Shown: piece after piece, positions 1-64,000 of the stretch
Position numbering within the stretch: the first letter of the stretch is position 1
Layout of the letters: each line of letters opens with the position of its first letter
NCBI RefSeq assembly: GCF_000315625.1
Contig: NW_005434587.1
Coordinates: forward strand, 231,336-295,335
Length of the DNA stretch: 64,000 nucleotides
Source of the DNA: Guillardia theta CCMP2712
Lineage: Eukaryota > Protista > Cryptophyta
Direction: 5' to 3'
Program-made: the position numbers and the translations under genes
The notes under the pieces: generated by a model
Databases searched by the model: none
The model's input: the letters and a program-made list of their open reading frames with translations, nothing else
Told to the model about the DNA's origin: nothing

Positions 1-3000
1 TCCTTCCGCCATCCTGCACAGCCAGCTGCTTGCCAAGATGAGCCCAGCTGAGAAGATCGCAGAGTCGGTTCGCTCGCAGGGGCTGCGGCAGCGGCATGGC
101 TACACGCTTGCTCGGCATCCTCCTCTTTTCAGCGTGAGTGGCCTGGAGGCTCCTCCCTGGTGCCTGACGGGAAGTTCAGGACGAACCAGAGTCGTTCTCA
201 GGTGGGGTAGCGGCTGGAGGGACCGCAGCACAGCTGGGGTTTGTGCACTACTGGAAGAAGCAGGTCGACTCGTCTCCAGCAGGTTCGAGGAGGAGGAGAT
301 GGGGGAGAGCAGGAGCAGGCGCAGGAGCAGGTGCAGTAGGAGTGGGGGGAACAGGAGTTGATTGTGGGAGGAGCAAGAGGAGCAGGAGCAGGAGCAGGAG
401 CAGGAGCGGGGAGTGGTTATGGGAAGGAGTTGTCATTTGATTGCAGTCTCGTCTCCTGCTCTACGGACGGGAAATGTTTCTCGGTTTCTCAACTTCTCCC
501 ACCACGTTGGCGAAGACGAAGACCTGTCGCCTTTGGAGGAAGCAAAGGAGCCAAGATTCGCAAGAGTTCTTTCCCTCTCCGCTCCTACCAAGTGACGAAG
601 CGTCGACTGGCATGCTGCTGCTGATGTTGATCGGCAGGCCACTGGGAAATGTTGTTCTTGCCGGACCTCTCTTCACCAACAACGTCAAGTCCTTCTCGTG
701 CTTGCATGTGTTGATGTTGTGTTGCCAGGTGTTGTCAAGAGAGCAGATTGAACAATACCTGAGAGAGGAGATGAGGAACTTTTTCAGGAATGAGAGGTCT
801 TGCTGGTTGCTTGTTGTTTGACAGATGTTCATGCAGTTTCAAGGAGAGGAAGTCCGTCTGTGAACGATGGATGCCCTTTCTTCATGTGTTAGAGAAGTAA
901 GATGATGCTGGTGACGTGCGGAAAGTTGCAATCATGATGAAGTTGCGGACTAGGATATCACGATGTTTGCGTGAGAATGTCGTCACTGAAGATTACTTCT
1001 ACGTGAGGGAGGTGCTTGTGGAGGAGGAAGGCGAGGACGATCGGGAAGAAAGGGAGAAAAGAAATGGGCTGAAGGAAAGGAGGAGGACGAGCACAAGGTA
1101 GATGATTGAGCTCGTCAGAAATGTAGAAAAGTTTATCTGTTCTATCAGGAGCTGTCGGAGCCTCTTGAACCCAAGGAGGTCATTTCTTGTCTTGTTTTCC
1201 TGCTCCTGTTCTGTGCTGTTCGTTTGGTTTACATTCTCTCTTCTATTCTCCCTCTCTTTCTCTCTCTCGCTCTCTGTCTCTCTGTCTCTCTGTCTCTCTG
1301 TCTCTGTCTCTGTCTCTGTCTCTGTCTCTCTTCGCTTTACCTTCTCTTTTCACCATCTTTCTCCTCTTTGTGTTCTTCATCTTTCGTTTATTGTACCTCT
1401 CTCTCATGGTTATGCAACTTCTGATTTTGTACTTAATTTCTGTTTCTCACTCGTCATTCTCTCTTTCGTTTGCATTCTCATCAGGTTTGGAAAGAGAGGT
1501 CACTGATGGACAACGAGATCTCAATCTCCCTGGAGGACAACATGTCGCGTCCCCTTCCTCCGCTTCCCTACGGTGAAGAAGATGAAGATGAATGGCCTGA
1601 GTTGCCTCCTCGAAACATCGGAGTTTCAGTCGACATGGTGAGAGGTCCCAAACAGTCTGATGTTGATGTCTCATGAGAAAATTTCAAAACTATGGAGACA
1701 ACAACATTTGAACATTCACTTTTTTCCCTCATCCCATTCCACTCTGTTTCTGGTTCAAAACGCTGCAATGACGTTGATGCTTGTCAAAACCTCTTTCTCC
1801 GTCCTTGTAACTCACAGATGTCGCAATAGATCTTGGCGTTCTCAAAGTACGGCGGGGAGAAGCTTCAGTCTGAGATCCTTCAGCAGTCATTCGATGAAGT
1901 GCACATTCCTGCTTCGGTGACACGTTTCTGTCCACCATCACCCCAGCTGAACCTGAGCAACAGGAGAACGAGAAGCTGAGAATCGACCATGTCCCGGTCT
2001 GCAGACTTGCCGAGCTGATCAGCCTTGTGAGGTCAGACGATGATATTCACATCGACGTTCTCCTTCACGTTCTCCTCCTCCCCCCCCTTCCCCGCCCGTC
2101 GACTCCATCCTGCTCCTTGTCCTGCTTCCCATTCCCCTCCTCCTCCTCCTCCTCCTCCTGCTCTTGCTCCTGCTCCTGCTCCTCCCTCCCTCCCTCTCCT
2201 CCTCCTCCTGCTCCTTGTTTGTTTTGTTATTGCCGATGGTGGTGAGATCGTTGAAAAGAGATGTCGTCAGGCAACAGGTCAACTCTTGTTATGATCATGA
2301 CATCATGGTCCAACAATGCTCTTCGCGCATTGAGGTATCAGGAGCTGCCGACAGCCATGGCTGATGTCCTGCTGGGCAGCTGCTCAAGGAGAAGCTTTCA
2401 GTGCTCAATTGCAACCAATCGGATCTCGAGCAGATCTGTGAAAGCATGAGGTAAGGAGGAGGAGGAGGGGAGGAGGAGGGGAGGGAGGAGAAGGGGGAGG
2501 GGGAGGGGGAGGGAGGAGGAGGAGGAGGAGGAGGAGGAGGAGGAGTGGAAGGGGGAGGAGGAGGACTGAAGAGAGAAATACGAATGAGAGGGGGAGGAGG
2601 AGGCGGCGGTGGAGCCGAGAAACTGAATGCGGGTGCTCAGGAACGCGATGAAGGAGGAGAAAAGGAGATCAGCCATTGTCTCCTCGTCAGTGAACATCAG
2701 CTACTATCTCCGACATGGCGGGCTGAGTCTGGGCGGCTTCACTCCTCGAATGACCAAGGAAGGGAACGAGAGGCTGGTGAGTAGAGGGAGGGGGAGGAGG
2801 GGGACAGGGGAAGAGAGAGGAAGGGAGGGAGGGACGAAGGGGGAATGGTGAAGAGAGAAGAAGGGAGGCAGGGCAGGGGAGGGCAGGGCAGCTAGGAGAA
2901 GGGAGGGAGATGAAGGAGGGAGGGGAGGGGAGGTTGGGGAGGTGGGAGGAGAGGGAGGGGAGGAGAGGGAGTTGGTTTGATCATTTGCGGTGCAGATCAA

Positions 3001-3042
3001 GGCATTGAGTCCTCCCCTCGTTCGATCCTCTCTTGCTCTATA
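1..3042 (+). CDS. Multi-exon hypothetical protein (5' partial; could be two genes)
   Basis: Chain of GT-AG-bounded open segments, e.g. ELSEPLEPKE (~1149-1178), VWKERSLMDNEISISLEDN (~1485), ILAFSKYGGEKLQSEILQQSFDEVHIPAS (~1830-1916), LLKEKLSVLNCNQSDLEQICES (~2380-2450), last exon IKALSPPLVRSSLAL* ending 3042. No recognisable domain. Confidence 0.4.
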
Positions 3043-3214
3043 GAATCAAATGTATGTATGTAATGCCTTCCCGTTCCTCCCCCTCCTGCTCCCTGCTCCT
3101 CCTCTCGCTCCTGTCCCTGTTCCCGCTCCCTTCCCCAATCCTGCTCTTCGTTATCCTCCTCTTGCTCCCGCTCCAACTGCTGCTGCTCTCACAGTCTCTG
3201 TTTTCCACTCATCC

Positions 3215-4460
3215 TCAGGGCTCTTTCTCCTTGGGAGGCCTGACAACTCCTTAGTTCCTCTTCGTCTCTCCTCCTCTCCCTGTCACCTTCCTCGCCGTTT
3301 TGCTGCTGGTTTCGGCGCAGGAGGGAGGCCTGAAAACGTCTCAACAAGCGAGGAGAGGGGACGAGAATTTTTCACCTCCTTCCTGCTTCTCACCCTCCTG
3401 GTCTTCCTGTTGGTCCTCTTTCTCCGGCTTGCTCGACGTCGCAGCCGCCGAGTCGACCTTGCGAGGGCGACCTCTCCTCTTCTTGGTTTCGGTGCCAGTC
3501 TCCACCTTCGCTTCTGTTTCTGATGTCTCTCCGCTTTCTTCGAAGCTCGATTCTCTTTCCGCATCCTTTCTTGCCTCCTCCTCCTCCTTCACCACCTTGG
3601 TCCGTCTCCTTGCAGCCGGAGCTACGACCTCCTCCTGTTCCTCCTTCACCTTCCGCTGCCTCTCGTCCCATCCAGCCCTAAACTCTGTGCTCGATCCCCC
3701 TTCCATTTCTTCGTCCCTCCCCTCAGGCCTTCGCACTTTCCTCACCTGCCACTTCTGATTGGCGGGCAAACGCTCCCGCCTTTCGCCTCCTCCTCCTCCT
3801 CCTCCTCCTCCTCCTTCCCTTCCTTCCCAATCTCTCACACCTGCCCCTTCTCTATCTGTCCTTCCTCTTGCTCCTGCTCCTCTCCCTCCTCCTCTTGGGT
3901 CTTCTCCCGCTCCTTCTCGCCACTGGCCCGTCGGTCTTCCTGTGAATTCTCCTCTCCCCCCCGCGGCTGCGCTCCTGCCTCTCCTCGTGACCTCCTGCCC
4001 GTCTTGTCGGCCGACTGCGCGATGTCAGGAAGAGCCTCTTGGAGAAGAGCCTGCAGAGGAGATCAGCATTGGCTCTGACAGGAAGAGAAGGAGATGAGGA
4101 GACAGGGGGGGAGAGACTAGACGGAAGGAGAGGAAGAGTAGAGCAGAAGTGGCTGAGATGAATTGGGCTGAGAACTGCATCTCAACGGAGAGGAGAGGAG
4201 AGGAGAGGAGAGGAGAGGAGAGGAGAGAGAGGAGAGGAGAGGAGAGGAGAGGAGAGGAGAGGAGAGGAGAGGAGAGGAGAGGAGGAGACGAGCGGTGGAG
4301 AGAAAGGCAAGACCTCCTGCTGCTGCATTTTGTCAAGGATAGCCTTGCTCTGAGAGCTAGCTCGCTCCATCAATGCTCGACGGGGACGGCGCCGACCGAA
4401 TGGATCGACGATGCCGCGCGTGATGTCGGACTGGGAAGTGGAGCCGGAGTAGGAATCCTG
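3215..4460 (-). CDS. Acidic low-complexity protein region with two AT-hook motifs (5' boundary uncertain)
   Basis: KKRRGRPRK at ~3458-3484. A second hook, AAKRRGR|PPKEKEP*, forms only after removing a 47-nt GT-AG intron (3240-3286). Stop at 3215-3217. Confidence 0.6.
4187..4285 (+). repeat. (GAGGA)n microsatellite
   Basis: Direct reading; intronic. Confidence 0.95.
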
Positions 4461-5299
4461 TACTCATTCATGAGAAACGAAAAACAGAGCAGGGAAAACA
4501 GAAGACAAAGGGAAACGATGAAGAAGTACAGCAGCAGACTTCAACAAGAAGTAGCACGAGAAGGTATGAATTCAACAAGAGATAGGAGCAGAACGGAATG
4601 GAGAAGGCGTTGTAAGAGCAGGAGCAGTTTGCACCTCAAACATGTCGTTGTCTTCAACATTCTGCAAGTTCTCAATCAATCAAGATCATGGCGTGAGATT
4701 AACATGATATACCTTGACGCTTTCTGTCCGAGGTTGCTTTTCTTTTTGTACATTGTTCTTCCTGCAGTACCAGCAAATATGAAAGAATGTCACGTCCTCG
4801 TCGTGTCATGTTCATTTTCATCATCATCAAAACCCATTCTCCATCATCCTCATCGTCTCCATGAAACGAAAGCACCAACCTTGCTGGATCTGCTATCAAG
4901 TAGGTGGACCCATCCGGCAACACCTGAAAACAAATGGTTATTGATAAGCAATGAATCGAAGAGCAAGAAAGCAGAAAAATTATCACAAGCGTGTCAATCC
5001 AAGAATAGAGAATGAGACCAAACGGTATTGACACTTGAACATGACAGGAACAAGCAAACGCAGAGAACAATAAAAAAAACTCTTTTTCCTTCTTCTGTCC
5101 CTCTGGCATAATCACGATCGCCATCATCATCATCATCGTCGTCGTCGTCATCACCATCGTCATCATCGTATTCGCATAATATTATCATCGTAACATGTAT
5201 CATTCTCATGGTATGATCTTTTCTCGAAATCTACACCTGAACAGGGTCCGCATTGAAGTCGTTGTCCCAGTCAATAGACCGATTTGAGCCTGGCTTGTC

Positions 5300-7216
5300 G
5301 GTTAGAAAAGAACTTCGAAAAAAATGCAGAACATTGTCCAGACAAAACCATAAAGTTAGACATGTTTGAAGTCCCAAAAGATGATTGATGGTAATTCATA
5401 GATAGGATCGATGATGAAATCAACAACTTCAACAGTTAAGATCTTTCTTGCGAACTGACATGAATCATGATAGATGCAAATGAAAGAAAAAATGTTGATG
5501 ATGTATATGACACCATATGATCAATTCTGGATCAACGAGAACAGATGCTTTTACCTTTTGGTCGAATGGGCTCGACTATATGACCGAAAATGACCTTGAA
5601 AACGATTCCGTCAGAGCAGAATATCAGCAGGACAACTGTTATTATCATCATTATCATCATCATCTCTCATTGATCTTTGTCATCATGGCAAGGGTGGGTG
5701 CTGAACTCGAGAAAAGAAAGCACCTTCTTCTGTATGGGATCAAAATAATCAACTCTCAGGTTGTAATGCGTCCAATCCTGTCACAACATCAGGCAAGAGA
5801 ACACTTCGTTTGACAACAAACAGATTCATGGTCGTCATCGAAGATTTCAACGGGATGCCAATCGTCGGCTGCAAACTTCCTTCAGCAGGGAGGTCTGATC
5901 ATTCCGATAACAACAACCAGTTACGTTGTACTTCGGGTCCTTGCACCTGAAAAATACAAATTAAGACAGACAGGCAGGAAGGTTTTCCATCCAGGATGGA
6001 AAAGCATGCAAGAGTTTTTGATAGTGCAATAGAAGATCTGTGTCAGAACAAAGTTCGCCTCACCGCTCGAACAAGTCAGAGCCAACAACGTCCCTTGCGA
6101 ACCTGAAGCAAACGAGATGGAATCATTACAATACCCTGTCACTCCAACTTCCTTCCTCCCCATCTCCACCTCTCCCCCCCTCGTCCTCCCTGCTTCTTTC
6201 TCTAATTTAGGATTCATTCAGCCTCTTTGTCTTGATCCCACCCTATTCTTGCTCTTCCTCGTAATTTCCTCCGACCCAAACTTTCTCCATTACCTGTATG
6301 TCATTTTCTCCTTCGAGATTGCATTCTTCTGCTCCTCGTATGTCGGATTGTACCTCAAGGCCTCCACGCATACAGTCAGCCTCCTCCACACGCTCTCCCC
6401 CCCCCTCCTCCCCACTTTTCCCCTTCCCCACTCCCACCCCTCCCACCCCTCCTGCTCCTCCTGCTCTCCTCCTGTTGAAAAACCAACTCCGACTTCCTCT
6501 TCCACTTCCCCCCAGCCAAGCACTCTCACTCTAGGGTCGAGCCTGACAGCTTGAGGAGGGATTCGTTTCCTCTGAGCCAGGTGCACCTGTCGATGGCTGA
6601 GCGTGAAAAGACAAAGATACAACTCAGGCACCTGTATCCTCCGACCTCCGACGTCCCTATCATTCATTGCAAGGATTGCTGTCCGCGCATCTTCCGCATT
6701 TCTGAAGGCGAGCAATGGTGGTCAAGAGCGTTCTCGAAGCATTTCCTCTGATTCACCTGAACACAACGTGCCCGTACCCTCTAGAACGATCGTTCTTGTC
6801 ATCGTATGAAACCTTCACGAGGGAAGAAAAACGTCAAAGACGGAATTCAGCAGCAACGAACGAAACATGATCACCTGAGCGTTGAATATGGGGCCGAATT
6901 TTTCGAACAGCTTTTGCAGCCCGTAGCTGTCAACAACCCAAGGAAGATTTCCAACAAACAGCACTTTGTCGTCATCCGGTTCTTGTTCCGACCCAGACAT
7001 GTATAACCGAACTGATTTTTGCCTTGTGCTGGCCAGCAAAAACTTGTTTGCTGGATTCAACATTGGCGACACAAAAGATTGGAGGAGGAGAGAAGAGGAG
7101 AACGAGTTCTGCTTGTTGGGATGGCGCAAACAGATGCTGTTGACGTCAACCCACCCGGTCGTGAAAGAAGCAGCGAAGTTGAGAGTGAAAGCAATCAGTA
7201 CCCAAGATCGAATCAT
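5300..7216 (-). CDS. RRM RNA-binding protein with bipartite (signal + transit) plastid-targeting presequence; 3' end uncertain
   Basis: Starts MIRSWVLIAFTLNFAAS-F, then a Ser-rich transit-like region. RNP2 LFVGNLPW and RNP1 RSRGYGHVVF, then NAEDARTAILAMNDRDVGGRRIQ|VHLA, across short GT-AG introns. Further spliceable exons run downstream to at least ~5700. Confidence 0.75.
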
Positions 7217-7894
7217 CTTGTCGCTCCTTCGAAGCAAAACAGAGCCTCAAGGCGGCTTATGATTGTCCTGATAGAAACGTCATTCAGGATTCAGTACAGC
7301 AAGCAACCGAGCAAGCTTCATTGTTTGAGCTTGTCTTCTGTAAGCGTTTACTTCCCTCACACAAAATGATCCTACGCTTCGACTATAGATCTTTCATTCA
7401 ATTTTCTTCCCGTCTTTCCCACCCATTATACTCAATATACACCACGAGCTTCCATCCATACGTTTGCTTCTGATCACGACACTTTCCTGATCCTGATCCT
7501 GCACTTGCCCCTGCACTTGCCCCTGCATCTGGCCTACTAATCCTCCTCCTGCCCCTTTGGATTTCTCTCTACCCCCTCTCCTTCTTTCCTTCCCTTCTCT
7601 GCCCTCGTTCAACCTCCCTTCCTCCTCCTCCTCCTCCTCCTCCTCTTCCTCTCCCTCCACCTCCCCCTCGCTCCGACATGCGGCTATACGACATGGGCTC
7701 GGCCCAAGCCGGCCACCCAGCCACCAAATACCACCTACCCCAGCACTTCAATGCAGGTTGACCAGTGAATATGGGGTAGGGGAGGAGGGATCCTTGGAGC
7801 GAGGGGTGGGGTCCATGGTCGAGAGGCAGGGAGCTTAAAGGTAGGGTGAAGCAGTGGGAAAAGACCGGTAGTGATCCGGATCGGGGGTGCGATT

Positions 7895-9053
7895 ATGGAA
7901 TCGGGGAGAGGGATGGCGATGGCGGTTAAGGGAGGAGGAGGAGGAGGAGGAGGAGGAGGAGGAGGAGGAGGAGGAGGAGGAGGAGGAATTGTGGTCAGTT
8001 CAGCGTTTTCAACGCTAGATGGACACTTGAATCCGATAATGGGCAGCCAGAGGAGCAGAAGACCCATGGACATGAGCAGAAGTTTGAAAATGCGCAAAGA
8101 CAAGGCGAGCTCGGAGTTTGAGATGCACAAACGGATATACTGGCAGGCGAGCTACGCCAACTTGATTGTCGACAAGGAAAGGGGGAAAGAGAAGAAGGTT
8201 CCCTTGAAAGGTAGAGAGGATGTGATTTGAGGCCTTAGTGATTGTTGTTGTTCAGTGCTGAACATGAAGTTCATGGTGAGGGAGTCCACAAAAGGTGAGG
8301 AGAGCCATGCAGGCATGGCCTATCTGACATGGAGATCAGAGAAGTACAGCATCATGAAGCTCGCCTTCATCTACCTCATAATCTCGACCTTCTTCCCGGC
8401 ACTCCATGTTGTCATGTTCACAATTGTCATGTTGCAGCGAGTGACGGTATCTTCGCCCATGGCCGAGCAGTTCTGACAGTTTTTCGCAGTTTTACGCCAC
8501 TTTGAGTCCAGAAGAGCAGGAACAAGAGCAAGGGTCCAAGTTTGGCTTCCTGCGCTCCTTTGCTGCCCTGGTTGCCACCATCACCGTCGTCTCATTTCTT
8601 CGTCTCCCCCGAGGACCATGATGGAGTTGGCAGAGGGGAGGGGACGATGTTGAACCGGGGAAGTGGGAGCAAGGGAGAGACGAGGGGAGCGAGAAACAGA
8701 GCAGGGAAGTAGTAACGAGGAAGAAGGAGAATGGTGAGATGTGGGGATAGATACGAAGTGGTCGGAATATTCTTGTATATGATTGTGGTTCTATGTGAAT
8801 AAGTTCATGTACTATGATCTTCTCTCTCAGGCTTCCATCGATATCCATTGCTCGAGCTCGAACTTGGCCCCGAGCTCACTCATGTTCTTGTGCTGTTGCT
8901 GTGCACGCCGTCAGGTCGTATGGTAGGGATACGACAAGTGCAGGGGAACTGAGTATGCTGCCAAATCCTCCCAACTGTTTGCAAACCTTTCGAGCGAACA
9001 TCTACGAAGCTTTCTTGACAGCAGTAGCCGTCGACTTCATTGGACTCTGTTAA
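7895..9053 (+). CDS. Hypothetical poly-Gly membrane protein (multi-exon)
   Basis: ORF 7871-8230 contains poly-Gly encoded by (GGA)n. Following exons include hydrophobic segments (IMKLAFIYLIISTFFP; FLRSFAALVATITVV). No family recognised. Confidence 0.3.
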
Positions 9054-12000
9054 GAAGTTTTTGACTGCAAGGCTTGCTCCGTCTCACGACTGGGCTCATT
9101 CTTCACCTCGCCCTGGTCACTTTTGGTACTGCTCGTCACTTCCTCCTTCATCAAACCAGCAGGCGCATGCCCACCCTCAGCTGCTACCGATGGCACAGGG
9201 CTGGAAGAGGCGCCCTTCTTGGGTTTCATTGGTCGAGGAGGAGAGGAGATGGGGAAGGAATTCAGAGCGACTTCGCCATTCAGAACTTTTGAAAGTTCGA
9301 GCACGAGAGCACCGAGATCTGAGACGACCAGCACTTCTGACCCTTCGCTGTCCTCCTTCTCCACCGAGACGGGTATCCAATGGTTCGCTACCAGCTGCAG
9401 CACGCCCGGCTGCGAGCTGGCGACGGCAAACTTGATCTGATTGTCTCCGCTATCCGCCCTAACCCACTTCCTGCCTTTGCAGGTCCCATCGTCATAAACC
9501 CCCGTCGTGATCTCACACACGTGACAGGCCTCGGCTGTGCACTCCCTCGCGTTCTCTGAGCACAAGGCAAACCAACTCTTCGTGGGTGGATGCTTGTAGA
9601 GAGTGCCCAGCAGCCTCTGGCCGGGCGCTGCCTTGGCCGGAAACGCCTCGGGTATCAGCTCTCCTGCCAGGATCCCGTAGGCTTCATCGACGCTCTCCTT
9701 CTCCTCCAAGACTCTTACGCACTTCTGCTCCTCCCCCTCCACTGTCACAGGACTCGGTCGAGCTGCTGTTTCCCCTGCATATTCGACAGACTCAACCTGT
9801 ACGGGGATCCAACCCAACCATGGGAGGGTGAAGAGCTTTGGGTACAGAGACGCAGGGAGGTAGCGCGATGGCCCGCTGTCCTGCCCTGATCCCAAGTCCT
9901 TGAGCCACTCTATCGCCTTGCACGTGCCGTCGGTGTAGACGCCACTGTGAACTTGAAAGATTCGGAACCCTCGCAGCTCTCTGTCGTCGTCATCCACTAC
10001 CATGGCAAACCAGGGAGTCACTGCCGGGTGTTTTGAGTCCCGGGGCTCGCGCTTCTTGGCAGAGCTCTGCTTCTTCTTCTGTTTCTCGTTCTCGCTCCTG
10101 GCCTTGTCTTCCCACTCGTGCTTCTCCTCGGGCGTCTGAGGGATCGTCAGTCTGACATGAAAGCACCTTGCTGGGATGTCTTACAATCTTTTTCCATCGT
10201 TCGCCCATTCTCTGCATGACCTCTTTCATGGGCATCTTAGGATTCTCCTGCACAGCAGTAAAACAACCGTCACACGAGTCCACACCAAACTCGCATCGAG
10301 CACCCAGACTCTCACCTTTCGAATCTCCTCACGAGCTTGATGGCTCCACAACCAGTACGCTGAGATCGATTTCTTCGTCCCCGCATCATCATCATCGCCC
10401 GCACAATCTCGTTTCTTCTCTTGAGCATCCGCGCTGACCTGAAACTTGGGCCTTATGCCATGGGCAGCGCAGTACTTCTTGTAAGCTGCGACATCTCGAT
10501 TCCACTGATCCATCAGCTGAGAGTATTTCTTCTTGTAAACTCCCTTCTCAATCTCCTTCATCGATTTCCAATGCTCAGACGCGACGCTCATCAGCTCCGC
10601 ATGTTTCAATCCTGGGTGACGTTGCTTCATGGTGTTGGAAGGATCCAGAAACCACAGCAAGAAAGCGTTCATCGGCTTCTTGGGGCACTCGGTGACTTCA
10701 CGTTCTTCATCTTGATTGCTTGCAACCATGGAGATACTCCCAACGTTGGCCTGATTGACACGAGGATTCAGTTGAAAATCCAAGTCTCTCTTCCTCCTCC
10801 GCTCTTCAGCGTCCTCCCCAACATCAGCCCAGCGGTCGGTCTCGTAGGATAAGATCCCATCTTCAACCTCAAACTCCTCCAGGTCTTCTTCTCCCACCGC
10901 CGCAGAATCGAATTTCACATGCCACAGTGCCGCTGGAACGTTGAAGTACTCGCTGACAAAATCAGAGACTTCCACAGGCAACCATCCTACGATAGTTCCG
11001 TCAGCTGCCGAGATTACTTGCTTCTCTCCAGCGTCATCGTACAGTGCTCTCCTGACTCGCTTGCCAAGGAATTCACTTCCTTGGGTCCACCACTCGCCGT
11101 CTCCTTGTTCTCCCTGCTTGCCCGGCTCAGCCCCCGCGCGATTTGCTACAAGGTTTGCTTCTTGTGCCAGCGCAGAACTCGTAACAGCAACGACGTGGGG
11201 AACAACTTGTGAAGAGACCGAGCTTTGGCCATCGTATGCTTGGTGGGTCTGGTTGCTGTCTGGAGGAAGCTGGTGAGGCTTCAGCGGTGTGGGCAAGGGC
11301 TGAGCCTGTGGAACAAACGGAGGATTGTTGAGATGAGGTGACTGAGGTATTATCACGTCCGGCGTCATAGCGTTGTGATGCATCGAGCTCAATTGGGTAG
11401 GAGCTTTCTTGTGCCTCGCCATTGAAGCGTCCACCTCTGCTTTTCTCTTCCTGCCTCGTTGCGGCCGAGATGGTGCAGCGGAAACCGAATGATAGGAAGG
11501 CTGCAAAGTGCTCCTTGCATGCACTTGACCCTGTTGATATGACAACACATGTGCCTGCGTGCTCCTTTGGCCGGCATATTGATTCTGCATCGAGTAGTAT
11601 GCTGGCATATTTGAGGGAGCAGCTCCACCAGGATACATGCCATACGTGTCTCCACTGAGAGGTTGTGAAGGCAAGACGTCGTGAGGCTGATGGTACATCG
11701 GCTGCTCTGATGTCCACGAGGGAGGCAGGTCGGTGCTCCTTGACTGAACTGGATGCAAAGATCTCGAATCGAATTCAGATGGCACGTAGCTTCTATCTAT
11801 GCGATTCATCGCATCCCTTGAGGCCACAGTACGGGGGTAGTTCGCCGGTGCATTCAGGTAGGAGGCAGGGGATGGCATCGTAGCGTTAGAAGTCCAGGCA
11901 TCGGACATATTTACAGGGTATGCCTGCGGAGTAGCAAAGTTGCCAAGAGGCATGTTGGGCATGTTGGAGTACTGCTCATAGGGAGCATTAACCGCTGAAA

Positions 12001-12517
12001 CGGGTTCTGACAAGTCCTGAGGAATCGTAGGTGGCTGCAGATTGCTCGGATACGAATCCATGTCAGGAACTTGCTGATCAGTCCAGGCTGAATCCGGCAG
12101 GAGCCTCGGGGCATTCGGATCGTTGTATGTCACTTCACATGCTGGATAATAACTTGACTGTGAAATCGCTGGGTTCAGCGAGGCTTGAGAAGGCATCCCC
12201 ATCGCATTGTCTGCCTGAGCCGTCCAATTACCTGTGAGGCTGACAGGGTAATGAGAGTTCTCATCAATAGGATCATTGGTCACATAACTATGTTGAGATG
12301 CAAGGTTGCTGTGGATAGGAACATTGTACTCGTTCCTCTCCTGAAGAGCTGCCCGATTGTACGGAAGAGGGACTGTCTCAACGTAACTTTGCTGCGGTAT
12401 GAACCCGGAATCTCCGCTCATGTCTGCATAAGTGTATGTCACGCCTTCACCCGCTGTAGAGTAGTTGATGCAATGGTCTACTGGCACATTGGGACAGAAA
12501 TTTTCATCGAAGAGCAT
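9050..12517 (-). CDS. Chromatin protein: long P/Q/S/Y-rich N-terminus, Tudor-like domain, two HMG boxes, two copies of an unrecognised C-terminal domain
   Basis: HMG1 is PKKPMNAFLLW...W...EKGVY (~10485-10690). HMG2 (KKSISAYWLW...|ENPKMPMKEVMQRMGERWKKI|TPEEKHEWEDKA) is restored by introns 10248-10315 and 10136-10184, which join ORFs 10226-12517 and 9050-10021 in frame. Tudor-like segment LGKRVRR...GTIVGW...WHVKFD...EDLEEFEV at ~10855-11090. Confidence 0.85.
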
Positions 12518-13338
12518 GTCCCATCTCCTTCCAAAAGAATATGTCGGCTTTGAAGCAATGAAGCTTTCGGCTCAGATGTCCGTGTTCTGCGCAAACTGAC
12601 GATTAGAGTGCGTTTGATCGGTTTGACATGAAGTTCAATACTCTCCATATTCTTGCTGTTTTCCTTGAACTACCTTTCTCTTTCTCTTTCCGCCATGGCC
12701 CTCCTCTCCCTCCCAGCTATACTAAACTCTAACCTACTCAACCTCATTTCACTCCCTCCTCAAATCCTCGATGTTTCTCCCTCGCCCTCCCTTCTCACCA
12801 CCAACACAACAAATCCTGTTCCCGCTCCCACTCCTGCTCCTGTTCCCACTCCTGATCCGCCTGCTCCTCCTGCTCCCCTTGTCATCGTCCCAGCCATGCT
12901 TCACCCGCCAAAACAGTTTGAAATCAAAACATGGAGCTGTGGAGCTGTGGAGCCCTATAGTCAACCGAAATGGGTTTGTAGTCAATAATCACTCAAGTAG
13001 CCTTGTGTCATCAGTGTGTCGGACCAACGTGACGCGGCCGCCATGGTCTGACCACCACAGAGTCTGCGTACACCGTAGACGGTCGGCCGTGACGACATTC
13101 AAGGTGCACCAAGACCAGAATGACAGTAGGGCACGGTACGAGTTCAACCGCCCTGGTTGCGAGCCTCGGAGTGTGCTTTAATGTAGATTGTAACTCATTC
13201 TCAGCCGAGTCATGAGAGTGGAAAACTGAAGTTTTAAATGTTGTACGCGCTCAGAACATCACAAGTGATGATCCATGGCCTTGCATCCCACGCTGAAATC
13301 GAAGAATGAGCATGACGAACAGACATGGATCACTGTGA

Positions 13339-14530
13339 CTACTCAGTACCTGCTGCAGTGAATCGTCGGTAGCTGCGCTCTCGCGCGTGACGCCATAGAT
13401 CTCCAGAGGAGGAGGACTTGGTCCCTGCAAGACCGATGAGGCAGAAGGAAGTAAGGCAACGAGACCTCACCGTTATCTCGTTGGTGGCAAAAGTCTGCAA
13501 AGGAGCGAGCGAGGGCTGCATGCAGAGATAGCCCGCTCCCTTCAAGCCGTGGCGAGACGGGAACTTCAGCTTCCTGCTCACCAAGATCAAGGGACATAGG
13601 AAGCAGACTCAGAGTTGACCCTCACCCCTTCTCCTCCACCACGCTGTTGCCCTTGGCAAGGGGTGGGGTAGGAGAGAAGATCCATTGCAACCTTCGCGCT
13701 GTCTCCTCCTTGTTCATGTCGCCCTGCAAGAAGCAGTCAACACACGAGAGAGACGCCTGCAGCTCCTCCTCGCCTTGATCCCAAAATCTGAAAGCGTAGG
13801 CGTGGATGTAGCTGGCTTTGACTGCACCGCCAATGTCACCAAGAGCCGTTGATCGAGAAGTACAGAATACCTGACTGCTAGATGCGGTAACTTGAGACTT
13901 GCCGTCCTGAGGAGGAAGAGGAGGCAAGAGAGAAGGATCCGTGTCCTGTAGGAAGAGATCGCGAAGGTACGTGGGGAAGTATCCAGGAACCTCCTTCTTG
14001 CTAACATATTCTTGCATCATGGAAGCATCCGCATCTACATTGTTGTTGAAATTCATGCGAAAGATGCTCCTACACATGTCTATCCCCATCATCTCCAGCC
14101 CGAAGAACAGATCCACCTCGTAGCTGCCATTCTGCCGCATCACCGTCCAGTTGCTGTTCTCGGGGTGCGGGTAGAGATGGATCCTCTCCTCATAGATCAC
14201 GCTGGATCTTCCAGTCTCGTTGACGGCGACGATCTCCAGGTCTCTTTCCTTCCACCTGAACTTCATCGTCTCCACCATGATGAACTTGTCTGCAGGGTTC
14301 ACCGTTCCCTGGAGGAGGAGGGGCACAACCTCGGAGTAGTTGTAGACAACCTTCCTCTCAACGACCGCCAGCCCTTCCTCAACAACGATCCTCTTAGCTG
14401 TGACCCTCACATCTTCTCTTTGAGGGAATCTTGAAGCCCGAGCATGCCGCCTCCACACTGCCTCTACCGTCTCCTCCCATGGCCTCGCATGCTTGTGCTC
14501 ATCTTCATCCGACGCCGTCGCTCTCCCCAT
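13339..14530 (-). CDS. PRELI/MSF1 lipid-transfer domain protein
   Basis: EHKHARPWEETVEAVWRR...VVERK...NETGRSSVIYEERIHLYPHPENSNWT...FFGLE matches the PRELI pattern. Two 3' introns lead to ...FTAAGTE* at 13339. Confidence 0.8.
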
Positions 14531-16694
14531 TCCTGCCCCTCCGAACGCCACTGCAAGGTATCCGTGAGTATCCGTGAGACATGGATTGTACGTATCCATG
14601 AGTATCCGAACGTTTAGTGGGGTACTTTTGAAATTTTCCCAATATATTTGAATTTTAAGACCAAATGTTATCTGTATAGTTCGATTCCTGTGGACGCTCC
14701 CACTCAAAAGCACCCCCTCCTCGAACTAAAATCCCTACAGTACCGGTATCGTTTAAACTAAAGGTACCCACCCTTCCATTGTTTTGAAATTTCAATACCA
14801 CCCCTACCCCCCTGACAGAATCGATCCTTTCCCCGCCTCGATGACCATGGTGAAGTTGCATGCTAGAAGCGCTTGCGAAGATGATCAGTACCCCACCGAT
14901 GCATCCATGCACATCCAGTTCTACATCATCTTCATCCTCTATCTTGATCCCAACTTTTATGCTCCTCCCCTTACTCCCTCACACGTGCTCTTCGTTCATC
15001 TCCCCCTCTCCATGCGTTTGAGCTGCGAATTTTCTCCTTCTCCCTCATAATGTCCTCTACCATCTCATCCAATGCAACAGACACGTCATTTCTCTGCTTT
15101 ATATCTGTAGAATGAATCCAACATTCCCTTGCCGCCATACTCTGAAACCTCATTCAATCATCCATCCATTCCCCTCCCATTCAAAAGCTCTATTCTGAAT
15201 GTTTTGGAGGTTCCATAATGTGTGTACCCGGTCTTCAGCTTGACCATTTTTTTGAGTGAAGAACGAACTCGATATTTGCTGATGTTTTACCCGGACAGCT
15301 TTAGCCTCATGCTCGATATTCTTGAAACAACTCAACGTGTCTCTCCCCTTCTGTTCACGGCTGCCCTTTAAATTTTAGGACCAGTGATCCTGTTATGAAA
15401 GATTTTTCAGTTTGATCCTCCCTTGTCCTTTCTGCATTTTCTTGAGGATGTGTGTCAAATTATCTGTTTCCCAGTCAATGTCAACATGTCACCAGCTCAC
15501 TCCTTCAGTACAGCCACCTGAATCAGTTGCATGCCGAACAGTTTTTGATCCCCATCAAGTTGACGTGTCTGCAGGGGAGAAGGTCATGGGCACAAGATGT
15601 GCAGAATGACATGAGAGAAAGTTCAAGGACTTGTGTTGCTCCTTCACTTCCGATACGAGCTTGCAAGCTCGTGACAGTCGCTTGCTTCTTCCTTGTATGC
15701 TTCCCCGCGCGAGTAGAGGTATGTCGCTTGCTCTAAGATCCTTGAAGATTCAGATTGAAACATCCTGCACTGCATATTTGTGGAAATTTACTCAAAACTC
15801 ATGGTTTGGCAGTTGCTTGTTCTCAAGCAAAGCAACGTGTATAAGCCCTCACTGACGATTTCGCAATTCGAAAGCAAGGTTAGTGTGACGTCTTCCATGG
15901 AGTAGCTGGTATATCAACCTGACGTTGATGTTTGCAAGTGCACGGCAGGATCTCTTGTCAAACGCGATGGTGTAGACCAGCTGCAAAGATTACGTGGCGG
16001 TGGATCTTCGGCAATCTGTTTCATGCTCTCTTGACGGAAATTGCTAGGAAACGGGGCAAAGCCAGACACAAAACACGCGATCATTGTGGGGAGTGTATGC
16101 GCCTTGATCTTGATTCTGAACGAGTTCAACGTGGTGAGTCTGAGAAGAGGATGTAAAGTAGAAAATCAGTTGGAGAGAGATACATGAACTCATTGCGAGA
16201 TTAGAGCTCGAATTGTTTCATAGTTTCTGAATCCAGTCTTTTCGCTTGATTCGTCGTCGTCAACGTGCGCCAGCTCTCTGCTATCGTTCGAGTCTCGCTC
16301 ACTTTGCTCCTCTCCCTGACGTTCCTGCTGGTCAAACTCGACTGTGGCGGTTCACATCCGATCCGACTGACCCTTTGGCAGGCGGGTATCAACAAGACAA
16401 ACCCGACATTTCACAAGCCCACGCATCTGTTCTTGGCAAACATGTGTGTTGATTTTATCGTGTCTTATTCCTTTGTTGAAATTGCCTGTCAAGGTTTCCG
16501 GACATCTGCAACAAAGTCTGGAAGCCGATATGTGAGAGATGCGAGACGTGCCCTGTCTTGTCGTTCTAAATGTCCTCGTGACTTCTAGTTGAGAAAGCCT
16601 TGACATCAACATGTCGCTTCTGCTGTAAATATTTTTCATTTCTCAAGAACACTTGTGGGCAACGCGACGATGGATCGTTCACGTATCCTCCTGC

Positions 16695-19600
16695 TCAAGG
16701 GAGCTGGGAAGCTAACGGGTTTGCCAGGTTGCCCAAGTCCATCTCTGCCATGGTTACCCCAGCCTCCTTCATGCACTCCAGTACGACCGCGGAAGCTGCT
16801 GACAAGTCTCTCAACGTGTCGCAGTTGGTCAAGTGGAGGTTTCCTGCGCCATGCTGATGCTCATCTCGCTTGCGGGCACGGGGTCGAGGGGGCATCGCGT
16901 CCCTCTCGCTGAGCTCAGTGAGTTATGAGCTCGTGGGCTGCTGGGACTGACAAGGTGGCAGGCAACGTCGTGCTCTTCTTCTTGATGGTCGGCGCTACTT
17001 ACAGTCACCTCGTGAGGAGGCCCTGGCATGTCGCGCTTGTCTCACCCTCCTCCTCCCCAGGTGCTCATGGACGGACGGTGGATTCCCTCGGCAGTGTTGG
17101 GTATGCGAGGAAGCTTCTCGTGTGAGCGCTTGTGATCGCATTGCAGGTCTCCTGCTCTTTGTGAGATTCATCACTCCCGCACCCTCGAGGAAGGGGAAGG
17201 TGCGTCGTTGTGCGCATTCAGGAGAGATCATGACGATGTTGATGTCAGTCGGGCAAGGGAAAGAAGCAGGACAAGTGAGTGAAACAGTTGCTCCAACCTA
17301 AAGGTCACCAGATACAACATGAGATAATCTACAACGAGATGAGAACCCTGGCCTTTGGATTGAGGGTCACCCGAGGCCCGCGCGGCGTGTAAGCTCTAGG
17401 AGACAGGAGCGTGCTCGAGCTGCTGCTGCGTGTCTGCATTGAGTTGCTCGTCTCCTGAACATCTCTTCAAACATGTTAATAAACAAAATGTTTCATCTCA
17501 CCTCGTTGAAGTCGCTCAAGTGCCTGGCTGCAGACTCCCTGTCTACATCAGCAGCCCAGGCCCCGGGCAAGACGTCCCCGTCAGAAGTCACGGGCCACGA
17601 GCCGTCAGAGACCGGGGGGTCCAACAGGCCCATCAGGAGCTTCTTGGAGTTGGAGAAGGCGGTGAAAGAAGAGTCTTCGTGGATAATTCGCTGCGGAGGG
17701 ACCGGAAGGATTTTCGCCTCTGCCACGTCTGCCACTTCATGTTACAAGGTCGGCTCAGGATTTTCTCTTGCTCACTCTGGTATAACCCGTTGCTCGTCGT
17801 TGCCGTCAGCCAGTTTTGAGCCTTGTCGAATCTCATCTTGTACGCTTGCAGCTCGTCCTCAAGATCCTCAATGCGGCGCAAGTAGAGCTCGCGCTGCTTC
17901 TCATGCATGTGAACACTCTCCTCCAGCTCCATCAGGCGTTTGTCTGCTGCTTGCGAAAATTTCCAAAAAGACTTGGAAGGCGAGACAGTAGCAAACACAG
18001 GGAGCAGATGCCTGGGAGTGGAATGAGTCACGGGAGCTTCGTTCTGCAGGAAAGTTAATAGATGCAGTCATGTCGTCGTCGTGACCTCGTCGACTTCTAT
18101 CGAATGGATGGTCTCCGTGAAGTGATCAGTGTCATCGAAGCAACTCTCAACCTGCTCATGATCAGGCAGCGACCGGCCTAGTGACCTTCTTGCACCTGCA
18201 CACCCACGTGCTTCTGCCCGACGGACATTCTGGGACGACGATGAGCCAGCATGTCAGCTGCCAACTAAATCAGCTTGTCTGGTCTTGGAATAACCAGCTC
18301 CAACCTGGAGCAGGAGCCATGGCAGAGCGAGAGTCACTCTTGGTCAGAGCTGGCAACTGCGACTTCTCTCCCTGTTGCTCATGTTGAGGTTTGAATTCTG
18401 AAGTTTGTTGTTCTCCATTACGCACAGTCTTCAACAATCTGATCGCTACATGAGACGAGGAGAGAGAGCAAGGCCCGGCTGTCATGATACACCTGAAAAT
18501 CTCGTCCAAGATCTCGATAGGCGCGGCGTCTGCACCGCAGTAAAGAATCTTCTGCAAGCGGTGAAGTCGGTCAAAGACAACCTGCAAGAACCGTCAGTCC
18601 AATGTAACTCCCCGACTCTTCTCACCTCGAGCGCGCGATGCCGTTGGTTCTCGTCGTCATTCGTTGCAGCATGGCTGCTGGGCACTTGTAACGCCGGGGA
18701 GTGCTCGCCCAACACAGGAGCAGAGTGAGCGTTGGGCTTGTCATCATCCATCAGAGCCATTCGTCAGAATGCCTTATGAAGCTCTTACGAGCATCCAGAA
18801 TGATCTCACTCTTGCTCCGTTCGTTCGCTGGCAAGCAACGTTAGCAGGCAAGATGGATGTGCTTGCTTGCAAGAAAGGCAAACGAGTCCGACTAGTCAGA
18901 TCTCTTCAAAAGTGTAAGTAGGAATCGATGAAAAACATGCGTTGGGACTGTCGAGAGCGATGGTGCAGCTTTGAAGGAAATCCAAAACAGAAATAGGAGA
19001 GGTATTAGAGAATATTCTAGTGTGCATGCGAGGACAAAATTGTACTGTACATGAGAGGAAGCAACCTGACAAGTTTGGGAAGGGGGAAGGGATGAGAGGT
19101 ATGGTGTATAGCGGAGAAGAAAAGAGAGAGTGCAAATCTGGCTGCCAGTTCCGGGTAATCAAAGCAGAAAACTGAAGAAAGGTCATGAAAGGCCTGGAAG
19201 AAACTCAAAGTTGGCAAGGGAGCTGAAGATTCGAGCACATGCACATGACAGGGTGAGAAGAAGGAACTTGAGTCGAGAGTTGGGAGAACGTGAGGAGGGA
19301 GGCAGCATCCCGGGCTGCGACAACAACAGCATGGCTACTCCTCCAATGGCGGGCCAGTGAGAAAGTGATAGTAACTTTTGGGTAAGGGCTCAGTAGGGAC
19401 AAGTCACGTGGCCCACGGTAGTTCGGAAGCCCCGAAGGCATTAAAACAGGTTGAAGGCAAAGAGAGCATATTTTCAAATTTCCATACTAAGTAAATAATC
19501 ATCTCCCTTCACCTTCAACCTCCTTGATACCACTCGGGACCCGATCTCGATGACCCCTACGTACCCCAGGAAGTATCAAGACATTACATGTGACTAGAGG

Positions 19601-20524
19601 TGAAGAAACTATATGAGATGCCACGAGGAGTGAGATGCGGCAAAACCGGAGAGGAGAGGAGGGGAGAGGAGAGGAGGGGAGAGGAGAGGAGAAGAGAGGA
19701 GAGAAGAGGAGAGGAGAGGAGAGGAGAGGAGGGGGGAGGAGACTCTGAGAGGAGACGAGAGGAGACTCTGAGAGGAGATAGAGGAGAGGAGAGGCAAGAG
19801 GAGATAGAGGAGAGGAGAGGAGACGACTGAGCGAGAGGAGATGAGAGGAGAGGAGGGGAGACGAGACGAGACGAGACGAGACGAGAGGAGAGGAGAGGAG
19901 AGGAGACTCCCAAGAGAGAAGGGAAGGGGAGAGGAGAGGAGAGGAGATAGAGGAGAGGAGAGGAGATAGAGGAGAGGAGAGGACAGGACTGAGCGAGGGG
20001 AGGGGAGGGAGACCAGAGGAGGCGACTGAGCGAGGGGAGGTGAGAAGAGGGGACACGAGACGAGACCCCGAAACGCGTACTGCCAAGAGAAAGGAGGGAC
20101 GGGAGAGGAGGGGGGTGGGAGANNNNNNNNNNNNNNNNNNNNNNNNNNNNNNNNNNNNNNNNNNNNNNNNNNNNNNNNNNNNNNNNNNNNNNNNNNNNNN
20201 NNNNNNNNNNNNNNNNNNNNNNCTAATAACGGGAAAATCAGCGTTGAAAAATGTTGTGGGAGGAGAGGAGAGGAGAGGAGGGGAGAGGAGGGGAGAGGAG
20301 GGGAGAGGAGAGGAGAGGAGAGGAGAGGAGGTTTTCAATGGGCAGGAGGGAAGGAGGGAAGAGGAGGAGAGTGTCGGAGGAGGAGAATCCAGGGGGAGAG
20401 AAGAAGCGAGTGAGACTATAAGTGTGGGGACAGGGAGGGAAAAACAGACGATGCATGCAATCAGACTTGACTCCACCTCATGAGTAGATGCATGCGATGA
20501 AGACAAGACTTGCAACATTTTCAT
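16695..20524 (-). CDS. Multi-exon hypothetical protein with coiled-coil segment (5' end uncertain, spans assembly gap)
   Basis: Spliceable exons VVFDRLHRLQKILYCGADAAPIEILDEIFR (~18490-18580) and KRLMELEESVHMHEKQRELYLRRIEDLEDELQAYKMR (~17830-17945). Last exon ...GNLANPLASQLP* at 16695. Confidence 0.4.
19648..20330 (+). repeat. (GAGGA)n/(GACGA)n polypurine tract containing a 100-N assembly gap (20123-20222)
   Basis: Direct reading. Confidence 0.95.
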
Positions 20525-20722
20525 AGCGCCTTGTTTTAAAGAATCATCAGAGAAATGGGCACAATATGCTGATGGATTGCGAGAGGCTACAAACCCATTC
20601 TGATACAAGAAAGAAACGATTCATGACTACTCAGTGTGCATTCCGGCTGTACAAGTTATAGAGAAACATTTCCTCTTTCGAGAATGATCTTTTTGGCACG
20701 TGGGGCTCCGATTCACTCTTCA

Positions 20723-21936
20723 CTACTTCTTCTGCGGAGGTTGTGCAGGGGCGAGGATGCGTTCGAGCTCTTGCTTCGTCTGAACGTTTGTTTTCTTCAA
20801 AGATTGCACTTCCTCCTGATGTTTCTTCTCTTCCAACTGCAATGATCTCACTCGTTACTTCACTTGTGAACAGATCGCGCAAACTCTCGTACCGCTCTTC
20901 TTTCAGCTTCCTTCTTCTCTGTTGAATCGCACTTGGTCTGTCGAATGAGACAAAAGCTCAACACTAAACCGAGGGGTTGTTTGACGACAGCAGAGATTTC
21001 ATTATCGTACCTTCAATTCCTCAATCTGACGATTGAGATCTGTTGTTTCACCTTCAAGCTGTACAATCTTGTTCTTCATTTCCACCTTGTACTGTTCGGC
21101 AAGGAGCGCTTTCCGCATTCCAAATGCAATACTTGGAGCCATGAGCGTCAGCTCAAAATGACTGAAAGGACTAGAAATCACCAGCTCTCGTAAAGCGTTT
21201 GATATGCTGCAATCGTCATGCGAATCTCATCTCGAACTCGCAACAGAAGAAGCCCTCGCTCAGCGCAGTTAATGGTAACCTGATGAATTAGTCGGTTACA
21301 GCTGACGTGACAGGTTCTGCATGATAACACCTGACGGATGATCTCGTCGAACGCTTGCACATAGAGCTCTTCTCGAACAGGACATATCCCAGTCTCTCTC
21401 GCTTGCCTTTGTTGCAATTTTCGGTCGAGGTCCTCCTACTTCACGGTTCAGAACCATGTTTATGTTTCTGTCATGGGGCAAAGAATTGCTCAGAGAGCAC
21501 AACGGATACCTGCAGATTGATGACATCAAGCCTCGTTGCTGGTGTGCTTGAAACATATTGAACCCATAGCTGTCCATCCTCCGTCCATTCTCTACAAACA
21601 TTCCAAGGCTTACATACAGTCTCACACAAATCATGTCTCAAATCACCCTCTGTAATCGCATCACTAACAGGCACACAGAGACACTGACAGTGTTCGCAAT
21701 GTACATTTTGCACTTCAAACTGCAGCACGAGAGAACCTGGGTGGAAGAATAGAATTGAGAATGTCCTCCGTTTTACTGGATGCATCAGCCGAGCCGTTGC
21801 TCGCGGGCTGGTTCTTAGGAGGGGAGGAGGCAGTGGGGGCAGCAGCAGGCTTGGCGGTCTTGGCGGTCTTGGCTTTCGCTGTGGCGATAAGGACGGGCGA
21901 GTCGAACGCGACGAGCGAAGCCGAAGGAGGCAGCAT
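20723..21936 (-). CDS. DNALI1: Axonemal inner-arm dynein light chain p28
   Basis: Seven-exon model: TEDILNSILPPR|EWTEDGQLWVQYVSSTPATRLDVINLQ|EDLDRKLQQRQARETGICPVREELY...|VTINCAERGLLLLRVRDEIRMTIAAYQTLYES|SIAFGMRKAL..., the highly conserved p28 signature. TAG at 20723-20725. Confidence 0.95.
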
Positions 21937-22114
21937 GGCGAGCGGCGCCGGCTGAGCGGTTGAAAGGCAGATTGAAAGGTGGGGTTGAAAACCATAGGGG
22001 GTGGGTTATCATCTCACTTCTGGGTGGGTACAAGTATCTACTTTGACCGGGTCCGCACACATTCGAGGGGAGTCGGGGGGTACTGTAGTAGGGCACTAGA
22101 GGGGTAAGTAATAG

Positions 22115-22325
22115 TAAGTCTTTACTCAACGCTTTGAGTGATTATTTATCAGACTGAACCGTTTGAGTAAAGGTCAGGGTCAAGAACCTTTCTTTACTCA
22201 AGAACCCGGTTACTGCCAGGCTGGAACCGTAACGGGTGACTTCGGAATGTCCGATCGGACAGTTCTCAGTACTCACCCGGGCCGGGCCGGGCCCCGGCGG
22301 CCGCCGGGGCGGCGCCGTGTCATGA
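22115..22325. promoter_or_regulatory. Palindrome island upstream of DNALI1
   Basis: 20-bp perfect palindrome 22291-22310, 14-bp palindrome 22248-22261, inverted CTTTACTCAA pair at 22120-22129 and 22163-22172. Confidence 0.5.
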
Positions 22326-22559
22326 ACTGAGACCTGGCCCGGGGATGAGCCTGGGGGTAGCTGGGTTCTCTCTGTCTTTCCGAAAGCCTAGCCTGCACCC
22401 GGTTGTTTCAGGCCCGATGACGGTCCGTCGCGATTCATAAAAATACAAGTTTACAGGAGAAGAATGTATTCTAGTCCGGCCGGGCAGTATGGCAGGCTCG
22501 GTCATTACACTGTCCTCGTTGTGTACGATCTACTGCCCAGGATTATGAAGTCAAGAGTA

Positions 22560-23435
22560 GCGCTTTTAGGGCAGCAGGTTCATAGAAAAGCAAACCCTGC
22601 AAAAAGTTTGACTAGAAGAACTTGAAGAGTCGACAGTAAAACGTACCTGACAATAAGATTCGTCCATACTCTCGAAGTTGTATGAAGCGATCTTTTCTCT
22701 CTCAGCTTCATTGTTGGCCAGGTCGCGAACTGTGATATTGGATGTCGGCAACAGGTTTGGCTGCATGTATGGAATCCAAAGGGGATCAGAGTTATGTCTT
22801 TGGACAGGCCCAAGAGCTATGTCGAGTTCTCTGTCCAGGTCTGTCCGATCTGGCTGGCTTTGCGTCCGCATCAAGTTCACACCCACCAAACTTCCTGTCT
22901 GAGACGCCTTGGAGGCTTGTGCAATGATGTCCAAGGTTGAAACCCCGCCTTGCCTCTTGAAAGAGAAGGTGCTGTTGTAATGCAGGCAGGCATTGCAGAC
23001 ACGCACGTATCGGGCAGGGCCACTCTCTCCGTTGGAAGGAAGCATCAGCCTCTGCCAGGGTAAAAAGTCAAAATTCATTCCGCCAGGATTAAAATCAGTA
23101 TTTACCGTTCCACCTGAGCATGTCGAGCAAACAATTCTCCCACAAGACCGGCAGTGATGCTTAATTCCTGTAGACCATCTCCCAAACTTCCTCCCGCACG
23201 TTAAGATTGAGCAGGTGTCTGCCTCACTGTTTGGTTGCCAAAGGTTTCTAGAAATTTGACGACCGATTGAGCAGTATAGCTGACTGTCAGAAGATGGTGA
23301 GCATGCCAACAGGAAATCTCTCTCAGTGTCTAATGAATGACCAGCTATCCTCCCATCAAATGTCAGGTATCGGGCAGTCTCGGATGAAACGCTGGAGGTA
23401 GAGGAGCTTGAGAGGGGGCTGCCTGTAGACGACAT
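22560..23435 (-). CDS. FYVE zinc-finger protein
   Basis: WQPNSEADTCSILTCGRKF...IKHHCRSCGRIVCSTCS...RVCNAC, with 8 Cys ligands. Probable in-frame 54-nt intron at ~23051-23104. 3' end uncertain. Confidence 0.85.
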
Positions 23436-24463
23436 TCTTGCTCAGGGGGGCAGCGGGTCGATCAGAAGTCGACAAAACTGTCTTCTTTGATGTGGCAGGG
23501 GCTTTTTGGTAGCTAGGACCGGTTTTTGATCTATTGATAAGAAGGGGCCGAAGATGGCGGATGGCAAGAGGGGACGAACACGAGCAAAGATACAAACTGG
23601 AGGAAGCAACACAGAAGGGCTAGGGGCCGTCCAAATCTCCTCAAATATCAACAAGGTGGAAGTGGATCAGGGTGAACGAGTAAATCTTTGTCAATTGCCA
23701 AAGAGAATTAAGCAGATATGATGGAAATCGCTGATAGTGATGATCTTGAAAGGAAATTCGTCGATTTACCGTCCCTTAGAGTATGAAGGAACAATGAATG
23801 AAAAAAATGGAGGAACTCTGAGCAGGAAATCAGATGTGCAAGAGAAAAGAAGTATGAAGAAGAGGAGGAATGGGGCGGAGAGGGGGCTGGCAGAGGAGGA
23901 GAGACAAGAGAAGGGGGACAGGAGAAGGGGGCAAGGGGGGCAACACAGAGGAAACAGTTGAGGGAGGGACGGAAAGTATGGGAGGCGGATGGTAGGGTGG
24001 GTGGAGTAAGGTACCCTACCTGATCTGTATTCGCTACCGCTAAATTCCTAAGAAGTCGGTGCAAACGGGGGTAGGGTGATGACAACTGGCGATATCCAAG
24101 GGGGTGGGATATCGGGGGTCCTTGACAGAACGTTGCGATCTGGAGCAGGAGATACTGAGAGATTGCGAAAAAATCAGGATTTTTGTGTCAGACTACCGGT
24201 GCATCGAAGGAGTGAATTGGAACCATGAGGGTAGGGAGGCGGTTGAGATCGGCGCAAAAGACGCGATTTCATGTCAGAGACAAAAAGCGCCGGAGGGAAC
24301 TTGACTGGTCTGGTCCTACGCGCATTTAAGTGAAAGTATCAGTTAACTTTTGGGGACAGCAATAGGCAGGATGAGGTTTGATTTTGTGAGTCTCTCTGTC
24401 CAATAGGAATATTTCTTTACTCAATCAAGTTAAGTTAAATCAGAACGAGGACAATGGCTCAGC

Positions 24464-25449
24464 TATGATCACTCTTGAAGCTGCCGCGCCAGCATGTCGA
24501 ATGGCGGCAAGAATCGCTATCCTCTGGCTCCTCGTCTTTTCAAGGGCCGACGGGTTTGTCATTCTCCAGTCCCTGTTGGCTCTGCGTGTACCAGGCGGCA
24601 GTGTGCGACCGCGACTCCCCGTGCATGTTCGTATGAGCGTGACAGCAGACTGGGGCTTGAAGGCAACGCAGACTCGAGGCAATTCGACTGTTTCAACGAC
24701 ATATCATCCAAGAGTTCTTTGAATCCATGGCATACAGCAGGTGCGCCGACATCGGCTTCATTCGACGCGAGAATCTGAGGCTGGACGAGGACTGCGTCCA
24801 GGAGCTCGAGGTCAGCGGCACCCGAAAGAACAGCCGGGTACTTCACGGCTTTCAGGAAGCTGGTAAACGAAGTTTTACTTGAGTACCGGGGAAGGCAAAC
24901 CGTGGGGAGTGGACGAGGAAGTTGGGTAGCGATGACAAGGAAGTAGCAATTGACCAGAACTTTCAAGCCGACATGTTGAAGTTTAACGATAAGGTTGACC
25001 TTGTCTCGGTCTTCAAAGATGTTATAGACAAACCAGAGGACGATGTTAGGTTGGTCGGGAAAGGGGCGGCTTGTTTCGAGGACGTTGTTGTCAAGAAGGG
25101 ACAATATGTGTACTTTGAAATAACCGAAACTCCACAAAAAGTAATTGAAAAGCTGTACCAGCTGATTCTGATTGGGCATGTACTGAAGAAGGAGGCAGAG
25201 ATTGCAGCGATGGGTATAATTGTGAATGGGAACCGGAAAAACTTCGAGAAGGCTAGTTGGTGCTTGACAGAGTTCTTGACCCGGGCATCAGAACTGTGAC
25301 GCAACTTGACGATCATGGATACCGGAAAGATTTCTTTCTTCTTCAACAGAAACGTATTGAGTTCGATCGCAGAAATCAACAACGAAATGACACAATTCAA
25401 GGATGATATGAAAGCTAAGTTGCAGTCGACGAGAAGTATGATCCGATGA
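24464..25449 (+). pseudogene. Presequence-bearing gene with broken reading frame (pseudogene, or spliced in a way not resolved here)
   Basis: MAARIAILWLLVFSRADG-F looks like a signal/transit start. The frame is lost around 24660-24920. ORF 24922-25299 follows, then an in-frame TGA (25297-25299), then 50 more open codons to 25449. Confidence 0.35.
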
Positions 25450-25544
25450 CTGAAGTCAACGAGAGCATGACTGCCACTGACTGAGACGGTTTTTTCTCTT
25501 AGTAAAACCGATTCTACTCGAGCAAAACAAGACAAAAGCTGCGA

Positions 25545-25772
25545 TTAACTTAAACTTCTCTGCCACAGATGCGGCCGCGATGCTCCGACTCATCACGGTG
25601 ACCGCCGCTGGCACTCAGCCGCGGCGGTGATCGGATAGCACCGGGCCGCGGCCCGGGACTCAGGGCCAGGCCCGGGCCCGGTCGAGTCAGGTGACTGAGG
25701 CCGAACTTCGTGACTTGACCGGGCCCGGCCCGGACTAGGCTCAGTCCGGTACTCATTTAACCCCTACCCCCC
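25545..25772. promoter_or_regulatory. Palindrome island upstream of MRPL21
   Basis: 16-bp palindrome CCGGGCCGCGGCCCGG at 25641-25656, repeated CCGGGCCCGG, then CCCCTACCCC at 25761-25770, ~60 nt before the ATG. Confidence 0.5.
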
Positions 25773-25828
25773 AAGGAAGTATGACCCCCCTTCACCCTTC
25801 ACCCGTCTCTTCCTCGAGCCTCGGCACC

Positions 25829-26544
25829 ATGCTCGCCTTGAGGCGGCTGCCGGCTTTGCGACAACTTGCGCCGATCCAGACAGCGATCAGCTCCTGCTCC
25901 TGCTCCTCCTACCTTCCACTCTCCTTCTCTCAGAATGCTCCGTTCTTTGCTTCGCTCACGCGCTCCATGACGCGTCTTCCATCAATGCCGCTGAGCAGCA
26001 AGGTGAACAACGCGCTGCCATTTGTGCATGGTTTCAAGTCCGCTTCGTCTATTGCTCCTGCCATGGTGCCTAATTTTCCTCTCGCTCGCGATCTTTCGTC
26101 TGCTGCTGCGAGTCAAGTCCCCGCTTCGGATGAAGATGGAACTGCACCTATCGCGCAGCCAGTGGCACGATGTTTCGCCATCGTTGAGATTCTGGGGAAG
26201 CAGTACAAGGTAACTGAGGGGGACAGAATTACAACAGAGAGTATGATTGAGAAGATTCCAGGTAAGGACGAGAATTTCCTTACATTTTTGAAAAAGCGAA
26301 TGAACTTTCTTGCGCAGGGGATGAGATCACGTTCGACAAAGTCCTCATGTTAGGAAGCAAAGAGAAGACGCTGCTCGGGCAGCCTTATCTGGCGGATGCT
26401 TCCGTCAAGGTGATTGTCGAGCAGCAGACTTTGGCGCCAAAGGTTTACATCTTCAAGATGAAACGCAGAAAGAACATGAAGAGGATGAAGGGATTCAGGG
26501 CCTCTGTCACTTCCTGCAGGGTTGTGCAGATCAATGGCATGTAA
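25829..26544 (+). CDS. MRPL21: Mitochondrial ribosomal protein bL21m
   Basis: Arg/Ser/Leu-rich presequence MLALRRLPALRQL. FAIVEILGKQYKVTEGD...|GDEITFDKVLMLGSKEKTLLGQPYL...KVYIFKMKRRKNMKRMKGFR. One 56-nt intron, 26262-26317. Confidence 0.92.
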
Positions 26545-26789
26545 GTTGCAGTGAGGTGAAATAGAGTGCTGCCTTCATGGAAAGAATCAGAAGACCTGCT
26601 GTCCTACGTGAAAACCAACACAACAGGGAATAAAACTTTGCCGGTTTCTATAGCCAATATAATTGGAAATCATACATGCAAAGCGTGATTTTTCTTTCTT
26701 CCTTTATTTTCTTGCAGTTAGCTGACAAAATCGTTTATTTGAAGAATCTTTGTAACGTCCTGCTAATCTCTAAGGGCTTCACAGTCCCT

Positions 26790-29700
26790 TGTTATACTCC
26801 AACATTGGGGGGCTGTCCGATCTATCTGACCTCGTCCGCCTGTCTCCATGTTGTCAACATGATGAATCCTTCAATCTTTTCCTATCACCTGAAATCTAGA
26901 GTCCTGATGCTGGGGCTTGTCTGCGGAGAGGTTCCAGCGCTCCTGCTCTTGTTGGGAGACCTACACCAATGTCAGTCAAAGAGACAGTTGCAACATGAAA
27001 GATGGAATAGGAGGGACGAAGTGCTGTGTCAGCAACTGGTTTCAAGATAGAAGGCGCATGGAGTTGTTGGCTAAGAACCGCACCTCTCGCCGTCGTTGCT
27101 GTAGAAACTTTCTGTGACTTCTTCGAGGTCGCTCTCAAACCTACAGCAAGCATCATTCTCAACATGCTCCAGCAGGAATTCAAAGGTTACCGTCGGACAG
27201 CATGGATGTTCTCTTGATCATCCGCATCCTCCCATTCTGCATCGACCATATCGTCGTTCTCTCCTTCCTCGGATTCTTCGCCATCCTGACCAAAACAGTC
27301 AGAATAAGTGAACTAAACATAAATGAAAGTGATCTCACGGAAGAGCGCAAATCTACGACGTCCAACGGAAGCCCGTCGATGCAAGCGTGCGACTTGATCT
27401 TTTTCATACCAACACTTGCCGGAGCACCTTCCTGGTCCTTTGTTTGTTTCTCTTGCTCGTCACTTTCCTCCTGAGGCCCTTCCAACACACCGACGCCGTG
27501 CTTTTCTCCATTTTGCCAGCCGCCCATATAAACTTCTCCCGAGGGATAATATCTCGCACCTTTTCCGTGCGGTAAATCGTTTTCAAACATTCCTGCAATG
27601 CATTCAGAATCCACAAGTAAGTCCATCACAAACATCACCTTGATGCGCTTCTCCTGTCGTGGACCAGAAAAGGTATCCGTAACCGTGACGCTTGTCTGCA
27701 ACCCATCCTCCCTGATACCAACTTCCGTTGGAATACTCGAACCTACCGTGACCCTGAAACAGCATCAGCATGTCCTGCCTTTGCAACAATTCACCACGCC
27801 TGTTTTCCGATTGATGACTTGTAGCCTCCCTCGTAGAGACTTCCATCCGGATATTTCACCATCGCTTGTCCTTGTCGACTGCCTGGAGTCCAAAGGTAAA
27901 CGTGGTGAAGTCGAACTCTCGATGTATACCTCGATGCCATTCACCATCGTAAATCAATCCACGAGATTTCCAAACGCAAACACCACGCCCATGATGTCTG
28001 CCGCTGTTGCCCGACTTTCCAACCTCTGCTTGGTATTGTCCATCGTATCTCCACTTTCCTTCTGAGCCTTCGCCGTACTGCTGGATATCAGGATAGATCT
28101 TGGCAAGGAATTCATCTTACCTCGCTCAGTAAATCGATCGTGCTGCCATCGGCTAAGATTCCTTGCCACTGAATGCAAAGTCAACACATACATAGTATAT
28201 GCTTCGGTATCAATACCTTATACTCATCGGTCGGCTCGAACGCATGTGAGACAGAGCTGAACATTCCAAACAGGCCTCCAGATTTTTGCTTTGGCAACTT
28301 TTCTGGGCCAACCAACTGAAAAGAATCAGCAAAGATGCAAACAACACATCACAAGCTGTAAACAAACAACAAATACGGGACCTACCTGTTGATTCGGTTT
28401 CGGGCTGTACCTCCACCTTTCTCCAACGATTCTCAATTGTTGAACCCAATCATCCCTCACTGCCTGGGATTCACATATGAAGGTGTATTCCTTCGAATTG
28501 ACGAGAACCCGGATGGAATAGACGTACACCTGGGCCACTCATGTAAACCAAGGTCAAATACCCTTCGAAAAGTACCTTGTTGTTGATGGGAATCACTCCA
28601 TGCTTGGGGTAAATCTTACGGGCCGGAGGCAAAGGTAAAACACCGATTGGAACCAAAGACGTCTCGGAACGAAAAATGAGGCAAGCCCCTGTAATTGTGT
28701 AAAGTGAATCCCGGAGTAACAATTGAATGTATTGCAATACCCAAGGAAGGAACAAGTCGGAGATATTTCTTTTTGGGAGCAAGGTATTTAGTTCTGCCCC
28801 CCATAACAGTACCCTTCTTGGTGGATTCTAGATACCCCTGAAGGTGTATAAGAAGCCCACAGCGCAAAAGTGTAGCTCCAATGTTACCTCTTTTGCAAAG
28901 GGAATCTTGGACAGCAATCCTCGAATCTGCTCTTCATCCAGGTACGATGAGTGTACATAGTTAGAAGCCGCCCTAGCAGGCTGTTCTGATGGCATTCCAT
29001 GTATACTCTCATCTTGCGACGCTGCAAGGAACTCTTCGGTCTTGTTTGCTTGCCAAGGCGCAAGGGTCTCCACGGACTCATCTCTCACAGCATCTGAAAG
29101 ATCCAACGAGAAATTTCTTAGCGCTTCAGACGATCCTTGTAAATTGAAGGTTGGCGGTCCGTTTATATCCCTTAGAAGCCTGGAAGCTATACCAGGAGAT
29201 CGTTGCTGCTGATTTCAGCGTCAGTGAGTAAGATGCTTGCCATCAAGTTCAAGTATACAAAGGTTGACGAGTTCAGATCCATTGACGGCCTTGCAATATA
29301 ATTGAAATCAGATCCAAATTCATCCAAATCATCAATGTGAGTTTGGCTGGATGATTTCAGAAGCTTCGAATTCTGAATATTGCAGTCGATTTCAGTATAA
29401 AGACTACTCCAATGCACTAAATTACCTTCCACGAAAGATCTGAGGTGAAGGTTTGATCAAAGTTCGATATGTCCAAGTCATCTTTAAGCTGAAACAGAAG
29501 AATGAACATTGCGAAGAACTAAAAAATCGTGTACAAACCTCCGGCACTATGCTTGGACGGAGCTGGCGCATGAGGACATGCTCCCAACGAATGCCTTGAA
29601 ACCACGCTTGAGTCTTGATGGGCATGGCATCCCCCTGTCAACAACAAGTCGTGGTTGCGAGTCAGGCGCTCATTTCAAGATGTAGGGTTTAGGGTTCAAA

Positions 29701-30985
29701 TTAAATTAAGAATCAACGAAACTTACCACCGGTTCCGCAATGCTACTCTTCTTTCCCTTGGTACGATGAACAGCCCCCAATCTGTGCGCTGGGTTGGTCT
29801 TCAAAAGCCCACGAATGAGGATTCGGGCTGACTCTGACACTGTTCCAAAGATTAGGTCGTGCGAGAAACCAGAATTTAGAAAGCACCGTGATCAGGAAAT
29901 GGAATTGGTTCCGTCAATAATCTCTGGTAGGCAGCTTTGGCATTCGAAGAATAGAAGGGAGGCAGTCCAACGAGCATTTCATATATCAAAATACCCAAGC
30001 TCCACCAGTCCGCTTGCACGTCGTGTCCTTGCATCAGTAATACTTCTGGTGCCATATAGTACGGACTGCCTGCAACAGTCTTTGCTGTCGCGGCATCCGT
30101 TACATCCCTCGCCAAACCAAAGTCTGTCAATTTAATATGCCCACCCCTGTCAAGCAAGACGTTTTCAGGTTTTATGTCCCGATATATGATTCCCATTGAG
30201 TGAAGGTACTCCAAAGCAAGAAGGATCTCTGCGGCCCAGATTCTTGCATCCCGTTCAGAAAAAAATTTCTGTTTCTTGAGGTGGATGAACAGTTCTCCAC
30301 CATTGATGAAATCCATCACTAGACAAAGTGAACTTCCTGTTTGGAATGCATAGTACAAGGTAACGATGAATGGATGATTGACGATTTCCAATACTTTTCG
30401 TTCTGCTTTGGTATTCTGCACTTGGTCCCGCTTGCGCACAAAGCTTTTCTCTAGAACTTTCAAAGCATATATCGCACTTGTGTCCTTTTTGCGCACTTGA
30501 AACACCTGGCCAAAGGAACCCCTCCCAACCATGGAAATCAATTCAAAGTCTTCAATCCTCAATTGTTGAGGATTTATCAAAACTCCCTCCAAGGCTTGCA
30601 TCCATTGAAGGTATTGCTGCCTATCTGGACAGAGAAGGTAGACCTCTTTCCGATTAGGGTGGAAGATGCCAAAACTATTGCTGTTACCAGTCTGCTTCTT
30701 CGCACACGATAGGGAGCATCCTTCGAGATGAATCACATTGTCCGGAACCAATTTTCTCCTATATCGGGTTTCCTCCTTCCATGCACATAATGTATGTGGA
30801 TGGGGACCGATCAGAGCGCAAAAGCGCAGCTGATAACGATAGAAGTTGCCCATTGGATTTCCCATCTTATTCATCCAGTGCTCTCTTTCTTTCCAGAGAG
30901 ATCCTGACATAATCACAGTATCTGACTCTGTGGATCTCCTTGACGGAGAAGATTCAATGTCATTGGAACGCCTTCCCGCCATCAT
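26790..30985 (-). CDS. PH - AGC (Akt/PKB-like) kinase - AGC C-tail - second PH - ~6 MORN repeats
   Basis: PH1 at ~30580-30915. Kinase motifs GRGSFG, YALK, YRDIKPEN, DFG, APE, DWWSLG. C-tail SNFDQTF. PH2 GYLES...KKKYLRL...KEYTFICESQAVRDDWVQQLR at ~28430-28840. MORN units such as YDGEWHRG|SRQGQA, YEGGYKSSIGKQ|GHG, YQGGWVADKRHGYG, YMGGWQNGEKHGVG. Last exons uncertain. Confidence 0.85.
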
Positions 30986-31544
30986 TCTTCAAAAATTCTT
31001 CAACGAGACGAGTCACGAAAAGTCACTGGCACGTAGTAATGTGAACTTGCTTGGTACCAGCGCCTTTCGAGTTACCAAACCATACTCCGGTGTGACTTGA
31101 TGCTTATGTTACCATGCTTCGGTGAGACCTACCACCCCATCCGTCGACAAGAACAAATATCCTCCTGCGACGTGCTGTTAGAAACAATGAGGCACTCCCG
31201 GCACTCAAGCTGAACATGGGCTACGAGCAAGCTAACAGAACAGATAGTCATTCGTTTTGGAACCTTATCCGACACCTTGTTATTCTCTAGAAGAGGAGCT
31301 TATCTTGATCAATGACAGATATTCAAGCTCGCGTACAAGAACCTTCATCGGAGAAGCTCATCGCGATGGGGCCCTTCCATCCCAACTACTTGATTCAGCA
31401 CCTTGCCTACGCACATCTCCATCCTACATCTATACAATCTGGTGCCCTTTCTGTAGTCTCGCTTCTATTCGTCCTCTTCCTTCCCGCTCTTCCTCCGTTC
31501 GGCTCCCTGCATTGCCTACAAGAAACATAGCCGAGGCAGCACGG

Positions 31545-32710
31545 GGCGGATAGGGGGTAGGGGTGATGAAGCTGAAAGGACGGGTAGGGTAATGTGGTAA
31601 ACGATGGGGTAGATATTGTGAGAAAGCTAGGGGGTACTCTCCAGACTCGGAGCAGGGTAGTAGACACTGAGAACAGGAGGGGTGTCGGGAGATTGGGTTG
31701 GAGGCTGATAAGGAAATAGGGGTTCAAAGCTGAAGGGTGGGTAGTACCTAGGGGTAGTAGACGAAGGGCATAGGGAAGATAGGGGGTGTTGAAAAGTGAT
31801 GTTCGTCCCCATGAGGGTTGGAAAATTGAGGGTAGGGTGGGGGTATTGATAATGGGGGTGGAACAACATGTGGGGTACGGGGGGTTGTATCTACCCACCC
31901 AGTAGTCCCCACCATGTACTATAGAAGGAGTGGAAGAAGGGTGGGTACTAGACTACACTGGTACCCATTGGAAAAATTTGTTAAAATGCTGGAGATGGTG
32001 GGGTGGTGGTAGGACGAACAAGGGTAGTAATGAGGCTGACCATAGAGCTTTTCAAGGGTAATTTTGGAGTGGTGTTTGAAAGACCTGGAGAGGGTGGGTG
32101 GTAAATATTTAGAGCTGTTGAGAGATCGATCACTCCAAATCAAAAATTCAAGGGTTGTGGTGGGTAGGGGTGGTAGGTGGTGTTCGAATTGTGTTCTGAT
32201 AGCGGGTAGGGGTACAAAGATCCTGATTGGAGTGTGGCTATGCATGGGGTGAACTATAAGGTCTAGAGGGGTGTAGGAGAAAATCAGGGGTGATGCCTGA
32301 CACCCGAGTCTTGTAGGGATGGGAGAGGGTAGGGGTGAAGATGAAAAGGGGGTAGTCCAAAACATGAGGGAATGGGGAATGCCGAAACGAATCATGGGGG
32401 TGGGGTAGAATATCGGACGTAAGGGGGTAGTGGCGGTGTGGGACGTAATGGGAAAGAGGTGGGTGGGGGTGGAAAGCAGGGGGTTGAAGGTGTAGGTGTG
32501 GTGTGAACGAGTGGCAGGGTGGAGGTTTGTGGGGGAAAAGGAGGATACGTTCATGGAGGCCGGGTAAGAATGGGGGGTAGGGGTACTTCATAAGGGGTGG
32601 AGAGGATCAAAAGCCAAATGAGGTTGGGTACAAAGGGTCACACAACAATAAAAATTGATGGAACTTTGGGGGTAGGGTCATATCATACGGGGTCAGGGGG
32701 TACGAGAACT
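31545..32710 (+). repeat. Degenerate G-run array (GGGTAGGG-like) in a divergent intergenic region
   Basis: Strong G skew and dozens of G3-G6 runs. GGGTAGGG at 31555, 31582, 31830, 32162, 32204, 32327, 32575, 32670. Confidence 0.7.
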
Positions 32711-32998
32711 TGGAAAACGGAGTGGACCTCCCCATCTGAGGCAAGCTTGGATCTTATCTAGTGAGCCCCGAAGGTTCAGTGACCGCGTCACTGAGAGTCC
32801 TGCATGCCACCGGGCTCCTTCCGATACCACCGGGCTAGCCCGCCTCACGCGTACAGGATGTACCGGTACTTCATCGCAGAAAAGACGGGGTATTTGAATT
32901 CACGGGTACTTTAGCAGGAAAACCCAGGGGTGTGCGAATGACACGGGTAGTCTGCGTTTACAAAGAAGGGGTGGGTGGCAAGACGTCCTTTCGCAATC

Positions 32999-35511
32999 AT
33001 GGCGGCGTGGGGCGGGGAAGGAGGGAGGAGAGGGAGAGGAGCGATGGCAGGAAGTGCGGTGGCAGCCATCTTGACAGCTGCTCTTATTCTTGTCTGTGTG
33101 TCTCTAGCATTTATCAAGTCAGACTCTCTCCTTCAAAAAGTAGATCAGCTGTCTCTGACCGACCCGATCGACGACGCGCTGGCAACCGGAAGAGAATTCA
33201 CTGTGCCTGGAGGCTTGAATGATGCTGTTCCGAGATCAAAGAGCGGCATTCAATCAGCAGAAGCAAAGCTGGCACGTTTCCAGTCGCTCTACGATGACGA
33301 GAAGATGTCAGAAGCCGAGCTTGCAGGGCGGCTATCAAGAGCCATCGACGAACACGAGAAGTGCAGGAGACATTGGCCTCACCTCGAGAGCCTCGAGGCT
33401 GCGCAGGAGATCCGTGTTCATGATGCACGGAATAATCTTGAGGTAGCTAATCGAGCCATGGAACGGGCGAGGAAGGAGCTGCAAGATGCCGAAGGTTTAG
33501 TCCTTGCTGCGCGACAGGTTCTATTGCAGACTAAAGGGTTGCAGTGAACTGACATGGTGTGCAGGAGCATCAGACCTACGAGACTCAGAGGACAGAGTTC
33601 CAGGAATTCAAAACTCAGTATGACGCGGAGACGTCGTCCATGAAGTCGAAAGCGAGATATGTTCAGCTGTATCAGATGCAAGAATCCAAGGAGGCAAAAT
33701 CTTACTCCGAGCAAGTCAGGAGGGCAAGGGATCTGACCAGACAGGAAGAACTCTTGCAGGACTCGAAGAATGATATCCTTAGCAAAGAACACGAGGAGAT
33801 GCAAGCCCTGCAGAGCAAAGAGCACCCTCCTCCCTTGCACAAACCTACCGTGGAAATCTCCCATCTGAAACCGAAGCTGTTGAAGCGGAAGACTCCCTTG
33901 TTGTCCAAGGTTCTGCTTGCTCCGTGCTCCACGTACCTCTCATGCTTTTCTCAACAGATTCGAGCCGGCATTGTTGTTCCGGCCGACGTCTCTGACAGGA
34001 GTGAAGATGAACAGCGGGAGGGGAGAATGAAGAAGCTTTCTGCTTTGAAACTCGTCAGAAAGCTCAGGGAGAAGCAGAGCGTGAGTGTCTCTTGTTGAAA
34101 AATGCTTCGTTGACAGTGATTGAGCAGGAATTGTCCAAGAAAGAGATCGATGCCTTCGCAAACCTCCCACACAACGAAAAGAAAATCGTCAAATTGGACA
34201 AGAAAATTGCGTCACTGCGTCGCCAGCAGGGTCTAGACCACAGCAGGATCGTGGTAGCAAAGGAAAATCTCCGGTCTGCGGAGGAGCACAATTATGGGAG
34301 CAAGAAGATCAAACTCTTGAAGGAGAAATTGGTCCTTGCGCGTGTCGATGATAAGATCAAGAACATGAAATTGAGGAAAGACGAGAAAGCCAAGGAAAGC
34401 CTGGTCAAGCATGAGAGGGATGGTCCCAAGTACTCGAGGCAGTTGACGGAGGTGCAAAGCAAGCTAAAGGAGCTGGAGGCTGAGCATCCAGACATTCTGA
34501 AAGAGCTTGACCAAGCAAGGGAGACTGAGCTGGTCGAATTGAGCAGCGAACATCAGGCACAACCGAAAAAGGTCTTGGATGAGTTTGCATTTTGTGTTCC
34601 TACTGACGAGAGGGTCCTGTGTAGAATGCTCTTCCCGAATACATTCGTCGTGAGTCCAAGAAAGAATTGAGGAAGAAGATCGAGGCAAACAGAAAGAGGC
34701 TGCAGTCTATCAGAGACGAGCTGCTGGCTGTGCAAACCAAGCTAAGGGCTCAGCAGCAGGAGGTTGGGGTACATGAACAGAAGCTGAGGGATCGCCATCA
34801 CGAGGTTAAACATTCCACCACGCTGTTGATGAATGGGAACAGTCAAGAGCTCCAGGTGCGAGAGTTGAACCCGTTAAGCCTCCACCATGACATTCCTGCA
34901 GGAGTTGACCAACGTGTACGAAGACAAGCTGAGGGCGCTGCACGAAGAGAGAAAGAAGGCTGACGGGCTGCTGGCTAAGGCAGAGAGGATGCTCAACGTT
35001 GCTCGACTGGACAGTCTGCATGCCTCGAGGACGAAAGCTGCAGCACTGGAGGAGCTCTCTTACGCCACTGCGAAGCTGAGAAGATATCAGGACCTCCGAT
35101 CGCACTCGCAGAGATGCCAGGTCGGTCTCCTCCCTCTCTCATCCTCCTCCTCCTCCTCCTCCTCCTCCTCCTGTTTCCTCCTCCTCCTGTTTCCTCCTCC
35201 TCCTGTTTCCTCCTCCTCCTCTTCCCGCCTTCGTCACCGTCCCTGTTCCTCTTACCCTCTTGCGTTGCCTCGCCCTCGCCCTCGCCCTCGCCCTCCTGAA
35301 TGCCTCTCGCCTTCCACAGATGGATGCCTGGTCGGAAATCCGCGAGTTGACACATAGGGCAAGGAGCAACAAGCTGCTTGAGGTAGAGCGTGTAGAGGTG
35401 CGAGGCATTTGCTGACGTGGAAGGCTCGACCAGGGGAAGGACTTGTCCAAGATTGAAGTTCTTCGACAAGTTGTGGATGATGCGAAGACGCAGGAGTTGG
35501 CTCAGATATAA
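32999..35511 (+). CDS. Type II membrane-anchored coiled-coil protein
   Basis: N-terminal TM AVAAILTAALILVCVSLAFI, then heptad-rich exons (33559-34098, 34092-34670, 34667-34963) joined by short introns. Ends ...DAKTQELAQI*. Confidence 0.65.
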
Positions 35512-35635
35512 CAAGTTTCTCTGTTGTACTCGTCTCATCTCATGTAAATTTGAATAACAAACCGATTGAAACAGCTGAGATCATCATGACTGTCTGTGCT
35601 GACACGACCACCAGACTTCACAGCGGCCGCTCCCT

Positions 35636-36960
35636 TCACGCCTCTTCCATATTGATTCCTGTCTTCTCGTAGATTCGCTGAGCGCAAGACGCGATAAGGT
35701 CCTAAGAGGAGACAAATGTCAGACTCCCCTCAGGGCTCGACGCTGATTTGGTCCTGGAGGACGAAATTCCTGCTGCCCTCACTCACCGGGGTAGCGGAGA
35801 CTTTGGAGGAGGAGGAGCGGAAGCGCTTGGAGAGTAGCTGAGTCATCACTGACATCTCGTTGGAATTTGCTGCAGCAGGTGGTCAGCAGGTGGAAGCGGA
35901 AAGAGCGAGCAAACCTTCGCTCTGCTGAAGGAACGAGGTCATGCTTGTCAAGAGCTGTTCCTGCCTCCTCTGCAAGCCTTCGATCCCCTTCTTCCCTGTA
36001 ATCTTCTCGATGTTCTCTCTCAACTGCGAGTGCTGCTTCTCGTGCTCCTCTCGGATCCGCTTCTCGGCGGAGGAGGAGGAGGAGCACATGTCTTCGTAGC
36101 TCCTCTTCAGCCCTCTAACTTCCTCTTGCAGCTGTGAAGCCTTCTGCTCGCTCTCTTCCTTGTTCCCTTCGAGCAACTTGATCTCAGCTTCCATCGCTTC
36201 GATCCTCTGGGTGCCTTGAGCGCAGACGTCAGCTACAACGAGGAGACGTGAGCATGTCAAACACTCACGAGTTGTAATCTGCTCCTCCATTTCCAAAATC
36301 TTCGCTTTGATGGCTTGACCCTCCTCCTCGTTCTGTTCGTCGTGCACTTTCTCTTCTTGTGCAGAGCATTCACTCTCAAGTTTTTCCTGCGCTCTCCGAA
36401 GCTCCTCCTACATCAATCCTCACAAGAAAAACAACACAGTTGGCTATTGCTTACCGTTGACTTCTGCACTTCCTGGATTTGATTGAACACGCTCTCAATC
36501 TCACCCTTTTTCTGATTCAATCGCGACTGATAGTCTTGCAAGACTTCAGAAACTTGTTCATCGATTGCTTTCTTTGCCGCTGCAAACTGTTCATTCATTT
36601 GGATTGCAAGTCTCTCTTTCTCTTCTCTCTTTGAAGAAAGCAGTTCTTCCAGTTTCTGTTGCAGAGCAGCCGAAACATTCGTTCTCTTCGAATCGTATTT
36701 TGAGTTCAAGCTATCCTCTGTGGTGATTCGAAAACTTGTTTGCGGAAAGAAATCGAGCTTGTTGGGATTCACTGTCTTGCTCCAGTTTCGCATTTTCTGA
36801 ATGGTCGTCACGTCACCTATGACATCAACTACGAAGCAAACACTATAGACATGTAATGTGATGATTCCTCTGAAGTCATGGCAAGATATGTTTATCACAT
36901 GAATGGTTTCGGTTGTATACGCCCATAGCAGCAGCAACCAAGGAAAGCTTACTCATGAAC
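35636..36960 (-). CDS. Coiled-coil hypothetical protein (5' end uncertain)
   Basis: Heptad-rich exons in ORFs 36413-36937 and 35883-36347. Final exon DLIASCAQRIYEKTGINMEEA* with stop at 35636-35638. Confidence 0.55.
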
Positions 36961-37035
36961 AGGCAAAGGGAATGGTTCGGGGAGTATTGCGAGGTTGAAC
37001 GGAAGGGAAGGGGGGGGAGGGGGGGCGTGGGGGTA

Positions 37036-37174
37036 ATCATCATCATCATCATCTCCATCATCATCTTCATCATCATCATCATCTCCATCATCATCTTCAT
37101 CATCTCCATCATCATCTCCATGTCCTTGCCTGTAAGTCGCCATTTATCATCATCATCATCATCATCACCATCAC

Positions 37175-37210
<36 letters not shown>

Positions 37211-37238
37211 GTCCTTGCCTGTAAGTCGCCATTTATCG
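37036..37238 (+). repeat. (CAT)n microsatellite with a duplicated 30-bp unit
   Basis: CATGTCCTTGCCTGTAAGTCGCCATTTATC at ~37119 and ~37208. Confidence 0.9.
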
Positions 37239-37789
37239 TTGCCATCGTTCGCGTGCATCTCCGCAGCGCTACGTCCATTTTGAATCTACACGCCCTTGAA
37301 CCACATCCCCGCACAGACCCTTGTAATCACGGAGGCCCCTGCGGAGGCCCCGTCCCCGCTCAGACAGGCCAGGTCAATGTGGGGATGTGGGTACAGCTAT
37401 TTCGGGTATCCAATTCGGGCGCCATGGGTGGAGCGGAGTATGCACGGATTGTGGATGTTGAAGTAGGGGTAAGCCATGTCGACGTTACATGTTATCTTCG
37501 TCCTCCTTCCCCACATCTTCTCTCTATGATTCTCTTCATCACTATCATCCCTCTTGTCCTCCATATCCTCGATCTTCTCGCGGCTCCTCTCCATCTACTG
37601 CTGTCATTTTCGTTGTGCTCCCTCCGCTCGTTCTTTTCAAGCTGTTTTTGCTTCTGAATCGATCTGCCCTCATCAAATTCATCTTGTCACTTGTTGTGAG
37701 AGGAACGTCCTTGCTTCCTATCTTTCTATTGTGCCGTTGGACCTCTTTGAACGCTTTCTTTTCGTGTGTGGTTTTAACGAGGTTTACAG

Positions 37790-38791
37790 GCTGTCGCCCC
37801 AGGAACTGTTTTCCTTCGTAGCAATGGCGAGAGGAGCCGAAAGTTTGGAAGGGCAAGCGCTCTCATCGTATGTTGTGCAGCTGCTGCATGCGTTGCGCTG
37901 CTAGGAGGACTCGGAAAGGTTCCACAGGATGCCCTTTCGATATCCAAGATCTACACGAACAAGGGGGAAGCGGCTTCTGCTCTAGCGAACAAGCAAGCGC
38001 TTAAGCTAGCGGCTTCTGCCAATTCTCTTAGCTCGACAGCAGCAGGGATCCTTCAGGTTTCCAAGCGCTGTGCATGCCTGTTGTCTTAATGCAAGTTGAC
38101 CAGGATGCTCGCATGCATGCCTCGCTCTCAACTGGCTACAGACCCACTGGTGCGCGGGAAACGGAGGTATGCGTCCTAGCTCCCTCTCCTATCTCTCATC
38201 TTAGCTCGCTCTCGCCTTGACATCCTTGCGCGTGACTGTCTTTGTTAGTTGTCAACAGCTCCTTCGAAGGCACATAGCAGAGCGCACGCACATGCTTTGA
38301 AGGAAGTGGTGAGATTCATGATTTACCTTGAAACTGTACCTGATTGCAGCTATAGATGAAGACAATGCATAGTGCACAAATTTTGGCCTCGAATGGCAGC
38401 AACACCAGCCAAGAGAAGTCGGTAATCTCTACTGATTTTCCTTGAATGGTGCTTTGAACAAATATCACAGAAAGTCCTGGGTGCTTCAGGAGACAAAGTT
38501 TTTGGAGGGGCAAACAGCACAGTGGCTGGGTTTCTGGGGTTCAAGAAGGATTCAGACCCCAACTTTCTGGGAATCCCCTTCCCCATCGTCATGTTCATCT
38601 TTGTTTTCTGTGGAGCCATCGCTGCCATTTCTGTGGGATGCTTGATCGCAAGGAAAACAGACTTGCTGAAGGTTTTTAACGTTGTATACAACCCCTTGTC
38701 CCTTAGAGAGCTGGTGCAGGTCAACAAGGAGGAGGCTGGTGGACCAGCACGACCAGTTGATGAAGAGCCCGACACGAAAGGATACAAGTGA
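37790..38791 (+). CDS. Hypothetical protein with C-terminal transmembrane helix
   Basis: Last exons GFLGFKKDSDPNFLGIPFPIVMFIFVFCGAIAAISVGCLIARK...KGYK*. Upstream exons only partly resolved. Confidence 0.4.
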
Positions 38792-39185
38792 GCAGACTCA
38801 TTTGCGCAGTGAGACTGGGACTGATTCCATTTCCTGCAGCTGGCGAAATCAAGAAGATTAGGTCTAAAAAAAGCTTGTCACGCCAACTATTGTAGCCTGA
38901 GGAGGTTTTTTCATTACCAGCTCCACTGATGGTTTGAGTTCGCTCCATGACGAATTGGAATGCCGATTGATGAAGATAACGTAGTTACTCTTTTCATTGT
39001 AACTAAAACTTTGTAACTAGAAACTTGATGTTTCCTTCTAAGCCATGCTGGTCTTTGTCGGCTATTTGCGGTCATGTCACAATTCCTTGTGCTCGGCATG
39101 GAATTCTTGGCTTTCTTCATTTCTTGCTTGTCGCACCTCAATGGTGTAGTAGTGTACAACTCTTCAAACTCATATTGCACTTGAA

Positions 39186-40097
39186 CTACAACGCTTCATA
39201 CCCTGAATTCTTGCCTCCCTTCTTCCTGTCCAACAGTCTCCTCAGATTGTGTCTTCCCTTCTCAACGATCATCACTGCAGTCTCGTTCCCCCTCACGTAC
39301 ATTACATACACGACAGTTCCCAGCAAGGCGGCGAAACCTATCAGGTAGACCAGCAGCATGGCAGAAGAGGTCTCTTCGCGGTATGGCTGGTCGATCCCCA
39401 TCATGGAGTTTCCTTCGCACGGAATTTTCAGCTTCACCCATGACAGGTCGCCGTCCTTGGACGTCTTCAGCGCAGGACCCATCCTCACTTCGAACGCTCC
39501 GTCGCCCTGGTGCCATTTCTGACCTTCGCCGTACATGCTGCGCGTTACTCCACCGCAGTTCTCCAAGGTGTTGCAGTATCTCTGGGCTGAGTCCAGGGAG
39601 TGAAAGCTCCGGCACTTGTCCACACACCCGTTGAGGTACTTGCCCTCGATCGGAACCGAGTACGAGTAACACACCTTGTCTGATGTCTTGGCATCCGGCT
39701 GCAGCTGATGGTTCCTCACCATCCTGTTGATGTCGCTCAACGCGCTCTGCTCCTGCCGTGACAACCGACTGCTCTGGCAGTTCACCTGCTTGATCCAACT
39801 GGTTTCCCCCACTGCCTTGCCGATGGCTGGACCCGCTCGCACTTCGTATAGGCCCACCCCAAGGCTGATTGCCTCATGGTCCCCGTAGGCTGACTTCGTG
39901 ATTCCCCCACAAGAAGGGAGCCTGTTGCAGTGATGCTCGGCCTCCTGCAGCGTCTCGAAGCTCCTGCAGTCATCAACGCATCCATGGATAAGGACAGAGG
40001 CGAAAGGCCCGTCATAGCAGTTCAGCTGCCTCTCGCCGTTGACGACACACAGCCAGAGACCAAACAGGACGAGGGGCGATGATCTCGCACACGTCAT
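39186..40097 (-). CDS. Intronless type I membrane protein: signal peptide, two Cys-rich PAN/apple-like repeats, TM, C-terminal GYEAL
   Basis: Signal peptide MTCARSSPLVLFGLWLCVVNG. Repeats GCVDDCRSFETLQEAEHHCNRLPSCGGIT...YEVRAG...SWIK and GCVDKCRSFHSLDSAQRYCNTLENCGGVT...FEVRMG...SWVK. TM AMLLVYLIGFAALLGTVVYVMYV. Confidence 0.8.
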   Translation of the reverse strand: MTCARSSPLVLFGLWLCVVNGERQLNCYDGPFASVLIHGCVDDCRSFETLQEAEHHCNRLPSCGGITKSAYGDHEAISLGVGLYEVRAGPAIGKAVGETSWIKQVNCQSSRLSRQEQSALSDINRMVRNHQLQPDAKTSDKVCYSYSVPIEGKYLNGCVDKCRSFHSLDSAQRYCNTLENCGGVTRSMYGEGQKWHQGDGAFEVRMGPALKTSKDGDLSWVKLKIPCEGNSMMGIDQPYREETSSAMLLVYLIGFAALLGTVVYVMYVRGNETAVMIVEKGRHNLRRLLDRKKGGKNSGYEAL

Positions 40098-40929
40098 TGA
40101 GGAACGCAACTTCTCCCCACTCCCTCTCCTCTCCTCTCCCCTTCCTTTCCTCGCCTCTGCCGTGACGTGGCTGTCCGGCATGTTGTGCCCTCCCTTACTA
40201 CCCCCACCAACCTTTTCTATAAAGTGCACTACCCCACCCTTGAAAATGATCGAAATTTGTCCGTCCAAGTACCCCAACAAATGGAGAAAAGAATGACCCC
40301 ACCCTGGGTCCTTGCGCGAAGCGCCTCACAGCGCGTTGCGATTGCTCTTGTCATAGACAAGGTAATCCAAGACGACGATGAAGATGATGAAGAGAAGAAG
40401 AAGCAACCAAGTCTGAGAAGACCATATGATCATCTTCCTTACAAGACAACTCTGATAGAGATTACACTAGGTGCAGCTCACCTCTGAACCAAGTCTGTCC
40501 TTGTGCAGTATACACTTCGCCGGATCCAAGAATCGCACCCCAGAAGGTGACGACATGTATCAAGGTAATCATCTCCGTGATTGAACGGATGGCTGTCAAC
40601 TCTTCTTTATGTTTTGTCCTAGGTGAACGCAACGTTGATCTTTTTCTTGTAATGTGAATGACTGAGTTTCTATGATCAGGTGCGAATCGTGCTTGCGTGT
40701 TGAAAGTTACGTGTCACGCATCTGAAGGCATGCCTTACTCTCCAGCAGTGAGAATAGAATGCAAATAAAATTTCTTTGTACAATGTCATCTTAGGAATAT
40801 TTGCAGGGTTTTCCACTTTGTCATCGACTATTTACATGTAAATCCAAGAACAAGCTCGAGTTCCTCATTCGAGCGGATCATCCAGAATTTTTCGCTGTTT
40901 CTGATCGTATTCAAGTCATGTTCCAACAT

Positions 40930-41556
40930 TCACCACAAGGATGAAGCAACAACAACCTGCAGTATCTTCTCGTTTTCGCTCTTGTGCTTCTTTTGACCGC
41001 CTCCGTCGCGTTTTACATGCCCCCTGCCGACTCGAAGAATCGGTTCAGTCCTAGGTGTATCAGTCGCAAGCTCGGCCGGACTCTTGGCCCAAAAAGCAGC
41101 TGAGAGGTCTGACGTGCGATCCTTCTTACCATACCTGCGCATGAGTTACCTCATAGCGAGCGCAGTCTTGTTGCAAGGGACAAACTGCACCAATCGGAAG
41201 CTGGTCGATTGTTGTCGTTGCTGTTGTGAAGTATAGCTCCAAGAAATCGACCTTCGTCGATCTTGGAGAACTTTTGAAAAGGTTGGCATGAATCTGGATG
41301 GTACAGCGTGTCTTCGATTCCATCGGTGACTGCTAGTTTCGCTCCCGAAGCATTCTGTAACCACCAGCTGAAAACGTCAAGAACGTTGGGTGATTCGAAA
41401 TCGTCGCAGGAGTCTGGATGAAGAATCTGCAGCTTCCTGTTGGTGGTGCAGAAGACCTGCGGGTCGAACATCAGGACAGCTGCTGCATCGTTGAGAGCCT
41501 GAGCCGGCGATCACGGTTGAACGCCGCGGCTTACTGCGGCCGCCACTCACCTCCAT
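40930..41556 (-). CDS. Small hypothetical protein
   Basis: ATG followed by a GTGAGT donor near 41550, with overlapping ORFs 41146-41471 and 40930-41142. Reading frame not resolved. Confidence 0.25.
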
Positions 41557-42570
41557 TGCCCCGGAGCGGCGCGGCCGTTACGGTTTTGACCACTTTGAAT
41601 AGGTGCTAGAGCCTTCCTAGGACCTTTGGCTGAGACGGTGTCTCTAGGGCCTCCCCTAAACTTGAAACCGTCCGAGCCTGAGGCTCGGACGGCCGCCGCC
41701 GGCCGGGCGCCCCCGGCGGCCCTCACTGGCCGCGTGCCCCGGCCCCCGCCGGACGCCTTGCTTAAACTTCAAAGTGCCACGCCGGACATCGGAATCAGTG
41801 TGGCACGAGAACTCTGTGACTGAGGGGGCTCAGGCTGCGGCCGCGGCAAACTTGCAAGTTGCTTGTCCTCCCAGCCGTCGGACTCCGGGAGCCCACTGTT
41901 CGGAAACTCAGAACTTGTCGGAAGTGAACTGGGCCCGGTCCGAAACTTAGTCATGACTGTGACGTCCGGGAGTCGATCATGCGGCGGCATGGAATGCGGC
42001 ACTACTGATGATCCGATCCGCGGCGGCCCGGCCCGCCGGGCCGCGGCGGCGCCGCCGCGATCGGACCGTCACCGGGCCTACGGCCGTACCCGGTGACCCC
42101 CGGGCCCGGTTCGGTCCCGGCCGTGACAGTGACGGCAAGTTCTCAAGTTCCAAGTGACTTCAATCGGCGGAACCGCCGCGGCCGGTCAGCCTGCCAACCT
42201 GGCCGCAGGGCCCGGGTGACCCGACGGTGACCACTGGAGCCTCTCGCCGCAGTGAGCCGCGAGCCGCAGGGCCCCCGGCGGGCCGCCCCCGCGCGCCCGG
42301 CCCCCGGCCCGCGGACTCTCGGAAGACTCGGCGCCGAGGGCCGCGGCCGGAGCCCGGAGCCCCGGGACCGCCAGTGCGGGCCGGGCCGCCGGGGCCACCT
42401 CAGGCCCAGCCTGGCAGGGCGGCCGGCCGGCTGTGTCAGGCGCCTGACAGTGAGTCGCTCGGACTCTCAAAGTTAAGGTACTCTCAGTGCGGCTCCGAGG
42501 CTCAGTACCGTGGCCCTAGTCACCCGGCGGGTACGGTTTGTTTACTCAAAGTTAAGTTAAAACGGTAGTG
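41500..42570. promoter_or_regulatory. GC/CpG-rich palindrome island between divergently oriented genes
   Basis: More than ten short inverted repeats, e.g. 41668-41692, 41849-41860, 41949-41958, 42042-42059, 42068-42097, 42327-42338, 42434-42449. The structure is observed; the regulatory role is inferred from position. Confidence 0.55.
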
Positions 42571-42671
42571 AGCACAGTGACACCAGGGGGTTCTAATCGG
42601 AATGAAGGCCATGAGGGGTGGGGGGGTCATAATAGCAAGGCCAGGGTTTGTGGCAGCGGCGCGGGCCGATC

Positions 42672-45600
42672 ATGATGGCGACAGAGCGGGAAGAGCGCGT
42701 CTGCGCAGGGAGAACAAGCGACATGACGAGGGAGAGGAACACATTCAACAGCAGAGACAGGCAAGATACTTTGAAGAAGCTTGAGAATCTGCAAGTGTCG
42801 GCTAAAAATTGTGACAATCAGGGGGTTGAAGAGATCTCATGGCAGCTTTCAAGTTCAAAACAGGAAGACACATCTTGTGATGCAAGTATGCATGTCTCTG
42901 ATGATGGATACAGGCTAACAGAGTTCGCTGATGGTTCAAAAATTTACCGAACAATGTCAAGCGACACATGTTTGTCAATATCCGAGCTTTTCAAAATTGA
43001 TGCTATGGAGCTGGTCTGAAAATGAATGCACATTTCAATTTGATGACGGCAAGACCAGATTCATTGCAACAGAATAAACTATCCAGACATAAGTTTGACA
43101 CAAATCTTGAAAGATGACACTCTAATTGAAGTACCCTCAACCCAGGTGAGAAGCCGTCTGTTTGATGCATTGCACTTTGTTGCTGAAGCTTTGGACAACT
43201 TGCTCCAGAAGATGGAGGATGCAGGTGTTGTTGAAAAACTTTCCCATAGCAAGGCATGGCTGCCGGTATGACCACATGTGTCCATGAATTCTGTTTTGAT
43301 ATCTCAAAAAGGTTCATGTATATGGTTCTGGCGAAAAAGTTGGTCACAGGACAGATGGTTTTCTTTTCGAAAAGGTGAATTCCAGCCTTGCCATGACGAG
43401 TAGAAGTGAATTTAAACAGGACAACAAGTATATCGTTGAATGTGGAGGTAAGCGGATGAAGCTCTCCGAGTTCTGTCAACGAGCAGGTGACTTTTGGAGC
43501 AAGAAAATTGAGCGCAATTTTCCAACATTAACTTGCACAAAGGAAACAAGAAGAACAGGCCTCGTGAAACAATTATCATATCTGAGACATTAGAGGTTGA
43601 TATCACGTTGATGAGGATTTACTCTTATACCAACAATTGTGCAGTCCCTTCTTGACTATGAAAACCGCCTTGCACGCGAGTGAGCGAACTCAATATCTTG
43701 TTGAGGAGAAGAGCAAGCATTCAAACTCATGTGGCCTTAGACTCGATGTGAAGAGCAAATCGAACGAAAGCAAATCACAGGTGAAGAACTAAAATTCACT
43801 TATGGTCCAAATGTCTAAGTGAAAATTTAGAACTCTGTCGAAAAGCAAGACAAATATATCGTCATGCTCGACGGAATGAGGTACCTCGAGCTTTCTAAGT
43901 TGTCGAATCATTCTCCGTTTCAGGATACAGAAATGCATCGCATTTAGCCCGAAAATATTTTCATTTGTTAGAGTCATCAATACACCCGACGAGGACCTGC
44001 AAGGCAAATTTGGGATTGTAAGTCTGCCATACCATTTCATGCTTTTTTCTCTCATTTACAATATTGAATTGCAGATCAAGTCATATAACTCCGATGGGTT
44101 TTACCAAATCCACATTCTTGAGCGCTGTGAAGAATATTTCAAACCCACAAGTCGAGATGTAGCTTTACGGCATTTCCACTTGACGTGATGAATTTGAAAT
44201 ATGTTTTCATGGTCGTGATCATCTTCGAATACAGACCATCGCATGACGCTGATGAACAAAAACTGCTGTCGGAGAAATGGGCAATGCAAGTGCAGGTCTG
44301 TCTCATTTGATTGAGGGATGATTGCTGATTTTTGCTCAGCACTCTGCTAGTTTCATCATTTCATGGCTTCAGGGTGATGAAACAATGAAGACCGAACACC
44401 CATCGCAAGCAGATGTTTGGTCCAATCTGATTGATACTTGCAAGTAAGCGTATTCCTGGCTTCAATATGCTGTGGTAAATGCTTCATCCTTTGCAGAAAG
44501 CTAAGCTCGATTATGCTCGAACTGCGTCAAGATTTTACTAAGGTATGAATTACTTAGACGTTCTCAGCAAATGTCTTTATTCAGGGCAAAATCGAAATGG
44601 ACAGACTCTCACAGATCCACACCATGTCAGTCTTGACGACACCAGAAACTCTTCTCGATATTCTGCAATTGTGCAAGAATTTTACATCAGCGAAGGGCTC
44701 TTCGAGGTTGCTGGCTGTTCTTCAGGTTTGGTCACAGCAAAGGAAAAATAGTATTCAATCAAGTGATGCACTTGCAATTTTTACTTCACTCTTTAATGAA
44801 GAGTCGTCCACGGATGCATGTCAGACGCATTCGGTTTCAGATCAAACTCTGCTGGAAGGCGACTCCGAAGGCCAAGGCCAAATCAATGAGATTTCGGAAG
44901 ATAAGGCGACTGGCAAAACTTCTGAAACTCATAATCTGATCTTCAAAGCGAAGCAAAGAATGAAAGAGCTGGAAAAATTGAAATCAGTTCAAGAAAAACA
45001 ATTGCTTGAAATCAAACGATTAATCTCTGAACACGAAAGCAAGTACCAAAATTGCGTGAATAATCAATGTCAAGAGGTCTCGGTTTTATGCGCATCGATG
45101 AATCTGAAAGCCGAATGTGAAATTTTGAAAGCAATTCATTTTTACAAAATGTTTGAGCGGAAATTTTCCTTTGTTAAACACATGACTCTGTTCTTGATGG
45201 TTGCAAGGCCCTTTTTGCGCATGTTGGGATGGCAAAGGCTCTATGACGTGCTGGGCCATGAGCAAATCACGTTCCTGAATCAAGTTGCATCATTCCAGAT
45301 TTTATCTGAAGAAGGGACTAGATTACAAATGTCTAAGGCGGAAAAATCAAGTGAATACGAAAATTTCGTTCTCAACGAGAGCAAGAAAATCTGTGACTAT
45401 TTGTTCGATACATACAATGAGGTTCAGAATATCCAGGTATGCTTTCATCACAACATCGTACGTTTACGCATGTAATAATCATCATTCCAGGTTTTCTGTT
45501 CTTCATACATGTGCAATATTGATCCACAGTTTTTTGCTTACTCTACCACTGATGTATCAGACCATCTGGAAAATCATTGGTGATTTTTTTTATCGCACAA

Positions 45601-47161
45601 TGAAAGAACCAGTCTTATTATCTGATCACAGCAGCTCATCAAAAGCTTATGACTCCGAACTCCAGCCAGCTGGAATGAATCTTGATCCTCGATTGAAAGA
45701 GCATGTTGCTTTCCGAAAACGTAAATTTCAACATTCGTTGTCTTGTTTCAGTTATAGAAACCTTTTGCCTTTCTGAAAACATCTGAAATCTGTTTAATGT
45801 CCTGCTTTTTAGATTTGGACGAGGTTGGAACTGAACATGCTGTCATTTCATTTCCTGAAAAAGCTGAAGAATGGCAGGTGCTGTAAAATTTTGTTGCCCT
45901 TGCATCAGTTCACAACATGTGTAGCTCTCGTGGGAGAAAGCAAGCAATCTTGGGAGAGGAGAGTTTTGGATCCATCCAATACGAACGAAAAAGTCATCCT
46001 ATAGGATCTCTGAGCTATCACCCGACACGCTCTACCGTTTTCGATTTCGTGCGATGTCTGGGTCAAAGGCGGACAAAAGGAAAAAGAATGATGCACTCGA
46101 GCAAAGTATTACATCGGAGCATGAAGACAAGGATATGGTACATTGGAAAGAATGGAGCAAGAGTTTCCTTTTCTTCACTTCTCCTAAGCGATGTGATCAC
46201 GGTAGATGGAGAATAGACGAAGAAGTTGCGCAGGTATCTCCGAATCTCAAAAGTTGATTTAGACAGAGATGACTTTGTAACTCCTCACGGCAGAGAATCT
46301 CTACAACCTCTCCCATCCGCTTTTGGCATTCGGGCATGCGTTATTCATCAAACATATCAAATCGTAAGCGCATCATTATCAATCTAAGAATTCTGTTCTG
46401 CGGTTCTGACTCAGTCCAAATCTTTGAACATCCGAATTACCAGATGGCTTGGATGACATATCAGCTTTCGAAAAAGTCATTTTTCGCCAGATGCAAAGTC
46501 TTGATCATAAGGTATAAAAAGCTCGATTCATGGAATCATCCATGTTTGATTCCAGCCTCACAGAGCCTTCATTTTCTTGAAAAATGTAAAGAGACTCTCT
46601 GCACTGTAGGGCAACTGTCAGTTGAGAGTACGTCAGTTTCGAGTTCGAACAGGTGACCGAAGGAGGACGCTTCTCCTGAACTGATTGTTTTGAATTCAGC
46701 AATCTGCAGCCAGAAGCCGGTCAACCAAACAATCTGGTTTCGCCCCCTCTTTGTATCCTTACTTTTGACAAGTTTTTGGATTCCAGATTCGAGCAAGGAC
46801 GAAAGCTGATCTCCGGTAAGAACTTTCAACGTTACCCAAGATGCGAGTGAATTTAGAAGTTGACACTTGACGATGGTACAGGCACGGGGCAGTACGTCTT
46901 CTGAAGAATATTAACGAAGAAGTCACGGTGGGAATGCGTAAGTTGATCTCTTGTCGAACAGACGACTTAAGGTAATGCTGTTCTTTTGCGTATAGATGAA
47001 GACATCTCAAGAAAGCAACTTGAGATGAAACTAGCAGGTCAGTCATGAAATCGTTATGTGCACATGGTTCTGACAATAATGTTGTACCCTGTGATTTCAG
47101 CAAGAATGCACAAGAGCAGTTGATAGTTGAAATGCCAGTGCTCGCTGTCAACAGTATATGA
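42672..47161 (+). CDS. Large multi-exon hypothetical protein (AT-richer block)
   Basis: ORFs 42648-43019 and 44597-45475 (coiled-coil AKQRMKELEKLKSVQEKQLLEIKRLI), plus many ~50-nt GT-AG introns. No domain recognised. Could be two genes. Confidence 0.5.
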
Positions 47162-47391
47162 TACAATTTAACGTACTACCGACGGTAGTAAGTTAGTGTA
47201 ATTTACTCCGAGCCTCAGTTTCAGTGTACAGTGAATGAAATCACCGTACCGCGCTCCTGACTTGGCCAGCTGAACAGCTGCCACCGGCACCTGTGCCGGC
47301 AAGTCAGTAGAACTCACTGGTCCTCCCAGTCACGCCGGGCCAGTCATGCGGGCCAGTACTAACCTGTGGGTCAGAGTGGAGATGAGGGGGG

Positions 47392-50300
47392 ATGGGTATG
47401 AGGAGGATGAGGGGGGATATTGCCGCCTCCTCAGCGGCGGAGCACCGCGGAGGGAGGAAGCAGGAGAGAGCGGGAGAGAAGCACGTAGGAGGCGCGGAGG
47501 CGAAGGAGGAGGAGGCCTTCTCATCGCAGATCAGTGCTACTGACAGGAAGGACCACGTCCAGCCTTCGCTCGCTTGCGCTCGGGGCGGAAAGGAACCGCC
47601 CCGAGCTCCTTTGAACAATCTCGAACGTCCTCAAGGTCAAAACCCCTGCCAGGTGAGACGCTTGAGGGGATGAGGAGCGGTGAGAAGGGGGGAGTTGGAT
47701 AGATCACGCCTGTAGTAGTGAGAGAGCCTCGCTAAGGCTCCCCATCTGCAGTCTGTGTCCTCATATAACACCCTGTGGGCACATGACCTTTCCTTGTTGG
47801 CATGTTACCACCTATCATCCTGTTGGTACGTCGATAGTCACTGACACAAAGATTTCTTGCTCAGGGCACGAGGTCAACCTTCTTGTCCTGTGGCTCCGGC
47901 CACCACAGGGCAAGCCCTTGAAGACACTTCAGACCCGGCAGGGGGTCCGGGTGCTGGCATTTTGGGCGAAGCCCTAGCATTTGGAGACCTTTTGCGTGAG
48001 AAGGTAACTTGAGTGTTGGTCAATGTTGTTGCTGCCCATCGTCTGAGTTGCACGTGTCTCTGTTCGCACTTGTTGTATGCGTGCGATTATGAATGATTCA
48101 TTTCCACATGCTGTACTTGTGTGAAAATGACTGGTTGATTCGTCGTGCAGTTTGCGCAGGTTGTTGGCCTTTCAAGCGCGTCTACTGTTGAAAGCTCTTC
48201 ACTAGCCGACAACTTTTCAAGTCGGGGACAAGGACAGCCAGCATCCTCCTACGAGCCTGAGGAGCAGCAGAACCGTCCTTGGCAAGCGCCACAAACCGTG
48301 TACCTAGAGGAATTTCACGGCAGCCAGAAGTATTCCGAAGATCAACCGAGGAGGGAGACAAGCGGAAAGGTAGGGCTCTTCCTCTCCATGCCATGGTACT
48401 TGCAATGACAATGATGTTGCGTGCAGAAACTTCCAACCGGGTTTGCCAGAAATCCGTTCCTGCAAGACTTGCACGGGACCAAAGGACAAAAGTCTGTTGC
48501 TGAGACCAAGAGACCTCTAGAGAATAGAGAGTCGACTTCTTTCAAGTCAGACAACAGTTCAGAAGGAGCGCCTGCAGACAAAACAGAAGATTTCGGAGCT
48601 CCACAGCGCATCCTCAAGTCGTTTCTTGATACATTTAACAATTCATTCATTGGAGGTTCTTTGTATTGTGGTCTTTCACATCGAACTTACACGTGAACAG
48701 AAAGCTCTGAGGGTCGAGGCTCAAAGGCTGAGAGTGTTAATTCTGCACAAGGCGCTCAGGAGTCTCCCGTAGATTCAAATCCTACCCGTGCGGAGCCCAG
48801 TGCGGTTGAGCTCTTAGACGGAACCCCAGCCATGGTTTGAGCCGACGAGATCTGACGTTTCGCCGCTGACTCTTCACAGGTGCGATGCATGCGCAAAGGT
48901 CATGGTGCGCTGGAGTGTCCAGTTTGCCTCCAGCTGTTCAACAGGCCTGTCACACCTGTAAGCCTCAAGATTCCATCCGTTATGTAGATTGCTCACTTGG
49001 CTCTTTCGCAGGTCAACGCCGAGTGCAGATGTACATTCTGCGAATCGTGTTTTGTGAACCTGGTCAAGTTTGGAGGACGATGCACGAAATGTGGGCGAGG
49101 GCTTCCTCGAGATCCGATGCAAGCTGTTGTCAACGCGGAAGTGTTGGAAGCGATACAAGCTTTTCAACAATATGGAGGGGAGGACGCCGAGTATGCTACC
49201 CTTATGACTGGTTTGAAGGGCAAACCCGACAGGCCCAAGTACCAAATCTTGAACATGGAAGAATTCAAGCTTGATCCGAAGCCTTTGGCTTCGGGGGCTT
49301 ATGGTCAAGTATTCCGAGGAACATGGCTAAAGCAGAATCTGCCAGTAGCAGTGAAGAAAGTTCTACGAACAAGCGTCATGTCCCGAGAGCAAACGATCGA
49401 GAGCTTCAGAAAAGAGGCTGAGATCCTGGCAATGCTTGATCACCCCCATGTGCTCAAGTTGTACGGGGCTGTGTTGGACGAAGAGAACATTTGTATCGTG
49501 ACGGAGTTGGTGCCAGGCGGCTCTCTCTTTGATCTGATTCACACGAAGCCGTTGCTGAAGCCCGAGGCTGTCATAGCGATCAGTACGGGAGTCTGCAAGG
49601 GCATGACTTACTTACACAGCATGGGAATCATTCATCGCGACCTCAAACCTGGCAACCTTCTGATGGGGGCGGTCGCGTCTCCTAGTGGTCCGCAGCTGGT
49701 TGTCAAAGTCGCAGATTTTGGCCTTGCGCGGGTCCAGGTAACGATGACAGTGAAAGCGATGCTTCCCTCCCTGCTTCCCTCGCTTCCCGGCTCCCTCCTT
49801 TCCTTCCTCTCTCTCTCTCTCTGTGATCCTCCTGCTATCTGTTTGCTCTGATTAATCTCCCGTTTCCAACAGGATTCTGCGAGGACCATGACGGGGGGAA
49901 TAGGAACGAGTCAATATACAGCACCAGAAGTGCTTAGATCAGAGCGATACGATCACAAGGCTGATGTGTACAGGTATATCTTGCAGCCTCTGATGTCTGA
50001 GGCTGAAATTGCCCAGTTTCGGGGTTATCTTATGGGAGATTCATGCTCGAAAGATCCCATACTCAGAAATGAATCAAATGCAAATAGCAGTGGCGGTTGC
50101 CACGCAAGGTTTGCGATTCAGCTGCTGCTGTGTTGTCCTGATTTCTCTCTCAGATCAACGGCCACCACCTCCCAAGAACTGTCCTGCACCCTTCTGGCAG
50201 CTGATGCAGGTGCTGCCTCCTCAGCTTGTAGCGGGAAGATGTTAACCATGGGAACGCAGCATTGTTGGCAGACTCGTCCGCACGATCGCCCGTCCTTCCC

Positions 50301-50712
50301 AGAGGTCCTCTCACAACTCGAGGACATGCAGGTACATGCCATGGTCAAGTTCCTTCGGTCATCCTCACTTCTTGTTCAGTTCGTGTTCAACCTGGCAGCG
50401 AGTGCTCATGGTTCCATCCGTGCCAGCTCAGCGATGCGGCAACAGCAGTCGCAACAGGTGAGAGGCTTTGCTCCCTTGAGCTTCTTTTTGCACATGGTCT
50501 GATTGTCATGCAGAACGCAAACGCGTTGCAACAACAGAAGGTGATTGCTGTCCTGCCTCGACGATCGTCCGGGGGGCTGAAGATGCTGATGAAAACTTTT
50601 ACAGCAGCTTGCTGAGCAGCAAATGAGGATGAATAACCTACAGATCGATCCGCATGCGAGGGTCCGTATTCTGCATAGCTCTTCACTACATTGCATTTGA
50701 CTTTAGAATGTG

Positions 50713-50753
<41 letters not shown>

Positions 50754-52112
50754 CTCGGTGATTGTCTTCATCCTTGCATCTCCGTCCTTTGACTCATTCC
50801 ACTCGCAGCCTGCAGCGAACATTAATTATTCTCGTGAGTCGCGCGTTGGCTCACGATGCCCTTTGCTCACATGCAACAACTTACAGCACAATCTCCCATG
50901 GAGCACTTAAACACGCCCCCAGCAGAGGCCGTCTCGCCGAACATGCAGGTCAAGCTTGTGATGGAAGCAAGAGAAGGCATGTGGAAGTGACAGCTGGGCA
51001 GCAGTACCGAGAGAGCAAGAATCTCTACGTGCCTGAGATGTTCGCGACGATCTCAGAAGCGATTGCAAACGCTCAGATGGAGGATCAGGTGATGGAGATG
51101 AGAGGAGGTGACGCGGTGGCTGATCTGTTGCCCAAGATCTTCGTGTCTCCTGGCCATTACGTGGAGACGATCTCTATCAGGAACCTAACTGTTTCGATCG
51201 TTGGAAACGGCAACATGCAGAACATTCTTCTGGAGGGGGTACGTTGAAACATGTGTCTATTCCGCTATCGTGCTTGTGTTCTCTTGTTCTCTTCCCTTTT
51301 ACTGATGCTAGAAGGACTCTGATCTAACTTGGCTCCTCGGCCTCCTGCTCACTTTGACTGCAGCCGACCGGCGCCATGGTCATCTCGCAAGAAGGCGGCC
51401 TCGTGCGCATTAGCAACCTCATGATCAGGAGCGCGGACGCTCCTGCCTACAAGTTAGTTGGAGGACAACTGGTGAAGACTCTTAGCTCTCTGTTTGCTCC
51501 TTCAAGCGCCTGACGCGCTGCGCAGATAATGGAGGATTGCAATGTGAGCGGAGGGAAGATGGGCCTCTGGGCGTACGGGGGATGCGAGTGCTGCATCCGT
51601 CGATCTGTCATGTGAAGATTCTTCTCCCTTGTCTCGCCCGCCTCATTTTCTCCCCCAGCTGCCGATGCGATCGGCAAGGAATGTATTTAGGGGAAAAATG
51701 CGTCGCAGTGGTGGAGTCCTGCAGGTGAATGTTGAATCATGCACAGTCAGTCGAGTTGAAAGTTCGTTTTCTCTTCCTGTTCCTGCTCCTGCTCCCGCTC
51801 CTCATCTTCTTCCTCTTCCTCTCCCGCTACTCTCCGTGTACACGTTCTTTTCCTTGTGAACCTGTCTCTCTCGTTCTCTTTCCCTTTATACCAATATCTT
51901 TCTCCTCTCTTCGCTTTCGGTTTTTCTCTCCCTCTCCTGCTCGGGCAGCATTTTTGAGAACGGCGATCACGGGATTCTTGTGCTCAACGATGGAGCACGG
52001 CTGAGCATGACGCGGAGCATGGTCTCTTACAATCAGGGAGCAGCTGTCGCCATCGATCAGGTCAGTTTGTTGTCCAACGTGACGCATGCACGACAGTAAC
52101 CTCTTCTCCTTA

Positions 52113-52188
<76 letters not shown>

Positions 52189-52357
52189 TCTGTTGCATGC
52201 TTTTTCCTTCACCTCGTCCTCTCGCTCTTCTCACCTTCTCCTTCAGTTTGCGGGAGGGAAGGTGGAGAACAACGACCTCAGGAACAACATGCAGGGCCCT
52301 TGTCTCGTGGGCGTCCAGAGTCAAAACTTGGTGTCTGTCACCAACAACTTGACCTGA
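47392..52357 (+). CDS. RING finger - TKL (Raf/MLK-like) kinase - polyQ - right-handed parallel beta-helix protein
   Basis: RING LECPVCLQLFNRPVTP|VNAECRCTFCESC...CTKC. Kinase SGAYGQV, VAVK, HRDLKPGN, DFG, GTSQYTAPE, DVYSFG, CW...RPSF. (CAG)n exon. Then VPEMFATISEAI...IFVSPGHYVETI...IFENGDHGILV...VENNDLRNN. Stop 52355-52357. Confidence 0.85.
52113..52187 (+). repeat. (CCTG)n microsatellite
   Basis: Direct reading; in the last intron of the RING-kinase gene. Confidence 0.95.
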
Positions 52358-52538
52358 GCTACTAGAGCAGTGACTGTGTGACTTACAACAAACTTTTACT
52401 CTCACACCTTGACCTCCTCCTTTCTTCTCCCTCCTCCTGTAATCTCCTTACTCCACCTGTCTTCACTTCATCCTGTCACACATACCTGTACACCCTTCTC
52501 TTCTCACCCTTCGATGTCACTCACGCTGCCTCGATCAC

Positions 52539-54890
52539 CTACTCTCTCCTCCCTCCTACACTGTGTGTCCCTGCCAGAGCTCGTGTATCTCCAGCTCCAA
52601 TCGCGCCGCCTGCTGACGTGTCATAGCTGCTCGAGCTCTCAATTCTCCGCACCTCTACGAGGCTCTTCCTCGTCTGGTATTCCTCCACGAACTGCCGTGA
52701 GAGCCTGCTGGGATGCGCCGAGTCGTCGAGCTGCCAAGATGTGAGAGGAGGAGAGGAGGAGAGACTTCGGGACGAAGGATGACGAAGCGCCGCCGCCGCA
52801 GCAAGAGGAGGAGGAGGAGGATGGGGGCAAGAGAGGGGAGAGAGGAAGTAAGGGCAGTCGAAGCAAGAGGTGGAGGAGGAGGGATAGGAAAGGTCAAATG
52901 GGGCAGAGGCAGCAGAAGAAGAAGGATCAAGGAGCAGGAGCAGAGGCAGGAGCAGGGGCAGGAGCAGGAGCGGGGAGCTCTCCAACTTTAGGCTCTCTTT
53001 CTGTGCTTGGGAGCGGAGCCTCCGGGAAGAGGGAAGAGAAGACTCTGCCCTTGTCCTCCTCGAGCTTCTGCTCGACCTCCTTCATCTGCACGGGCATGTC
53101 GGTAAGAGAGAAGATGAAGAGGAGGTGGAAAGAGGAGGAGGAGGAGGAGGAGGAGGAGGAGGAGGAGGAGGAGGAGGAGGAGGAGGAGGAAGATACCTGC
53201 TTCAGCATCTCGGCTGATCTCTTGGCCTCTTCCTGGTTCGTGCAGACAGAGAGAGCGACCTGAGTTCCGTCAGAAGGGAGGGGGGGGAACAGGTGAAGGA
53301 GGGTGAGGGAGAGGGGAGAGGGAGGGAGGAGGCAGGGGGGATGGACTGGGGCAACTCACTTGGTTGATCAGCGAGTCAACCATAGTCACAGGAGCCTTCG
53401 GCTGCTCCTGCCTGTCAAGCATCTGCCAGCTCGTAAACCAGCTGGAGGGAAGGGTGATCTGGTCAGACCTGCAAGAGAGCCTCACAAACTTTGACAAGTC
53501 GCGACTGCTGCGCGTCAAGTCGCTTCCCGAGACCCGCCAGCCTCTCGGGCTCCTGGTGAGCGAGTCAGACAACATCCCCCCCCGCTCGCATGCCTGACCA
53601 GGCTTCCGTCTTCTGAGCTGACTCCAGCAGCAGTAGCAGCAGCAGGGAGAGCAGCTGAGGAAGGAGAAGGAGAGGAGAGAGAATCTCCTCTCTTTGGTGA
53701 CTTGGTCTCGTCGTCTTCCTCCGTCCCACCTCCTTCGCATGACTTCCTTTTGCTCGCGCCCTGCTGGCTTTCAGCTGAGCATGTTGATTCCTCCTCCTCA
53801 CCTGGTGATGTGGCGATGCGTCTGCATGCTCCTTCCTCCTGACTTCCCGCTTCACGTGCATCCCCAGCGTTGCTGCCAGCTCCTACGATGGTGTGAGGAG
53901 AAGGTGAGGAGAACGGGGAGGGACCTTGACGATTCTGATGCCTTCCTCCTCCTCCTCCTCCTCTCGCGGATACAAGAGCATCATCTGTGTGAGGCGAGTG
54001 AGGGCAAGACTGATGGAGCAAGTCGAGGGAAGCCTGAGGGAGGAGTAGATAGAGAAGCAAGGCACCTTGCGAAGAAGCCCAGGGAATCTGAAGGAGGAGG
54101 AGGAAGGGGGGGGGGGAGATGGGGGAGAAGGGGGAGAAGGGGGAGAAGGGGGGGGGATGAGAATTTCCTAACCGTCGACGATGTTATTGTAACTCGACAC
54201 GCTGGTGGTCGTTGTTTCTCCTTCATCGGCTTCCAGATCAGAATTTCCGTCACAATCTAACAAGATGTGTCAGGTGGGCCCAGCATTTTCCCAGCTCCCC
54301 ACCAGTGGGTCCAGCACCATGTCAGGACCCTTCCCGAACGACAGCACAAAGCTCTCCTCTTCCTCCTCCTCCTCCTCCTCCCTCTGCGCTCTCCTGACGA
54401 TCTTTACGTCGAACTCTGTGCTGTCGTCGTGGGAACTCGTGACAGGGAAGTACGCCACTTTCCCCGTCCTCGCATCCAGGAAGCAGCATTTCCCCTCGAA
54501 CACGACCTCTTCTCCTCCTGTCCAACCTGCTCCTCCGCGTCATCCTCAGCCATCCTCTTTTTCTCATGCACCTGCTCGCCGCCTCGCCGCCTCATCCCCT
54601 CCTCCTCCTCCTCCTCCTCCTCCGAACGTCGCATGCAGGAAGGCCTCTCGTTCCATAGCGATTATTCGGATGAGGCGGGTTTGGTCGATGCATCCCTTCG
54701 TCCCCCTGCTCCTGCTCGCCTCCTGCTCCTGCTGCTTCTGCTCCGCCTCCTGCTGCTCCTGCTGCTCCTGCTGCTCCTCTACCTCTACATCCACCTCTCT
54801 CCTCTCTCCTCTCTCTTCTCTGCCATCCTTCCCACTGCGATCCCATCTCAGTCCCTTCGCTCGCATCACCATCGAGGTAGCTCCCCACAT
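52539..54890 (-). CDS. Multi-exon hypothetical low-complexity protein
   Basis: Coding-like islands between microsatellite introns: KGCIDQTRLIRIIAMEREAFL, GKCCFLDARTGKVAYFPV, RDLSKFVRLSCRSDQITLPSSWFTSWQ, SRQFVEEYQTRKSLVEV. Confidence 0.35.
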
Positions 54891-54911
54891 CGCTCACAGC
54901 CCCGGCAGGAC

Positions 54912-56098
54912 ATGCGTACGTTTCTAGCCCTTGCGCTTCTTCTTCTCTCAGCCGCATGTTCGCATGCTAAGGTGCCAGCGACGCAGCGTTCTGTCGATGA
55001 CATGCGGAGCAGGAGGAGGAAAGCACATGCGAGACAACACTTATCCTCCTTAAGCCAGACGCCGTCAGCCTCCTCTTCTTCATCTCCTCTTCCCCTGTCT
55101 CCTCCTCCTCCTCCCCTCCTCCTCCCCTTCTCCTCCCCTCCTCCTCCCCTTCGCTTCACCTCTTCATCTCCTCTCCTTCTCTTCCTCCTCCCCTCCTCCT
55201 CCCCTTCTCCTCCCCTCCTCCTCCCCTCTTCCTCTTCTTCCCCTTCCTGATCCTCCTCTCCAGGTCTCTCGTGGCCTCGTCGGCGCGGCATTGACGAGGT
55301 TCGAGCAATGTGGGCTGAAGATCTCGCAGATGCGGGTGAGGGGGAGAGTGAGTGTGCGAAGTTGAGAGAGGCGGCAAGGTGTACGAGAAAGTTCCCGACG
55401 ACATCATCCGAGAGCACTACAAGGAGCATGCAGCGGTAAGACGAATGAACATGCATCCTGTCCTGTCCTGTCCTGTCCTGTCCTGTCCTGTCCTGTCCTG
55501 TCCTGTCCTGTCCTGTCCTGTCCTGTCCTGTCCTGTCCTGTGTTTCCTCCACCGACCACAACACAAATACATCCTTTTCTCCTTCTCCTCGCACCTGTAT
55601 CTTGGTCTTTGTTCTCTTACCTCCCTACAACTCTACTTGCCCTCCTCGTCCTCTGACATGCTCTTCCTAGCGGAGTTTCTACCCTGAGCTTGTCGAGTCG
55701 ATGACGTCGGGAACGGTCGTGGCGGTCGAGGTGGCGGCGACTTTCTCCTCCTCTTCCTCCGCTGACGCGCAGCAGCTGCGAGGGTCCAACGCTGTTGCAC
55801 GGGTTAGGAAGATGCTGGGGTCAACCGATCCATCAGCAGCAGAGATGGGCACGTTCAGAGCCGACTATGGTCTCGACAAGACGCGCAACTTCATGGTAAA
55901 AATCGGGGGAAGGAAGGAGGAAGGAGCAGGAGGGAGGAGGGAGGAGGGAGGAGGGAGGAGGAGGAGGAGGAGGAGGAGGAGGAGGAGGAGGAGGGAGGAG
56001 GAGGAGCGGAGGAGGAGGGTTCACTTCAATTGCAGCATGCGAGTGACTCGACAGAGTCGTCTGCTCGTGAAGTGAACCTCTGGATTAGAGGAGGTTAG
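54912..56098 (+). CDS. NDK: Nucleoside diphosphate kinase with N-terminal signal peptide
   Basis: Spliced product MRTFLALALLLLSAACSHAK|EEESTCETTLILLKPDA|VSRGLVGAALTRFEQCGLKI...|...EHYKEHAA|RSFYPELVESMTSG...|...VRKMLGSTDP...GTFRADYG...RNFM|HASDS...AREVNLW. Catalytic His present. Confidence 0.9.
55456..55540 (+). repeat. (TCCTG)n microsatellite
   Basis: Direct reading; in an NDK intron. Confidence 0.95.
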
Positions 56099-56523
56099 TT
56101 CCTGCTCGCTCTCCTTCCCTCGCCCTCCCAGTCAGCTCTCTTCCCCTCCCCTCCTCGTTCATGGTATCCACGTGCTCTAACCAACGAGCAGGGGCAGCAG
56201 GTCAGGCCTCGTGAGATGTTCTTCCCCTAAGTTAAGTGCTAACAAATCAAGAATGAGCATGTCGATGAGCAGACAAGATTTCTCCACTCCTCGCAATGGC
56301 AGAGCACTCCAACGTCCTTTCATCTTCAGTGTGTCTTCGCCTTCTCCTTCTCTGATCAATCTGTCACAATCTGTTCCTCCTCCAAAACTCCCTCCCCTCG
56401 CCCCCTGCTCCTCCTCCTCTTACCCCCGTCTGAGCCTTCCCAGCAGAAGGGGTTGAGCCCACCGACACTCCAGCTGAGATAAGTCAGTTGCCGGAGCAGG
56501 AGATCGAGGAGGAGAGAGAGATT

Positions 56524-59500
56524 TTACCAGAAGAATACGAAGCTGCGCAGAACCTCGTAGAGGAAGAGGAAGGGGCCGAGAAAGAGCAGCACCGGAATGA
56601 GCAGCGCAAGGAAGTCCACATACAGGCTCCCCAGCGAGACCCGCGCTCGCACCAACCAGGAAGGCTTCATATCTCCTTCCCCGCAGTAGTAGGCCAGCGC
56701 TACTCGCCTCTCCTCCTCCTCCAGCAGCCCTGACGGAGAGTCAGAGGAGGAGGAAAAACTTGTCGAAGAGGATGGAGGGCATGAGAGCTGGGGGTCCCCT
56801 GGAGTCAGCTACCGATGTAGGCGAACTTGACGAGGCTCTTCAGTCGGAGCTTCTCCGAGTAGCGGAGGCTGTTGAGGAGGCCGCGGGTGTAGCCGAGGGA
56901 GTGAAGCACGCCCAGCATGTTGCCCTCCTCCTCCTTCCCTCCCTCCTGCTGCCCGTGCATGGCGACCAGACAGTCTCCCACGTCCTTGACGGAGATGCTG
57001 TCCGGGAGCTGCTGCTTGGCGGCTGAACAAGTGTAAGACGAGGAAGAGGACACGGAGCGGGGAGGGGGGAACGAGAATGGGGGGAGGGAGGGAGGGAGGG
57101 AGGGTAGAGAGAAAGAGAGAAGTGCGGGACAGGAGAAGGGCGAAGGATGATGGGCCGTGGGATGTCACCTGCTCGCAGATCGCTTGGGGAAATTTTTGAG
57201 GCGAAAACAAACCAGGGGGAGATGATGAGGGGGAAGAACTTGTAGAGGGGACCTGAGCAGCTTGTCTCACATGGACGGACAAGAGGAGGAGGACAAACCT
57301 GCGAACCTCCTTGCCAGCCTTTCACGCTGAGCTCGGGATGCAAAAGGAGAGACGCTGGCGATTAGAAGCTGAGAAAGTACACGTTGTCAGACTCGCTACC
57401 TCCTCCCTGTCTCCCTCCCTCCTCTCTCCCTGGCTGCCGCTCTCCACTGACCTTGCAGACGTCTCTCCTCATGTTGTCTGAGATGTTGTGGTAGAGTCCA
57501 TGGTCGAGGAGGATCAACTGCAGTCAAACTTATCAGCATCTCCTTCCTCTTCAATGTCCTCCAACCCCCGGCTTGCATCCTTTCTTCCCGCAGCTGTTCA
57601 CGTTGAGATACACGTTGCCTGCCCGCCCACCATCAGAGAGAAAGTGGAAGAGATGGACGAGACTGCAGACTCGAGGGAAAGGGAGGGGAGGGGAGGGGAG
57701 GGGAGGGGAGGGGAGAGGAGAGGAGAGGTCTTGTAAGTTCAAACTTCCGTGTCTTCCTCACCGTTGTGCGGGTCACCATGTACATGTCCATGGACCAGGA
57801 GCATTTCCGAGAAGACATCGGCGACTTGAAAGGGAGCAAGTCAGGGACAAACTCGAGATGACACGATGGTTACTGAGATCCCCGCAGTCTCTCTTGTCAA
57901 GATGGCTTCTCTCGAGCCCTTCAGAATCTGCGACACTTCAGCTGCAAGACATGTGTCTCCAACCACGTCACCGGAAACTTTCAGCATGTCTTCCATATAT
58001 TCCATCGTCAAGACGCTTTTGCTGCTCAGAGTCTGACAGGAGCAACAACCGTCAGACAGACAACGTCATCCCAGATCATCTCAGATCATGACATGATCTT
58101 GAGACTTGGTTCAAAGACACGATAGATTATCTGAAGCACCTTCATCACTCGGGGGACTAGCACGTTTGTCCGATGTCTCAAGCATTCCGCTGTTTTTGCA
58201 GCATTTGCCGCCTCCGTCTGTGGTCAGACTGTAAGAGGATGACGAGCAGAACAAGGGCAGAGAAGGAAGGATGCAATCAAGACGAGCAAGAGTGGAGAGT
58301 GAAAATCAAGATGGAGGGGGACAGAAAGAATGCAAAAACGAATAGATAAGAGGAGGAGGAGGAGGATCAGAGGAGGAGCAGCAGCCAAGGAAGAGGAAGA
58401 GAAGGAAGTAGCAGGAGGGAGGGTTAAGGAGGGTTGCCGAGGGGGGAGGGGGGGGGGGGAGTAGAAGAGGGGAAGCATTCCTGTAGGTCAAGTTCCATCT
58501 TCAGCGCCTCTTCAAAGTCGTTGATCAGCCATTGGAGGTCGTATCCTCCAGGAGACACTTGAGATCCTATCATGCTGGTCTGCTGTTACAACCAGCTCCT
58601 CCTCTCCTCCCCCCTTAGCTTCTTCTCTCCTCCCCCTCTAGATCCTCCTCTCCTCCCCCTCTAGCTCCTCCTCTCCTCCCCTCCTATTTCCTCCCCTCTG
58701 GCATCGTTCGCCCTCTTTCTCCCTCCTCATACCCTGTCGTCTAATTCACACCCTCGTTCTCCTCCTTCCCCTCCTTTCCCTCCCTCTTCTCACTTCCTCC
58801 CCCTCCTCACCGAAAGACAGCAAAGTCCGACGCAAGCTCCTTTCGTAGCGTGGGGTACAACATCTTCACTGCAACTTTCCTCCCGTCCTTGGTCATCGCC
58901 TTGTGCACTTGGGCGAGAGACGCGGCAGCGATGGGCGTCTCCTCGATGCTCGCAAACAGTTGCGATCCGGACTGACCGAAGTCTTCGACGAGCACGGTCT
59001 CCATGAACTTGAAGGGGCGGAAAGGAGCGCGATCTGTCAGCACGCGGAGGGTCTTGACGTACGCCATGGGCACTCCCTTGTCTCCTGCTCCTCCCTGCAG
59101 GGACGCGACGAACTGAGCAGCCTTGTTGTAGATCCCGCCGTTCTCTTGCGCGAGGAGCAGGCATTTCTCGGCCGATCGCGCATGGAGGTCGTCTAGAACT
59201 CGCTGTCTTTCCTCCGGGTCTTCTACTCCCTCCAAGCTCTTGGTGTAGTCCGCGTAGATCTCGTCGAAGAGCTTCTTCGCTCGCGCTGATCGCGCCATCC
59301 CCACGCCGAAGTCAGCCTTGGAGTCATTCACCGACTCGGTCTGAGCTTTCGACGGTTGAGACGCAGCGGCCGCGAGGATGCTATCGATGGCCGAGGCGGT
59401 GCCGGCGACGGAGTTCATGTCGAAGCTTCCCTTCAGCTTCGCTTCCGCTGCCTCCAGCCCCTTCTGGTACGTCGCATTGGCGGGATCGATCTCCAGAGCT

Positions 59501-59980
59501 GAGCGATACGAAGACACAGAGAGCTTGTAGTCCCCTGCTTGGAAAGAGGCCGACCCGATCCGGCCATGCGCCTTGGCTGACAGCGGGTTGATGCTCAAGG
59601 CTGCCCTGCCATCTTCGATCGCCTCCTCGAACTTCCTGAGGTTCGTTCTGACCAGCGAGCGGTTGGTGAAGTAAGCCTCCACTTGCGGGTTGAGGCTGAT
59701 CGCCTTGCTGTAGAATTCTTCTGCTCCTGCATAATCCTTCTGGTTCAGAAGTTCGTTGCCTCGCAGCTTGAAGCCTTCTGCCTGTGCCGCCTTATCCTCA
59801 GGCTCTGACATGCCGACTGGGTCAGCTAGCGGCAGAGTTACGACCGGCTCCTCCTTTCTTGCTTGTTTCACGTTGTTTGTTGAAATCTCTTGATCAAAGC
59901 TAGCTCGAGAGATCAGCAAGGGGCAAGAGCATTATTTGCACATACCTGACGTCCACCTTCCGCTTGTTCGCACTACTCAT
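56524..59980 (-). CDS. TPR (3 repeats) - ABC1/UbiB atypical kinase (ADCK1-like) - C-terminal TM
   Basis: TPR AEGFKLRGNELL...YSKAI...YFTNRS...AKAHGRIG. In the same exon: NGGIYNKAAQ, PIAAASLAQVH, VAVK. Later exons HGDPHN|GNVY and LILLDHGLY. Hydrophobic tail FLALLIPVLFLGPFLFL. Confidence 0.85.
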
Positions 59981-60808
59981 GCAGAGCAACACCAAGGGAC
60001 CTTATGGCTCCCATGACCTTGCTGATAGTCAGGATAAGCTGAAAGATGCGACTCAACTTGTGCCTTCGTCCCTAGAGCAATCCCTCATTGAGCCCCTCCA
60101 GTGGTTCATCCTAGCTCTCTCGAATCCCGCATCCAACTTCAATAATCATCCTCAATCACACTCAGCTGACCACCTGCATCTCCCGTTTCGTCTCCTGCAT
60201 TTATCCCCATTTCATCGCTCACTTCACCAAAACTCGAAATCAAGATCCTCGATCACCTCTGACCTCTCTCCACTGCATCTCTCCTTCTCTTCCCCCTCCT
60301 TTCCTCCCTCTCAATTCTCAATATTTCCCTCCCTCTTGCCTGCTTTCTCGCTCTCTGTCTCCCTGCCCTGCTCTGCTCCATAGTCAGAATTCGGCAGACC
60401 GCCGGATTACTTCCGGCGAAACTCAAGAAAAGCATTTAACAGGTGGAGGACACGAGGAGCCTAGTATGATAATGATGGCACGCACGTTTGAGCGCTCGGT
60501 GACATCCGAAGATGTCATGATGGACATCAGTCAGTCCCGCTGCTCCAGAGGGAGGTCAACCAACTAACGGCGGCGAATGAAAGTCGCCATTGTTGTAACG
60601 ATACACCGGCGATCCACTGTCGGGCAAGTTGACTGCTGACAGTATGAACAACTCCTAAGGAGGTTGATTGATTGGGGTTCTTCCTTACCAAACCATAAAA
60701 TGAGGTGTCGAACACTTGATGAATAGCTGGGATATCGTCAACCTCTTTCGTGATGGGTAGCACGATTGTGTCCGTCTCTGTTTTCAAAGATTCATAATTC
60801 ATTAAGCT

Positions 60809-61454
60809 TCAGTCTACGATGGAATATTTACAATCATACTCTCCCTGTACGTGTTTGAGAGCCTCTTCGAAAAGATTGAAATCATCCTCTGAGCCCTCAT
60901 CTTTGCCGGGCGGATGCTGCAAGGACGATACAAATGTGCCGGGATTGACAACAGCAAACGCGCTGGTGCAATCACTGTTGGACTGTGCGCTCTGAAATGA
61001 ACGATGAAAACCAAAGCTATCTTGAAATTTTGGTGTTGAAACATGTACAGGGCCCGAATTCCAAAAGACAACAGCCGAAGGAGATTCGTCTGCTCGATCT
61101 TTGGTCACAAAACCGTGGTTGACGGTATCAGTTCCCAGTGTTTCACATCGAACCGCAGGTTGATTCCGCTGCCGCGAATATGGCCACTTTTCAATTCCAA
61201 CACGTCTGCATACTGCCTTCATCGCAGTCAGCGATATTCCCTGTCAATGTGGTCAGATTGAAACGAGTAATGAGATATATTCAGTAATGAGATATATTCA
61301 TTACCAATGACTTAGCAGCTTCTGTTTGGCGGAGGTGAAATAGTCCTTCGATTTGTTCATGGCTGATTAGAAGTTCACGTTTATCCGGAATTCGGCCTTC
61401 TTTCTTCCGGGGAAAGACACGCACGATGTTTGGGCGATGAATTCCACTCGCCAT
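60809..61454 (-). CDS. RWP-RK domain transcription factor
   Basis: VRVFPRKK...ISHEQIEGLFHLRQTEAAKSL|GISLTAMKAVCRRVGIEKWPYSR. Intron 61241-61304. Confidence 0.9.
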
Positions 61455-61810
61455 CAAGTCGAATAAATCCAAAGAGATTCGACGGCACGCAGACCAAAGG
61501 GTGTGTCGCCGGTTTGCGAGTTACAGGAAGGATACACCAAAATCAAAGGTGAATAGTAGGCAGGTGACGTGTGCAGGGCAAGCAGTGCCGGAAGCTGTAT
61601 CGGATACTGGGCCACTCGAGGGGAGGGTCGAGTTATCCCGGAAGCGTTGAAGGTGAAGACGGGGAAGAGACTGGAGTGTAAGATAGTGAGAAGAATGGAG
61701 GGGCTGCCGGAGCAACAAGGGAGGGGGAGAGGATGAAGGGCAACTAGAACGTAGAAGAATGCCGATGGCGGGATGGGGGGGCGGGGGGGGGTCGGGAAGG
61801 ACGGGGGGAA

Positions 61811-61910
61811 NNNNNNNNNNNNNNNNNNNNNNNNNNNNNNNNNNNNNNNNNNNNNNNNNNNNNNNNNNNNNNNNNNNNNNNNNNNNNNNNNNNNNNNNNN
61901 NNNNNNNNNN
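61811..61910. other. Assembly gap (100 N)
   Basis: Run of N flanked by G-rich sequence. Confidence 1.
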
Positions 61911-62119
61911 AGTGGGGAGGAGGGGAGGAGGAGTAGAACGAGTGAATCAGTTTGCGGTCGAGAAGGTGGAGGATGCACTGGGAGCGATGACTGTGAATGT
62001 GCGGGTTGTTGTACGATAAGGAGATGCTCGAATCTGATCAGGTTCTGTTTCCTCTGTGCTGTCTCAACAAGATCTTGTTCTCACTGAATTGTTGCAGGAA
62101 TCTCAACGTCTCCCATGAC

Positions 62120-62699
62120 AAGTCTGAGATGCTACAAGTGAAGCCGACGAGTATGCTCTGTTGATCTTGAACGGACTTGAGGTGGCTGATCATTCCAGCA
62201 GGAAGCATGCTTCATGGTGAGAGCACTTAAGCTGCCATGATCGAGTCTTTGGTTCGTCCTCAACTTGTGGCCCCAGGTAGCAGTTTGGAAAAGAGGCTGC
62301 AGCAGCAGATCAACGCTCTGGTGGAGCAGATGCATCTGTGAGTCTGAGAGGGTGGAGGCGAGAGAGAGGATGAGTGGGAGGGAGGAGAGGTGGGAGGGAA
62401 GGGAGGAGAGGTGGGAGGCAAGGGAGGAGAGGTGGGAGGGAAGGGAGGAGAGGTGGGAGGCAAGGGAGGAGAGGTGGGAGGCAAGGGAGGAGAGGTGGGA
62501 AGGTAAGAGGGAGGAGAGGTTCGGATTCTCACGCTGGTGATTGTCAAGTGACAAGAAGAAGTTGAAGAGAGTTCACTCGATGAGTCGAGTACAGGCTGAG
62601 CAGCTGAAGCGCTTGAGCGATTTTGTGTCCTATCACTGGCAGAGGTTATCAAATTATCCTGCTCCCGCTCCCGCTCCCGCTCCTCCTGCTCCTCTTACA

Positions 62700-62749
<50 letters not shown>

Positions 62750-62771
62750 CGCTCCCGCTCCCGCTCCCGCT

Positions 62772-62825
<54 letters not shown>

Positions 62826-63607
62826 TGATCCCCTGCTCCTTGATCCCCTGCTTTTCCTCCATCCTTGCTCCTCCTTCCCTAACTTGTCAAAATAGGGAAG
62901 AAAATTTCTCTCCCGAGAATTCTCAGCTTGAGCGTCATCCTCTTGAAGTCTCTCAGATCAACTCGCAAGTCTGTGGCGAGGAGAAGGAGAGGGAGGAGGA
63001 GGAGGAGAGGGGAAGCGGTGTTCCATGGAGCCGCTCTCCTTTGATGCCGGGGCATGCTGCTCCTGCTGTTTGGGATGTTCAAAGTCGACCAGCAAACTGC
63101 ATCGCAGCAGCAAGAGAAGTTGAAGATCCGCCTTGGTTGAGGAAAGACAACGACATCATCCCGTTCCATCAAGGAGGAGGAGGGGAAAGAGTAGGTGAAG
63201 GCAGTGGAACAAGAGGAGCAGCAGGGGAAAGAGGAGGCAGACAAGGAGAAAGAGGAGGAGTAGGTGGTGGAGGAGAGCCAGGTAGAGGAGGAGAACGAGG
63301 AGGAGAAAGAAAAGGAGCAGGAGCAGGAGCAGGAGGAGGAGCAGGAGAGCGATTGCACTTTTCTGCGACATGGGAGGATGGAGCGAATAAGTTCGGTCAG
63401 CCCTTCTCGGACCTTCATGCTGCTCCTCCTGCGCGGACGGGCCGGCAGCCGCGCAGCTTCCGGATTCAAAAGTTCAGGCAAGTGACAGGGGAAGAGCCCA
63501 AGGGTAGGCCGAGAGGAGGAGGAGGAGGAGGAGGAGGAGGAGGGGAGCTGCGAGTGTGTGCCTTGGAGGAGGAAGGAAGAGAAAATTTCAAGACAGGCGA
63601 ACGCTGA
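62120..63607 (+). CDS. Hypothetical multi-exon protein
   Basis: Exon-like segments SLEKRLQQQINALVEQMH, DKKKLKRVHSMSRVQAEQLKRLSDFVSYHWQ and EENFSPENSQLERHPLEVSQINSQ, separated by repeat-filled introns. Confidence 0.3.
62375..62520 (+). repeat. 21-bp polypurine minisatellite (TGGGAGGSAAGGGAGGAGAGG)
   Basis: About 6 tandem units. Confidence 0.9.
62658..62826 (+). repeat. (CCTGCT)n microsatellite
   Basis: Direct reading. Confidence 0.95.
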
Positions 63608-64000
63608 GGACGTTTTGAACTCACTCAAGTCTACCTGGTTGCAGTAGACACCTTGTGGTCAATAGGCCGGGGAGGAGAGGTGGTAATGGCGGCAGGCGGA
63701 TCGGCAGGCAGAAATTGTCGACGAGCAGATCAAGGGAGGAGGAGGGGAGAACGAGAAGGGACCGTAGAAGGAAAAGGGAAGGAGCAGGAGCAGGAGCAGG
63801 AGCAGGAGGAGCTTACAAGACATTCTCTTTTATAGAATCTTTTCAGATCTCATCGTATGGTGTGTTGGCCATCCAGTTGTCAGATGTCAACTCGGGCGTA
63901 TTTACAATCACATACTTCATTGCCCGCATCCTCGGCCACAGAACAACTTCTGTAGCAACAAGTCAGGACTCCTCCTCCTCCTCCTCTCATCCTCCTCCGC

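Follow-up and report, generated by a model that had tools for sequence, protein, structure and literature searches.

A RING finger, a TKL-type kinase and a right-handed beta-helix in one predicted polypeptide of the cryptophyte Guillardia theta

Does a stretch of Guillardia theta DNA in which a RING finger, a TKL-type kinase, a glutamine run and a beta-helix follow one another encode a single protein, and if so, what might such a protein do? The first-pass annotation of the window (the whole 64,000-nucleotide stretch analysed here) had read these four as parts of one polypeptide, and our results bear this out. They belong to one nuclear gene of 24 exons on the + strand, whose mRNA starts at 47401 or further upstream and ends near 52404, and whose coding sequence runs from the ATG at 48832 to the stop at 52355-52357. 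The transcript contig L004 (JGI, 3043 nt) is 100% identical to every exon between 47459 and 52403 and spans the CAG repeat, while the exon translations from the window are identical, exon by exon, to P0154 (UniProt/UniRef A0A7S4P0M5, 691 aa, Guillardia theta). Translation from the first AUG gives a product of 691-696 aa with the order RING, kinase, Q/E-rich linker and right-handed beta-helix in a single chain. In the genome annotation the gene is GUITHDRAFT_165291, a "hypothetical protein", and this public model is missing a micro-exon. Whole-protein analyses were run on the database protein P0154 and genomic searches exon by exon. Literature searches found no paper that names the gene or its architecture, and none on the biochemistry of any family member.

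The transcript evidence also bears on the ends of the gene and on several of its exon borders.

47401/47459-47652, 47865-48003, 48151-48369, 48427-48655 and 48701-48834, + strand: five 5' exons, from spliced RNA contigs (GT-AG) and L004 (100%)
51089-51136, + strand: 48-nt in-frame intron, earlier taken as coding; joint 51086>51135 in three runs, stretch missing from P0154 and L004
52355-52404, + strand: stop TGA (52355-52357) and short 3' UTR; transcript contigs stop at 52403/52404

The exon chain proposed for 48880-52357 stands on the evidence of the transcripts and P0154, with several of its borders corrected. As had been claimed, the short exons after the kinase splice in frame: phases are compatible over 19 introns, and the GT-AG introns are backed by spliced RNA contigs from three runs. 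The start at 48880 has to be moved, as the initiator ATG (48832-48834) forms the final codon of the exon before and lies just outside the proposed chain. The polyglutamine exon begins at 50716 rather than 50707, hence the residues 'NVK' read there are absent; this call is supported by loose RNA-contig ends and by the relative L002, in which the acceptor noted earlier, TTTAG, reads TTTGG. The exon after 'NMQ' starts at 51005, the second AG of a NAGNAG acceptor, leaving one Q fewer. What had been taken for an uninterrupted first beta-helix exon holds the 48-nt intron listed above; once this is spliced out the chain is 16 residues shorter and the TISEAI motif lies nearer to the IFVSPGHY motif. 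For the next exon the donor is 51471|51472. At the 5' end, a 30-nt loose end of the X2 contig (before 47436) is absent from the window on either strand and could stem from a chimera or from a 5' exon farther off; the raw RNA reads of X17 (n=13) were too few for mapping ends or starts.

The first domain of the chain is an atypical RING finger.

48910-49104, + strand: RING finger, all-cysteine C4C4, split by the intron 48958-49011; from Pfam, PDB matches and family conservation

Its eight zinc ligands (C14, C17, C32, C34, C37, C40, C51 and C54 in P0154) have the spacing 2-14-1-2-2-10-2, which agrees with the RING cross-brace consensus C-x2-C-x(9-39)-C-x(1-3)-H/C-x(2-3)-C-x2-C-x(4-48)-C-x2-C. The RING fold assigned earlier is supported. 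Ligands 1-7 are kept in 9/9 aligned relatives and ligand 8 in 8/9, and the family also conserves the Pro that follows C8 and the hydrophobic position lying between C1 and C2. With residues 1-90 in isolation, zf-RING_UBOX scores 25.5 bits against a cut-off of 25.2 and is the sole Pfam RING model to reach its cut-off; with full-length P0154 all RING models fall under theirs (E 3e-4 to 0.02). In a phmmer search of the PDB with residues 11-80 the best match is BRCA1 (E 5.6e-6), RNF4 and RING1B are also found, and all matches to E ~0.04 belong to RING E3 ligases or to other proteins with a RING domain. The likeness to BRCA1 lies in the 'LECPxCL' start and in the C-terminal helix after the RING, whereas the fourth ligand here is Cys, not His, there is no BRCT, and a BARD1-like partner is not known. 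In a full-length AlphaFold model the RING region has pLDDT 64-86. This model was built from a shallow alignment of 14 family rows, has a mean pLDDT of 58.8 and leaves the kinase C-lobe unmodelled, and it was used for the RING, helix and linker only. Judged from its sequence, the RING may act as an E3 ligase.

A complete protein kinase domain follows.

49279-50319, + strand: protein kinase domain, residues 117-372, five exons, TKL/MLK-like; from Pfam, motifs and PDB matches

PF07714 (PK_Tyr_Ser-Thr, E 8.8e-66) scores higher than PF00069 (E 6.2e-61). The catalytic motifs GAYGQV, VAVKK, FRKE, HRDLKPGN, DFG and APE (positions 122, 139-143, 159-162, 235-242, 262-264 and 286-288) are all intact and conserved in the family, and the kinase looks active. 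Its best natural PDB matches are MLK1 (6e-52), MLK4, ZAK, CTR1 and TAK1, interleaved with tyrosine kinases. This supports the TKL-type kinase proposed earlier and suggests an MLK-like Ser/Thr kinase of the TKL group, an assignment made by best matches. The closest solved kinase domains, those of MLK1/MAP3K9, MLK4 and ZAK (E 6e-52 to 4e-45), share with it the HRDLKxxN Ser/Thr-type catalytic loop and a tyrosine-kinase-like overall profile, and where the MLKs have leucine zippers a predicted helical segment directly follows the kinase here. The flanks differ, being a RING and a beta-helix in place of SH3, CRIB and SAM; Pfam found no SH3 or PBD/CRIB match in P0154. We rejected membership of the MLK family, since SH3 and CRIB are absent and the post-kinase helix is predicted only at low confidence.

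The kinase is joined to the last domain by a linker encoded in micro-exons.

50380-50948, + strand: Q/E-rich linker, micro-exons 50380-50457, 50514-50540, 50605-50661, 50716-50757, 50809-50833 and 50887-50948; from RNA contigs, P0154 and L004
50716-50751, + strand: Q12 run, (CAG)11 CAA, in the genome sequence

The run is Q11 in L004, Q8 in P0154 and (CAG)5(CAA)5 in L002, a metagenomic relative of ~97% identity. The values from L004 and P0154 may be assembly effects. That the CAG linker is variable in length, as had been suggested, thus finds some weak support in the comparison of the genome with L002, but the homopolymer is missing from orthologues such as P0002, and what is conserved in the linker is its Q/E-rich helical character only. 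The full-length AlphaFold model places a long helix, at low confidence, at residues 394-421, and on this model the linker could dimerise as a coiled coil.

The C-terminal domain is the most confidently modelled part of the protein.

51005-52354, + strand: right-handed parallel beta-helix, residues ~470-691; from Pfam, AF2 and fold matches
51005-51088, 51137-51238, 51364-51471, 51526-51611, 51659-51724, 51949-52060 and 52247-52354, + strand: its seven exons

PF13229 (Beta_helix) matches P0154 at E 1.3e-15, with 57.8 bits against a cut-off of 25.9, and PF05048 (NosD) with 25.2 bits against 23.6; both cut-offs are also passed by P0002, P0152, P0153, P0155 and P0156. An AF2 model of the domain has pLDDT 89.3 and pTM 0.87. 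The proposal that the C-terminus is a beta-helix thereby survives one of the two refuting checks that the first-pass annotation had set; it survives the other, kinase and beta-helix exons on separate transcripts, through the single transcript seen in L004 and the RNA contigs. In VIA the model superposes on right-handed beta-helix enzymes with Z 20-24.6 and rmsd ~2.2 A over ~215-217/226 residues, Foldseek gives probability 1.00 to pectin methylesterases, lyases and tailspikes, and Beta_helix/NosD clusters of the Atlas superpose at TM 0.87-0.90. When PDB sequences were searched with a profile of the helix, the pectinesterase N-terminal cap motif alone was returned (E 0.004), and the fold therefore had to be established from structure. 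Pfam run on single exons found the kinase, weak RING halves and no match for the beta-helix exons, because these are too short. A six-frame scan of the genome with PF13229 likewise gave 115 matches elsewhere and 0 at the locus, which reflects the short exons and not absence of the domain. Members of PF13229 and NosD are mostly secreted or periplasmic prokaryotic proteins, whereas here the fold makes up the C-terminus of a RING-kinase from a eukaryote. We take the protein to be cytosolic, solely from the absence of an obvious signal or membrane segment, and by analogy the helix might bind substrates.

A search for the architecture elsewhere, another point raised by the first-pass annotation, found the same domain order in a G. 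theta paralog (on C16), in other cryptophytes and in marine contigs. The family has two paralogs in G. theta and further members in Hanusia, in Chroomonas and among unassigned marine contigs. The architecture is present in the full-length proteins P0002 and P0189, L010 is a single uninterrupted 763-aa ORF holding RING, kinase and Beta_helix, and L007 has the kinase C-lobe and the beta-helix within one 404-aa ORF. Single exons of the paralog gave sub-threshold Pfam matches only (Beta_helix E 0.006, DUF1565 E 0.27), and in one relative the transcript (P0003/L005) stops after the linker, without the beta-helix. From these sequences we appear to be dealing with a small uncharacterised family so far seen in cryptophyte algae and the unassigned marine contigs.

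Upstream of the RING the reading frame stays open for a considerable distance.

47615-48831, + strand: in-frame N-terminal extension, 252 codons spliced, open from the stop at 47612; from ATG/stop counts and homology of relatives
48832-48834, + strand: first AUG of the mRNA, a conserved Met directly before the RING; from P0154, L004 and the family motif

The extension has 0 ATG in any frame against 12.7 expected from shuffling and 4.3 from a first-order Markov model, and its own frame has 0 stops where the two others have 6 and 12. It has islands conserved as protein among relatives, with homology to P0003 at E 5e-6, and the motif D-G-T-x-A-M-V-R-C around the first Met is kept across the family. 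Such a conserved extension that lacks an AUG suggests leaky scanning or initiation at a non-AUG codon. An upstream AUG start is present in L010 and L009 at least; G. theta has none, and its only in-frame candidate is a near-cognate AUC at 47618. Two isoforms would probably result: translation from the first AUG, at the RING, would give the short form, and the long form would carry a disordered N-terminal extension. We tentatively raise, as something that might be so but is open to considerable doubt, that the family keeps a coding extension of 60-450 codons AUG-free in three frames, so that ribosomes passing a weak upstream start scan up to 1.9 kb to the RING Met and one mRNA yields both long and short isoforms. 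This translational design may be undescribed for cryptophytes.

Two known systems resemble the protein in part. KEG is a plant E3 with a RING, a kinase and repeat domains (PMC3697954) that couples kinase and E3 functions (PMC3697954, PMC5385374). The likeness is one of domain order, that is, an N-terminal RING, the kinase directly after it and then an interaction region, all in one chain. KEG has ankyrin and HERC2-like repeats where the G. theta protein has a beta-helix, and no Pfam match to these repeats was found in P0154 at E <= 0.1. At 691 aa the G. theta protein is also far shorter than KEG, which is about 1600 aa long. The absence of ankyrin and HERC2-like repeats led us to reject membership of the KEG family. 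In FBXO11, a substrate receptor of the SCF, the CASH domains fold as right-handed beta-helices (PMC8825234, PMC13394945), and the G. theta protein would share with FBXO11 and FBXO10 an intracellular beta-helix of CASH/NosD type within a ubiquitin-ligase system, taken in those two to hold substrates (PMC8825234, PMC13394945). FBXO11 has an F-box, through which its ligase activity comes from the SCF, three CASH domains, a UBR finger and no kinase, whereas the G. theta protein combines a kinase with a RING in cis and has a single short helix. Pfam found neither F-box nor zf-UBR in P0154, and on their absence we rejected membership of the FBXO11-type adaptors. We see the architecture as a variation on known kinds, KEG-like RING-kinases and FBXO11-like beta-helix parts of ligases.

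The reading that we favour, with rather better than even confidence, is of a self-contained signalling ligase that combines recognition by the helix, dimerisation by the linker and coupled phosphorylation and ubiquitination. In this scheme the beta-helix would recognise a ligand, either a protein or a glycan. The helical linker after the kinase would bring about dimerisation, much like the leucine zippers of MLKs, and allow trans-autophosphorylation, and the RING would recruit E2~ubiquitin, such that phosphorylation and ubiquitination of bound partners or of the enzyme itself would be coupled, as they are in plant KEG. The borderline Pfam support for the RING and its all-Cys metal site, not C3HC4, weigh against the ligase reading. 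Perhaps the zinc module has no E3 activity and serves as a finger for structure or dimerisation, in a role like that of the cysteine-rich domain before RAF kinases, in a regulated kinase with a beta-helix; this would also suit the best PDB matches, BRCA1 and RING1B, being RINGs that need a dimer partner. We consider this improbable, since the spacing, the family-conserved ligands and flanking residues and the run of RING matches all point to a RING proper, and E3 activity is known from all-Cys RINGs such as CNOT4. That RING-kinase and beta-helix are neighbouring genes joined by read-through or assembly chimeras has next to no likelihood in our estimation. Logan run contigs do break within the CAG repeat, and the P0003/L005 transcript that ends after the linker would fit, but the contig ends either side of the break enter CAG and share an exon, and L004 with the RNA contigs gives one transcript. 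Phases agree throughout, L010 (a genomic ORF) and L007 are uninterrupted, and the order recurs in the paralog and several species; separate genes or read-through were rejected on these grounds.

The fold of the beta-helix is mostly shared with carbohydrate-active enzymes and phage tailspikes, and a glycan ligand or an enzymatic role may be considered. Prokaryotic kinase and NosD fusions, as a lead only, hint that the helix is a kinase-regulating sensor and not a substrate adaptor. One could picture a helix that binds a small or carbohydrate ligand and controls the kinase allosterically, the RING serving mainly for self-turnover or dimerisation instead of substrate ubiquitination. The closest structural neighbours are indeed carbohydrate-binding or -processing beta-helices, an ESM-Atlas feature search found Pkinase plus NosD clusters in bacteria (76 members) and archaea (58 members), and structural neighbours in the Atlas have Beta_helix/NosD fused to TIR, AAA and TPR signalling modules. 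We nevertheless give this account only around a one-in-five standing, as the Atlas rows give similarity leads to which no alignment or E-value is attached, neither a ligand-binding groove nor a known sugar-binding motif was found, and the minimal ~220-aa helix is without the long loops that shape enzyme grooves. A catalytic polysaccharide lyase, esterase or epimerase joined to the kinase is very improbable. The helix does find its top fold matches among alginate lyases, pectin methylesterases, mannuronan C5-epimerase and tailspike depolymerases, and there is the weak pectinesterase match, but identity to the enzymes is 8-18% over the helix core only, the match is to the cap motif outside the catalytic region, and the conserved G-x-H-G turn is, by eye, unlike the DPHD motif of epimerases. 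A secretion signal was not seen, and the polymers of such enzymes are extracellular or periplasmic.

To our knowledge few enzymes combine a kinase with a RING ligase in the same chain, plant KEG being the main studied case, and such enzymes are informative models of how phosphorylation and ubiquitination are coupled. The family described here is a compact version (~690 aa) with a different and structurally simple putative recognition domain, from cryptophytes, whose signalling is almost unstudied. If dual initiation is driven by the AUG-free coding leader, the gene would be a clean natural case of kilobase-scale leaky scanning. Beside FBXO10/11, the family offers a second eukaryotic setting for a CASH-type beta-helix in putative ubiquitin-ligase machinery and could help define the ligands of such helices.

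The exons encoding the kinase and the beta-helix of this forward-strand gene belong to one transcript. The gene region has a G+C content of ~50% and contains short GT-AG introns throughout (43-224 nt), which indicates a eukaryotic nuclear gene. When donors and acceptors were located and reading phases tracked, the whole exon series between 48880 and the stop codon (TGA, 52355-52357) proved phase-compatible. Spliced contigs are present in public runs holding about half of the sampled words from the 4.3-kb stretch, and in three runs from three studies the introns listed between 47653 and 51363 are all removed at GT..AG. The k-mer contigs of these runs are interrupted only within a 33-nt stretch of CAG repeats. 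The contig upstream of it (2287 nt, from one public RNA run, X5) joins exon 50605-50661 directly to CAG repeats at its end, and the downstream contig (837 nt) starts with CAG repeats and continues through all remaining exons up to 52404. Separate transcripts for the two sets of exons, which would have refuted the fusion, are not borne out: L004, a JGI transcript contig of the gene (3043 nt), bridges the CAG gap, aligning at 100% and in a single piece to every exon between 47459 and 52403, and contains (CAG)10CAA.

The largest exon (49012-49737, 242 aa), searched against the full library, identified full-length relatives, and a word search seeded with one of these retrieved P0154 (UniRef A0A7S4P0M5, 691 aa), whose source is a Guillardia theta MMETSP transcript. 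In an exon-by-exon comparison the in-frame exon translations from the window are exact substrings of P0154, in the same order, and we therefore take it as the reference for the product of the window; residue numbers refer to it. The sole differences from the genome are a Q8 tract (genomic Q12) and one glutamine at a NAGNAG acceptor. The exon chain proposed in the first-pass annotation is in frame from 48880 to 52357, but several of its borders are corrected by the spliced contigs, P0154 and L004. The features of the corrected chain are:

48832-48834, forward strand: first ATG of the mRNA, final codon of the exon upstream of 48880
50260-50271, forward strand: segment encoding HCWQ
50716-50757, forward strand: polyQ micro-exon, starting at 50716 and not at 50707 (loose ends of spliced contigs)
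51002-51005, forward strand: NAGNAG tandem acceptor, CAGCAG
51005, forward strand: start of the exon after ...NMQ, at the second AG of this acceptor (spliced contigs, P0154, L004)
51089-51136, forward strand: 48-nt in-frame intron inside what had been read as the first beta-helix exon (spliced contigs, P0154)
51471|51472, forward strand: donor of the next exon after this intron

The acceptor originally proposed for the polyQ exon is mutated in L002, a metagenomic relative of ~97% identity. At the tandem acceptor the distal AG is used in the transcripts examined, and use of the proximal AG would give one additional glutamine. The public annotation of the same gene (GUITHDRAFT_165291 / XP_005825164.1 / L1IQM6, 678 aa, "hypothetical protein") takes the other NAGNAG acceptor than the transcripts do, and is without both the polyQ micro-exon and HCWQ, each of which is present in transcript-derived sequences. 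The last intron contains a long (GCCT)n microsatellite (52104-52194), adjoined by CT-rich low-complexity introns, and L001, the contig of a relative, ends within this microsatellite. On the reverse strand, convergent neighbour transcripts (52393-52608) meet the 3' end of the gene or overlap it by ~10 nt.

The N-terminal finger has eight cysteines with the spacing 2-14-1-2-2-10-2, the all-Cys cross-brace pattern, of which seven are kept in 9/9 aligned relatives and the eighth in 8/9. The Pfam match is borderline (zf-RING_UBOX, 25.5 against a cut-off of 25.2, residues 1-90) and the remaining RING models are sub-threshold. The kinase domain (residues 117-372) is matched by PK_Tyr_Ser-Thr (E 8.8e-66) and Pkinase (E 6.2e-61), with the full set of Gly-loop, VAVKK, FRKE, HRDLKPGN, DFG and APE motifs present and kept in relatives. 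The closest solved natural kinase domains are those of MLK1 (6e-52), MLK4, ZAK, CTR1 and TAK1, with tyrosine kinases interleaved among them, as is typical of the TKL group. The C-terminus had been proposed to be a beta-helix, with modelling as the check, and the outcome of that check does not refute it. PF13229 is found with E 1.3e-15 (57.8 bits, cut-off 25.9) and NosD with 25.2 (cut-off 23.6). AlphaFold2, given residues 466-691 and eight family rows, predicts a regular all-beta coil (pLDDT 89.3, pTM 0.87), for which Foldseek matches right-handed beta-helix proteins and no others, and the ESM-Atlas neighbours (TM 0.87-0.90) are Beta_helix/NosD clusters. The VIA-align matches, an alginate lyase, tailspikes, AlgE4 and pectin methylesterases, have Z of 20-24.6 (rmsd ~2.2 A over ~215/226 residues).

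Between the kinase and the beta-helix lies a Q/E-rich linker (residues 377-470) encoded by six micro-exons, for which structure prediction gives, at low confidence, a long helix (394-421). In MLKs a zipper follows the kinase, and by analogy the helical linker may dimerise the protein. The polyQ homopolymer is specific to Guillardia; the related protein P0002 and others have a Q/E-rich segment only. The suggestion that the CAG linker varies in length is weakly supported: real length and codon variation is seen against L002 only, (CAG)5(CAA)5, and the Q11 of L004 and Q8 of P0154 may be assembly effects.

The same order of RING, kinase and beta-helix is found in a G. theta paralog on contig C16 (~151.1-156.3 kb; L003:3100-8320), in P0002 (MMETSP, 682 aa, a complete ORF as called), in P0189 (776 aa) and in partial models of Hanusia phi and Chroomonas sp. 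CCMP1168 proteins. The paralog, which contains assembly N gaps, shares ~80% identity in the kinase core and ~45-50% in the helix part, the latter being divided into fewer, longer exons than in the window gene. Marine contigs also show this order: L010 has the RING, the kinase, the linker and the greater part of the helix in a single uninterrupted genomic ORF of 763 aa, and L007 has the kinase C-lobe and helix in one 404-aa ORF; the last helix intron is at the same position in L010 and G. theta. Word searches seeded with the helix and with the RING region returned no more than 7 and 10 proteins, respectively, every one a member of this family, and we found no mention of the gene or of its architecture in the literature. 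Transcripts L005/L006 of another relative, P0003, have a stop after the Q-rich linker and are without the beta-helix; this may represent an isoform, intron retention or a paralog that lacks the helix. An ESM Atlas feature search gave, as leads only, bacterial and archaeal clusters with Pkinase plus NosD/Beta_helix and rotifer clusters with Pkinase plus U-box or ZZ fingers, suggesting that kinases may elsewhere, too, have become paired with a beta-helix or with an E3 finger.

Upstream of the ATG at 48832 the spliced frame runs through 252 codons before meeting a stop, the TGA at 47612, and the other two frames of the leader have 6 and 12 stops. Relatives share parts of this N-terminal extension at the protein level (E 5e-6), and a motif just upstream of the Met is likewise conserved. 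The first 912 nt of the transcript contain no ATG in any frame, and the downstream CDS contains 50; 12.7 are expected by shuffling (0/2000 shuffles as low as observed) and 4.7 by a conservative first-order Markov model (P = 0.009). Relatives are also ATG-free before the conserved Met, over 558 nt in L005 (2-559) and over 688-2614 in L007. In L010 the extension is opened by an in-frame ATG at 2936, followed by 1.3 kb with no ATG (2937-4258), and P0188 and P0189 have a single upstream Met and none after; the exceptions are P0007 and P0168, which have internal Mets. The ATG-free leader suggests leaky scanning and/or non-AUG initiation, which would give a long and a short isoform. As there is no in-frame AUG upstream of 48832 in G. 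theta, the long isoform would need a non-AUG start; AUC at 47618 is the sole near-cognate codon immediately following the stop. Within the transcribed leader, 6 nt upstream of the in-frame stop, there is also a perfect 11-bp inverted repeat with a 7-nt loop, GCTCGGGGCGG ... CCGCCCCGAGC (47578-47606).

The plant protein KEG combines a RING, a kinase and interaction repeats (PMC3697954), and FBXO11 is an SCF receptor with CASH beta-helices (PMC8825234). By analogy with these proteins and with MLKs, the protein described here would be a kinase-coupled RING ligase, with the beta-helix as the recognition module of the putative ligase. The main rival reading is that the beta-helix is a ligand sensor controlling the kinase, as suggested by the prokaryotic Pkinase plus NosD clusters, which are leads only. 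An enzymatically active beta-helix is less likely. It is also less likely that the N-terminal finger has no E3 role: each of its solved-structure matches down to E ~0.04 is a RING E3 ligase or a RING-domain protein, led by BRCA1 (5.6e-6), with an alignment that reaches into the post-RING helix. Of the ligase fusion proposed in the first-pass annotation, the architecture of RING, kinase, linker and beta-helix is supported, and the functional part is still inferred. The protein is a new combination of known kinds of parts.
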